Below, one piece after another: positions 1-64,000 of a stretch of 64,000 nucleotides of DNA. Source of the DNA: Eledone cirrhosa (taxonomy: Eukaryota). The position numbers were made by a program, and so were the translations under genes. Below the pieces are notes generated by a model. That model was not told the DNA's origin and made no database searches. It saw only the letters and a list, made by a program, of their open reading frames with translations. Location of the stretch: assembly GCA_964016885.1 (NCBI GenBank), contig OZ024741.1, forward strand, positions 271,746,001 through 271,810,000. The letters are read 5' to 3'. Every line of letters starts with the position of its first letter. Within the stretch, counting starts at the first letter, position 1.

Positions 1-1650
1 GGGATGAGAGGAACCACGTGTAGCTTGGCAAGGGAGGGGATGAGAGGAACCACATGTAGCTTGGCAAGGGAGGGGATGAGAGGAACCACATGTAGCTTGG
101 CAAGGGAGGGGATGAGAGGAACTACATGTAGCTTGGCAAGGGAGGGGATGAGAGGAACCACGTGTAGCTTGGCAAGGGAGGGGATGAGAGGAACCACATG
201 TAGCTTGGCAAGGGAGGGGATGAGAGGAACCACATGTAGCTTGGCAAGGGAGGGGATGAGAGGAACTACATGTAGCTTGGCAAGGGAGAGGATGAGAGGA
301 ACCACATGTAGCATGGCAAGGGAGGGGATGAGAGGAACCACATGTAGCTTGGCAAGGGAGGGGATGAGAGGAATCACATGTAGCTTGGCAAGGGAGGGGA
401 TGAGAGGAACCACATGTAGCTTGGCAAGGGAGGGGATGAGAGGAACCACGTGTAGCTTGGCAAGGGAGGGGATGAGAGGAACCACATGTAACTTGGCAAG
501 GGAGGGGATGAGAGGAACCACATGTAGCTTGGCAAGGGAGGGGATGAGAGGAATCACATGTAGCTTGGCAAGGGAGGGGATGAGAGGAACCACGTGTAGC
601 TTGACAAGGGAGGGGATGAGAGGAATCACATGTAGCTTGGCAAGGGAGGGGATGAGAGGAACCACATGTAACTTGGCAAGGGAGGGGATGAGAGGAACCA
701 CATGTAGCTTGGCAAGGGAGGGGATGAGAGGAATCACATGTAGCTTGGCAAGGGAGGGGATGAGAGGAACCACGTGTAGCTTGGCAAGGGAGGGGATGAG
801 AGGAATCACATGTAGCTTGGCAAGGGAGGGGATGAGAGGAACCACGTGTAGCTTGGCAAGGGAGGGGATGAGAGGAATCACATGTAGCTTGGCAAGGGAG
901 GGGATGAGAGGAACCACGTGTAGCTTGGCAAGGGAGGGGATGAGAGGAACCACATGTAACTTGGCAAGGGAGGGGATGAGAGGAATCACATGTAGCTTGG
1001 CAAGGGAGGGGATGAGAGGAATCACATGTAGCTTGGCAAGGGAGGGGATGAGAGGAACCACGTGTAGCTTGGCAAGGGAGGGGATGAGAGGAACCACATG
1101 TAACTTGGCAAGGGAGGGGATGAGAGGAACCACATGTAGCTTGGCAAGGGAGGGGATGAGAGGAACCACGTGTAGCTTGGCAAGGGAGGGGATGAGAGGA
1201 ACCACATGTAACTTGGCAAGGGAGGGGATGAGAGGAATCACATGTAGCTTGGCAAGGGAGGGGATGAGAGGAATCACATGTAGCTTGGCAAGGGAGGGGA
1301 TGAGAGGAACCACGTGTAGCTTGGCAAGGGAGGGGATGAGAGGAACCACATGTAACTTGGCAAGGGAGGGGATGAGAGGAACCACATGTAGCTTGGCAAG
1401 GGAGGGGATGAGAGGAACCACATGTAGCTTGGCAAGGGAGGGGATGAGAGGAACCACGTGTAGCTTGGCAAGGGAGGTGATGAGAGGAACCACATGTAGC
1501 TTGGCAAGGGAGGGGATGAGAGGAATTACATGTAGCTTGGCAAGGGAGGGGATGAGAGGAATCACATGTAGCTTGGCAAGGGAGGTGATGAGAGGAACCA
1601 CGTGTAGCTTGCTGATGGAGCAGTTGAAAGGGACCACATGTAGTTTGGCA
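1..1650. repeat. 36-bp minisatellite (about 45 units, GGGATGAGAGGAACCACATGTAGCTTGGCAAGGGAG), runs off the window start
   Basis: Visible tandem repeat with a few recurrent variant positions (ACC/ATC, CACATG/CACGTG, AGC/AAC) and degenerate last units. The 554-aa ORF is this repeat read in frame. Confidence 0.97.
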
Positions 1651-1869
1651 AGGTGGCCTTACATGTGACGTCTGGTGGTACAGAGAGGAGTACCCCAGGG
1701 TTTCCATGTTGATATGACGAGTCAGGGAGGAGAGGAATATTAATGTGGTGGTGAGGGAGGGGAGACTGGGAGGTTAGATAGTCACATGGGGTGATATTGG
1801 CAGAGTGCAGCCTCACATTCACACCTTTACTCACACTCTCTTTTTACTTTATTTTTCATTATCACCACA

Positions 1870-2310
1870 AATGCCTCCACCACCACCATCATGAATGACA
1901 AATGGTATCCACCACTGCTACCGCTACCATCATGAACGATAAATGGTATCCAACACCACCAACACCACCACTGCCACCACCAACTCTGCCACAACCACCA
2001 CCACCACTGCCACCAACACCACCACCACTACCACGACGACGACCACCGCCAACACCACCATCACTTACACCACCACTACCACCAACACCACTACCACCAC
2101 CACCACCACCACCACCACTACCACCAACACCACTACCACCACCGCCACCACCACTACCACCAACACCACTACCACCGCCACTACCACCACCACCAACACC
2201 ACCACCACTACTACTACCAACACCACCACTACCACCACCGCCACCACCAATAACCCCACCACCACTCCCACCACTACCACCACCACCACCAATAACCCCA
2301 CCACCACTGT
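1870..2310. repeat. Degenerate (CCA)n/(TGG)n trinucleotide tract
   Basis: Direct observation. It generates the poly-Pro, poly-Thr, poly-Gly and poly-Val ORFs in the track. Confidence 0.95.
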
Positions 2311-2332
2311 CATTACTGTCACATACAACCAG

Positions 2333-2451
2333 ACCAATATATCTCTGTGAATAAAGCAAGAGTCATCAACCGTGACATCTCAGCAGACAATGGCGTCATC
2401 CATACTATCAACAATGTCTTGCTACCAGAAAATTCAGATATTATTGGTTAA
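2333..2451 (+). CDS. Terminal coding exon of a fasciclin (FAS1) domain protein (TGFBI/periostin-like family); upstream exons lie outside the window
   Basis: After CCAG (2329-2332) the frame reads xQYISVNKARVINRDISADNGVIHTINNVLLPENSDIIG*, containing the FAS1 H2 motif (NGVIH.I..VL.P). Stop TAA at 2449-2451, several AATAAA at about 2748-2793. Not present in the ORF track. Confidence 0.85.
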
Positions 2452-3079
2452 ACTGAGCATTGCTCTGTCGCTCCATTGGTTATATTGATCAGCAGTCCGT
2501 AAACTAACCATTGTTCCATCTATTAAACTGACTGTCAGTCTCTTGGTCTGTCAGACTGTCAAACTGTCAGACTGTCAGACTGCCAGCCTGTCAGATTCTC
2601 AAACTGTCTGACAGACTGCCAGTCTGTCAGATTCTCAATCTGTTGAACCGTCAGTCAGACTAACCATTGAGTCAGCCAATGTCGTCCTTGTCATCTTCAC
2701 AACAACCATCATTAACATTGGAATAGGTTATGGACATCACAACAACCAATAAAACCACAACAACAACCAATAAAAGGGGAAGGGGTGAATAAAGGCGACA
2801 GCATTGCTTGAATTCTTACAGTTGTTGACTCTCCTTTTTGTTTTTATTGTTTGTCGGGTTTTTGGTTGTTTTTTTTTTGTCAGGTTTTTGTTTGGAGGGG
2901 TGACATCCAAGAAAACTACTGGGAGAAGCCCAGTGAATTTTGTATGATTTAATTTCTTATTATGATGGCTGGCTGAACTGTTACAGTGTACTCTCGGGTC
3001 CAAATAATCGTCCATACCCACCCACCCCTGCTTATCAATTTTTCAGGTTTTTTCCACACACACACACTTCTTCACCCAC

Positions 3080-3540
3080 TTATTCCTGAGAGGGTCATGG
3101 GGGCAGAGACCTCAAACACTCCTTCCAGAGGGTCCTGTCAGAAGCAACCATCTCCAACTGATCCGGCTGGATCCCCAAGTGAGATCAACCAAGCTCATGG
3201 ATGTTATCCAACCATCTTGCTCAGGGTCTACCCCTGGGTCTCCTGTCACTGGTTTTGTTCATAAAATCTGTCCAGCGATTCTTTTCTGAAACATTCTAAT
3301 CACATGTCCATAGTATCAAAGTTGTGATCTCTCAACTGGGAGAAGTAGTGGCCCTGCCTGGAGTGACTTTCTGATCTCTAAGCTGCGCAATCTAACAAGT
3401 AACGTTAATCCAAAGACCCATCGGAGGAACCCCATTTCGTCCACTTGTATTCGGGATCATATTCCTTCAGTCATTACCCAAGATTCATGACCATAGGTAA
3501 GGGCTGGCACAAATACCAAATTGAAGATAGTGAGTTTGGC
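3080..3540 (-). mobile_element. Degraded 3' fragment of a non-LTR retrotransposon (RTE-like); homologous copy at about 61800-62260
   Basis: The reverse strand gives GHVIRM..RIAGQIL..PRGRP..RWLDNI-like remnants. Clear nucleotide similarity to 61990-62260. Confidence 0.55.
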
Positions 3541-5369
3541 ACACACACACTTATTAAATTTTGCTAATCTATCTCCAGCAGAATTTTATTTTAAGTGATA
3601 GCATTCCTGCAACGTTTAATTTTCTTTATATATTAAAAAACATTATATATTACTAGAAATTCCCTATATTATAAAATAAATAGGATGGGTTGGGGTCTCA
3701 ATATGTAAACTAAACAACTAATTTTGGTTTTTAAAATAATCGACAGGGAACTACTTAAAAAAAATTACCGATTTTTGAAACCCCATTCCCACTGCCACCC
3801 ATATTCTACACACACCCAGCCACCTTGCTTATTTGCAAAAGTAAGACAAATTGTTTCGTTCTGAGTTCAAATCCTGCTGAGACCAACTTTGCCTTCTTTT
3901 ATCCTTTCAGGATTGATATAATGAAGTATCAGTAAAGAACTGGGGTCGATTTAACTGTTAGCCTTATACCTTGTTAAAGACAAGTATTATGATGGATGAG
4001 CTGAGAGAAAACTGGGTATAAGAGGAATCAGATGTAGTGTGCAGAAGAGAAGATTGCACTTATATGAACATGTGGTGTTTATGGATGGTGAGAAGTAGAT
4101 GAAAAAGTTTCAACAATTCCCAACTGAAGGGTGTAGCAGTAGAGGATGACCTTCGAAGACCTAGACAGAAGTGATGAGAGAGGATCTCAAAATGCTGAAC
4201 CTCACAGAAGGAGGCATGTTGTGCTGGAGAAAACCCATTCAACCCATGCAAGTATGGAAAAGTGGACATAAAAAGATGATCATGATAAGGATTAGGCAGA
4301 GATATGGTAACATGGTATATGTGGGTAGTGAGATGGTGAGGTGCCTCTGTGAGTGTCTGAATACATACATTCGTTGTAGGGAAACTTTCACCTTTAACAC
4401 ATTCCTTACCATATTTCTGCATGAAAGACGCTGTTTAAGATTTTCAAATCCCTTTAAAAATAATCCAGAATTTGAAGGAGTTTAGTAATGTAACTAAGGT
4501 TGCGAACTAGCAAAGTCATTAGAATGTCGGATAGAATGCTTTCCGGTATTTGTTCCAATTCTCTGTTCTCAAAGTCCAAATCTTGTGAGGTCAACATTGC
4601 CTTTCATCTATTTGAAGTCGATAAAAAAAGTACCAGTCTAGTACTGGGGTCAATTCTTCCTCTATATCTCTTTCTCACTCACACTCATTCTTTCACTCTT
4701 TATATATCCTTCTCTGAAAGAGATTTGCTGAATTCAGGCCTGGAGAGGAGATGGGCTCCATCGGGTTTAGAAATGCCCAAGAAACGTTGTATATCAATAC
4801 AGAGCCCCTACAACTACCTCAGGGGTTACAGGGAAAGAGGAAGAGAGGAGTAATATAACTAACATTGTCATTATTAAGCTTGTGTTTGGAACATAACTTA
4901 ACACAGGTTCTTACATAATATTATGATTGAAAGCTTTTAGACAAATATAAACATTTTAACCCCATCATTACCATATTTCTAATGAAAGCCACTGCCTATT
5001 GTTTTTTAATCATTTTGAAAATAATCCAGAATTTAGAGGGATTTAGTAATATAACTTTCTCGTTATTCAATTGGTGCTTGGAACATAACTTAACATAGGT
5101 TCTTTCATAAAATTATAATGACAGGTTTTTAGATAAATATAAACTCATGCAAGCATGGAAAAATGGTTGTAAAAAAGATAATGATGAAGATGAAAAAGAA
5201 AGCCCTTTGTTTTCTGCAGAGGTACCAGTTACCTATACGTCATCCAACTTGTTTTTATCCTGGCTATCACACTATCAGAGCACCCTACCTTATTGCTGAT
5301 TAGGTCTCCTCAGTAACAAAAGCTGTCAACAACTTCTAAGTAGCCTCCCTTGGCTACTGAGGGTATTTA

Positions 5370-7275
5370 TTTCATGTGATCTTAATGTTTACTTTTCCTG
5401 TGCATTTGCTGCATATAAAGTCTATCTTTTTCTGTTAGCCTGCCTTCAATCTCACTACACCTATTGTGTATCCATATATAACACTGCGTGCACCTTGTAT
5501 CACCCTGCTGTACTCATTTCTACTTATTAATACTTTTGTCTTTACTAAGTTTACTTTTAGACCTTTTAACTCTAGGTTCTTCCATGCTTGAAATGTCTCT
5601 AACTCTCCTATAGATTCAGCTATAAAGACTAGGTTATCAGCATACAAGAGCTCCCATGGAGTACTAGTTTTAAACTCCTCAGTTATTCCTGAAGTACAAT
5701 GATAAACAGAAGTGGACTGATACTTTAAATAAATTCATCACTGTATTAATGCCTACTCTCCTTTTGCTGGTTGCACCTTTATACATGGCCTACATGGCCC
5801 CCAAAAGTCATTCATCTACACCTGGCTTCCTAAGTACCCCAAACATTACAGAGCATGAGATACTGTCAAAGACCTTTTCGAGATCTACAAAGTACCTCTC
5901 CTGTAGTTGTTTCACCAGAAAGAGGGCTTCAGTCATACCCTTACCTAGCATAAATCCAAACTATATTTCATCTAACTTTTCTGCAACTTTCATGACTGGT
6001 CCATCAACTTCATACCTCTGTAGTTACTTCTCTCTAGTGCATCCCCTTTGCCCTTGTAGCAATTAACGATGATACTGCTCACCAATCATTAAGTAAGACA
6101 TGACTCTGTACTATTTGATTAAATATGAGTTCGACTTGCTCATATCCTACCATGCCAGATGCTTTTAGTATTACTGGAATTATACCAGATCATCCAGCTC
6201 CCTTCTCTACCTTCATGTCTTTAATTGCTTTGTCTATCACACTGCTGTCAACTTTTATAGCTGGTCCCTCAGTAGGGTCTACATGGGGTAGTCCCTAACT
6301 GCCCCACTTATTCTCTTCATTCAACAACCTCTCATAGTATGTCTTCCATGCTTCTTTCTTTCCATCATCAAACAGGACAAGAGCTCCATTATCATTTCAG
6401 ATACACTTTTCCCCAACCACATCATGATTTTCTCTAACATACAGTCTCACAATGCAGAACTCTTAATGCCTCTAATCTTCATGATGTAGAACATATGAAA
6501 ACTTCTTTTCTGCCTTTCCCCTCACTAGATATACTTGGGACCTGGCCTCTCTTTTAGCTATCTGGTATTGCTTTCTATCTCCTCCATCTCTCCAGGCTTG
6601 TCTTTTCGTTTTTATGAATAAATCTACCTTATCATTCCACCACTATGTTACCCTAATCTATGTTGGCCAATACATTATTTCCCAGGAAAGAATTTGGCAT
6701 TTACAATCATTTGTCTATCTCGTTTCTTGGTGAGAACAAAGTCTATTTGGCTAGTATGCCCCTTAATTGGTAGGTAATCAGGTGGTTGGCTGCTTTCCTG
6801 AAGTTAGTGTTGCAAATGGTTAGGTCAAAAGCTTCGCAGAACTCCAGCCGCCTAGATCTCTCCTCATTTTTTGTATCATAACCATAGCCTCCATGTATGC
6901 CAGGGAATCTGCCATGATGTTTCCCAAAATGTCCATTAAAGTCAGCAGCTGCGATCATAAGATCACATCTGTCATTGAGATAGTCTGTAAGAGGACTTCA
7001 TAGAAATTGTCTTTCTGCTCAACTGCCAGCCCAACTTGTGGAGAATATGTAGATAGTATAGTGGCTGTAGTATTGCCCAAGGCTAGACTAAGTTTGATTA
7101 TTCTATCACTCACTCTGAATACCTCAATTACCCATCTCTCAGCCAGGAGCAACCCTACCCCACCCACCCCATTATTGCTAGCCATCCAGAAGAATTTGTA
7201 CCAGTGTTCCTTGCCTGCGATAAATCTGACTGAAGCACCCCTCCACCTTACTTCTTGCACACAGCACACACTGCA
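5370..7275 (-). mobile_element. Degraded RTE-clade LINE (APE endonuclease + RT fragments)
   Basis: CCVQEVRWRG, YSPQVG, DFNGH, CNTNFRK and YADNLV fragments with many stops and frameshifts. Confidence 0.9.
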
Positions 7276-8289
7276 GTGGGGTGGGGGTGGGATGTTAGAA
7301 GGATTGCACAACTGCTTGGTGATAATGAAGAGATTTGCATGCCATGTTAGGCTCTTTCGTCTACTAAATTGTATTGTCGCTCAGATGTTTGCAGTCATCA
7401 CCAACATCAACTGCAGCCACGACCAGCACCATCTGCTACAACCACCACCAGCATCATCTGCAATCATTACCACCAGTACCTGTGACAGCTGAAATCACCT
7501 GCAGTATCAACATGGACTAAAACTACCACCCCCCAGTACCAACGCCAGCTGCAGTTACCCCCACCACCAGCATCTATTGTAATCCACTTAGGCCATCCAT
7601 TGATCTCTGATATAACCAATATACCATTTGCTATAATAGAAGAGGCTATATATAAAATTATAAGTTTGAAGAATAGTCAGACAGAATTTATCCAGTTTTT
7701 TCTTCTTAGTCTGTAGAAATCAACCAGATAAATAATCATTTAAACGGAGCTAAGTTTAAAATGTAACTTTGAAGAAATAACAGATAAATGTTATCGATAT
7801 TCCTCTATGAGGAACAGTTAGATAAAATTTACCTAGTCTTTCCTCTTAGTCCATAGAAATTAACTAGATAAATAATCAATTAAATGGAGCTAAGTCTAAA
7901 ATGTAAGTTTGAAGAAAAAAATAGAAAAAAATGTTACCAAAAGTTCTCCCAGTCCCGACTATTGATAGTTTCACTTGTACTTTGTGGAAATGTCTAATCA
8001 TTGCATTATCCATATACATGTACATATACACACATATATACATATATATACACATATATATATGTGTAGATCCTGAGTTAAATCAGGGTTAACCACAGTT
8101 AAAAAGGTACTCAATACATTAGTAGAGTGTAAAATCATATTTAATATAGAAATGACTTCTACAGGGCTAGACTACTTCATTTGTATGAAATCATCAGGAA
8201 TGCAACCACATTGACAGCATGAACTGGACATGCCTGATAATTTCATTCAAATGACACAGTTCTAGTCCTGTAGAAGCTTTTTCTATACT

Positions 8290-8590
8290 GAGCTGAGGGA
8301 GAAGCTGGTTTAAGAGGAATCCGAGGAGGTGTTCAGGAGAGAAGATTGCATTAGTATGAACATGTGATGCACATGGACAATGACCAATGGGCGAAAAATT
8401 GCCAGGAAATCCCAGTGGAAGGAAGCCACAATAGAGGACGACCAAGAAAGACCTGGGCAGAGGTTGTGAGAGCTGACCTCAAATCACTAAAACCGGCAGA
8501 GGAGATGACGAAGGAACGTGACAGGTGTAGAGATGCCATACTGAGGACACGTCCAAACCATGCAAGCATGGAAAAGCGGACGTAAAAACG
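8290..8590 (+). mobile_element. RTE LINE 3' end fragment
   Basis: [25 protein letters not shown] followed by the family 3' end CATGCAAGCATGGAAAAGCGGACGTAAAA. Confidence 0.8.
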
Positions 8591-9059
8591 ATATTTATAT
8601 TATGCTATATATTAGAGGAGCACACAGCCCTCACAACAGTGCAGAAGGGGTATGTGCATACACACCCATAGAAGTATATACATTACCTGCACTTACATAA
8701 AAAAGGAGGAGGGAGAGAGGGTTTATTTCAGTAGGAGATCCCCAGTCATTACCACATGGTGTGCCAATTGAAGCAGGAGGTTAGAATATGGCTTCTTGAG
8801 GAAAGGGAGCTTAGGTTCCCATTTCAGAAGATCAACTCAATAAAATACAATTTACCACAGCAGTCACCACATTTTAGATTTGAAAACCTATCCTAACAAC
8901 AACATATTTGAAAACCAATGATAAAAGCAGAATTTATATTGAAATCTATACTAAGCTTTAAAACTTGGAAGCTCTTACTTTGGCTTCATGTTGGCATTCT
9001 ACAAAACATTTTGCATTTTTCATATATATTCATATATATATATACACATACATACATAG

Positions 9060-9102
<43 letters not shown>

Positions 9103-9407
9103 TTTCTGCCTATTTGTGGTTGGGCCGATAATGTTGTTAGAATTGAGTGTGTCCTTGAAGAGATGGTTTCAGTAAGATTATGTAATGAGTGCTATAGTTT
9201 TTGTGGTAGGTGCTAACTACGTAAGGTTTCCTCGAAAAAGAATCTGCCCAAGAGTTATTTATATATATATGTGAGTATGTATTGAACATATACATATATG
9301 TTATTGCTCCTAATATTGTTTTTTTAACTTTAAATTAGATCTGGCTTAAGGTCCCTACATTTGCCAGTCAATATGACTAATATTTTATGCATTGATGAAA
9401 AAAGTAA

Positions 9408-9561
9408 TCTATATACATAAATGGCAATTTCTCTCTGTTTGTGTGTGTGTTTGTTTGTGGATTTGTTTGTGAACCTAAAACTCAAAAACTACCAAACCGA
9501 TCTTGATGAAACTTGACACGTGTGGCCGGTTCATGTCCATTTGATTTCTTACGTACTTTGA

Positions 9562-9605
<44 letters not shown>

Positions 9606-9738
9606 GATAATTTCCAGTCTGCATAGATTTTTTTTAAATGAATAGGAAATGTGTATGCAAATGCTCATATGAATGTTTTTTTCTGCCATAACTTTTAAAG
9701 CTCTCACCCGATTTCCTTCAAACTTGAAACACAGATAG

Positions 9739-9777
<39 letters not shown>

Positions 9778-9995
9778 TTTTTTTTTTTTTTCTTATAGCA
9801 ACACTCAACTTCTCTGACAAACACTTTTTCGCCTGACTAATGCAATCAACAATATTGTTTGTATTATTGTTTCGTAAATGAATTTGTCTTCGCTTTTGAT
9901 TATCTGTCCTATATTTTGATTTCATTTTTGGTCTGAGACCATTGGGCATTTTAATGGGAACTGGGAATACCCACGCTCCCAGGTACCTCAGCTAG
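9408..9995 (+). mobile_element. Non-autonomous Helitron-like element
   Basis: A|TCTATATACATAAA 5' end, subterminal hairpin CTGGGA...TCCCAG, CTAG|T 3' end, no TSD. Confidence 0.65.
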
Positions 9996-10887
9996 TATAT
10001 ATATATATAACAAAGGTAAAACTATATATACAAAGCTCAAATGTATGTAGAGAATTATATATGATAGTATATAATTGCCACATCATTTTAGAATTAGTTC
10101 GATGTGTTTATATATTATATTGGTCCGAAAAAAAAGTAGATCTATATATATGATTATATCACCATCATCATCACCATTTAACGTCCATTTTCCATGCAAG
10201 CATGGGTTAGACAAGTTGCCCATTGTGAGACAAGTGAAGTCCAATGACCTCATACAGGACTGGTTTTGGCTTCATTTCTATGTTTGGATGCCCTTCCTAA
10301 CACCAACCACACCATTCAACGTCCAATTTTCCATATTAGCATGGATTAGACAAACTGTCCCATTGTGAGACAAGTCAGATCAAATAACTGTCTTGCTCAA
10401 ATGACAGAACTCCTTCTGTCTTGATTTCTACGGCTGGATGGCCTTCCTACTGCCAATCACATTTAGAGCGTTACTTTTTATCATGGTACCAAAATGACCA
10501 CTTTACATTGTGTGTGTATATATATATATGAGCAAGACATGGTCACCTGATCTGGCTTGCTTCATAACATGACAATCCATTTAAACCATGAAAGCATGAA
10601 AAAAAATGGATATTAAATAATGATGATTTAAGCATAAACAAGATAGAAAATTAAAAACAAAAAAGTAAATATGCCTTTGTAGCGAGGATGGAACTTACCA
10701 TATTTTCAGATACAACCCAAAATTAGGCAGCTTCACCTCTACTAAAAACACTGTGATACCATGTTACAGCTCTCAATTTTATGCACTCTATGCCATTTTT
10801 CTTTACTTCTAACATTTTAATTTTTCGGGGTTTTTTTCAAAATAACCTCTTCGTCCCTTTAGTATTTCCCTGCCATTATATATGGCA

Positions 10888-11071
10888 GTGGATTGGCAGT
10901 ATCGGTGGAGGGTCAGACGCCATGCTTTCCAGCATAGTTACATCCCTTTACGATCTGAGTTCAAATCCCGCCGAGGTTGACTTTGCCTTTCATCCTTACG
11001 GGGGTCGATAAAATAAAGTACCAGTAATGCACTGGGTAATTGCTGGCCTTGTGCCTAAAGTAGAAACAATT
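10888..11071 (+). mobile_element. tRNA-derived SINE family A (about 185 bp, Meta-domain-like central region); representative copy
   Basis: A-box TGGCAGTATCGG, B-box GAGTTCAAATCC, central GCCTTTCATCCTTACGGGGTCGATAAAATAAAGTACCAG, (ATT)n tail. Near-identical copies at about 20795-20982(-), 21318-21500(+), 26672-26856(-), 27097-27278(+), 31740-31923(-), 36688-37145(+, tandem), 52190-52642(-), 60388-61090(-). Confidence 0.9.
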
Positions 11072-11519
11072 ATATATGGTATATAATAGTATTCTATGTA
11101 ATTGGTTTAAAATAGCTATATAGTATCCAGACATGTCATAAGAAGCAACTAAAAGGGCTAATGACAGGAAGGGCATCTGGCTATAAAACACTGCCTCAAT
11201 AATGATGCCATGGTGTGTAATGAAGCTTGTAGTCATGATGTGTAATGAAGCTTGTAGTCCCTCAAGGCTAACCCCTGCTTCAGTAGGAAAAAATCAACCT
11301 TAAAACACTTGTAGTAATACAATAATTTGTCATGAGGTCCCTCAGCAAGTTGAAACAACCTTAAAACATTTGTAGTAATATATCTCTATATAAATTTGAG
11401 CAACTTCCATCCATCACACAATGTGTGTATTTGTGTGAATGTATGTTTGTTAAAGGAAGGAAGAGGATGGTGAAAAAACTATAGGAAAATAGCGGCTGGC
11501 CTTCCATTTGCTACGCTAG

Positions 11520-12788
11520 GTGTGCATGTATGTGTATATTTGTGTAAATGTATGTATGTGCGTGTGTGTCTGTTTGACTGAATGTATGTGTGTTTGTGTG
11601 AATGTATGTCTATGAGTGTGTATTTTTGTAAGTGTGTATGTTTGCATGTTTATATTTATATACTTATACATATAAATATACACATATTCACATATGCACA
11701 CACGCACACACATATACACATATACGTGTTGAAAAAAAAATCTAGTATAATATAATACACAAGAATTAGAGATGTAATATTTTATTTCAATATATCTCGA
11801 GACAGTTAAAAAACTTATTAGATTAAAATTTATGTTAATCGCTTCTTTGACAATGGAATTTGAATATAATAGGAAAAAGATTATTTTAAGAAACCATGGG
11901 AGGGGGAACACAAATGAAAAAATATATATAAAAAATTACAGATCCTTATGTAAAAAAAATAATAATATTAAGAAAAAAATATGACATCCTTAATAAAATT
12001 GTTAAAAGAGAAAGAGTTAAGTATTTTTGATAATTAAGAAAACCAGCACATCATTGAGCTTTTATATATATATATACATACACACACACACATATATACA
12101 TATGTATACATATATATTTACATTATATATACATATATATATATATATATACATTATATATATACATTATATATATACATATTTACACAATATATATTAT
12201 ATTATATTATATATATATATATATATATATACATATATATGTGTGTGTGTATGTGTATTATATTCATATGTGCAATATACATACATGTGTTATATACATA
12301 AATATGTACATATGTATGTGTGTGTGTATGTATATATATATATATATATAATATATATATACATATATACACACACACATATACATACACAAACATATTT
12401 ACATATATATATACACATACACACATACATATATATTAATTATACAAAATATGTCATTCTAAAATACAATGTATTAAGTCCTTTCCTGTATGACTGTTCT
12501 TAACCTTTAGATTAAGTTTATCACATTAAATATATATATATATATGTATACACACATACACACATATACATATATATACATTTACATATATATATACATA
12601 TATTTATTTATATATATACATATATTTATTTATATATATATACATATATTTATTTATATATATATACATATATTTATTTATATATATATACATATATTCA
12701 TTTATATATATATATACATATATTTATTTATATATATATACATATATATATCATCATCATCATCATCTTCGTTTAACGTCCATGATGA

Positions 12789-12825
<37 letters not shown>
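11520..12825. repeat. Compound (TA)n/(CA)n/(TACA)n microsatellite field; similar fields at about 17960-18200, 19410-19860, 25260-25510, 27720-28130, 29870-30060, 51120-51550, 55290-55600
   Basis: Direct observation. Source of the [12 protein letters not shown] ORFs. Confidence 0.95.
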
Positions 12826-12826
<1 letters not shown>

Positions 12827-13159
12827 TGTTCTCCTGGCATTCACAGTCCCAACATTTGCAATCCCAGTTATTCGCGGAATTTTCCTTAGAAACCAAACTA
12901 ATATTTGTTCATGGAAATTACAGTATATTCATGGAATCATAGATATCTTCCGCAATTTTTTTATTGATTTTTTATGGCAATATATATTTTTTAACAATAA
13001 ATTAATAACAATATACCGTATTTGCCAGCCTATTTTTATTATATTTTACACTATATTTTGACGTTTAGAGGCATTTTTAAAGACCACGTCCAATATTCGC
13101 GGTTTTTCAGTCTCCGCGTGTGCTCTAGGAATGTAAACCCCTCGAATACCAGGGGACTA

Positions 13160-13210
<51 letters not shown>

Positions 13211-13221
13211 TATATATATAT

Positions 13222-13492
13222 ATAATATATAAGATCAAAAGATGGTTAAAGGAGTTCCATGTATTTTATTATGCGCATTTCAAAAACAAACATCATCATG
13301 CAATAATATTTGTGTTTTCATCAGATTGATTTAAAACTGCACTATTCACAAGTGTTTTTTAGCCTTCATATCATGTCCTCCTGTTTTATCTGATGAAAAC
13401 ACAAATATTATTGCATGATGATGTTTGTTTTTGAAATGCGCATAATAAAATACATGGAACTCCTTTAACCATCTTTTGATCTTATATATTAT
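13222..13492. repeat. Perfect 105-bp inverted repeat (61-nt spacer) between (TA)n tracts, Penelope pseudo-LTR-like
   Basis: 13222-13326 is the exact reverse complement of 13388-13492. Confidence 0.92.
13384..13450 (+). ncRNA. Minimal type I hammerhead ribozyme motif
   Basis: Stem I UUUUAU/AUAAAA, core CUGAUGA (13390-13396), long AU-rich stem II, GAAA (13433-13436), palindromic stem III AUGCGCAU, cleavage triplet AUA (cut after 13444). Confidence 0.75.
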
Positions 13493-13578
13493 GTATACTC
13501 CAGTCCTACAAACTGTAGAGTGCTTCTTATCCAATATCTGCATTGCTTTATTGTACTACAATAAAACTCACCTCCTAC

Positions 13579-13658
<80 letters not shown>

Positions 13659-13679
13659 AACACATACATATATATATCA

Positions 13680-14016
13680 TATCATCATCATCATTTTACG
13701 TCCACTTTTCCCTGCTTGCAAGAATGGGATGGGAACTGATTCTGGCTTGATTTCTACAGCTGGATGCCCTTCCTAACACCAACCTCATTTACAGTGAGTG
13801 CTGGGTGCTTTTTTGCCATGGCACCCCCACCACCACTTTGCAGTGGAATTATAGGGACCCCAGTCCCTATCATCTCATTTCTACAGCTGAGTAAACTGGA
13901 GCAATCTGAAATAAAGTGTCTTGCTCAAGGAAACAACACATCACCCGGTCTGAGAATTGAACTCACAACCTTTCAATTGCAAGGCCAATGCTCTAACCAC
14001 TAAGCCATGTGCCTCC
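13680..14016 (-). mobile_element. tRNA-derived SINE family B (CORE-like middle, RTE-derived 3' tail); representative copy
   Basis: GGAGGCACATGGCTTAGTGGTTAGAGC (A box), GAGTTCAATTC (B box), TCCTTGAGCAAGACACTTT, AGGAAGGGCATCCAGCTGTAGAAA, (ATG)n tail. Other copies at about 22575-22921(-), 25920-26368(+), 39696-40030(+), 54952-55291(-). Confidence 0.88.
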
Positions 14017-14202
14017 TATATATATATATATATCATCATCATCATCATTTTACGTCCGCTTTTCCCTGTTTGCAAGGGTGGGGCGGGTCTTATTAAGCAC
14101 AGCATTTGTTACGGTCCTTTGTCCTCTCCTCAGTGAGTTTCAGCGATCTGAGTCTGCTCTCACCACTTCCGCCCATACATATATATATATACATATGTAC
14201 AT

Positions 14203-14240
<38 letters not shown>

Positions 14241-14667
14241 ATTATATATGCATGTTTGAGTGCGAGTATGTGTGTGTATGTTTGTACACATATGTATAAA
14301 TATATGTGTATATATATATATATATATATAGTGTGTGTGTGTGTATATATACATTTATTTATTATTAGCACATTAAAAGTTTAAGCAAACAATTTCTGCT
14401 TTCACCCTTATACTTTATTTATATATATCTATGTATATATATCATCATCATCATCATCCTCGTTTAACGTCCACTTTCCACGCTAGCATGGGTTAGATAA
14501 TAATATATGTATATGTATATAATATATGCAAATTACAAAGAAAGAGAGTATTTATACATACTATATAGTGTTTTTATTATATACATAGCATCTACGTGTG
14601 TGAATATGTATGTGTGTGTGCATTCATTTGTGTGTATGTACATGCTGTGGAATAGTTTTACCACCTC

Positions 14668-14919
14668 TTAATTACCATTAACACAGTTAGTAGTAGTAGT
14701 AGTAGTGGTTATAGTTGGTGTACTACTACTACTACTATTACTAGCAGCAGTAGTGAAGGTGTTGGCAGTGGTTTCTTCCACAAAGGTGGCAACATCGACG
14801 GCAGGTGTAGCTGACATGACATAGGGTGGGGGTGGCATCAGTTCTGATGACTGTGACATGGATACCAGCTCCGACAAAGGGATTTTGATGGCATCTTCAT
14901 AGCTGGGGGGTAGGAGCAT
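14668..14919 (-). CDS. LAPTM4: LAPTM4-family lysosomal-associated transmembrane protein, exon 7 (last)
   Basis: ttttcag|ATG: MLLPPSYEDAIK...MPPPPYVMSA...NCVNGN*. Two PY motifs typical of LAPTM4 C-termini; phase 0. Confidence 0.92.
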   Translation of the reverse strand: MLLPPSYEDAIKIPLSELVSMSQSSELMPPPPYVMSATPAVDVATFVEETTANTFTTAASNSSSSSTPTITTTTTTTNCVNGN

Positions 14920-15234
14920 CTGAAAAAGAACAACAACAAAAATAAACATTTGCTTCATCATCATCGTTTTTCGTCCATTTCTCCACGCTGGCATGAGTTG
15001 TCCTGTTGTGGGCAATGTTAAGTCAGGTGACCATGTCTTGCCCATACAGAACTGATTTTGACTTGCTTTCTACAGATGGATGCCCTTCCTAACGCCAACC
15101 TCATTTACAGCGAGTACTGGATGCTTTTTGTCATGACACCTACATAACCACTTTACAGTGTGGGCTGGGTGCTTTTTATCGTGAGACCTACATGACTACT
15201 TTACAGTGTGGGCTGGGTGCTTTTTGTCATGACA

Positions 15235-15294
<60 letters not shown>

Positions 15295-15419
15295 TATTAT
15301 CATCATCATTTTAATGTCCGCTTTCCCTGCTAGCAAGAGTTGGACTGGTCTACATAGACTAAGTCAGTACTGAAATGAGGCTACTGACCTCCTAGAAGAT
15401 TGTAACTCACCCATTTTGG

Positions 15420-15960
15420 GAGTCTTGTTGATAGGTGTATGTTCTTTCTTTGCTCCTGCTCACTATGTATGGCCTCATAACGCTCTCCAATGTCTCTTTA
15501 TAGTCATCAGCATTGGCCCTTAAGCCCTTGTTGCTTATGACTCCCAGAACCATCAAAGTTGCCAGAAACTTGTGTGCATGACAGTTGGAACATCTTTAGA
15601 GTCTCTGTATAACCATGTGTCATTCCTTCATTTGACATTTTGGCCCTGATCAAACTTTTTCTCATCAGAAAAAAAAACATTCCAAGTTCTTGATGTTTCA
15701 ACTTGCTCAATACAGATGGTTATCTTTTGTCTTTGCAGACATGAACTGACCTCTCTGCTTTACATATAACTTGTATTGAAGGTGCTCATGCACAATACTT
15801 CCAATAGTGTGCCTTGAAACCTTCAGCTCCTTAGCAATAATGCTCATTGATTTTCAGGGATTCTTATCTATAATTTTTGATATCTTTACCAGCCTTATAA
15901 CTCACTGTCACCTTGAGATTATGTTAAGCGTACACATCTCTGTGGAATACTCAGCCACTT
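15420..15960 (-). mobile_element. Degraded Tc1/mariner-superfamily transposase remnant in LAPTM4 intron 6
   Basis: Frameshifted FFSDEKKFDQ and VLGVISNKG-like segments on the reverse strand. Confidence 0.5.
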
Positions 15961-16151
15961 ACATGTTAACTTCATGAGCATGCTGTTCTGGTCATCAAAC
16001 AACTGGAATTATAGATCTACAAAATGAGAACTAATCAAAAATACACAACAACAATAGACTACCACATATAACATCTGGTGAGAAAATCTACCATTTTTAC
16101 TAATAATACTGAAATATCTAACAAATTAATTAGCAAATAAATGAAGCTTAC

Positions 16152-16253
16152 CTCAGAGTCAGGGTCCACTCTGTATTCTCTAATAAGGTTCCTTCTTGTA
16201 GACACAAGCTGAGCATACTTATAGCAAGCCCATATAACTCCCAAAGAATAAGC
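16152..16253 (-). CDS. LAPTM4: LAPTM4-family gene, exon 6
   Basis: tttcag|AYSLGVIWACYKYAQLVSTRRNLIREYRVDPDSE|gtaag; 102 nt, phase 0/0; W.CYKY motif. Confidence 0.93.
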
Positions 16254-16849
16254 CTGAAAAAAATAATTCAGATACATGACAACCTCCCTCGTATTGGTGA
16301 TCTACATAAACAACACACTACATGCTGTACAGTGTTTGGTGATAGGAAGGGCATCCAGCTATAGAAAATATGCCAAATAAAGGGTTGGGAGGACCCTTCA
16401 ATTGTGTCAAGGACACGACAACCACCCTAGCACTGATCTACATAAACAGACCCAATATACACTGTGAAGTGGTTGGTAATAGGAAGGGACCTAGCTGTAG
16501 AAAGCTTGCTAAAGAAAGGGTTGGGAGAACCTTTGAGTTGTGTCAAAGACAAGACAACCTGCTTAATTTGGTGAGCTACACGATAAACGCACCCAATACT
16601 CACTATAATGTGGTTGGTGATAGGAAGAGCATCCATACATAGAAAGCTTACCAATGAGAGACCTTTAGTGAAACCTAGCATTTGGAGCAAATGCGTGGGC
16701 TCTCTAATTGCGAACTGTTCACGTTTGAAGGTTTTAATTCCATACACATACAATCAGCAAAACAAATGAACAACAATAAAAATTAATCAGATCTATCACT
16801 GATTTGGTTCAGTCAACTGAACAGCTGTCATACAGGGACAAAGCCTTAA

Positions 16850-17108
16850 AGAGTTTCAGTTATCATATTGGGGCCAGTTCTTATTGTCTGGCCACTTCCG
16901 CTTTTCACCGGTCGCCATTGACACCTCAGGCATACTTGGACCCCGTACTGCCGAGCTCCTCCACAAGATCAGAATGTCAGCAGCCCATCTGAGGAAGGAG
17001 CCCTGCAAGGTGGAGTGGCTGCTGCAGTGGGTGTCACTGGCCATTGTCTACGGAAATGATTTTGCAGTCTTGTCCACAGGGTGCAGCCCCAACACTGCCA
17101 TGCTCTAG
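16850..17108 (+). mobile_element. C-terminal restriction-like endonuclease remnant of a CRE-like non-LTR retrotransposon
   Basis: FSPVAIDTSGILG...EWLLQWVSLAIVYGNDFAVL matches the F.P.A.ET.G...WL.QRLSLA..RGNA..VL pattern. Confidence 0.65.
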
Positions 17109-17329
17109 GCCTAGAGCCCATCACTCTCCCTTTTCCCCTCCATTCTTCTGTGACCCTAGTGAAATTGCAGAATAATAGGACTCTAAATTAGTAAAGAAAA
17201 TATAGTAGTACGTAATATTTTCTTTACTAATTTAGAGTCCTATTACTCTGCAAGTTCACCATCGTTTGGCTACAGATTGACAGACAGATAGGAGAAAGAG
17301 AAAAGTGTTTGCTATTTTAGTAAACTTAC

Positions 17330-17425
17330 CCTGAAAAGCAGAGCTACACCAATGATGATGACAATAAACACCATCTGTAGATCACTGTTTAACGCCAATA
17401 AACGTTGAATGCAAGGAAAACTCTC
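17330..17425 (-). CDS. LAPTM4: LAPTM4-family gene, exon 5
   Basis: ctcag|ESFPCIQRLLALNSDLQMVFIVIIIGVALLFR|gtaag; 96 nt, phase 0/0; hydrophobic TM4. Confidence 0.9.
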
Positions 17426-18042
17426 CTGAGGAAGAAAAAGAAAACAGGAACATAATTACAAAGAGAAAGTCCTGGGAAAATCTGGGACAAGAAGATAATG
17501 GCCATGTGGTTAATGATTCATTTTGCAACCATATGGTTTCAGGTTCAGTCACACTGCTGAACATCTTTTGGCAAGTGTTTCATATTATATAGGCTTAGAT
17601 TAACCCATTAGCATTTATATTACTCTATATTTACTATTATATTTTCATGGTAAAGGCCTTATCTTACATAATATCTCACATAGCATTTACATTACTTTAT
17701 ATTTACTATCATATTTTCATGGTAAAGGTTTTATCTTACATATTATCTCATATAATATCAAATCTATGAGATTTTGATATTATTTATGTTGAGAACAATA
17801 CTTTAATGTCAGTATGAGCAGCTGATTACAGCCGGTTTAAACAGAAATAGATGAGAGAATTCTGGCCAGATACAGCCAGTTTAAATGCTAAAGTGTTTAC
17901 TAATGCCTTGTGAATGAAATTTGGTAGCTGGAACCTATGTTATGATCATCATAATCACACAGAAACACACATACCAGCATCGTATATACACCCACATACA
18001 CACACACAGAAACACATACACACACAGACAGATACACATAGA

Positions 18043-18074
<32 letters not shown>

Positions 18075-18230
18075 GACAGAAACACACAGATACACACATA
18101 TAGACAGACACACACATATAGACAGTCACACACATACACAGAAACACACATATAGACAGTCACACACACACACAGATACACACAGACACACACACATAAA
18201 CACATACCAGCATCAATCAATGTTACTTAC

Positions 18231-18359
18231 CAGTCCTTGTGCCAAGAGCCAGAGTTTAATGTTGGGTGTAAAGAAAGAAGATCCTACAATAGTCAGACAG
18301 GTCAGACAGAAATCAAACACCTGAAGACCAAAGAAAGGAATCAGGTAACCTGGTCGGTT
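18231..18359 (-). CDS. LAPTM4: LAPTM4-family gene, exon 4
   Basis: ttttacag|NRPGYLIPFFGLQVFDFCLTCLTIVGSSFFTPNIKLWLLAQGL|gtaag; 129 nt; LIPFF..Q.FDF signature. Confidence 0.95.
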
Positions 18360-18696
18360 CTGTAAAAGACAACACACAGAAATGGTAAAGTGTATATATT
18401 TATCTACAAAATGGTGAAGTGTCTATATATATCTACAAAATGGTAAAGTGTACATATTTATCCAGATAATGGTAAAGTGTATATATTTATCTACAAAATA
18501 GTAAAGATCATAATTTTATGTTAGGATCATTGTTAAGTTATGTTCTAAACATTTGGACCTTTGTTAAGTTATATTCTAAACAACTTAATAACGAGAAACT
18601 TATATTACTACATCCCTCCAAACTCTTGATTATTTTCAAAATTATTTGAAAAATTGTAAACTGTGCTATGTACATACATATTTATACACTAATATA

Positions 18697-19052
18697 TTAG
18701 GTTGAGGAAAAAGTTTGTGTGCCGTGTTAGGACGGTGTGGAAGTTCTGCCGCATCCAGCCTATAGTCCGGACGTTGCTCCATCTGACCGGTCTCTTCCGG
18801 TCAATACAGCACTTTATGAAAGGTCGCCGATTTGAGTCATTCGATGAAGTTGAAGAAGCCTGTCAAGAATTTTTCGATTCAAAGCCAAAGGATTAGTACC
18901 TTGACCAAATCCGAAAGTTTGCAGGTCGGTGGCAGAAGGTCGTGGACAATGATGGTCTTTATTTTGAAGAATAGTTGTTGTTGCTTTTGAATAAATTCTT
19001 GCATAAAAAATTATTATTTTAACACGGCGCACAAACTTTTTCCTCAACCTAG
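18697..19052 (+). mobile_element. Mariner-derived MITE (internally deleted) in LAPTM4 intron 3
   Basis: About 32-bp TIRs (TAGGTTGAGGAAAAAGTTTGTG..CCGTGTTA) and TA target duplications. Internal transposase C-terminus PHPAYSPDVAPSD...RWQKVVDNDGLYFEE. Confidence 0.92.
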
Positions 19053-19289
19053 TATATACTGAAATATATACAGTGTTGTATACACTGAGATATATATATA
19101 CTGTACTGTATACACTGTGATATATACACTGAAATATAAACAGTGTTATATACACTGAGATATATACACTGTAATATATAGGGCTATTAAGTTAGACATG
19201 GTCTGGGCCATTACTGACCGAAAGTTATCAAAGTTATACACTGTGAGAGAATGACAGAGGAAAACAATAAAGGGGGTGGGGTTAAATAC

Positions 19290-19366
19290 CTTAACGGCAC
19301 CATAGATTAGGAGAACACACAATGTTGTAGAGCAGAGAGTGATGGCATAGACAACGCACAGATCTT
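19290..19366 (-). CDS. LAPTM4: LAPTM4-family gene, exon 3
   Basis: ttttccag|(E)DLCVVYAITLCSTTLCVLLIYGAVK|gtatt; 77 nt, phase 1/0; TM2 with YGA motif. Confidence 0.93.
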
Positions 19367-20445
19367 CTGGAAAAGATAAAAGGATCTTCATAAATATTAT
19401 CATATTGTATAGACACACATACTCTCACAACCAAACACACATGCACACACACACAGCCAAACGCACAAACATCCAAACACACATGTACACATACACATTC
19501 AAACATACACACAACCAAACACATATTTCCGTCTAACCCATACTAGCGTGGAAGATGGACATTAAACGATGATGATGATGATATGCACACACACATACAC
19601 ATCCAAATGCACACACATCCAAACACACTCACGGACCAACCATACACACATACACATCCAAATGCACACATACACATCCAAACGCTCACATACACATCCA
19701 AATGCACAGACATCCAAACACACAGAAACCAAATACACAGAAACCAAATACACACAGGTACATCCAAACACACACACAATCAAACACACACACAATCAAA
19801 CACACACAATCAAACTCACACAGACCAAGTACACACCCACTCACAACCAAACCACACACACATAACCAAAGCTTGATACATAACCACTTGAATTACAGGT
19901 GGTGTAACTCATTTTTGTCCAGCTAAGTGGACTGGAGCATCATCCTCATCACCATTGAATGTTCATTTTCCATGCTTTCATGGGTAAGATGGGTCATCCA
20001 AGTCATGAGACAAGTCTGGTCAGTTGACCGTGCCATGCCATACCATTCTCACAGCGGAACCATAGTTTGGAAGCCACAACCACATTTACAGTATGGAACT
20101 GGATGGTACTATTCTGAGGAAGGACAAGACAGTTGGCCACCCCTACTCTGCCCTGCTCACAGCGGAACTATAGTTTGGGAGCCAGATGGTCCCACTATAA
20201 GGCAGGTCTGGCCAGTTGGCCGCACCAAGCCTTACACATAGTGGAAAGTCTGGCTGGATGGCCACACCGTAACATGAAATAAAATCTTATGTTCAAATAT
20301 AGAACACACTGGCAGGAATCAAACCCACAACGTTACAGTCGTGAGCGAAACAGCTTAACCACTAAAGCCACACATATTCACATTCACCAAAGCTGCACAA
20401 TGGGACTAAACAACAATAATAACAATTGAATATTCAAGAAGTCAC

Positions 20446-20617
20446 CTAAGCTCCATATTGGATCAAACAGTCTAGTCTTGTAGGTTTTCCAACTGGTCTG
20501 ATCATCTTTCAGTACATATTTATCAATCTCAATTGGAGAAGATGGTCGGAAAGCCTTAAGTAGCTCAGGATGTACAGTGGCAATAACCAGGTGGCATATG
20601 ACAATAAGATGGGCAAG
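20446..20617 (-). CDS. LAPTM4: LAPTM4-family gene, exon 2
   Basis: ctctttcag|LAHLIVICHLVIATVHPELLKAF...FDPIWSL+G|gtgac; 172 nt, phase 0/1, compatible with exons 1 and 3. Confidence 0.88.
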
Positions 20618-21291
20618 CTGAAAGAGAAAACAGCAATAATAGAAGAGAAATAAGGAATATCATCATCATCATTGTTTAACCTTTTAGCATTCAAACCAGA
20701 CATATCTGGCCAGAATTCTCTCACCTCTTTCAGTTCAAACGCACTGAAACCAGCCACTCATACTGATGTTAAGGTATTGTTCTCAAAATAAATAATTGTT
20801 TCTACTTTTGGTACAAGGCCAGCAATTACCCAGTTCATTACTGGTACTTTATTTTATCGACCCGGTAAGGATGAAAGGCAAAGTTAACCTCAACAGGATT
20901 TGAACTCAGACCGTAAAGGGACGTAACTATGCTGGAAAGCATGGCGTCCGACCCTCTACCGATACTGCCAATTCACCGCCCTCAAAATAAATAATAACAT
21001 CATCAGAGTGTAAAGGGCCATAACTCTATGCCGCAAAGCATATTGTCCGATGTTCTACCGATATTGCCAATCCACCACCCAGCAGCCTGTACTACTACTA
21101 ATAATAATAATAATTAGGCCAATACATACAGACAGGGAGATCATACCCAACCAACCAGATAATGTAATGAAAGAACACAAAGAAAAGTGCCTTTCAGTTG
21201 ACATCAATCCTCAAAAATTACAATATATCTATCAAGGAAATTGAGAAATCCAAATATAAAGATCTGGAGATAGATAGAAATAACCTAAATA

Positions 21292-22090
21292 TGGGCAAGT
21301 ATTATTTACCACAGGGCGGTGGATTGGCATTATCGGTAGAGGGTCGGACGCCATGCTTTCCAGCATAGTTACGTCCCTTTACGATCTGAGTTCAAATCCC
21401 GCCGAGGTTGACTTTGCCTTTCATCCTTACGGGGTCGATAAAATAAAGTACCAGTAATGCACTGGGTAATTGCTGGCCTTGTGCCTAAAGTAGAAACAAT
21501 TATTTACCATAGCCTCGGATTGACCCATGTCTTGGGCAACTGTTATTTACCATAGCCTCAAGTTGACCCATACCATGGGCAAGTGTTATTTACCATAGCC
21601 TCAGATTGACCCATACCCTGGGCAAGTGTTATTTACCATAGCCTCAAGTTGACCCATACCTTAGGCAAGTGTTATTTACCATAGCCTCAAGTTGACCCAT
21701 ACCTTGGGCAAGTGTTATTTACCATAGCCTCGGATTGACCCATGTCTTGGGCAAGTGTTATTTACCATAGCCTTAAGTTAACCCATACCTTGGGCAAGTG
21801 TTATTTACCATAGCCTCAAATTGACCCATGCCTTGAGCAAGTGTTATTTACCATAGTTTCAGATTGACCCATGTCATGGGCAAGTGTTATTTACCATAGT
21901 TTCAGATTGACCCATACCTTGGGCAAGTGTTATTTACCATAGCCTCGGATTGACCCATACCTTGGGCAAGTGTTATTTACCATAGCCTCAAGTTAACCCA
22001 TACCTTGGGCAGGTGTTATTTACCATAGCCACAGATCGACCCATACCTTGCGCAAGTGTTGTTTTTCATAGCCTCAGGTCAACCCATACT
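21292..22090. repeat. About 43-bp minisatellite (CCTTGGGCAAGTGTTATTTACCATAGCCTCAAGTTGACCCATA, about 14 units) interrupted by a SINE A copy
   Basis: Direct tandem repeat. The SINE at about 21318-21498 is flanked by ATTATTTACCA(C/T)AG on both sides. Confidence 0.9.
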
Positions 22091-22099
22091 TTCTACTGA

Positions 22100-22575
22100 C
22101 ATTCTACCAATCCACGACCCTACGGTATATATATATTAACGTACACCCCAGGGTATATATATAGTAACATACTGTCTACTAAAGCTCTACCAACCCACCA
22201 CCCCAGGGTATATATATATATATTAACAGTCTACTAAAGCTCTACCAACCCACCACCCCAGGGTATATATATATTAACATAGTCTACTAAAGCTCTACCA
22301 ACCCACCACCCCAGGGTATATATATATTAACATAGTCTACTAAAGCTCTACCAACCCACCACCCCAGGGTATATATATATTAACATAGTCTACTAAAGCT
22401 CTACCAACCCACCACCCCAGGGTATATATATAGTAACATAATCTACTAAAGCTCTACCAAACCAGGGTATATATATATTAACATAGTCTACTAAAGCTCT
22501 ACTACCCACCACCCCAGAGTATATTTATAGTAACATAATCTACTGATACTCTACCAACCCACCACCCCAGGATAT
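22100..22575. repeat. About 55-bp minisatellite (AGTCTACTAAAGCTCTACCAACCCACCACCCCAGGGTATATATATATTAACAT, about 8 units)
   Basis: Direct tandem repeat. A further unit is split between 22941-22951 and 25038-25060. Confidence 0.9.
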
Positions 22576-22951
22576 ATCATCATCATCATCATCATTTTAC
22601 GTCCGCTTTTCCCTACTTGCAAGAGTGTGACGGGAACTGATTCTGGCTTGATTTCTACAGCTGGATGCCCTTCCTACTAACACCAGCCCCATTTACAGTG
22701 AGTGCTGGGTGCTTTTTTTCCGTGGCACCTCCACGACCACTTTGCAGTGGAATGATAGGGACCCCAGTCCCTATCATCTCATTTCTACAGCTGAGTAAAC
22801 TGGAGCAATGTGAAATAAAATGTCTTGCTCAAGGAAACAACACATCACCCGGTCTGAGAATTGAACTTACAACCTTTCGATTGTAAGGCCAATGCTCTAA
22901 CCACTAAGCCATGTGCCTCCATATACATATATATATATATATATATTAACA

Positions 22952-25037
22952 CTAGCAGTGGTACCCAGCGTTGCATGGGATAATGTATTTTGGAACGCGG
23001 GCCTCCAACAGACCTAATCGTGGAAAAACTGCATGCCTGAACAATATGTAAAGAAAATAAACCGAATACTCTGATGGCTGGATAATCTAAGATTTTCCTC
23101 AATGAATCAGGAAAAAGGCAGGTATTCACCTAATGTGGGCCCTAGGGGATCAAGAAAATGAATTCTTTTTATGTGCATAATATGCCTTGAAATTTCGGGA
23201 AAATCGGCTAGACGTAACGCCTCAAAAAAGCCCTAAAAAGCTGAAAAAAACGAAGTTTTTCACCTAATGCGGGCCCTAGGGGATCAAAAAGTTTAATTTT
23301 TTTAATGTGCATAACACTCCCTGAAATATAAGTAATACACATGTAAAGTTTGAAGAAGATCGGTTGGGTACTTCTCGGGTTTCACACACATACACACATA
23401 CATCCTTCCTCAGTTTTATATATATACATATCATCATCAACGTTTAACGTCCGTGTTCCACGCTTGCATGGGTTTGGACGGGGGTTTTCCCACTTAAGGC
23501 AAGAGTGATTGTCTTGCTCGCATAGGACTGTCTGGCGGGTTTTCTACAGCTGGATGCCCTTCCTAACACTAACCACATTTACAGTGTGGGGCTGGGAGGT
23601 TTTTACCGTGTTGCCTACACGACCACATTACAGCGTGGACTGTCTGGCGGGTTTTCTACAGCTGGATGCCCTTCCTAACACCAACCACATTTACAGTGCG
23701 GGGCTGGGAGGTTTTTACCGTGTTGCCTACACGGCCACATTACAGCGTGGACTGTGTGTTTTTTTGTCGTGACACCTACACGATTTCATTTGTTTCGGCC
23801 TGGATGTTGTGGTACCAACATAACTTTACATTGAAAGAGGCAGTGTGGATGTGGTGGGGGTGGTGGGACGGGGGTGTATTTTGTTAGAGATGCCTACTGA
23901 CTGTAGTAGGTTTTACTTTGTATTTAGGTAAGGCGGGTCTTCTCTATTACTGAGTACCGCCAAAGGTCTCGGTCCAGTGACATTGTCTTGGAGAGGTGTA
24001 AGTGTGTGAGGTCGGAATTTATCAGCTCGTCCCAGGTTTTTCTGGGTCTGCCTACTCCATGGCTACCGTCTATCTTTATTGCCCTGCACTTTGTTATACA
24101 GCTATCGTCTTTCATGCGCATCACGTGACCATACCAACGTAGCCTTCTCTCGAGTAAACAACATCTGATCCCTCTTATTTCTAATTTTTTCCTTAGTTCG
24201 TTTATGCTTTGCCGTTCACGTATATTACTATTACACATCCAGCGGAGCATGCAAGCTTCGTTCCTCTCTAGTCTGCGTATATCCTCTGCACACAATGCCC
24301 AGGTCTCACTGCCATGCAACATTGCTGTTCGTATGCAGGCATCATACAACCTGCCTTTCATCTTTAGGGAGAACCCTTTAGCGGCTAATAGTGGCATAAG
24401 CTCTCTGAACTTTTTCCATCCAGTTCTGACTCTAGCTACTGAACTTTCAGAGCACCCTCTCCCACTGCTGATTTTGTCACCCAGGTAACGGAAGCTGTCC
24501 ACTATTTCTATAGAACCCTCTGCGCAGTTGAAAGAGCTAGTATTTTGTGGGCACTTGCTGCTACTTATTGTACCAGAGCACCGGCCACATGTAAAATAGA
24601 TTAAAATAACAGATTAAAGTTTAAGCAAAGAATCGTTGCTTTCACCCTTAATGGGATCTTCTGAAACTAAAATCATCAATCTGTGAACGCAGAAGTAAAT
24701 ATTTCGAAAAACGTTGTAACCGAAGGAAAACAGGAAGACGATACTTTGGTTCGTGAAGACGTTCCCTAGCAATGAATGGAAAATAGCGAACATAATACGT
24801 CATCAATGTTTGTCATAATGTCGTAATGCAGACAGCCAGACATACAGAGCGCGACGGAGATGGATAACCGGCGCCTAACACACCTTTAACAACAGAAAAT
24901 TGAAAAATAAAAGCTGCAGTTAATATATAAATGCAAGTTTGAAGTCAATCGGAGTAGAAATGTGGATTTGTATAGACTTTGCAAAAATGAAGACATACAC
25001 ACACATACACAGACAACATCAGTTTTATATATATAGA
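22952..25037 (-). mobile_element. Composite non-autonomous Helitron-like element containing an RTE LINE fragment
   Basis: Minus-strand 5' TCTATATATATAAAACTG at 25037, 3' hairpin (CCCATGCAACGCTGGG) and CTAG at 22952. The flanks rejoin as ATTAACA|TAGTCTACTAAAGC, an intact unit of the host minisatellite (A|T target, no TSD). Confidence 0.75.
23430..24595 (-). mobile_element. 5'-truncated RTE LINE (C-terminal 192-aa ORF + 3' UTR + (ATG)n tail)
   Basis: DSFRYLGD...GWKKFREL...LHGSETW...[10 protein letters not shown]...GRPRKTW. A shorter copy of the same 3' end lies at 45928-46362(-). Confidence 0.92.
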
Positions 25038-26872
25038 TAGTCTACTAAAGCTCTAGCAACTCAGCCAACAGAACACTGTCTGCCATTCAATCAATATTAA
25101 CTTACTGCAGAGACAATGACACAGGAGAAGGGGTTATGTAGACAGCTGAAAGAGGAAACGGTGTAGAAGTGTCATTTAAAACATGGCAGTCAACAGCTGT
25201 GTAAGAAAGTAAACATACAGATCAAAGATGATCTTATGACAGCATTGTTGCTATTACCTAGGTGTGTGTGTATGTATATATGTGTATGTATGTATGTGTG
25301 TGTATGTATATTGTGTATATTGTGTGTATGTGTGTGTATGTGTGTGAGTGTGTATGAGTGTGAGTGTGTATGAGTGTGTATGAGTGTGTGTGTATATGAG
25401 TGTGTGTATGTATGTGTGTGCATGTGTGTGTATATATATGTGTGTCTGTGTGTGTATGTATATGTATATGTATGTGTGTGCATGTGTATGTATGTGTGTA
25501 TGTATGTGTATGTATCCATGGATGCCTTAAGAGTAAGAAAGAAATTATGGCAGCATAACTACAGAAATATTGGCCGAACCAGAAAATGAAGTTCCACAAA
25601 GATTTTAATTACTAAATTTTTATTCAATATGCTAATGCATATGTGTATATTTGTGAGTCTTAACTTTGACTTACTTTGTGACAGACGTGTGTGTGTATGT
25701 GTATTGGTTGGTGTGGTACATGTGTGTATATATGTTGGTGTATATCAGTGTGTACATGTGTGTATATATAAGTTGATGTATACCTGTTTGTCACGTATGT
25801 ATGTATATATAGGTTGGTGTGTGTGTTGGTATGTCCCTATGTCAGTTTGTGTGTGTGTCTGTCACCATATGTGTATATGGGTTGGACATGATATATATAC
25901 ATACACACACTCAGTGTAGGTGCATGGCTTAGTGGTTAGAGCATTGGGCTTGCAATCGAAAGGTTGTGAGTTCAATTCATGGACCGGGTGATGTGTTGTT
26001 TCCTTGAGCAAGGCACTTTATTTCACATTGCTCCAGTTTAATCAGCTGTAGAAATGAGATGATAGAACTAGGGTCCCTATCATTCCACTGCAAAGTGGTT
26101 GTGGAGGTGCCACAGCAAAAAACCACCCAGCCCACACTGTAAAGTGGACGTGTAGGCGCCACGGAAAAAAAGCACCCAGCACTCACTGTAAATGAGGTTG
26201 GTGTTAGGAAGGGCATCCAGCTGTAGAAATCAAGCCAGAATCAGTTCCCGTATGAGCAAGACAAGGTCAGCCGACTGGATACTGCCCACAACAGGACAAC
26301 CCGTCTAACCCATGCTAGCGTGGAAGAACGGATGTAAAACGGTGATGATGATGATGATGATGATGATGCATACATTTATATGTATGAGTATAAACTCACA
26401 AACACGGACACACTTAAATACACTCAGACATATATTCACACAAATACACACATACATTTTCACAAACACACACATATACATACACTCACACACAGTTTAG
26501 TTTTTTCACAATCCCCTTCCTTTCTTTTACACACACATACATTCACACAGGCAGCAGATGTAAAGAGATAAGAGTAGTATGAGGTAGTCAAACAACTCCA
26601 CTCTATGTGTTGTGACAGAATTACAGAAATCTATGTAGATAATTATAATATGAAATGACCATTAAATTATAATTGTTTCTACTTTTGGCACAAGGCCAGC
26701 AATTACTCAGTGCATTACTGGTACTTTATTTTATTGACCCAGTAAGGATGAAATGCAAAGTTAACCTCGGCGGGATTTGAACTCAGAATGGCAAGGGCCG
26801 TAACTCTATGCGTCAAAGCATGGTGTCCGACCCTCTACCGATACTGCCAATCCACTGTAACAGCCCTCACTA

Positions 26873-27570
26873 TTTTGTTGTTGTCATGGTTATTAAAAAG
26901 TCAGGTATATGACCTTCCCACATCATTATTAAAAAGTCAGGTCATGTGACCTTCCCACAACATCGTTATTAAAAAGTCAGGTCATGTGACTTCCCACATC
27001 ACTATTAAAAAGTCAGGTCATGTGACCTTACCACAACATCACTATTAAAAGGTCAGCTGATGTGACTTTCCCACAACATCATTATTAAAAAGTCAGGGGG
27101 ATTGGCAGTATCGGTAGAGGGTCGGATGCCATGCTTTCCAGCATAGTTACGTCCCTTTACGATCTGAGTTCAAATCCCGCCGAGGTTGACTTTGCCTTTC
27201 ATCCTTACGGGGTCGATAAAATAAAGTACCAGTAATGCACTGGGTAATTGCTGGCCTTGTGCCTAAAGTAGAAACAATTATTAAAAAGTCAGATCATGTG
27301 ACTTCCCACATCACTATTAAAAAGTCAGGTCATGTGACCTTCCCACAACATCACTATTAAAAGGTCAGCTGATGTGACTTTCCCACAACATCATTATTAA
27401 AAAGTCAGGTCATGTGACTTCCCACATCATTATTAAAAAGTCAGGTCATGTGACCTTCCCACATCACTATTAAAAAGTCAGGTCATGTGACCTTCCCACA
27501 ACATCATAATATGAAATAGCTCTTAGTTTTGTTGTTGTCATGGTTATTAAAAAATCATGTGACCATTCCC
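26873..27570. repeat. About 37-40-bp minisatellite (TATTAAAAAGTCAGGTCATGTGACCTTCCCACAACATC, about 12 units) with a SINE A insertion, in LAPTM4 intron 1
   Basis: Direct tandem repeat. SINE 27097-27276 is flanked by the 16-bp TSD ATTATTAAAAAGTCAG. Confidence 0.93.
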
Positions 27571-28479
27571 ATGACATCACAGAAGAAAAAATTTAATAAA
27601 TAATGTAGAATGTGACAGGAAAAATGTGAGGACAGAAAGAAGAGAGAAAAATGTGGAGGAAAAGTCCTATACAGAAATGTCAAACATTCAAGTAATACAC
27701 ATACACAGAATAACTTACAGTGTGTGTGTGGGGGGTGGGGGGTGTATGTGGCATATGTGTGTCATGTATGTGTTAAGAAATGGAGGGGAGAAAGGGTGTG
27801 TGTGTGTGTATGGTGTGTGGTGTGTATATGGTGTGTGTGTGGTGTGATGTGTGTGTGCATGACAGTGAAAGAGCGAGCTTTGGAAGGAAGAAAGTGTGTG
27901 TGCGTGGTGTGTATGTGTGTGTGGCATGTGTGTAGTGTGTATGTGTATGTGTATGTGTGTATGGTGTGTGTGTGGGGGGGGGGTATATGGTTTGTGTGTG
28001 TGTGGTGTGTGTGTGTGTATAACAGTGATGGAGTGAGAAATGGAGGGACGAATGTGTGTGAGTGAGAGTGTGTGTTTGTGTGTACATGCGAGTGAGGGAA
28101 AGAGATGGGGAGGAGAATGTGTGCGCGTGAGTGGGGGATGAGTAATGTGCTTGTATGTGCGGCGACACACAAATCATTTATCTGCAACATGTTGCAATAT
28201 AGTGGAAGATGAAAAGGAGCTCAATCCTGAGGAGCAATGGAAAGACCAGGTTGTGCCAACAGGTAGCACAAAGAATGCATCCAGTCCATACTGTAAACTG
28301 GTTGATTACAGAGGAAAGGCATCCAGCCAAAAATATGAAAAGCACGACATATAAGATTCACACAAACTGAATATACAGGGCTAACACTGGTCAATTTAAT
28401 GCTTCACGTGGTAGTGGGATGGCTAATATAGCCATGTTCTAGAAGCTCTTGACCTTCTTCAAGTAATCACACACCCTTC

Positions 28480-28820
28480 TTCCCTTCTAGGTACAGAGAA
28501 TCACTACTAGAGGACCGAATAACTACGGTTAGGTAACACATCACAGGGCTGCCACTCTCAATGTTGACACACTGAAAAGTAGATCAGGAGAAATTGTGGA
28601 GTTGCTTGAGAGGAGATGAGTGGATATGTGCTGTGTTGAAGAAGTAAGATAGAGGAGTGCTTCAGCAAGACAACTCACAGGCAAACAACATAGATACAAG
28701 CTTTTCTAGGTGGGAAATAATGATGGGATAGGTGGTGTAAGCATTCTACTTGCTGAGAAATGGATAGATAAGATGATAGAAGTAGTTTAAAGTGACAGAA
28801 TTATCAAGCTCAGAATAATT
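28480..28820 (+). mobile_element. RTE LINE 5' (APE endonuclease N-terminal) fragment
   Basis: TLNVDTLKSRSGEIVELLERR.VDMCCVEEVR...GNNDGIGGVSILLAEKW with stops. Confidence 0.75.
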
Positions 28821-29284
28821 GTATTACTAAATCCTTTCAAATTCTTCAATATTTTCAAAATTATTTGAAAATCATTAGAAATATGTCAAAAAAGGTTTTG
28901 CGGCATGTTTTAATGAGAATTAACGTTTTGTATTTAATTATCTGTTTGTTATAGCTAAGTCTATAATGTCAGTCGGTCTGGCAAGGTGACAATATGGATG
29001 TAATAAGTTAAGCAACATTTGTCAGCTGATGAAAGGTTGACATCAAATAACCTACAACTTACACCCCTGGCTGTTAAGTTGAATGAGAACACCTTGCTGA
29101 CTAATCAAGGTTTACTGAAGGTACAACAAAGATGGCTGTGTTGTTAAGAAGATTGCAATGTTTTACATACATAGAGATACACGTACACACATATATATAG
29201 ATATGCAAACATATATATACATACAAATACATACACATATATATACAAATATACATATATACACACACACACACACATATATAT

Positions 29285-31090
29285 AGGTCATCAGATTAGC
29301 ATGGGAGGGGGGGTGTTCCGAGGGTATAGTATCTAGAATAAGGACAGGTTGGAAGAAGTTTAGGGAGCTGCTTCCTCTGTTGACAAAGAAGGGGTTCTCC
29401 CTGCATACGAAAGGACGGTTATATGATGTCTGCATGAGATGCGTGATGCTGCATGGTAGTGAGACATGGGCAGCAACTGCAGAGGATATGCAACGGCTGG
29501 AGAGAAATGAAGTAAGCATGCTCCATTGGATGTGCAATGTCAATGTACGTGAACGACCAAGCATAGATGAGTTGACAGAGAAACTGGGTATAAGAGGGAT
29601 AAGTTGTGGTGTGCAGGAGAGAAGGCTGAGATGGTATGGACATGTGATGCACATGGAGGATGACCGCTGAGTAAAGAAGTGCCAAGAAATCCCAGTAGCA
29701 GGAAGACCACGAAAAACATGGGCGGAGGTGGTGAGAGCAGACCTCAGATCGCTGAAACTTACGGAGGAGATGACGAAAGAACCGTGACAAGTGGAGAGAT
29801 GCTGTGCTGAATAGGACCCGTCCAACCCTTGCAAGCAGGGAAAAGCGGACATATGATGATGATGATGATGATATAAATATATACATACTGTATATATATA
29901 CATATATGTATATAAACATATATATATAAACATATAAATATATATATACATATATGTATATAAACAAATATATATATATATATACACATATAAATATATA
30001 TATACATATATGTATATAAACAAATATATATATATATATACATCATCAAACATATAAATAAAGTAAATAGAAACAATGCAGATCTTGGGTACACAAGAGA
30101 TGTAGTGGGATAGCAGGCAAACTAACAGGTAGGGAAAACTACGTATGCAGTAGATGTACAGGGAAAGTTGGCAGTAGTAATCGCAGTGATAGACACATTT
30201 TTCCAATGCAGGTGGGTTCTATAGAAGTGGTTGATAGCTTCCGGGACCTAGGTGATCAGATTAGCATGGGAGGGGGTGTTCTGAGGCCATAGTATCCAGA
30301 ATAAGGACGGGTTGGAAGAAGTTTAGGGAGCTGCTTCCTCTGTTGACAAAGAAGGGTTTTTCCTTGCGTACGAAAGGACAGTTATGTGATGCCTGTGTGA
30401 GATGTGCGATGCTGCATGGTAGTGAGACAATTGCAGAGGATATGCAACAGGTAGAGAGAAATGAAGCAAGTATGCTCCGTTGGATGTGCAATGTCAATGT
30501 GCATAAATGACCAAGCATAGACGAGTTGAGAAAGAAACTGGGTATAAGAGGGATAAGTTGTGGTGTGCAGGAGAGAAGGTTGAGATGGTATGGACATGTG
30601 ATGCGCATGGAGGATGACCGCTGGATAAAGAAGTGCCAAGAAATCCCAGTAGAAGGAAGACGCAGTAGAGGTAGACCATGAAAAACATGGGTGGATGTGG
30701 TGAGAGCAGACCTCAGATTGCTGAAACTCACCAAGGAGATGACGAAGGACCTTGACAAGTGGAGAGATGCTGTGCTGAATAGGACCCGTCCAACCCTTGC
30801 AAGCAGGGAAAAGCGAACATAAAATGATGATGATGATGATATATATATATATATCATCATCGATCCATTTTCTACGCTAGCATGGGTTACACATATATAT
30901 CATCATCATTTTACATCCAGCCTTTTCATATCCTCTGCAGTTTCTGCCCATGTCTCACTACCGTGCATCTCACACAGGCATCATACAACCGACCTTTCGT
31001 TCGCAAGGAGAAACCTTGTTGTTGAGGGAGTAGCTCCCTAAACTTCTTCCATCCTGTCCTTATTCTAGATACTATGGCCTCGAAGTAGCA
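29285..31090 (+). mobile_element. Cluster of RTE LINE 3' fragments (29285-29870 +, 30080-30840 +, 30905-31085 inverted)
   Basis: Two similar copies of [12 protein letters not shown]...LHGSETW...RLRWYGHVM with (ATG)n tails, plus a short reverse-strand piece. Confidence 0.85.
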
Positions 31091-31657
31091 TCTAACCCAT
31101 GCTAGCGTGGAAAATGGACGTTAAACGAAGATGATGATGATGATGATATATATAAATATATATATATATAGAAACAGTCCTATATGAGCAAGACATAGTC
31201 AACCTACCTAACTTGCCTCTATTGAGACAAACCCGTCTAAGCCATGCTAGTGTGGAATATAGACATTAAACGATAATAATATATATATATATATAATACA
31301 TTTTGTGTTAGTTAATCAACTGACACTAGTGTACGCATGGTAAAGCATACTTGACGAAGTAAACATGTAGGTCTGTGTACTCTGGTGTAACAATGAAGTA
31401 GGAGCCAGTGGGTTAGAATTTACCTCATTTTATTGATGAATTAATAGTTGTTATACGTATTTTTATGGCAACTGTTATGTAACAGTTACAACCACATCAG
31501 ACAGCTATTATGTGAACAAACAAATGACATGAACAAAAATAACGATAAAATTTACTCATGTAGTAACCACAGGTGGGTTACTGATGTTCCTTCAAAGTTC
31601 TGCTGACATATATATATATATATATAGTTTAACGTCTATCTTATACATACATATATT

Positions 31658-31693
<36 letters not shown>

Positions 31694-32255
31694 TTTATAT
31701 ATATATATACACACACACATATACATACATATTAAATTTAATTGTTTCTACTTTAGGCACAAGGCCAGCAATTACCCAGTGCATTACTGGTACTTTATTT
31801 TATCGACCCCGTAAGGATGAATGGCAAAGTCAACCTCGGCGGGATTTGAACTCAGATCGTAAAGGGACGTAACTATGCTGGAAAGCATGGCGTCCGACCC
31901 TCTACCGATACTGCCAATCCACCCACATACATATTAAATTTAATACAATTAAGTTTCACTTCAAAATTCTTTTATTGCCTATCTGAGGAGCAAGTCGATG
32001 TGGCAGTCACGTCAATCACTTCGATACTGACCTCAAACCAATCATCTATGAAACATATGTAATGGTCGATATTCAATTAAGCATTTTAAAATGAAACTTC
32101 GTCGTATCCAACTTAATATATACACTCTGCTATAGCATTGATACCACCTTCAGTAATAAACTAAATTACTGAATATCCAGCATTTCATTTATATATATAT
32201 ACACACAAATATATATACACGTACATATATACATACACACATATACATACACGTA

Positions 32256-34292
32256 TAATAATAATAATAATAATAATGAAATTATTGTGTACAGTGCTCA
32301 GGTGCACTACAACTCATCAAAGGTGCATGTATAGTACATAGAATAATGTACAAATGTCAGGAAAATAAACAGTGTATGAGTCATGATATAATAACAATAA
32401 CGAAATATTGTGCACAGTGCCCAGGTGCACCACAACTCATCAAAAAAGTGCATGTACAGTACATAGGGCAATGCACAAACATCAGTAAAATGAACAGTGC
32501 ACGAGTCATGATACACACATGTGTGCATGTGTATGGAAGGGGTACATCAGGTGTACTTTTGGCGTATTTTGGGAAGCATGAGTGTCTTAAAGGATGCAGT
32601 GTCTCGGCAGCTAACAATTGACGCAGGCAGTTTGTTCCATGCTTCAGTAACTCTGAGCGTGAAAAAATGTCTGCGAAAGTCATGGGAGCTGTGCTGTTTT
32701 CTTATCTTGTAGGCATGTCCACGTGTGTTAGACACATGGAGATCAAAGAGGCGCTCAGGGTTGCAGTTGGCGAGATGGTTAAAAACTTTGTGGGTATTCA
32801 CCAAGTCCATTGCCAGACGTCGGAGCTTCAATGAATCCATGCCCAGGGAAGCAAGGCGTTCAGAGTATGGTAGGTGTCTGATGGAGGGTATGCGCTTGGT
32901 TGCACGTTTCTGAACAGTTTCCAGGAGGTCAATGTTCCGAGCAAGATAGGGGTTCCAGACTGATGATGCGAATTCCAAGTGTGGTCGCACCATAGCTGTA
33001 TACAGTTTTAAATAGATGGCTGGAGAGCGGCTAACAAAGGTCTTGCTGAGTGATGCCAAGACACCCTCGGCCTTCTTGACAATCTTAGAGACATGCTTTG
33101 TCCAACGCAAATCGTTGCTGACAGTAATGCCCAGGTCATGTTCACAAGAGGACTTTTGATGTCAGTGTTGTGGAGGGAGTATGTGGACGCTGGATTTTTC
33201 CTTCCAAAATGCATGGTGGTACACTTGTCCACAGCCAGCTTCAGTTGCCAGTCTGTGATCCATTGCTGCATTGTGTCCAGGTCTGATTGTAGGAAAGAGT
33301 TGTAAATTTCAGGATCAGTCCTTTTGATTTCAAGGTACAGCTTGATGTCATCTGCATATTTTAGTACCGTGGCATTCTGTAAGTTGGCATCTATGTCATT
33401 AATATATGCCACAAACAAAAGAGGACCAAGAACAGATCCCTGTGGTACACCAGATGACATCTCATATGGTGAAGAATGCTGTCCTAGAACCGTGACTACT
33501 TCCTTTCGGCTGAGAATGAAGGATTTCAGCCAGTCGAAAAGATCATCCCTCACACCCATTGCAGAGAGTTTTGCCATAAGTCTTTTGTGTGGCACAGAAT
33601 TAAAAGCCTTAGCAAAGTCAAGGTAAACAACATCCACCCATGAGCCGCTGTCAGTGATCCGGGTGATGTCCTCAAGAAACTCGATAAGCTGATCACAGCA
33701 GCTGGAGTTAGGGATAAATCCAAACTGTGAGGGCCGGATGAGGCTGTGAGAGCTCCAGAAGTTCCAAAGTGTTTCTCTGACACAGGATTCCATCAGTTTG
33801 GCCATACAGCTAGTAAGACTGACTGGACGATAGTTGACAGGTGACATGCGGTTGCCCTTTTTGAACAGGGGAATGACACTGGCAGTTTTCCACTGCTCCG
33901 GAGTAGCACCATTGCTGAGACAGTATTGAAAGAAAAAAGAAAGCTGGCACAAAAGGAAATCCCCGCCACGTTTGAGAAGCAGGTATGTCACACCATCAAG
34001 ACCAGGGGAGGCATAGTTGCGCTTATTCTTAAGGTGACGTCGCAACATTGCAGGTGTAAATTCCATAGTTGTTATGGAATTTGATGTTAGAGATGGTGGA
34101 GATGGTACATTCTGGTCCTCAACAGTAAAAATACTTGCATAGCACTCAGCAATGAGTTCTGCGCATTCCTTGGGATCGTCAGTGATCTGGCTTGTGTGGG
34201 GATTGCGAAGAGGACCAACTGGAGAGTGAGGTCTCTGCTTTGAATGAACATATTTCCAGAACACCTTACTGTCAAGATTGGTTGCGATGCAC
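32256..34292 (-). mobile_element. 5'-truncated CR1-clade LINE (RT + C-terminus, one frameshift, (ATT)n tail) in LAPTM4 intron 1
   Basis: NYRPVSLTS, YLDFAKAFNSVPH, SGVPQGSVLGPLLF, YADDIKL, RPHLEFASSVWNPY, TRGH...RHFFTLRVTEAWNKLP. Two ORFs are joined by a 1-nt frameshift near 33155. Confidence 0.95.
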
Positions 34293-34649
34293 TGTTATAT
34301 ATACATATATATGCGTATATTCATATATATAAACAAGGTTTAGTAAATAATGAAAAAGTTTCAAAATAATATGTATATATATATATGCATTACGTATATT
34401 CACATCTACATATTCACATATGTAAATTAAAATATATTTTATTTACTTAAGAGGTGTATAAATAACATTGCAAATAATTTTAAAAAGAGAAAGAAAAAGG
34501 AAAGAAAAAAAGAAAGAGAAAAAGAAGAAAAAAAACAAGCAGATAGTACACACATCTAGGACCACATATAACAAAGGGCAGGCGAAAGAGGTGGACAAAC
34601 GAGCAGCTACCGGAGCAAAAGATAATATAGCAAGGGGCATTGGGAAATC

Positions 34650-35060
34650 TATCTAATGATTTTTTAGGCAAACCAGCACGCTCGTAGCGTTACCTGAGGT
34701 GATGGCGAGGCTGAGGTGCTGGAACAACCAAGCGCCCTCACGAATATCACCAGTTACCTCTGTGAGGCGAGCCACTAGTGATGCAACGACTTCGCAGTCA
34801 GCGGCCCGCCAACCCAAACGTTTCAAATGCCACAGGTTGGAAAATGTAGTTAGCCGACAGAACACGGTATTTCAGCATTTTGTTCTCGCCCTAACCGCAG
34901 CATCCAGGATTTGGGAAGAAGCAAAACAGTCGCTGTGACATCCCAGATAAGGTCTCTTAACCAGGTCGTCAGGTCTTTTCCCATTCATTCTGGACAGTCA
35001 AGACGCTTCCAAAATTGAATGGATGTTTGCCCGGGTCAAAGCTCTCGTGAATATGATTGC
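34650..35060 (-). mobile_element. Second CRE-like restriction-endonuclease LINE remnant
   Basis: GKRPD..IWDVT..FQPVAFETFG..GDIREGAWLFQHLSLAITSGNATSVL across frameshifts. Confidence 0.7.
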
Positions 35061-35373
35061 GCTTCTTCTGAGCAACAGGATCAGAGTTAGGGAGGGAGGA
35101 GGGGCAGAAAAACGAATTAGCGATATAATTGCTTGATATTTAAATTTGGGTTAATATTATTGTTGCTCTGGGTGTTTTTGTTTTTTGTTTTTTTCTAATT
35201 CTGACTAAATAAATAGTAATATCTTTGAAAGATTTGAAATGTTCTACTTAAAATGAACTTGTCCATGAATAGCAAGCTGGGCGTATTTAGATTTTGTAAA
35301 CAAAAACAAAACAAAACAAAAAAACTTAAGGATTATTTAAACTGACAACAATACAAGAGCTTTAAAAAATCTA

Positions 35374-35426
<53 letters not shown>

Positions 35427-35647
35427 TAGATTGATTGATAGTTATGTCTTTTCTCTGTTGATACAACTACGATAATTAATCCTTTTCTTTTTTTTTTATT
35501 TACTTACGAAATTTAAGGATTATTTAAACTAACTTACAACAATACAAGGACTACACACATATATATAGATAGATAGGTTGACAAATATGTGTTTTATCTG
35601 TTGATACCACTACGACAATTAATCCTTCTGTTTAATTATTTACTTAC

Positions 35648-35752
35648 CAAACGCGATACTGCTAATATAATGGTACCAGTCCTTACGTGACAGCAAAAAC
35701 AACAGCGGTAAGCATTCGGTTCTTCGTTGTCGTATTTCAGTCGCATTTTCAT
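35648..35752 (-). CDS. LAPTM4: LAPTM4-family gene, coding exon 1
   Basis: MKMRLKYDNEEPNAYRCCFCCHVRTGTIILAVSRL|gtaagt, with the hallmark RCC.CCHVRTGT. The seven exons sum to 933 nt = 310 aa + stop. An alternative start ATG lies at 35746. Confidence 0.95.
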
Positions 35753-36250
35753 TGTAAATGACTTCTAGCTATGCTTCTTTTGTTTGTTTGCTTTTTTCTG
35801 AAAGTATTATACAAATACTATACTGGATAGAAATGAAGAGACTTTCGGAGAAATATTTGCCAAATCAACAAACAGATCCGTTTGCAAAGTTTTGGCAAAT
35901 TTCAGGTTTCACCAATGGCGAACGTTTACTTAAGATATAACAGGAACTATATTACACTCACACACATATGAGGAGTGTTTATTTTTAAAACATCCTCTTA
36001 TAAGCATATTATGTTGTAGTTCAACATAAAAGTGATAGATAAAAAAGAAAGAAAACAACGAGATGAATTCTATAAGATAATTGGACCCGTTCAACTGTGT
36101 GAATTCGATAAGATATTTGGCACTATTTTGTTTTCGCGTTTGTTTTTCTCTCCTACGTGTAACGAGATGGATGCAGTGATTCATGCAGTGACGTCATGTA
36201 GTAATTGTGATATGAGGGTGGGAGACCAACCAAAAAAATAAAGATAAACA
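35753..36250 (-). promoter_or_regulatory. Putative LAPTM4 5' UTR/promoter region with a perfect CRE palindrome TGACGTCA (36189-36196)
   Basis: Repeat-free sequence upstream of the ATG, with more CpG than the flanks. The transcription start cannot be determined. Confidence 0.4.
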
Positions 36251-37254
36251 ATGATAGAGTGCTCTCCCCTTGCAAAACCAAATCGGTTGTTGGGCTTGAC
36301 CTACTAGAAATAGTAGCCAAATCTATCTCGAAGACCCATCCCACACTCCTACGCTACTCCTACCATCATAAAAAAATATATCATATTGGATAATGTATTC
36401 TGGGATGTAATATGGTTGAAGAAAAAGACAGGATGGTTGTGATCAGAAAGCTTTTGACCATAGTGAAACTCTTTTAAACATGACCTGGAGCTAATTAACA
36501 AACTAGTATGTATGATGTAGCCTTTCGTTATTCTAACAGCGTGTGAAAAGCCACGAGACTATGACTCTAAATGGCCATCTGTTGTGGTCTAATCATATGA
36601 TCAAGATGAGCAGATGTCATATGCTCTGCCAGTTCTTATGTTTTATGTTTTTATGATTTTTACTTGGTGTAAGATACGGAGTGGCGTCTGGCAGTATCGG
36701 TAGAGAGTCGGATGCCATGCTTTGACGCATAGAGTTACGGCCCTTGCCATTCTGAGTTCAAATCCCGCCGAGGTTAACTTTACCTTTCATCCTTAAGGGG
36801 TCGATAAAATAAAGTACCAGTAATGCACTGGGTAATTGCTGGCCTTGTGCCTAAAGTAGAAACAATTATTAGTGGTGGATTGGCAGTATCGGTAGAGGGT
36901 CGGACGCCATGCTTTGCCGCATAGAGTTACGGCCCTTTATGATCTGAGTTCAAATCCCGCCGAGGTTAACTTTGCCTTTCATCCTTACGGGGTCGGTAAA
37001 ATAAAGTACCAGTCACGCACTGGGGTCAATTTCATCGACTTTTCCCTTCCCCCCTCCCCAAATTGCTGGCCTTGTGCCTAAATAAGAAACCATTATTAGT
37101 GACCTTTCTGGATTGGCAGTATCGGTAGAGGGTCGGACACCATGCTTTTTTTTTTTTTACAAAAAGAAAACCCACGGTGTAGTGTCTTTAATGAAACTAT
37201 TATTATTATTAATATTAAAGTTTTCTTTCCGACTGAGCTGTATATATATAAGTA

Positions 37255-37500
37255 TGTCAATTTCGTATATTTAATGAATATTGAAAAGCTGACGGCTAGC
37301 CGTCTACCGGATTCCAGCAGAAGTAGCAGCAGACAACTGCCAATGCATTTCTGGCTCTGGCCATCATCAGTGATGCCCCTGCTCCTGCTAGAATCCGCTA
37401 GATAGTGCTAGCTGTCAGCTTTTCAATATTCATAGCTAAAAGACTTTCCAAATGTTTATTTGTAAACATACCGTATATTATTAGATATACGAAATTTACT
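37255..37500. repeat. Imperfect inverted repeat (MITE-like)
   Basis: ATGAATATTGAAAAGCTGACGGCTAGC..CTACCGGATTCCAGCAG mirrored by CTGCTAGAATCCGCTAG..GCTAGCTGTCAGCTTTTCAATATTCAT. Confidence 0.7.
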
Positions 37501-37819
37501 ACAGCAATGTTAGCTTTGCCTTTAATCTTTACGGAGTTGATAAAATAAAAACCCCAGTAATGCACAGGTGTCGATTTAATCGACTTTCCCCTTCACAAAA
37601 ATAGCTGGGCTTGTGCCTAAAGTAGAAATCATTATTAATAGCAAAAAAAAAGACGGAAATGCTGTCAGGCAGACCTGCCGGAGATGCGTGCAGGTCGATG
37701 AAACCATTCTGCAGACACTTCTCCAGTGACCATACATTACTGACTTGTCGAGTTATGTCAAACAGCTGCTGCCGCATTTAGGATGGATCCAGCTATTGAC
37801 CGAGTCCATAGTGAAGATC

Positions 37820-38575
37820 AACCCACTGCAATGAGGGAGTAATTGATAAATTTCTCCTCAGAGTGAACACAAAAAGTTAAGGAATAATGCAACCAGAGGC
37901 ATGTTGCCACAGTAATACTACAACAACAAAATATACAAATAGGTCCAAAGATGAACCTGGACCTAATCGATAGATATTGATCAATAAATACCTGCAATAG
38001 GTTTCTGGGAATTGAAGAGGTACATTCCAAGTTGCATAATGTATAGGCAAATTAGTAATACAGCCAAAGATGGAACGAGTATATCCCTTCATCAACAGGT
38101 TTTACATTCTTTGGGTTCTGAGACAGTCGACTGTAGCAGTAAATTTGGCAGTGAGGTCACGTGGCCTTTCACAAAAAGAGGAAGGTCAGTTGCCCGAGTT
38201 TTGACTGGTACATTCAAAGTGTGAACCAGAGATTTATTCACAGCCTCAAAATAAGCTCTCAACTAGGTTTACAAACAATCAATTAAACAATTGATTATAA
38301 AAGCTAGGAGAAAAAAAAAATAATGAGTATAGTCAAAGTTACAGCCGCACAGTAGCAGATGAAAAATCAATTTATCGGAGGCTGTCACAAAGCACTCAAT
38401 GAGTGAGTAATAGATAAATTTCTCATCAGAGTGAACACAAAAAATTAAGGAATAGTGACACCATGAATAATGTGACCAGAGGCATGTTGCCACAATAATA
38501 CAACATTGATATATACAAACAGGTCAAAAGACAAACCTGGACCTAATCAATAGATATTAATCAATATTTATAAAA
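37820..38575 (+). mobile_element. Probable Penelope-like element relic: about 170-bp diverged direct repeats flanking a decayed GIY-YIG-like C-terminus
   Basis: 37820-37990 resembles 38390-38570. The intervening sequence gives frameshifted PSC..IGQ/K.SN...LHQQV and EP.FIHSLK...LN* fragments. Confidence 0.45.
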
Positions 38576-39146
38576 TTGGCAGTGTGCATAGCTCTGAGGT
38601 CTTTTTGTAAACTGTTTGTGGTCAATAAAGAAAATATTATTATTATTATTATTATTGGCATCAGTCGGTCTTGAAAACACCATGAATCTGCTGCTGAAGA
38701 ATTTTGTTTTAGTTGCCGGTGGCTGTGCAGTGTCTGCTGTGGCTGTACAGGCACACACAGGAGTGGCAGTCCTGTATACAGCAACTGCATTTGAAGATGT
38801 TCTCCTCCAGTGCTACTGTATTGTTCTATTTTTGAACACGCTTTTAATAATAATAATATATATATATATATAATATATATATATAGATAAGTATGCACAC
38901 GTACACACATATATATATATATACACACATATACTGTATATATATATACACACATATATATATATATACACATATATATATACATACACATATATATATA
39001 TACATACACACATATATACATATATAGGTATGGGTTATACCGAACAATAATAATGTTCGATTCATTTATAAACAAACGACCCAATTTGAAGCTGTGCCGT
39101 GCTGGTGACTGATCGTCACCTGTTTATTCAACACTGACTTTGAGGA

Positions 39147-39189
39147 ACAATCAACATGTTTCTGGGTCATTACCCTTCATCAGGACTGT
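39147..39189 (-). ncRNA. Minimal type I hammerhead ribozyme motif within an about 250-bp non-coding element (39030-39270)
   Basis: ACAGUC-CUGAUGA-A-GGGU-AAUG-ACCC-A-GAAA-CAUG-UU-GAUUGU: 6-bp stem I, 4-bp stem II, palindromic stem III, GUU triplet. Confidence 0.75.
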
Positions 39190-40074
39190 ATACCTCTGCC
39201 AATCTGTTGAAAATATATAGTAGCTGAGTAGCTTCATTTGCATACCAAGCGAGTTACGGCTGGCCTTGCCAAATCGGCTGAGTAGCTTCATTTGCATACC
39301 AAGCGAGTTACGGCTGGCCTTGCCAAATACTAAAAATAAAATAAGAATTTTATTTCTCGCTCTAGTACAGCTGATACATCATCATCATCATCATCATCAT
39401 CAACGTTTAACGTCTATCTTCCACGCTAGCATGGGTTTAAATGGGAATTGTCCTACTTGAGGCAAGATTGGTCAGGTGACCATGTCTCGCTCATATAGGG
39501 CTGTCTGTAAGTATGCACACGTACACGTATATATATATACATATATATATACATACACACACACATATGTACGTATGGGTTATATCGAACATTAATAATA
39601 ATGTTCGATTCGTTTGTAAACAAACGGCCCAATTTGAAGCTGTGCCAGTGACTGATCGTCACCTCTAGCTGTGCTAGAGCAAGAAATAAAATTCATGGAG
39701 GCACATGGCTTAGAGCATTGGGCTTGCAATCGAAAGGTTGTGAGTTCAATTCTCAGACCGGGTGATGTGTTGTTTCCTTGAGCAAGACACTTTATTTCAC
39801 ATTGCTCCAGTTTACTGAGAGATAGAAATGAGATGATAGAACTGGGGTCCATACCATTCCACTGTAAAGTGGACGTGTAGGCACCACGGCAAAAAAGCAC
39901 CCAGCACTCACTGTAAATGAGGTTGGTGTTAGGAAGGGCATCCAGCTGTAGAAATCAAGCCAGAATCAGTTCCCATCCCACCCTTGAAAGCAGGGAAAAG
40001 CAGACGTAAAATGATGATGATGATGATGATGATATGTGTGTGTGTGTGTATGTGTGAAGACCTGCCTTCACATG

Positions 40075-40109
<35 letters not shown>

Positions 40110-40189
40110 AAGACCCATCTACCCATGGGTACAGGCTGAAGCATACATATAGTATGCACCACCCTCACAAAAAACCACTCTGGAAGATA

Positions 40190-41060
40190 AAAATTGAGAA
40201 TGAGAATGAAATGATGAGGAGAGAAATATCGATCCTAAATGTGCTGAGAAATGTGTCAAATCAAGAAAAGGAAAGAAAGTGAATAAGAAATACAAAGTAA
40301 CTTCAAACCCTGATATTCCATCAATCAAAGAAACCCTGAAACAGAAAGTACAGCTGAAAACTCAAAGAATCAGATTTGAAAAGCAAAATAGGTTTTACAG
40401 GCAAAATAAGCTGTTTATGTCTGATGTGAAAAGATTTTACAGGGAAATTGGGACACGGACAATTCAAGTAAAGAAACCTCCTTCAATTCATGAAATTGAA
40501 GAATTCTTGAAAACAGTATGGATCCCCTGGCATTGATAAAGTGCTAAACTTCTGGTTATCTTCTCTAAGTGTTACCCATATGTTGTTAAAATTTGAGAAC
40601 GAAATTATGCACAAAAAAACTATCCTGAAAAAACATCTGATTGATTTGCACAGGGTATAACATATCTCTTGCCAAAATCGACAGAAATAAATATTCCAAA
40701 AAATGATCATCCCATCACCTGCCTCCCCATATCATACAAAATTCTCACCTCAATCTTGACTGAGACAACCTACAAATTTATGGATGAAAATCATTTATTC
40801 CCTATTGAGCAGAAAAGTTGTCACCATGGGTCATACGGGTGCAAAGACCAACTTCTCATTAATCATATGATTCTGGAAAACTGTCATAAAAAGTATAGAA
40901 ATCTGAGTGCTGTTTGGATTGACTATAAAAAAGCATTTGACACTATTCCCCACATGGATTTTTAAAACTTTGGATGTTCTTAAAATTTTCACAGTAATAT
41001 CAAACTTCCTGAAATTCAACATATTTGTTTGGAATACAAATGTATCATTGTCACATATGG
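40190..41060 (+). mobile_element. Degraded R4/Dong-like non-LTR retrotransposon RT fragment
   Basis: YRQNKLF, PITCLPISYKILT, EQKSC..GSYGCKDQLLIN, WIDYKKAFDTIPH. A related endonuclease-region remnant (IHTDREIIPNQPD) lies at about 21120-21270. Confidence 0.8.
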
Positions 41061-41139
41061 TGGAATTCAACCCTCATCAAGCAATGGCACAGCCCATTTT
41101 TCCTTCTAGGAGTATACAATTTCTACTCAAGGAAGTAAC

Positions 41140-44100
41140 AACTGTCAAGGTACAAATCTCAAGACTGCTCTCAATGTTGGCAACCTGAAAGGTAAATCAG
41201 GTGAAATTGTGGAGCTGTTAGAGAGGAGAGAAGTGGATATGTGCTGTGTTCAAACAACAGATACAAACTTTACAAGGTAAAAAATAACGATGGGGTTGGT
41301 GGTGTAGGCATTCTACTAGCTGAGAAATGGATAGATAAGGTGATAGAGGTAGTTAGAGTAAATGACAGAATTATCAAGTTGTAGGAAATAGAATGGTGAT
41401 GTAGCGGTTGTCTCCCTTGTTTTGATTGGGATCTAGACGGGAAGTGGAACCCTTTCTGCAACTTCCGGTCAGAGCCCTATAAAACTAACAACGTTAAGCT
41501 TCCTTCCTCTCTCTTTGCCTTTTCGGCACCAGGTCAAGAGTCTTCTCATTTGGCTCTGCCATTAATTTGGCCAACAGGCGCCTGGCCTTAGCCAGGCGCC
41601 CTCTGCCAGCCGCGTTTGCCTGGCAATCAAAACGGTAACTACTAACTTTGTTTCATTCTAACATTTATCTTTGACATGTCAAGTATTCTATCTACCGTTA
41701 ATTAAATATTATATACACAAACATTGTCTCGTTTTGTTACATTCATACAACCAGTAATCTCGCTATATTGGTGACCCTGACGTGATACGAACACGCAGCC
41801 GTTCATCGCTATAAGTGGTCACCCCCAAAAAAAGAAAAAAATAGCACATCTGGTTTTGTGAGTAACATTACGAATACACGGCAAATTTAGCGACAAACTA
41901 TGAAAATACTCAAGGACACGCACACACGCACATGTGGAATTCGCACAGACATACTTTTTCTCTCACGCATCAATTAACTGTCGCATTTCACCAATATATA
42001 TATATATGTTTCTCGTTTCTTACAACGAACACTTTCAAAACAAAAAAAAACATTTCACGATATATATATATGTTTCTCGTTTCTTACAACGAACTCTTTC
42101 AAAACACACACAAAAAAAAAAAAAAGAAATTTGATATTCTTTAAAAAACATTTCAACAGGAACATTTATTTTCGATGAACCATTGCCTTTTGTTCTTCGT
42201 TTTCTTCATCGTTCAAGTTTTTTTTTTTTTTTTTTTTTTTCCCAAAAGTTCACACCTATAATTATGCTGATTGAAGCTTTTCTTTTTCATCATTGTCACT
42301 TTCAAAATTGCACTATCATTTTCTCGCGCGTTAGAAATATTTTTTTTCAACCTTGTATTGGCACGTGTAGGCAGCATAAATTCTCGATTCACTGAGATGT
42401 CTCTTACTCACAGACAGCCGCACGCCATTTATCACCAGGGATTCTTCAGCCTTAAGCTATATTCTTCTATTTGCCGGTTTATAAATTTACAATGTAAATT
42501 TACCGTTGATAACCGCGCATTTATTAAGAATGCTTATTTCTCTGGTCGCTGGCCTCTTGACCCTTCCAGGTCAACGCATTCTCAACATCGACCATCAACT
42601 TCGGCTGCTATTTCTAGCACTTTGCGCAACTCATTTTTTTCTAAAAAAAAATTTTTTTACTGTGAATTTAAACACCGAATACGCTCACTCAGCGAGACAA
42701 CAGCAGCAGCAACAGCAATATAACAGCAACAGCAATACATCAACACAGCTTCACCAAAGCCAGAGAATTTATTTTTGCAGCACTCTTCCTGTGAGAAAAT
42801 CCATTCGGAGGTTGGAAATTTCACGATGTACCACAGAACAGAAACCACCTGCATTCATTCTCTGGAACACACTTTCTTTCCTGCTGTCATGTGATTGCAC
42901 ACCTGTGAACTATATTTTGAACTTTGAGCTCTTCTATTACTTTTACTTTATTACATTGTATCTTTGGGTGATGGATAGATGGATGTCCAGTCGTTCTCTG
43001 GCCAAGAGCGGTTGGTTACCTTGATATCTATCATTGATTTTTCCAGACATTCTTTTGTCGTAATTTCCATGCCTGTTACAACATTCTCGCCAACTTGCTA
43101 CATATTTTCATTTCGATTTTTATACACTAAAATTCTGGCGGGAGGTTATGTAGCGGTTGTCTCCCTTGTTTTGATTGGGATCTAGACGGGAAGTGGAACC
43201 CTTTCTGCAACTTCCGGTCAGAGCCCTATAAAACTAACAACGTTAAGCTTCCTTCCTCTCTCTTTGCCTTTTCGGCACCAGGTCAAGAGTCTTCTCATTT
43301 GGCTCTGCCATTAATTTGGCCAACAGGCGCCTGGCCTTAGCCAGGCGCCCTCTGCCAGCCGCGTTTGCCTGGCAATCAAAACGGTAACTACTAACTTTGT
43401 TTCATTCTAACATCTATCTTTGACATGTCAAGTATTCTATCTACCGTTAATTAAATATTATATACACAAACATTGTCTCGTTTTGTTACATTCATACAAC
43501 CAGTAATCTCGCTATAGTGACAATTACATCTACTTATGCACCACAAGCAGAATTGAGTAAAGAACAAAAGGACAGGTTCCACAAGGAACTTTTACTGACA
43601 ACCTCAGCTACTGATGAGACTTCATCATTCTGACAGGCATCTTTAATGGACATGTTGGACAGTACCGGGATGAATTCAGTGGAGTTCTCAGCAGCTAAAA
43701 AAATGTAGCGGGAGTGAGGCTCCTGGAATTTTGAGGCAACACAAATTTCAGGAAACTGGCCAGCCAAATGATCACATACCAACCAGGCAAACACAAGCCA
43801 AATTGAATTCTTACTTGTAAGACAATACAATAAATGGACTGTAATAAATACTAAGGCCTTCCCTGGGGAAGAATGTGCTGCCCAACACAAGTTGGTTGTT
43901 AGTGACATCAAAATAAATATAAGACAGAACAAGATATGCAGGAAAACAGGGAGTCAAGGAGTTTGGAAGCTAAAGGACCTTTCTATTAAATGTGTGTTTA
44001 GAAAGGCCCTACAGGATGCATTTAAAAAGAAGGGTGGTGAGCTAGATACATATAACGTAGACGACAACTGGAAATTCTTACATGACAACCTTTTATGAAC

Positions 44101-45925
44101 TACCAGGCATCAGGTAGACAAGAGAGAAGCTCAGAGGTAGACAGAAGAAAGAAAGTTTGCCAATGTCTTGAAATATGAGGATCAGAGACTTGAAGTGTTC
44201 TGCATTGCAAGACAGTGTGTCAGTGTAAATCAAGATGTTGTTGGAGAAAAGTGTGTTAGAAATGACGCTGGTGTACTTAGCACCACTGATGCCTGGAAAT
44301 GTTACTATGAGAGGTTGATGAATATAGTGATTGAATGGGAGGAGGAGAGACGACCCCCAACTTACCCAACAGAAGGACCAGCTATTGGGGTTGATAGTTA
44401 TTGAGTCAAAAAAGCAATCAAGGAGATGAAGAATGGTAAAGCTGCAGCAGTGTCAGAGATAGTTGCTGAGATGCTAAAATCATCGGGAGAAGTAGGGGTC
44501 AAACTAGTAACCCATATGGTCAGTCAGGTAATACAGGATGGAGTCATACCCAATAACTGGTGCAGTAGTACAATCATACATTGCTATGAGGGCAAAAATT
44601 ATGTTCTAGAAAAGAGTAACTACAGAGTTATAAAACTAATGGACCAAGTTATAAAAGTAATGGAGAGAGTTATAGCACAGATAATTAAGGAAAGAGTCAA
44701 AATAGATGAGATGCAATTTGGTTTCATGTCTGGGAAAAGTACTACAGCTGCCCTCTTTTTAGTGAGGCAACTCCAAGAGAAGTTCTTAGCCAAAAATAAG
44801 CCACTATATTTAGCTTTTGTTGATCTAGAAAAAGCCTTTGACAGAGTACCTTGATCAATTATCTGATGGCCCTTAAGGAAATTATATGTAAACGAATGGC
44901 TTATGAGAACAGTACAAGCCATGTACAGAGGAGCTGTCAGTAAAGTGTGAGTAGGAAGTGAGTTTAGTGAGGAATTCAAGGTACAGGTAGCAGTTCATCA
45001 AAGTTCAGTTCTAAGCTCACTGCTATTCATCATAATTCTCCAGGCCATAACAGAGGAGTTTAAGACTGGCTGTCCATGGGAATTTCTCTATACAGAAGAC
45101 CAGGTCTTTATAGCTGAATCCATTAAAGAACTAGAGAATAAGTTCTGACTATGAAACAGAATTTGGAATCAAGAGGTCTGAGAATAAACTTAACCAAAAC
45201 TAAAGTGCTAGTAAGTAGGAAAGAAGAAAGGGCTCCGATTCCCTCAGAGAAGTGGCCCTGCTCAATATGTAGAAAAGGAGTAGACATAAACTCTATAAGA
45301 TGTACACAATGTAAATGTTGGATACACAAGAGATGTAGTGGGATAACGGGTAGACTAACAGGAAGGAAAGAATTTGTATGTAAAAGATACACAGGGGTAA
45401 CCGAGAGGAAGAGTGCCAATGATATAAACCTTCTCCAATCACAGGAAGGATCTGTAGTAGTGGTTGATAGCTTTTGCTATCTAGGTGACTTAATTAGCAG
45501 TGGAGGAGGGATAAGATGGAAAAACAGTTTAGGGAACTACTGCCACTGTTGACAACAAAAGGTTTCTACCTACATATAAAAAGATGACAGTATGATGCCT
45601 GTGATGTGCAATACTGCATGGTAGTGAAACATCAACTGTGACAGCAGAAGATATGTGTACCATGAGAGAAATGAAGCAACCATGCTTGTTGAATGTGCAA
45701 TGTAAGTGTCAGAGAAAGTCAGAGCTTGCACAAGTTGAGGGAGAAGCTGGGTTTAAGAAGAATGTGAAGTGAGGTCCAAAAGAGACTTTATTGGTATGGA
45801 TATGTCATGCACATGGATCATGATCTCTGCCCAATGGAAGGAAGCTGCGGTACATGTAGACCAAGGAAAACCTGGGCAGAGATGACCTCAAATCACTGAA
45901 ACTCACACAACGCAGTGAGTAGAGA
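41140..45925 (+). mobile_element. Degraded near-full-length RTE LINE, split by an LTR insertion
   Basis: APE N-terminus before 41399 resumes at 43521 (STYAPQ). RT motifs (MQFGFM.GKSTT, AFVDLEKAFDRVP), a Cys/His finger (WPCSIC..CTQC..WIHKRC) and a C-terminal WYG..M / RPRKTW remnant follow. Confidence 0.9.
41400..43516 (+). mobile_element. Young non-autonomous LTR retrotransposon (368-bp LTRs at 41400-41767 and 43149-43516), probably Gypsy (CsRn1-like) derived
   Basis: LTRs differ at one position by eye. 4-bp TSD GTGA (41396-41399, 43517-43520), termini TGTAGCG...CGCTATA, tRNA-Trp PBS at 41769, purine tract GGCGGGAGG before the 3' LTR. The 1381-bp interior lacks a recognisable pol. Confidence 0.95.
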
Positions 45926-48900
45926 GATCATCATCATCAACGTTTAACGTCCGTGTTCCACGCTTGCATGGGTTTGGACGGGGATAGTCCCACTTGAGGC
46001 AAGAGTGATTGTCTTGCTCGCATAGGACTGTCTGGCAGGTTTTCTACAGTTGGATGCCCTTCCTAACACCAACCACATTTACAGTGTGGGTCTGGGAGGT
46101 TTTTACCGTGTTGCCTACACGGCCACATTACAGCGTGGACTGTGTGTTTTTTTGTCGTGACACCTACACGATCTCATTTGTTTCGGCCTCGATGGCGCGG
46201 CACCAACATAACTTTACATAGAACGGGGTGGTGTGGATGGGGTGGGGGTGGTGGTGGTGGGACGGGGTGTATTTTGTTAGAGATGCCTACTGGCTGGAGT
46301 AGGTTTTACTATATATTTAGGTAAGGCGGGTCTTCTCTGTTACTGAGTACCGCCAAAGGTCTGTGCTGAAAAGGACCCAACCCAACCCCATTCAAGCATG
46401 GAAAAATGGATGTAAAAATGATGATGATGATGTGTGTATATATATATAATTTAAATCAATTGATAACCAAAGAAGGTAATGCATTTGGTAATGAATGGGT
46501 CTCATACCCATTTTTTTCATCACCTATCATCATCATCACTGTTTAATGTCCACTTTTCCATGCTGGCATGGGTTATATATATAAATATATAAACTCTTTT
46601 ACCTGTTCCAGCGATCCGGCTGAGGCCATGCTGGGGCACCACATATTACTTTTTATATTACACTTTTTTATTTTCCACTCTACAGATTATTGCTTTTATT
46701 ATTCATGAAAAAATTAATTAACCAATATTATTGATCTTTGATTACTTCTTGTCACCTAAATGTATGTAGAATATAAAATGTTTTGAAACCCTGCAAACTC
46801 TTTGGTTTTCCTTTAAATACATGCCACTTATTTTCCAATCTTTCTCATCTTACCTCCTGGACCTTATTAATAATCAAAACACATTGAGCTTAACATCATA
46901 TTGTTTAGTCAAAACTCAGTGGATATCTCCATTTATAAATCTTTGTGTACAACTGCTCCTTTTTATTAAGCTGAAGATACTCCTGCCAAGATGTTAACCA
47001 AAGACTGCCAATGTCCCTTAGAACAATCACAGGTGTAGTTATGCAATCATTGGGATATGCTGCTGGCCATGTATAACCTTCCTGTTGTGATGGCAGCAGG
47101 CAATTACATGTGGGGGGGGGGGGGGTATACACACATATATAGGTATAGGTATGTGTGTGTATATTTGTATATTTATATATACATATATATATATATATAC
47201 ATACACACACACACAAGCAGAGAAAAGCGGATGTAAAATGATGATGATGATGACACAAATATATGGCGACACGGCAAAAAGTACCCAGTCTACACTGTAA
47301 AGTGGTTGTGTAGGTGCCACAACAAAAAACACCCAGCCCACACTGTAAAGTGGTTGTGTAGATGTCACAGCAAAAAGCACCCAAACCACACTGTAAATGA
47401 GGTTGACACTAGGAAGGGCATCCAGCTGAAGAAACCAAGCCAAAATCAGTTCGGCAGGAGCAAGTCATGGCCACCTACGTGACATTGTTCACAAGATAAC
47501 TCGTCTAACCAACGCTAGCATGGAAAAATGGACATTAAACGGTGATGATGATGATAGAGGCATGTTGTGTGAGTGCATATGCACAACACACATGATGGAT
47601 CAGCTGATCAATGGCCAATCAGGGACTTAGGCATGCCTCGTGGCAGCCAAATGTGTACATACATACATCAGTAACAAAGTAAATTCAAACAATATCCAAA
47701 TAATTTTGACCATCTCATTTTTTGAATAAAAATACTCTTTTGCTCATAACTTGCATTTCAATGATCCTAAACAAGTATAATTTTAATCATATTTAGTCAA
47801 TAGTTATAATTTAACTTGTATCAATTTTGAGCTCTTAGCGTCTCTTTTTAAATTTCAGAGAATTTAAAAAAAATGAGATAAAAACAAACATTTAAAAAAC
47901 AAAAAAACAAAATAAAGAGAAAGTCAGATTTTTTTCTTTTGTATTTTTTGTTGTTGTTGTTCTCATGTTTGAAGGTTATTTTTATTTAACTAATACAGAT
48001 AGTAGTTAAATAAAATTTTGAAAAAATAATATATTTAAAAAAAAAATAAAATTTAATCCTTTTATTTTTTTTAACAAATCACAAAAATGTGAGTGTTGTG
48101 TGTGAGGTTTTCATTTTTTTTTTTTTTAAGATGCTTGGGATTAATTCTGGTTACCACGGTGATTAATCATGCCCACCATCCCTACCCTCTAACCCCTACC
48201 CATCCACCCACTTTCACCACAAAGATACTTAGTTAATAGTGACCAGTTTTGAAATTATCCATCTATCCCTCCATCAGCCCTGAACTCTTGATAAGAGTTG
48301 TTAAGGGCACCATGGTGATATTGTGATATACAGGCATTTAAATATGGTGGATCCCAACCCCTTTCTAGGTAAGAACAGCAGCTGATTTATTTCAGAAAAA
48401 GAAAGAGAGAGAGAGAGAGAGCAACTGATTGATATCAAGGAAGAATTGACCGGACTGGTACCTTATTTATGTACCTCGAAAAAATTAAAAGCAAAGTTGA
48501 CTTTGCTAGGATTTGAGCGCAGAGCCAGAATAAATATTGTAACACATTCATACCTGACATTCTAACGACTCTCAAAGCAGTCTCACCCCCTCCTTCCAAC
48601 CCACCCACCTCAATTAGTTGCTCATTAATGGCTGCCAGACAATTATCTTTGCTTTCAGGCAGATGAAAGAAAAAAAAGGAAAAAAGGAAACACTGCAGTG
48701 TTTCCATCTCGACTCTTAATATCCACAATACTGTCACTGCCATCACCACCTGGGATAGGATGCAAGTGTGTATCACAGCTAACTTCCACCTGCCCTCACA
48801 CACCAACAAAAACATGGTATCTAGTCTCCCCTGTCCTTCTCCCAAACAAGTAGGTGAACTAAAGGGGGGGGAGGAGAGGACAAAGTCAAAATAATTGTGC

Positions 48901-49373
48901 CAAAACACTCACCCCATCCCCCCAACAAAGACACTAGGGAAGAAAAACTTGCAGAAAAATGTTGAATTTATGACCTGCCTATAAAAGTTGGTATTCCAAG
49001 ACCTTGTTTTATTTATTATTTTTGACTGATTAATTGATTAATTAACCAGTGGGGTTAGATATTAAAATATACACTAGGTGGCTGAGATTCTTTTACTGGT
49101 TTCAGTCATTACACTGCAGCCGTGATGGAACACCACATTATTACAGGGTTTAGTTCTATGATACCAACCAGTTCCAGTATCTTTTTTTTCTTCAAGTCTG
49201 GGACTTATTTTATTGATTTCTTTGCCGAGCTGATAAGTTATGGGATATTACTGCAAACACACACAAACTCCACCTTAAACTAAGTACTTTTTCCTAAATA
49301 TGTGCTTTATATATATGTACAAAATACTATGTGCTCCTCAAACAATATATATCGAGAGAGAGAGAGAGAGAAG

Positions 49374-49433
<60 letters not shown>

Positions 49434-49733
49434 GCTCTATCTCTCTATATATACATATATCTTTTAATTTGAATTGTCGATGCTCTAGGAAAACATAATC
49501 ATCAGACATATTATATACATTATGATACCTTAACTTAGTTTACCTTAACCGTGTGTGTGTGTGCATGTGTGTGTGTATATATATATATATATACACGTGC
49601 ATGCATGCATATATATATACTTCACTTTTGTATTTGTTTTGCAAGATTTATATGAAAACGTGTTGAAACAGATATTGTTATACTTTGGGAGGGTTATTTT
49701 GCCAATAAACACACACCTATTGGTTTTCACTTC

Positions 49734-50014
49734 AATTTATTATAAACTCCCAGTAAGTTTAATAATGAGATGGTTGTTTATTTGTTTATTGTCAAAGCTC
49801 TTATGTCACACATTCTGTGTCCTCCTCAGTGACTAATTCGTTATTTTGTGTCTCTCCTTTGTTCTGTCCTATACCAAGATGGTGTAGGACACAAAATAAC
49901 TACAAAAGTAGTCACTGAGGAGATCACAGAATATGTGACGAAAGAGTTTTGACAATCAACAACAACTAAACAACCATCTGGTTATTAAACTAACAGACAG
50001 AGTTTATAATAAAT
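49734..50014. repeat. Diverged inverted repeat with a degenerate hammerhead motif in each arm
   Basis: Plus arm GUCA-CUGAGGA-GAUCACA-GAAUA-UGUGAC-GAAA-GAGUUU-UGAC (49911-49953), mirrored at about 49787-49833. Confidence 0.7.
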
Positions 50015-50201
50015 TTTACTGAAATCCAACATATATATATATATATAAGTCAAAATCTGAACATATAAGAACAGACACAACAAAATAGACAAACTTTTAT
50101 TTTGTTAGCAATCTACTGCATTATATATGTACACATTATGCATGTGTGTGGGTGAAAGTATATGTATATATATATTCATTTATTAAAGCTAAATAATGAG
50201 A

Positions 50202-50248
50202 CTTGTTACTCTGGAGTTTCACCTGTTATCACAGGGTCATCAGACAAG
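50202..50248 (-). ncRNA. Minimal type I hammerhead ribozyme motif (left arm of inverted repeat 50172-50344)
   Basis: CUUGU-CUGAUGA-C-CCUGU-GAUA-ACAGG-U-GAAA-CUC-CA-GAG-UA-ACAAG: 5-bp stem I, 5-bp stem II, stem III, GUA triplet. A mutated mirror copy lies at 50266-50313(+). Confidence 0.78.
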
Positions 50249-50518
50249 AACATTGAATTTTTGTCTTTGTCTGATGACCATGTGATAAACAGGTGAAACT
50301 CCAGAGCAACCAGACTCACTTTTTTAGCCTTAATAAATGAATATTTAAACACTATTTCAGTATTGCCACATACATATATCCTATAGGAGCCGTTTCTATA
50401 TTAAACTTGATGTTTACACACACTACTAATATAATATATTGAGTACCTTACTAACTTTGGTTTCATTTTCAAATTCTAATTGACATCTTCTAAACCACAT
50501 GTGATCTGTTTACACACA

Positions 50519-50565
<47 letters not shown>

Positions 50566-51442
50566 TAATATGTGTGAATGTGTGTGTAAATGTAAATATG
50601 TATGTGCGCATCCATGTCTGTATTTACATTTACTTGTTTGATGTCAAGTTAACTAAATGGTTCAATAAAAACAAAAAATAAAAAAGAGATTAATAAAATA
50701 TCTACCAGACATGAAAGAAAATTATGTACTGGGGGAAGAATATGAGTAACAAGGCAGTTCCCTAACATGGCAGCAGTCTAATGCTTGAAACTAGTAAAAA
50801 AAAAAAAAAAAAAATGAAAGAACATGCAGGTTTTGTTAAAGCACTCACTTGTGCCAAAAATTAGAAATTTCTTTATTTCAACATTTTTCCATTTATGGAA
50901 AGAAAAAAAAACTAAAAGAACAGTTAAAAAATCAAAAAAAAATCCATGACTTCAAATAGAATTTTTCATGTCTGTTCAGATTTTATATAATTTTAAATAA
51001 TTCAATTAAAAAAAAAATCCTTTTTTTTAATCAAATTCTTCAACTCTAAAAATAAACCAGTAGACAAGTGATTATTTTAATCATGCCTACCGAAAGAAAA
51101 CCTAAAACATATTCACAAGTATACATATATTGTGTTTGTGTGGATGTATGTATATATATATATATGTATATATACATATGTATGCATATATATATGTATA
51201 TGTATATATATAAATATATATATACATATAAGTATAAATATATGTATGTGTGTATATATATACATATGTATATATATATGTGTATATATATGTATATATA
51301 TATATGTGTGTATATATATAAGTATATATATATGTACATATATGTGTGTATATATATATATGTATATAAATATGTGTGCATGTATATGTTTCTACATATA
51401 TATGTATATATGTGTGTATGTATATATATGTATATACATATG

Positions 51443-51473
<31 letters not shown>

Positions 51474-51506
51474 GCACATGTTTATGCGATTATATGTATG
51501 TGCATG

Positions 51507-51538
<32 letters not shown>

Positions 51539-51776
51539 ATATATACATACGAGGAGAGAAAGAAAAGAGAGTGAGAGACAAAAAAAAGAAAAAAAAACAA
51601 GTTTGCAATACAAAACAAAAACAAGAACAAAATTATACTGGGGAAAAAGGGGCAAAAGGAACTATCTTTTTCAAAATCATTGAAGAACTTAAACAAGAAA
51701 TATATTGAGGTGTAATGTTATATAGTCATGTATATATATTTGTATTATTTACTTAATTGTGTATTACATATTACAC

Positions 51777-51814
<38 letters not shown>

Positions 51815-53968
51815 TATGTATGTAGATCCCAAGTGTAATCGGAGAGGTAACCACAATTAAAAAAGGTTACTCAATACATTAGTAGAGTGTAAACTTCATT
51901 ATCTAATATATAGATTCCTGATGATTTAATAGGAATGAAACGGTTCTAGTTGTGTAGAAACCATTTCTAGATTAAATGATATACATAGATACAGATATAT
52001 ATATGTATACATATAAATATGTGTGTGTGTGTGTGTATACATATACATACAGGGTATGTATATTGTATATGTGTGTGTGTGTTAATCATGTACTTATTAT
52101 TATTATTATTATTTATCATCATCATCATAAAGAAATAATTATTATTAATGTTTTAAAGTAGAGCACAAGGTCTTTGAAATATATTTGAACTCTAGCTTTT
52201 CTGCCAATCCACTGCCCTAAATAATGGTTTCTGATCTAGGCACAAGGCCAGCAATTGGGGGGGGGGGGGGGGTCGATTAAATCAACCCCAGTGTATTACT
52301 GATACTTTATTTTATCGACCTTGTAAGGATGAAAGGCAAAGCTAACTTCAGCTGGATTTGAACTCAGAATTTAAAGGGCCGTGACTATATACCACAAAGC
52401 TTGTTGTTTGACACTCTACCGATACTGCCAATCCAACCTTGTAATAATAATGATAATAATAATTGTTTCTACTTTAGGCACAAGGCCAGCAATTACCCAG
52501 TGCATTACTGGTACTTTATTTTATCGACCCCGTAAGGATGAAAGGCAAAGTCAACCTCGGCGGGATTTGAACTCAGATCGTAAAGGGACGTAACTATGCT
52601 GGAAAGCATGGCGTCCGACTCTCTACCGATACTGCCAATCCAATTACTAATATAATTGGTAATCTGAAAATAGGGAAATTGAAAAAACTAGACCTATTAC
52701 AACAACAACAAAAAACATTCTTGTATTTCTAATAAAATGTACTGTCTGTGTGTCTTAATTTTGAACAATAACAGAACTTAAGATAACTTTCTTCATTTTA
52801 AATAAATGTTTGGAACATTATTTAACAAAAATGTTTTAAATATAATTATGATGGACATTTTTAAATGGACAGTTTTGTATCAAAACCAAGGGTAAAAAAA
52901 AATAAAATGAAATGAAATTTTCCACTCATACCTATATGCAGGTTTAGCTGGCCTCATACAAGGTTACATTCCATAGGAGGTTTCTCAGGTGTTTTAATGA
53001 TAGTTGGAACTGTCCTATCATGAAAAGCATTGACAAATTAAGTGTCTTGCTTAAGAACACAATATTCTGCCTCTATTTGAGAAATCAAATCCATAACCTC
53101 ATGATTATGAGTCCAACACTTTAACCACTAGGCTACATGTGGGTTAGTATCAAAAACGGGGTTAAATAAATAAACAAATTTAATTAACGTCAATATTTTT
53201 GCTTTGTTTTGTTGTTTTTCAATCATTTCTTTCCTTCTTCAATCATTTTGAAAATAAAAAAAAAAATAAAAAAATTAAAATTATTAAATTGAAAAGGAGA
53301 AAAAAAAAAAATCAAAATATATTAAGAACAAAATTATAATTCTTTTATAAACATTTAACTTCAAAAGAAAAAAAATAAATGAAAAAAAATTAATGAAAAT
53401 TTTCAAATGTTTCATTTTTTTTCCCTTGCAAAGTCCAAGTCTTATTTTTTTTTTATAATTTGATTTTTTCCTTTTTTTTTTAAGCCAATGAAATGAAAAA
53501 TAGTTTCATATGGTTGTTTTTTTTTAAATTTTAATATTTTTGTGTTGTTTTAGTTAGTATAGCTGTTTTGTTTGTTTGTTTGTTTGTTTGTTTTTCTTCT
53601 TTATGTCACTGTACTACACACCACACCACACTGCAGCACAACACCATAACACCACCACCAATAACCACATCATACCAAACCAAACAAGCATGTCTGTCTC
53701 TCCTCAAATTAAGATGATACAGAGAAAGAAAGAAAGACAAAAAAAGGAAGTAATAGAGAGACAAAGAAAGAGTGAGAGAGAAAGAGACAACTGAATGATT
53801 GGAAAGAGTGGGGAAGGTGGAGGTACAGTAGCAGTGAGGTTGAGATGAACTTGGGGTCATTGTTGTTGTTGTTTTGGTATTTATATTTTATATTTTTCAA
53901 AGTAGGAGCTGATTGATAGTCCTGGCAAGAGAGATACATGGTAGAGAATGAAACACACTTCACACAGT

Positions 53969-54034
53969 CTATTGTGACTGGTAACATGCCAGGACTTCAT
54001 CAACTGCTCCAGGGCCCCAGTGCATCAGTTGGTC
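53969..54034 (-). CDS. C6orf62: C6orf62-like uncharacterised protein, last coding exon
   Basis: ctcttcag|DQLMHWGPGAVDEVLACYQSQ*; aligns with the recalled vertebrate C-terminus EQLTHWAVGTIEDHL; phase 0. Confidence 0.88.
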   Translation of the reverse strand, partial: DQLMHWGPGAVDEVLACYQSQ

Positions 54035-54871
54035 CTGAAGAGAAACAGACATTGCCAGATTATATAACAACATTTTGTTAAACTAACGACATACTTTTGT
54101 TAGCACATTTCTAATGAAAGACACTGCCTATGATTCTCAAATAGAAAAAAAATAATCAAGAATTTGGAGGGATATATCAATATAACTTTCTCATTATTAA
54201 GCTGGTGTTTGGAACCTAATTTAATAGATTCTTACATAATATTATGATGGAAGGTTCTTAGATAAATATAAACACTTTAAAGCAAGCTTTGTATTGTTTA
54301 ATACAAGCTTTGTATTGTAGAATCAGAGGCAGTTCAAGCGCTTTAACAAGTAGGTTTAAACAACAGAGGTGTTTCCAACCTTTTTCGGTTTTTTAAGCTG
54401 TGATGACTTTTCAGATATATATAACATAACCATTTTGATATCAAACTGCTCCATTCCATGTAGTTTCCAATAACTCACAACATTACTTTTGTGCCCCCAT
54501 GCTTGTACTGATGGGACTTTTTTAACGCAGTGAGTCCCTAGTTACAACAATTCTGTATCATCATCTTTGTCATGCACAATCACCATTGTTTAATGTCCGC
54601 CTTCCTTGCCAGCAAGGCTTGGACAGGTCTACATAGACCAAGACAGTACTGAAGCAGGGCTACTGACCTCCCAGACAAGCCAAGGGAGTCAGCATCTCAC
54701 TTATGTATGATCATACGGTCTAACGAGTGAAGAAAAGTTGTCTTTTGACATAAACTGAATTGTCCTCTCAACTCCTTGTTTGGCAAGCTTTCTACGACAG
54801 GATGCCTTTCCTAAAACCAACCACTTTACAGCATGTACCAGATGCTTTTATCGTGCAGATCACCAGCACTA

Positions 54872-54905
<34 letters not shown>

Positions 54906-55289
54906 CTAATAATAATAAAAAGGACAAAGTGTTAAACTATATATATATGTCTATCATCATCATCATCATTTTACGTCCCCTTTTCCCTGCTTGCAAGGGT
55001 GGGACGGGAACTGATTCTGGCTTGATTTCTACAGCTGGATGCCCTTCCTAACACCAACCTCATTTACAGTGAGTGCTGGGTGCTTCTTTGCCGTGGCACC
55101 TCCACGACCACTTTGCAGTGGAATGATAGGGAACCCAGTCCCTATCATCTCATTTCTACAGCTGAGTAAACTGGAGCAATGTGAAATAAAGTGTCTTGCT
55201 CAAGGAAACAACACATCACCCCGTCTGAGAATTGAACTCACAACCTTTCGATTGCAAGGCCAATGCTCTAACCACTAAGCCATGTGCCT

Positions 55290-55320
<31 letters not shown>

Positions 55321-55413
55321 CGTCTATACATATGTGTATATATATATATGTCTATACATATGTGTATATATATATATGTCTATACATATGTGTATATATA
55401 TATATGTCTATAC

Positions 55414-55456
<43 letters not shown>

Positions 55457-55565
55457 TATACATATGTGTATATATATATGTATATATATATATATATGTG
55501 TGTATACATATATATGTGTGTGTGTGTGTGTGCGTGTGTGTGTATATATATATGATATATATATA

Positions 55566-55597
<32 letters not shown>

Positions 55598-55735
55598 CAT
55601 GGGTATAAATGTCATTTGTATTGTACAGAATAATACATTAATAAAGTATAGGGCTTACGAAAAAGAATCATCTAATTTCAAAAAGCTATATTTTCTTTTC
55701 ATATGACTTTTTGAAATCGGATGATACTTTTTGAT

Positions 55736-56048
55736 ACACACCATTTTATGCTTGTATAATTGTCAGTAGTAATAAAACACTTTTATCCTTTGGATAAGAA
55801 ATAACATTGTTTATAATTGGAATCTAGTGCTATTATCTTTGATTAAGGTATGAAGTTAGTTATTAAAACGGTAGTCAAATTGGTACTTCTAATTTAACTA
55901 CACTTTTAATAAATAACTTTATATCTTGATAAGTCTCATCAAAGACAATAACACTAAATTCCACTTATAAACAATGTTATATTTTCTTATCCAAGGGATA
56001 AACAGTGTTTTATTACTACTGACAATTATACAAGCATAAAATGGTGTG
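55736..56048. repeat. Imperfect inverted repeat (about 110-bp arms) in a C6orf62-like intron
   Basis: CACACCATTTTATGCTTGTATAATTGTCAGTAGTAATAAAACAC... mirrored by ...GTGTTTTATTACTACTGACAATTATACAAGCATAAAATGGTGTG. Confidence 0.85.
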
Positions 56049-56079
56049 TGTGTATGTGTGTATACATATAAACATGTGT

Positions 56080-59000
56080 ATCATCATCATCACCGTTTTA
56101 CGTCCGTTCTTCCACGCTAGCATGGGTTAGACAGGTTGTCCTGTTGTGGGCAGTGTCTGGTCGGCTGACCATGCCTTGCTCATACAGGAACTGATTTGGC
56201 TTGATTTCTACAGCTGGATGCCCTTCCTAACACCAACCTCATTTACAGTGAGTGCTGGGTGCTTTTTCGTGGCACCTACACGTCCACTTTACAGTGTGGG
56301 CTGGGTGCTTTTTTGCCGTGGCACCTCCACGACCACCTTGCGGTGGGGGGTGTGGGGGCATATTGTCTATATGCTTCAGCTTGTACCCATGGGAGGTCGG
56401 GTACTCTGTATTACTGCGGGACGCCAGAAGTCACGGTCGTGTGTCATTGTCTTTGAAAGGTGTAATTGGGTAAGGTCGGCTTTTATCACCTCATCCCAGG
56501 TCTTCTTGGGTCTCCCCACTCTGCGGTTTCCATCAACTTCTAGTGCTCTGCACCTTTTTATGCAGCTGTCCTCCTTCATACGCATCACATGTCCATACCA
56601 GCGCAATCGCCTCTCCTGCACACAGCATTTGATTCCTCTTATGCTCAGTCTCTCTCTCAATTCATTTATGCTTTGTCGTTCACGTATATTACTATTACAC
56701 ATCCATCAGAGCATGCAGGCTTCGTTTCTCTCTAATCTCCGTAAGTCTTCCACCTTCAGCGCCTAGGTCTCACTACCATGCAACATCGCTGTTCAGATAC
56801 ACGCATCATACAGTCTGCCTTTCATTCTGAGGGAGAAGCCTTTTGCAGCTAGCAGTGGTAGTAGTTCCCTAAACTTCTTCCATCCCGTTCTTACCCTAGT
56901 TATTGTACTTTCTGAACACCCACCTCCACTGCTAATTCGGTCACCTAGGTAGCAGAAGCTGTCTACTGTTTCTACAGGGCCCTCCCAGAGATTGGTGGTA
57001 CTTGTTTCCTGTGGCTGTTTGCTGCTTGCTGTCGCAGCACAGCTGCTGCATGTGAATCCTACATTCTTAATTAAGCTTCCTGAGATCCCGCTACATCTCT
57101 TGTGTACCCATTGTTTGCATTTGGGGCAGAGAATGGAGTTCCTACCTACACCTTTCCTACATACTGAGCAAGGCCATTTCCCTGAGGGGATCTGGGTTCT
57201 GTTTTCTCGTCTACTTACAAGGACCTTAGTCTTTGTCATGTTGACTTTGAGACCCTTTCTTTCTAGTCCCTGCTTCCAAGTTTGGAATTTATTCTCTAGT
57301 TCTACCATAGATTCAGTAGAGTGGCTTACTTTTAGCTAGGTACTTTTCCTGTAATTGCCTCACAAGGAAGAGGGCATCAGTGGTGCCTCTTCCTGGTACA
57401 AACCCAAATTGCATCTCGTCTATTTTCACCCGGTCCCTAATCAGCTGTGCTATAACTCTTTCTGTTACTTTCATGACCTGGTCCATCAACTTTATACCTC
57501 TATAGTTTCCTCTATCTAGTGCATCGCCTTTACTTTTGTAGCAGTTGACAATGATGCTACTGCACCAATCTTTTGGTATGGCACCTTCTAGTATTACCTG
57601 GTTAACGATACGTGTGGTTATAGTGTGACCTACAGACCCAGATGCCTTCAGCATCTCGGCAGCTATACCCGATGGACCGGTTGCCTTCCCCATCTTCATA
57701 TCTTTGATTGCGTACTTACTACGCTGCTGCTGACTTGTACTGCTGGTCCCTCTATAGGGTCTACTTGGGGTAGGGTCTCTTCTTCCCATGCATTCTCCCC
57801 ATTTAGTAATCTATCATAATGACTCTTCCATGCATCTTTCTTCTCAGCACTTGTGAGGGCAAGCTCACCTTTATCATTCCGGATACACTTCTCTCCAATG
57901 ACATCACAACTATCTCTGACACACTGCCTCGCAATCTTGAATACCTCCTGTTTCTGGTCCTCACGTTGCAAAACATGCTTGAATTTTCTATCCTCTGCTT
58001 CCCTCCTAGCTAAGTATACTTGTCGCCTAGCTTCCCTCTTGGTCTCTATGTAATGTACCCTGCTCCCCCCGTTCTTCCATTCTTTCCATGCCTGTCTCTT
58101 GGCCTTAACTGCTTCATCTACCTTATTGTTCCACCACCAAGTCACTCTCCTCCTGCTTGAGGTCTTACTCCAGCCACAGACCTCATCCATCGTCTCTAGT
58201 AAATTATTTTTTAGGAATTCCCAGTTCTCTTCTACATTAAATGTCTCTATCTGTTCTTCTTTACTGTCGTAGGCTTTGAGTAAAATATCTTTAAATCTGT
58301 TACTGGTTGAGGGGACTTTCAGCTTCCAGATCTTTCTTCTCCAGGTTGGCCTCTGTTTCCAGGTTCGTCTAGTTCTGACTGTGAGGTCGCTGACAACTAA
58401 GCTATGTTGGGATGTACATTCCTCACTAGGGAAGGCTTTTGTGTTTACGACCGTCCATCTGTCACGTCCTCTGGTGAGGATAAAATCTAACTGACTAGAG
58501 TGCTCCCCTGATCTATAGGTGATCAGGTGGTTGTCGGGTTTTTTAAAGTTTGTGTTACATATCGACATGTCATTGGCGTCGCAGAATTCTAGAAGTCTGA
58601 ATCCTTCCTCATTCCTTGTGCCAACCCCATGGCCTCCATGTACTCTATTGAAGCCGTCGCAGTGTTTACCTACGTGTCCGTTAAAATCTCCTGCGATGAT
58701 TAGGAAGTCATTGTCGTCTGTTAGAGCAGTAGTGTGCATTAGGGATTCGTAAAACCTATCCTTAAGTTCGTCTGACAGCCCCGATTGGGGTGCGTAAGCT
58801 GATATTATTGTGGTAATTGTTTTATTCAGGACTAGTCTGAGTTTAATGATTCTTGCATTTACCCTGTACACTGAGATCACTTTATCTACCCACTTGTCAG
58901 CTAGTAGTATACCTACACCACCCATCCCATCGTCATTTCCCACCCACAGAAAAATTTGTAGCACCGACTTTTTCCTACGAGGACTCTGGCAGACTCTCCT

Positions 59001-59170
59001 CTCCATCTAGTCTCTTGCACACAGCATACATCAATTTCCTTTCGCTCTAGCATTTCTACGATTTCTCCTGCTCTTCCTTTCATTGAGCCTACATTGATGG
59101 TACCAACTCGGAGTTTTAGGCATTTGTCGACACTCGTAGGGAAGGGTCTCTGGGTTGGCGCTTCACGTGG
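56080..59170 (-). mobile_element. Near-full-length RTE LINE (APE + RT + PHD-type finger), inactivated by frameshifts, stops and an internal RT deletion
   Basis: GTINVGSM, CCVQETRWRG, SAYAPQ, GDFNGH, SQLDFIL, SQHSLV, MQFGFVPGRGTTDA. Jumps from KPLY to ESMVEL at about 57315. WPCSVC..CPKC..WVHKRC..CSSC finger and (ATG)n tail. Confidence 0.95.
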
Positions 59171-59203
59171 GTATGTATGTATATATATGTATATACATAT
59201 TAC

Positions 59204-59855
59204 TTTATATCTGGAGATCTCTCTGCACTTGTCGTCACATGGTACCATGGGCCCAGCACTATGTGTCAATAATTGTCACAAGTGTAGTGTTTGTACCAGA
59301 GTTTTCAAGTCGCTGGCTGGACTAAAAAGTCACTTGTTCAGCGCATCAGTAGGGGTTCTCCTACATGGATAAAAAGTAGTGGCCGTACTCGAAAACAAGT
59401 TGGCAGCCACCATATATATGTATAGAGATCGGGAGAGATGACCCCTTAGCCTTTGTCAAGGCAGAATTCTAGGAGAAGGAAAACTCTGATATAGCACCTG
59501 CAACCCTGATGGTATCCAATGATGTTGACTTGTTGTTCTTTTTGGTAAATATCATCTTGCTTAAGAGAGTGGGACTGGCTTTGTGCAGTGCCTTTGCTCA
59601 CTATAAAAGCTTCACGGCACAGGCATTGCCTTATATCTGGAGATCTCTCTGCCCTTGTCATCACATGGTACCATGGGCCCAGCACTATGTGTCAATAATT
59701 GTCACAAGTGTAGTGTTTGTACCAGAGTTTTCAAGTCGCCGGCTGGACTAAAACGTTACACTTGTTCAGCGCATCGGTAGGGGTTCTCCTACATGGATAT
59801 AAAGTAGTGGCCGTACTCGAAAACGAGTTGACAGCCACCATATGTATAGAGATAG
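59204..59855 (+). repeat. About 225-bp direct duplication (59204-59430 / 59631-59855) encoding a C2H2-like finger; probable 3' end of another LINE
   Basis: Near-identical copies; HKCSVCTRVFKSLAGLKSHL. Confidence 0.6.
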
Positions 59856-60197
59856 AGGGGGGGGGGGGTACACTATACCTGTGTTTCGTAAGTAACTAAA
59901 GGGCTGGTATCAGAATGGGCATATGGGCATAAAATACTGCTTCAAAATGTGCCATCCAGCTCATGACACATCTGCATATATCTATGTGTAAAAAGAGGTT
60001 TACACAGCAAACTATATTTATCTTCCTTTCCTTTAACCAGAAGAAGGAAGATGAAGGGGAGAGGAATGTTAAAGCAGATCCACTGAAGAACATGTCTACT
60101 ACTAATACCATCCACCCCCATTACTACTACTGGTACTGAAAGAGGGGAAGGAGCAGGGATTAACCATCAACAACACAAAAGTGGAGAAGTCACTTAC

Positions 60198-60257
60198 TTG
60201 TGGTATGTAGAGACAGAGGCTACACAGTTTGAAAATTACTACTTGGGTGTTGCTGGT
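60198..60257 (-). CDS. C6orf62: C6orf62-like gene, penultimate exon
   Basis: atttcag|TSNTQVVIFKLCSLCLYIPQ|gtaagt; 60 nt, phase 0/0; matches the recalled IFKLCSICLYLPQ motif. Confidence 0.92.
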
Positions 60258-60387
60258 CTGAAATAATAATAATGACAATTCATTGTAAAATGTGTATTAT
60301 CGAATGTTGCCTCAATTGTCAGGTTGACACTTGGCATAATTTGAAAAAGAAACAGAATACATAATAATTCAAATAATAATAATAATA

Positions 60388-61090
60388 ATGTTTCTACTTT
60401 TGGCACAAAGCCAGCAATTACCCCCAGTGCATTACTGGTGCTTTATTTTATCGACCCTGTAAGGATGAAAGGCAAATTTGAACTCAGAATGTAAAGGGCA
60501 ATAACTCCTATGCTGCAAAGCATGGTGTCTGACGCTCTACCGATACTAATAATAATTGTTTCTACTTTAGGCACAAGGCCAGCAATTACTCAGTACATTA
60601 CTGGTACTTTATTTTATCGACCCCGTAAGAATGAAAGGCAAAGTTAACCTCGGTGGGATTTGAACTCAAACTGTAAAGGGACGTAACTATGCTAGAAAGT
60701 AGGGCGTCCAACCCTCTACCGATACTGCCAATTCACTGCCCTAATAATAATAATAATGGTTTCTGATTTAGGCACAAGGCCAACAATTTGGGGAAGGGGA
60801 AAGTCGATTAAATAGACCTCAGTGCATTACTGGTACTTTATTTTATCGACCCCGTAAGGATGAAAGGCAAAGCTAACCATGGCGTGATTTGAACTCAGAA
60901 CGTAAAGGATGAAAGATAATAATTTTCTACTTTTGGCACAAGGCCAGCAATTATCCCAGTGTGTTACTGGTACTTTATTTTATCGACCCCGTAAGGATGA
61001 AAGGCAAAGTTAACCTCGGCAGGATTTGAAGCAAGAACGTAAAGGGCCGTAACTCTTTGCTGCAAAGCATGGCGTCTGACCCTCTACCGA
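60388..61090 (-). mobile_element. Head-to-tail cluster of about 4 SINE A copies
   Basis: Repeated SINE A bodies separated by (AAT)n tails. Confidence 0.88.
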
Positions 61091-63150
61091 AGATAATAAT
61101 AATAATGTAATATAGTTAATATGAAGCATTGTGAGGTATGTAATAATTGATTAGTAAGGACTTCAAAAAGCTGGTAGAATGTGGTAAAAATATATAAAGA
61201 GCAAAGGATGACAAATGAAACAAAAAGTATTGGGTTTTTTTACCCAGTATATTTAAACATAGTTCAGGGTTAGTACCCTCTTTTCATATGCAAAACAAAT
61301 CAAAACAAAAACGAACAATGCATTGTTCCTTAACTGGTTCATTTTACCATCAACCTTTTTTTGTCATATATTTCTTGGCTTACATAGGAATATATGCAGT
61401 AATATCTAACATAAACCAAGGTCAGAAATTTGGGGCATACAGTGTTTCTAGGACGTTTTAAAAATTGGTGGAGTTCATCTCTCCAGGTCTAAATACAGCA
61501 GATTTCTTCCAGAGAATGATAGAGAGTAAGAGAATGGAAGTGAGAAAGACAGAGGAAGACCCCAGTAATAGACTGGTACTTTTTTTATCAACCTTGAATA
61601 GATGAAAGGCAAAGTTGAACTCAGCAGGATTTGAACAGCAGAGAGCCAAAACATATACTTCAAAGCATTCTATCTGATGTTCTAATGACTCTGAATCTAG
61701 GTGGGTGGACTGGTGAAATCATAATCAATAGAGCACCAGACAGAATGCCTTGTGGCATTTGTTCCAGCTCTTTCTCTAATGACTTCAAATATGTCACTGG
61801 TTCTTGGATGCCTAAAGTGGACTCTACTTTATTGCATTTGGGTCAGGTCCCTTGTTTAAAAACCAACACACTCCCTACTATTGTCAGGAGTTCTGAAAAG
61901 GAGGCATGGTCAGTGCCCTTCTTCTTGGCTTAAGTTATAGTAAAAAAATCTTTGCCCATTTGTTGTTGGGAGCAAAGTCCTCTAGCATGCCTTCCAGCGG
62001 GTCCTGTCAGAAACAACCGTCTCCAATTGATCCAGCTAGATCCCTAAGACCAGCCAAGCTCATGGATGTTATCCAACCATCTGGCTCAGAGTTTACTTTT
62101 GAGTCTCTTGCCTGTAAAATCTGTCCAGCCATTTTTCCTTAGACATTCTAATGTCTGGAGCAACTCTCTGATCTCCAAGGTTTCCTCTATTGAGTAACGT
62201 TATTCCATAGACAACCCCATTCTGGCCGCTTGTATTTGCAATCATATTCTTTCAGTCCGAAAGATTAATAAAAAAAATTAAAAAATTAAATAGAAAATAA
62301 ATAGAATCCTGAAATAATACAGCCAAATCACAGATAAGACAGGGGTGTAGAGTTTGCCCTCTACCTCCCACTTTTCCTTTCTTTCAATGCTTAACCCTTT
62401 TGTTACCAGGCAGCTAAAACCAGCCCTGGATCTATAAAATAAAACCACCCATTTTAAAGGTTTCCAATTTAAATTAAAATCTTCCAGCATAATTTTATAC
62501 AAGAACCTTACTTTAAGTTACTATCTTAGTAATGATGCAATTAATAATTTAAGTAAATCCCACAAAATTTTTCATTAATTAATTTAAATTGTATTTTATT
62601 AGAAAGGGTTAATACTACGTTTTCCTCTTCTTTCTCTTCCTAATCATTTTTTATGCTTCATTTAAATATCATTATTATTATTACATATAATATTAACTTT
62701 GCCTTTCATCCTTTCGGGGTCGATAAAATAAAGTACCAGTAATACACTGGATAATTGCTGGCCTTGTGCCAAATGTAGAAACAATTATTACATTTAAATA
62801 TCATTATTATTATTACATATAAAAATGAGAAAACTCATTAACTGTTAAAACAGCTAAATGCTGTCAAAGACATCGATGAGCAAAAATGCCCCAGAGGACA
62901 GAGACCAACGGTCAACAGAGAGACAATCCACACAGTGGGCGACAGGCAGATGAAATACTAAAAAGATTGAAAGAGGAGGAGGACAAGAAGTGTGCTGGCA
63001 CACAGAAGTGACTGGAAGAAGGAAATAAAGAAAGACAATGTCCAAGACAATTTTACACACACACATCTTCACTCTCATCAGCTCTCAAACCTGCAAAATG
63101 GTTTCACACAATTATTTGATTGTAAATATTACTGACTAAATTATACCTAC

Positions 63151-63288
63151 TTGAATAACATGTTTATCCACAAACAGGAACATTGACTGTTCGGCATTGC
63201 TGATGATCAATGCTGACTTCTGGTTGCGAATTGCCACTAGATGGAGCAACTGTTTCTCATATTCATGATGTGAAAATTCAAAGACAGT
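63151..63288 (-). CDS. C6orf62: C6orf62-like gene, third-last exon (earlier exons lie beyond the window)
   Basis: ttttcag|TVFEFSHHEYEKQLLHLVAIRNQKSALIISNAEQSMFLFVDKHVIQ|gtaggt; 138 nt, phase 0/0; matches the recalled FEFHHGDYEKQFLH...QSVFLFID. Confidence 0.92.
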
Positions 63289-63735
63289 CTGAAAATTTCA
63301 AATTGGATACTTTGGTTATAATTTTTTTAAATTTAGATTTGAAATGTGTCCATCCCAACGCAAATGACCATAATAATAGTTGATCATACACACACACATA
63401 TATATATATAAATAAACGTAAGTATGTATGTATACGTACATACATATATGTATACAGACGTACAGTAGCATGTATATATATATATATATATATATACATA
63501 CATCTGTATACATATATGTATGTACGTATACATACATACTTACATTTAAGTAAGTGCCATACTAAGAGTGAGAAATTAAATTAAATTTCATTTCATTCTA
63601 TTCCATTCCATTTTATCGTTTTCGGTGTGCCTGGCCGACTGAACTCACTCGATATGCAAATTAGGCTGCTCAGCCGTTAATTTTCATAAGGAAAGTATAT
63701 ACTTTCGAACGTTCAACCATCTGGCAGAAGGGTAT

Positions 63736-63778
63736 ACGGTGCTGACGATAGCTAACAAGCTTGAAACTAGTACATCGT
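63736..63778 (+). ncRNA. Minimal type I hammerhead ribozyme motif within an about 270-bp non-coding element (63630-63895)
   Basis: ACGGUG-CUGACGA-U-AGCU-AACA-AGCU-U-GAAA-CUAG-UA-CAUCGU: 6-bp stem I, 4-bp stem II, palindromic stem III, GUA triplet (cut after 63772). Confidence 0.82.
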
Positions 63779-64000
63779 TCCTGTGTCAGTGTTGAACAAA
63801 AAGGTCACGTGGTTGCCTTAACACCGTACGGCATAAATCAGGCTGTCCGTTTGTTTACAAACGAACAAAGCGAACATTATAATAAATGTTCACTAAACTG
63901 ATACGTACATATATATACGTGTGCCTGTATGTATATATATATATATATATATACATGCTACTGTACGTCTGTATACATATATGTATGTACGTATACATAC

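Follow-up and report, generated by a model that had tools for sequence, protein, structure and literature searches.

Putative non-LTR retrozymes of Eledone cirrhosa carry an snRNA-promoter-like block and share the insertion layout of Penelope-like elements

Background

Two short elements, A and B, in a 64,000-nucleotide stretch of the Eledone cirrhosa genome (assembly GCA_964016885.1, contig OZ024741.1, forward-strand positions 271,746,001 to 271,810,000; hereafter the window) resemble hammerhead ribozymes, and they raise the question what kind of repeat they belong to, from where it could be transcribed and by which enzyme it could be mobilised. The mode of transcription and the mobilising enzyme are also the two open questions on animal retrozymes at large. 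Coral, mussel and axolotl have been reported to express non-LTR retrozymes as circular RNA (PMC7229834), and a 2020 review describes retrozymes as seemingly devoid of promoters and of a conserved motif that would indicate their partner (PMC7761336). An origin from Penelope-like elements (PLEs) has been argued for those of vertebrates, and in a Xenopus test one of nine retrozyme dimers was cleaved (bioRxiv 2026.07.22.740005). A first-pass annotation of the window, made from its letters alone, had read A and B as copies of a non-coding, hammerhead-bearing mobile repeat that is selected for structure and possibly uncatalogued.

Results

The ribozymes of A and B

The two elements, A on the minus and B on the plus strand, do align along their length as initially claimed, with a local alignment score of 189.5 against 57 ± 8 (maximum 84) in 300 shuffles. 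In A the hammerhead spans 39143-39195, with the core starting at 39183 and a predicted cleavage between 39153 and 39152 (U17); in B it spans 63730-63782, with the core starting at 63742 and a predicted cleavage between 63772 and 63773 (A17). Both are type I hammerheads with the CUGANGA / GAAA / UH core, three helices and an open helix I, and all helices quoted in the first-pass annotation were found (a stem I of 6 bp, a stem II of 4 bp and a palindromic stem III), as were the UAU internal loop and the extended stem. The extension of stem I had been given as GAGG/CCUC; it is present in both copies, and for B the pairing is AGG/CCU or GGG/CCU instead. Absent from that account is the base of stem II (10.1/11.1), where each copy has a mismatch (A.A for A, U.U for B); the related family B' has U.U as well, and a G10.1-C11.1 pair is found in family C only. 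Cleavage may be slowed by these mismatches and, for A, by U17. Helix III measures 2 bp and carries a palindromic loop, and the duplex by which two such palindromes could pair in a dimer is predicted at about -4.6 to -4.8 kcal/mol. The hammerheads had also been called minimal; PLE minimal hammerheads are defined by a helix II of 7-8 bp and a helix I of 4-5 bp (PMC4209133), whereas A and B have the canonical size of metazoan type I ribozymes.

Folds of the ribozyme strands gave z scores of -2.9 (A) and -3.4 (B), those of the opposite strands -1.1 and -0.8. A strict motif scan found no hammerhead in 20 shuffled windows, yet it missed A and B too, because it required pairing at 10.1/11.1; a relaxed scan recovers both. 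Rfam gave no hammerhead at E<=10 in the regions of A and B, no hammerhead model among the best 150 of the 167 matches listed for the window, and none in the stretches of A, B, C and D; its miRNA matches were rejected as microsatellite artefacts.

Across five natural copies, 8 of the 16 hammerhead pairs change on both sides and 79 of the 80 pair-by-copy cells remain paired, so that compensatory changes preserve the pairing of the ribozyme, as had been proposed from A and B. None of 500 shuffles reaches this covariation and slid structures give at most one two-sided pair, figures that are not probabilities, since the copies are relatives of one another and also served to derive the structure. 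In 25 copies of family A, chosen by an exact 20-mer, the changes outside that 20-mer are scattered and break pairs. The compensatory changes reflect selection on the master copies of the families, not on the loci A and B of the window. A stepwise compensatory path in stem I, from G.U through U.U to U.G, can be followed across subfamilies (L120, L121 and L117 versus B of the window).

The window holds a third, unrelated type I hammerhead at 50200-50330 on the minus strand (core at 50243), in which helix II is longer and helix III measures 4 bp; it is preceded by part of its own sequence in inverted orientation, and the promoter block described below is absent. A further, abundant hammerhead-like family recurs in unrelated flanks (L005, L028, L033, L035, L044, L052, L123, L124, L137, L245 and L251); its helix II is long and its helix I AT-rich. 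Positions 1-1800 of the window are an array of a 36-bp unit in about 42 or more copies of 96-98% identity.

Families and their units

The genome, 3.0 Gb in size and rich in microsatellites, contains many relatives of these elements. A and B turn out to be different families of one non-coding repeat of 424-465 nt, with 67-69% identity between A and B, 83% between B and B' and 53-59% between C and the others (all over the first 305 alignment columns). An 18-nt pattern spanning A, B and B' occurs at 8,437 + 7,982 = 16,419 places in the genome versus a single control match; a 20-mer specific for A has 231 matches and a 22-mer specific for a further family, D, has 1,647. Among the best 40 scored relatives the copies of A are 80-92% and those of B 98-99% identical. 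Family C, found by chance in a flank, has copies that are 96-100% identical.

Natural monomers measure 455 nt in B, 424 nt in B' and 465 nt in C, with a GC content of 36-38%, and, as expected of retrozymes, they are without a protein-coding region and below 50% GC. By eye, no LTR, PBS or PPT is apparent in the unit sequences. Tandem copies, which the first-pass annotation had proposed looking for, occur as arrays of up to 7 or more units: every unit of the short tandem repeats in B, B' and C bears a hammerhead, D hammerheads are spaced by about 440 nt, and the copies of A are mostly single or partial instead of arrayed.

A consensus fold computed independently for whole units again contains stems I and II, and 35 of its 131 predicted pairs show two-sided changes; these include a long-range stem, and some of the other predicted helices are poorly supported. 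Folded as circles, three monomers gave z scores of -7.1, -10.0 and -9.5 versus -4.0, -4.8 and -6.5 for the antisense (40 shuffles each), and they are highly self-paired (67-71% of the bases), another trait of retrozymes. The reading of A and B as a non-coding mobile repeat selected for structure thus gains support from the genome copies, the covariation and the folds, with self-cleavage putative. The repeats are likely non-LTR retrozymes, a kind of element already described, with putative cleavage and putative circles.

The two insertions in the window

Element A was at first given an extent of 240 nt, which is too short for a unit of 424-465 nt; the insertion covers about 38886-39694. Its main arm (38886-39379, minus strand) consists of one unit plus terminal redundancy, with 79-86% identity to the natural copy L012 by BLAST, and it stops at the "short" 3' end (see below) against a TA run. 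Within this arm lie an alternating purine-pyrimidine (TA/CA) part at 38890-39030 (minus strand), which forms a long hairpin in the family fold, the hammerhead, and a block that resembles the promoters of host U6 and RNase MRP genes at 39231-39244 (minus strand, 14.9 bits in the profile described below). Between block and ribozyme 27 nt have been deleted, which leaves 61 nt from block to core instead of 88, and a local 54-nt tandem duplication (39223-39330, minus strand) includes a second such block at 39285-39298. An unrelated later insertion with a (CAT)n run (39380-39505), seen as a gap in the map to L012, splits the element from a partial upstream tandem unit (39506-39664, minus strand, 86% to L012), and a short inverted arm containing the tail region follows head to head at 39667-39694 (plus strand, 93% over 28 nt). 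Copy A is an old, rearranged and decayed copy, and its ribozyme itself is intact.

The main arm of insertion B (63440-64000, plus strand, mapped with L031) runs about 75 nt beyond the end of the window to the "long" 3' end, and a short inverted arm, with limits read approximately from the sequence, lies at 63400-63490 on the minus strand (palindrome 63418-63543). Upstream of the ribozyme lie the U6/MRP-type block (63653-63666, plus strand, 18.6 bits) and, at 63670-63701 on the same strand, a U1/U2-like TCAG box (63670) together with a TATA-like hexamer (63696); transcription of B is predicted to start near 63727-63731. Contigs from four of six sequencing runs were compared with B, with the low-depth matches in X5 and X6 set aside; they show the presence of variants only and are silent on expression. 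The same SINE-like repeat follows both insertions (39696-39900 in the window, and downstream of B in L031), probably via a shared TA target.

A block shared with host snRNA promoters

Families A, B and C share a conserved block that contains an octamer, and in all five families (A, B, B', C and D) the block lies 81-101 nt upstream of the hammerhead core. The same block is located at -77 to -79 in all five host type-3 promoters used: three of U6 (two single loci and an array), that of the best U6atac gene and that of the only RNase MRP gene. Two types of U6 upstream region, of which one has an insertion, and 9 of the 10 U6atac loci were left out of the profile, the block-less U6 and U6atac matches because they look like retrocopies. 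These host genes have the block near -78 and a TATA element at exactly -30, and the first 14 letters of the MRP block are those of family A. A profile of the five host sites gives 18.8 bits for A, 18.6 for B, 15.3 for C and 12.3 for B', as compared to 12.8-17.9 for the host sites when each is left out in turn and at most 9.1 for 19 distinct U1/U2 upstream regions. In the background only 2 of 592,124 positions reach 15 bits, and the top match proved to be the further hammerhead family D, where the block precedes the core by 93-94 nt; among 15 D loci a block-like match is found at 94 nt in six, at 84-87 nt in three and not in the other six. The other hammerhead families in the flanks are without the block (best score under 6 bits).

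Host U1 and U2 genes have a different set of elements, with TCAGT at -56 to -58 in 8 of 9 types (TCAAT in one), AATTA near -90 and a TATA-like tract near -31. Among the retrozymes, all families but C have TCAG 17 nt after the start of the block, and a TATA-like tract is found at 43-46. Scored with the U1/U2 profile, this position is the best of 188 offsets in A, B' and D, the second best in B and number twelve in C, although the TCAG anchor was chosen post hoc and the retrozyme families are related and therefore not independent evidence. With 16.1 bits only D reaches host-like scores (12-25 when each host site is left out in turn); A has 6.6-8.5 bits, B and B' have -0.4 to 2.5, the box is absent from C, and the retrozymes have no AATTA at the position corresponding to -90. 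The combination of block and TCAG was seen in no host gene examined. The spacings of both promoter types place the predicted start of transcription at block +74 to +78, where the extended ribozyme stem has its 5' edge; this would be 42-54 nt upstream of the cleavage site, and about 42-46 nt in B. A depletion of T runs downstream of this start, considered as a sign of Pol III, was not significant (P 0.21-0.32).

Alternatively, these repeats could be the same retrozymes without a working promoter, the block being kept for RNA structure or protein binding, or being a relic of its capture from an snRNA gene, with the RNA made by read-through, as the 2020 review proposes for metazoan retrozymes (PMC7761336). 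The block is indeed paired within a hairpin of the RNA fold, and one B' subfamily changed a base of the block together with its pairing partner; that subfamily has also lost 8 nt before the ribozyme, so that its start would fall inside stem I. Moreover, the distance from block to TATA is 43-46 nt, as compared to 47-49 nt in host type-3 genes, and this spacing, 3-5 nt off, is not that of a type-3 promoter. However, families A, B, C and D agree in 12 of the 14 letters of the block, whereas two-sided changes are found in 7 of the 10 pairs that make up hammerhead stems I and II; the block also holds its position before the ribozyme, and it is triplicated in family D. I consider a block without promoter function rather unlikely, and the sequence evidence leans towards a functional promoter of the retrozymes' own.

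Insertion layout and Penelope-like elements

Insertions of the retrozymes consist of one unit plus redundancy, or of tandem arrays, and often they are built of two arms in head-to-head arrangement. The 5' ends are variable, and the 3' ends of each family are fixed at two positions 55-75 nt apart: measured from the cleavage site, 226-233 and 296-301 nt in C, about 227-238 and 286-302 in B, and 218-221 and 274-277 in B'; in C both adjoin TA runs. Among 20 distinct C insertions (25 loci; the query favoured the short end), all 13 two-armed insertions with both ends visible pair one short with one long end, and the same holds for 11 of 12 two-armed insertions among 28 distinct B insertions (30 loci), the exception being L039 with two long ends. 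Two resident PLE families, with reading frames that match RVT_1 and/or GIY-YIG, show the same two-end pattern, with ends 65 and 40 nt apart. An inverted 5' copy, a one-sided tail and a bias towards (TA)n are known traits of PLEs (PMC8557442), and the retrozyme insertions have this layout, being tandem or inverted, with a one-sided tail and in microsatellite targets. The inserts exceed one unit, and their ends do not coincide with the cleavage site; a circular or multimeric template would fit both features.

Mobilisation by the enzymes of PLEs is a highly probable reading of this layout. A different connection would be that the units are solo pseudo-LTRs, that is, 3' fragments of an unsampled autonomous PLE. 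In favour of this, the layout is that of PLEs, and Xenopus retrozymes are said to resemble such pseudo-LTRs (bioRxiv 2026.07.22.740005). The first-pass annotation had held that the novelty would fall if all copies were termini of a known Penelope family. I found no shared coding flank within 1.5 kb beyond the unit in 60 A and B loci and no common upstream sequence, and the units occur only as separate nested inserts, never as terminal repeats, in the 30 loci with GIY-YIG and the 18 stretches of 6-9.5 kb inspected; in this search, which scored 150 of 10,596 GIY candidates, the copies did not prove to be Penelope termini. An element with an RT and GIY-YIG frame between pseudo-LTRs made of these units was not seen in this partial sample of GIY loci. 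Against the pseudo-LTR reading stand also the perfect arrays, of up to 7 or more units, which join end to start with no remnant of a reading frame, and the 3' regions of the sampled PLEs, which are unrelated and in which any hammerhead is a different one without the block. Units that are mere ends of an autonomous element are quite improbable, and the rolling-circle alternative of a Helitron- or HINE-like DNA repeat or a satellite merely bearing a hammerhead is hardly credible. The tandem arrays, the internal microsatellite and the terminal hairpins speak for it, being Helitron-derivative traits; against it, the fixed 3' and variable 5' ends, the head-to-head inversion and the tail match resident PLEs, and the fold is strand-biased and covarying over the whole unit.

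A linked RT frame, another proposed check, is not found at either insertion: in a scan of 11 of 25 frames, the closest fragments of an RT or endonuclease were over 4 kb away from A and B. These were rejected as partners, as they look like LINE pieces, one with an exo/endo/phosphatase-type endonuclease. On its minus strand, at 32547-34294 and 56793-59006, the window contains disrupted LINE-like pieces that match RT, endonuclease and PHD-finger domains. BLAST of A, B and D versus PLE loci, in search of a PLE partner, returned only nested retrozyme copies and a U-rich end. A 938-codon RT and GIY-YIG frame exists in the same genome. Long open frames with both domains were seen in L091 (3809-6622, minus strand), in a family with 65-nt tails, near the end spacing of the retrozymes, and without a hammerhead by motif scan, and in L094 (3722-5629, minus strand), in a family with its own small hammerhead. 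A U6 copy lies between the two ends, short and long, of one of the resident PLE families (L177), and a U6atac copy directly adjoins an inverted piece of family D (L248); both could result from template switches of a PLE enzyme.

Discussion

Taken together, the observations are probably best explained by a non-LTR retrozyme that is likely copied from circular RNA by PLE enzymes and that is predicted to be transcribed from an snRNA-type promoter of its own. Transcription would start at about block +74 to +78, where the ribozyme stem has its 5' edge, with Pol II transcription of the snRNA type slightly favoured, because the RNA must pass runs of T4-T6 to include the next promoter. The hammerheads of successive units would then cleave, likely as dimers via the palindromic stem III, and the monomer would be ligated into a circle containing the promoter. 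A Penelope-type endonuclease could cut (TA)n, where both strands would prime reverse transcription at two internal sites of the RNA, and such priming would result in head-to-head inserts of more than one unit, with the promoter restored upstream. A bolder proposal, which I regard as tentative and a little short of an even call, is that these are self-contained RNA parasites, with a composite promoter of U6-type and U1/U2-type elements on the circle, a transcription unit rebuilt by each more-than-unit insert, and PLE two-site priming from both strands of (TA)n.

If this holds, it would provide an invertebrate retrozyme with its own host-matched promoter, and it would reveal the two-ended priming mechanism of PLEs on a substrate of 450 nt. 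The near-identical young families (B with 98-99% and C with 96-100% identity) and the 938-codon frame make both the mode of transcription and the mobilising enzyme directly testable, and the host promoter motifs could be useful for small-RNA expression in this lineage. New here are, on the level of sequence, the promoter-like module in five related families and the PLE-type two-ended layout. The suspicion that the repeats are uncatalogued may hold for the families and does not hold for the kind: non-LTR retrozymes were known, and I found no literature description of these families or of the block, nor of host snRNA promoter anatomy in the context of mollusc U6, while Repbase, Dfam and supplements may list the repeats under other names. 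The main text of a 2026 repeat annotation of Octopus vulgaris mentions hammerhead, ribozyme and retrozyme zero times (PMC13282606).

Like the metazoan non-LTR retrozymes described in PMC7229834, the present repeats combine a canonical type I hammerhead, short tandem repeats and a GC content below 50% with a strongly self-paired monomer, no reading frame and co-occurring PLEs. Axolotl HHR_Amex2 even has the U.U mismatch at the base of helix II seen in B, and such a U.U variant cleaves, whereas the reported size of metazoan retrozymes, 150-450 bp, is reached or exceeded by the units of 424-465 nt (PMC7229834). The alternating purine-pyrimidine hairpin, the head-to-head, two-ended inserts in (TA)n and the promoter-like block set the present repeats apart from metazoan retrozymes, and circles are only predicted here.

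A hammerhead-bearing tandem repeat with an snRNA-type promoter has been described in satellite 2 of newts, which is transcribed by Pol II (as cited in PMC2220036 and PMC6765202); the likeness is one by description, and the promoter is only putative here. Unlike in the newt, the block of the present families matches host U6, U6atac and MRP promoters and appears to be followed by a U1/U2-like box. The Sm-alpha repeats of Schistosoma have internal tRNA-like boxes; in the window no tRNA gene was called. Sm-alpha is a SINE-like hammerhead repeat described as transcribed by Pol III (as cited in PMC2220036 and PMC6765202), and it shares with the present repeats the order of promoter, then hammerhead; its promoter lands in the 3' part of cleaved transcripts, so that tandem copies are needed (PMC6765202).

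From PLEs and their pseudo-LTR hammerheads the units differ by having neither RT nor endonuclease and by a hammerhead that is canonical, not minimal, and they have no sequence homology to the resident pseudo-LTRs sampled. With PLEs that have a C-terminal GIY-YIG they share the partial tandems, the inverted 5' copy, the tail at one end and the (TA)n targets.

Follow-up and report, generated by a model that had tools for sequence, protein, structure and literature searches.

A hammerhead retrozyme in a C6orf62-like intron of Eledone cirrhosa with an insertion footprint that points to Penelope-like machinery

The locus described here lies at the right end of a 64,000-nt window of Eledone cirrhosa DNA (GCA_964016885.1, contig OZ024741.1, positions 271,746,001 to 271,810,000), within a C6orf62-like gene read from the minus strand. 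Exon 5 of this gene (C6orf62/DUF4566, 46 codons) occupies 63151..63288 (-), its limits being set by splice signals and phase. Of the five minus-strand exons matched by PF15130 (DUF4566), one lies in the window and the other four follow shortly past its right end; a sixth match is found elsewhere on the contig, and a further exon lies near 60,200. In intron 4, which precedes exon 5, an insertion extends antisense to the gene from 63413 to 64068, its left end 124 nt from the splice acceptor at 63289. The antisense intronic position proposed in the preliminary description is borne out by the minus-strand DUF4566 exons on both sides, whereas the limits given there (63440-64000) fall short of the actual ones, the right end lying 68 nt past the window.

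The insertion is built of two arms of one repeat unit. On the left, 63398..63411 is what remains of the targeted (TA)n tract; it is followed by a left inverted arm of 90 nt of the unit at 63413..63502 (-), with its outer 3' end at a position of the unit termed site A. The right arm (566 nt, ~1.24 units) occupies 63503..64068 (+), running past the window to a second position, site B, and then into (TA)10, so that TA runs lie outside both ends of an insertion that holds 1.24 units in this arm and a single ribozyme. The 'tail' between A and B (~60-66 nt) occurs twice, first inside the arm at 63544..63613 (+) and again at ~64008-64068. The AT-rich self-complementary microsatellite segment of the unit, with its variable TA run, lies at 63901..64000 (+), and site A follows it at ~64008. 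A very high-copy tRNA-like SINE-type repeat begins right after the right TA run, from 64,089 onward (L001:2030-2370). The inverted words reported earlier are present, a 25-nt word at 63451 in the left arm having its reverse complement at 63951 in the microsatellite segment, and both belong to a 69-nt perfect inverted pair; they do not, as was supposed, bracket the element from its flanks. Both words are part of the repeat unit itself, the left one lying in the inverted second arm, and so they are not terminal repeats.

The right arm carries a type I hammerhead with an extended helix I at 63711..63796 (+) and its core at 63742-63772, recognized by motif reading, folding and covariation. Sequence reading places CUGACGA at 63742-63748, GAAA at 63763-63766 and the GUA triplet at 63770-63772, a CUGANGA, GAAA and NUH arrangement around three helices whose open helix I makes it type I; cleavage is predicted between 63772 and 63773. 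These parts, including the predicted cut after 63772, are those first described, and the outer stem is likewise as first given (63711-63796, MFE -25.4 kcal/mol, z -1.98; reverse strand, z 0.17). Proximal helix I pairs 63737-63741 with 63773-63777, with two outer helices besides; helix II occupies 63750-63761 (+), the GAA, by sequence reading, 63763-63765 (+), and helix III 63766-63771 (+), which reads as the palindrome ACUAGU. To call this core canonical was nevertheless an overstatement: position 10.1-11.1 at the base of helix II is U-U rather than G-C, and helix III consists of one pair closed by the palindromic loop CUAG (dimer type). Rfam gave no hammerhead hit in the window at the gathering score and none among 74 matches when relaxed to E values up to 5; its miRNA matches in the window were set aside, as they sit on AT palindromes with scores far under gathering. 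The minimum-energy fold draws the core out of its active shape (~-13 kcal/mol for the active fold vs -25 kcal/mol, tertiary contacts being left out of both), and RNA cofolding predicts a dimer barely better than two monomers, in a register other than the active one, and is thus of no help in judging activity.

Conservation of the stems was assessed on an alignment of 19 copies, drawn from the present family and from an older family represented in the window by copy A (see below). In this alignment 96.4% of the cells are paired, a value that drops to 23-41% in slid registers, and both-sided changes occur in 7 of 25 pairs, located in helices I and II. The covariation score was reached by none of 500 shuffles, with the proviso that the alignment comprises essentially two families plus subfamilies and hence few independent events. 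The helix III palindrome itself varies as a palindrome between families, from CUAG to CAUG. To judge by these compensatory changes, the hammerhead is real.

Both weak features have precedents among retrozymes of the axolotl (PMC7229834): helix III resembles that of HHR_Amex1, likewise one pair with a palindromic tetraloop, and the U-U at the base of helix II resembles HHR_Amex2, described as a variant that still cleaves. A helix III of this kind is reported to support weak cleavage as a monomer and good cleavage as a dimer (PMC4209133; PMC7229834). Cleavage by the present copy at its present site appears doubtful, since it is a single dimer-type ribozyme on a strand that the host gene does not transcribe, and tandem arrays are, on sequence grounds, the likelier active sources. 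Thus, the copy cannot be placed first for activity, as had been suggested: it has a dimer-type helix III and no second ribozyme, and its core recurs identically in thousands of copies, many of them in tandem arrays.

Its rank as the best-formed ribozyme of the window is also debatable, given two other families found there. Copy A, at 38,880-39,630 (minus), has the better z-score (-3.16), though with a GUU triplet; it is a member of a related but older family, for which 1,801 candidates were found (the best others ~90% identical), and shows A-A at the base of helix II, a CAUG loop, the same site A motif and an internal 54-nt duplication. A third family, at 50,150-50,345, forms a head-to-head pair of minimal type I hammerheads whose cores lie at 50243 on the minus strand and at 50271 on the plus strand, with a 5-bp helix I, a 4-bp helix II and a longer helix III than that of the present copy; the minus copy has GUA and contests the same rank, and the plus copy carries a core change. 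This pair looks like another Penelope-type two-armed insertion. Hammerhead-core-like motifs at 51918 (+) and 49915 (+), which resemble sequences near Penelope-like loci (L065; L039 and L073), are probably decayed members of other families. The window additionally contains a 36-nt tandem repeat (46 copies at 94% identity, 1-1653) and frames judged by eye to be LINE-type RT and endonuclease-like, the longest having 436 codons, at 32,547-34,294 and 55,700-59,000 (minus).

A position so close to an exon raises the question of whether the host has adopted the ribozyme, or the structure around it, to regulate the C6orf62-like gene, or whether selection against cleavage has fixed its orientation. The splice acceptor 124 nt away, the capacity of the arms to pair as a 70-90 bp duplex in the pre-mRNA and the depletion of retrozymes from Xenopus introns described in a preprint (bioRxiv 10.64898/2026.07.22.740005) would fit such a role, which we nonetheless consider very improbable: with 95-96% identity to many other copies the insertion is young, and its single dimer-type ribozyme lies on the strand that the gene leaves untranscribed. 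The related suggestion that antisense orientation spares the host transcript is weakened by the presence of cores on both strands in 18 of 49 sampled clusters, 21 of the 49 holding a single core. The present copy is an intron passenger that, being antisense, is unable to cut the host pre-mRNA.

The copy is an ordinary single member of a large family. Across the whole 3.0-Gb genome, to which all copy counts refer, exact matches to a 31-nt ribozyme core number 13,428 (6,809 on the forward strand and 6,619 on the reverse), and the control yields none; for a 341-nt core, at least 3,373 candidates were obtained, and the best 40 scored among them are 94-97% identical to the present copy. In the present subfamily the unit is ~455 nt long, low in GC and non-coding, and includes the AT-rich self-complementary segment. 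Tandem spacing is ~420-540 nt, arrays reach ~10 units, and unit length is near constant within an array and differs between arrays. Coverage of the unit by contigs from sequencing runs is deep in organism A and weak in organisms C and D. A non-coding, low-GC unit of a few hundred nucleotides, with one hammerhead each and copies in tandem, is what defines a non-LTR retrozyme, and no ORF was found in or attached to the family copies at 66 loci, which speaks against an autonomous Penelope-like element. The family is a new one of a known class, the retrozymes; the literature that we searched yielded nothing on it or on end-pairing in retrozymes, and Repbase or Dfam may already hold its consensus.

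The manner of insertion was examined at those 66 loci, namely 19 taken from the best hits of the 341-nt core and 47 loci covering the first 100 exact cores of the largest contig, from which overlapping loci were dropped (e.g., L005, which overlaps L007). The 66 loci yielded 113 arm alignments. Site B terminates 55 of them and site A, ~60-66 nt upstream of B, another 46; the remaining 12 stop at other points, for the most part a locus edge, an interruption or the inner TA run. TA repeats follow most arm ends, in keeping with a bias toward (TA)n insertion; both A and B continue with 2-4 nt matching the TA repeat, and site A lies within a small predicted stem-loop. Genome-wide, B followed by TA has 1,378 matches (one subfamily form only) and A followed by TA has 2,288 (with variable gaps, some counted twice), whereas a control taken from the middle of the tail and followed by TA has 4 matches at 2 places vs 14,558 tail copies. 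The ends of several other repeat families recur at the same TA tracts (L004, L008, L012, L016, L020, L115, L116, L118, L120-L123 and L131), which suggests that these tracts are shared landing sites for many elements.

The two ends are distributed over the arms by a strict rule. Two arms, certain or probable, were found at 42 of the 66 loci, 33 of which could be scored at both ends; 32 of these 33 have one A and one B end, the exception (L009) being B+B. The nine unscorable loci are L014, L100, L108, L114, L121, L126, L134, L135 and L146; L135 had been labelled A+A by the script and was excluded because its left arm stops in an inner TA run, and when it is retained as A+A the count becomes 32 of 34 (binomial p 3.5e-8 vs even odds). 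A duplicated insertion (L118) was entered once. A second tally, of opposite-strand neighbours at most 3 kb apart among the 61 B and 80 A ends listed for the first 117.5 Mb, gave 13 A+B pairs, one A+A and no B+B; all pairs are head to head, and one of them (L112) also belongs to the first sample. One B+B pair occurs further along the genome-wide list of B ends, beyond this tally. Likewise, strand switches of up to 1.6 kb among the first 100 cores comprise 18 head-to-head and no tail-to-tail cases, with 2 tail-to-tail switches at 1.6-2.5 kb.

These ends decide against the view, suggested by the 69-nt perfect inverted pair at both ends of the present copy and by the TA target context, that the element is MITE-like, its hammerhead having been captured by a DNA element with terminal inverted repeats. 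The inverted arm ranges from 0.1 to >6 units across loci, many loci have one arm, so that no constant terminal inverted repeat exists, the two ends differ, being A and B, and the units stand in direct tandem. We regard this explanation as largely refuted and its residual probability as negligible. What the loci display instead is the combination seen in Penelope-like elements: a partial tandem with a head-to-head, inverted and 5'-truncated copy, a tail at one end and two fixed 3' ends.

The inner, 5' ends of the arms behave differently from the outer ones. They are spread over the unit, a distribution affected by the selection of the 66 loci for a whole core, and fall within 5 nt of the cut site in 2 of the 113 arms. 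Near-perfect fold-back junctions number ~4 (L110, L132, L140, L148), most junctions joining unequal 5' points, and inspection of the 66 loci by eye gave no clear excess over chance of B arms stalling at site A. At all 7 two-armed loci carrying a distinct subfamily, that subfamily is found in both arms (aligned at >=94%), the other two subfamilies being too alike for such scoring. Divergence within insertions has a median of 0.8%, no different from nearest-neighbour divergence between insertions, so a single template is not demonstrable from it, nor does it discriminate a circular template from a multimer.

It could be argued that the element is the same and that its arrays and inverted arms formed after insertion, by unequal crossover of a satellite or by fold-back repair at AT-rich palindromes. 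Such an origin has been proposed for vertebrate retrozymes in a preprint that prefers local tandem amplification (bioRxiv 10.64898/2026.07.22.740005), and in the present family the long AT-rich palindromes of the unit and the few near-perfect fold-back junctions would be consistent with it. Fold-back would not, however, give the inverted arm a fixed end of its own, A in place of B or vice versa, and most junctions have the unequal 5' points noted above. We therefore hold a post-insertion origin to be unlikely, if better placed than the other alternatives, while later changes of unit number inside the arms are possible.

The reading that we favor, with a probability of roughly 0.85, is that the insertion is a young, ~455-nt, protein-free hammerhead retrozyme, likely copied from RNA and put into (TA)n by a Penelope-like RT-endonuclease acting in trans. 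The involvement of Penelope-like machinery is suggested by the footprint of a tail at one end, with one A and one B end per insertion, and the youth of the copy by its identity to many others. Background on these elements is concordant: Penelope-like elements are described as having partial tandems, an inverted 5'-truncated copy, a tail at one end and a bias toward microsatellites and (TA)n (PMC8557442; PMC3846280), and the origin of their inversions and tails is given as open (PMC8557442). Purified Poseidon protein is reported to cut and extend both AT-rich strands in vitro and to begin reverse transcription of uncleaved RNA at two internal positions, one on either side of the tail, with no need for ribozyme activity (PMC11167929). 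Additionally, Penelope-like elements have been proposed in print as 'a strong candidate' for retrozyme mobilisation, and a link between the two has been drawn from co-occurrence and phylogeny (bioRxiv 10.64898/2026.07.22.740005).

On this Penelope-like reading, tandem arrays would be transcribed, their ribozymes would cleave in dimeric form, and ligation may turn the monomers into circles. The enzyme would then cut a (TA)n target on both strands, and each of the resulting ends would prime a cDNA, one starting at B and the other at A, the 2-4 TA-matching nucleotides at both sites permitting weak primer pairing; the two cDNAs would stop at random 5' points and be joined head to head. As arms cross the cut site, the template would be a circle or an uncut multimer and not usually a cleaved monomer. 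More tentatively, and at somewhat less than even odds, each two-armed insertion may be the work of one ribonucleoprotein, in which two Penelope-type RTs prime at the staggered, non-interchangeable sites A and B of the same circular retrozyme RNA, one per cut (TA)n end, and circle around it to produce multimeric head-to-head arms. The strict A+B pairing, the shared subfamily at 7 of 7 loci, the spread of 5' ends and the array-specific unit length are what suggest this version.

Candidates for the enzyme are plentiful. The genome holds ~10,600 GIY-YIG candidates, among them intact-looking ORFs of up to 938-1096 codons in which an RT is followed by a C-terminal GIY-YIG, with a Cys-rich linker that would be of the Neptune kind, a clade name given by motif alone. 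A coding partner sharing the unit as a pseudo-LTR was not found in 50 GIY-YIG loci, representing at least seven families, out of the ~10,600, the 3' ends of these loci having a weak AT-rich resemblance to the unit. L054 and L071, two loci with full-unit hits, were rejected as coding partners because the unit copies appear to be separate insertions. Several abundant Penelope-like families have long RT-GIY-YIG frames (L060, L062, L063 and relatives). The hammerhead of the L063 family has U-U at helix II and a palindromic helix III, and an apparent tail of ~60 nt in this family runs out into TA repeats. In the L060 family, CUGANGA is replaced by CAGAAGA.

Three described systems come closest to the family. 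As in the metazoan non-LTR retrozymes of Cervera and de la Pena (2020; PMC7229834), a short, low-GC, ORF-less tandem unit carries a type I hammerhead and exists in thousands of copies, its 455 nt lying at the upper end of the 150-450 nt given for that group. Unlike the retrozymes of that account, it has a variable (TA)n segment of its own and unites both weak features in one ribozyme; inverted arms and tails do not appear in the main text of PMC7229834, which does report expression and circles, whereas the family here is known from DNA. With endonuclease-bearing Penelope-like elements such as Neptune and Poseidon, as described in PMC8557442, PMC3846280, PMC11167929 and PMC4209133, it shares partial tandems, the head-to-head inverted 5'-truncated copy, a tail confined to one end, 3' ends fixed at two positions, (TA)n as the target and a hammerhead within the repeat. 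It differs from them in being ORF-less, in its tail of ~60 nt vs the 30-40 nt of that literature, and in that the whole unit acts as a free pseudo-LTR, with no sequence-sharing parent in the 50 loci. The vertebrate retrozymes of bioRxiv 10.64898/2026.07.22.740005 likewise occur as monomers, dimers and multimers, with intronic copies, and the preprint reaches the same conclusion on origin; its evidence is vertebrate co-occurrence and pLTR phylogeny, where ours is an insertion footprint in an invertebrate-type genome, and this footprint points to arrays made at integration, unlike the view taken there. The one-A-one-B rule in a retrozyme and the presence of arrays in both arms were not found in the literature that we searched and are, relative to it, new.

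The enzyme that mobilises animal retrozymes has only been proposed in print, and the insertion ends described here supply a direct and countable footprint. If the two arms of each insertion are indeed made by one ribonucleoprotein on one circular RNA, that model would explain the Penelope 'tail', the head-to-head inversions and the arrays of retrozymes together, and the family would offer thousands of natural events, along with a 455-nt substrate, on which to test it.
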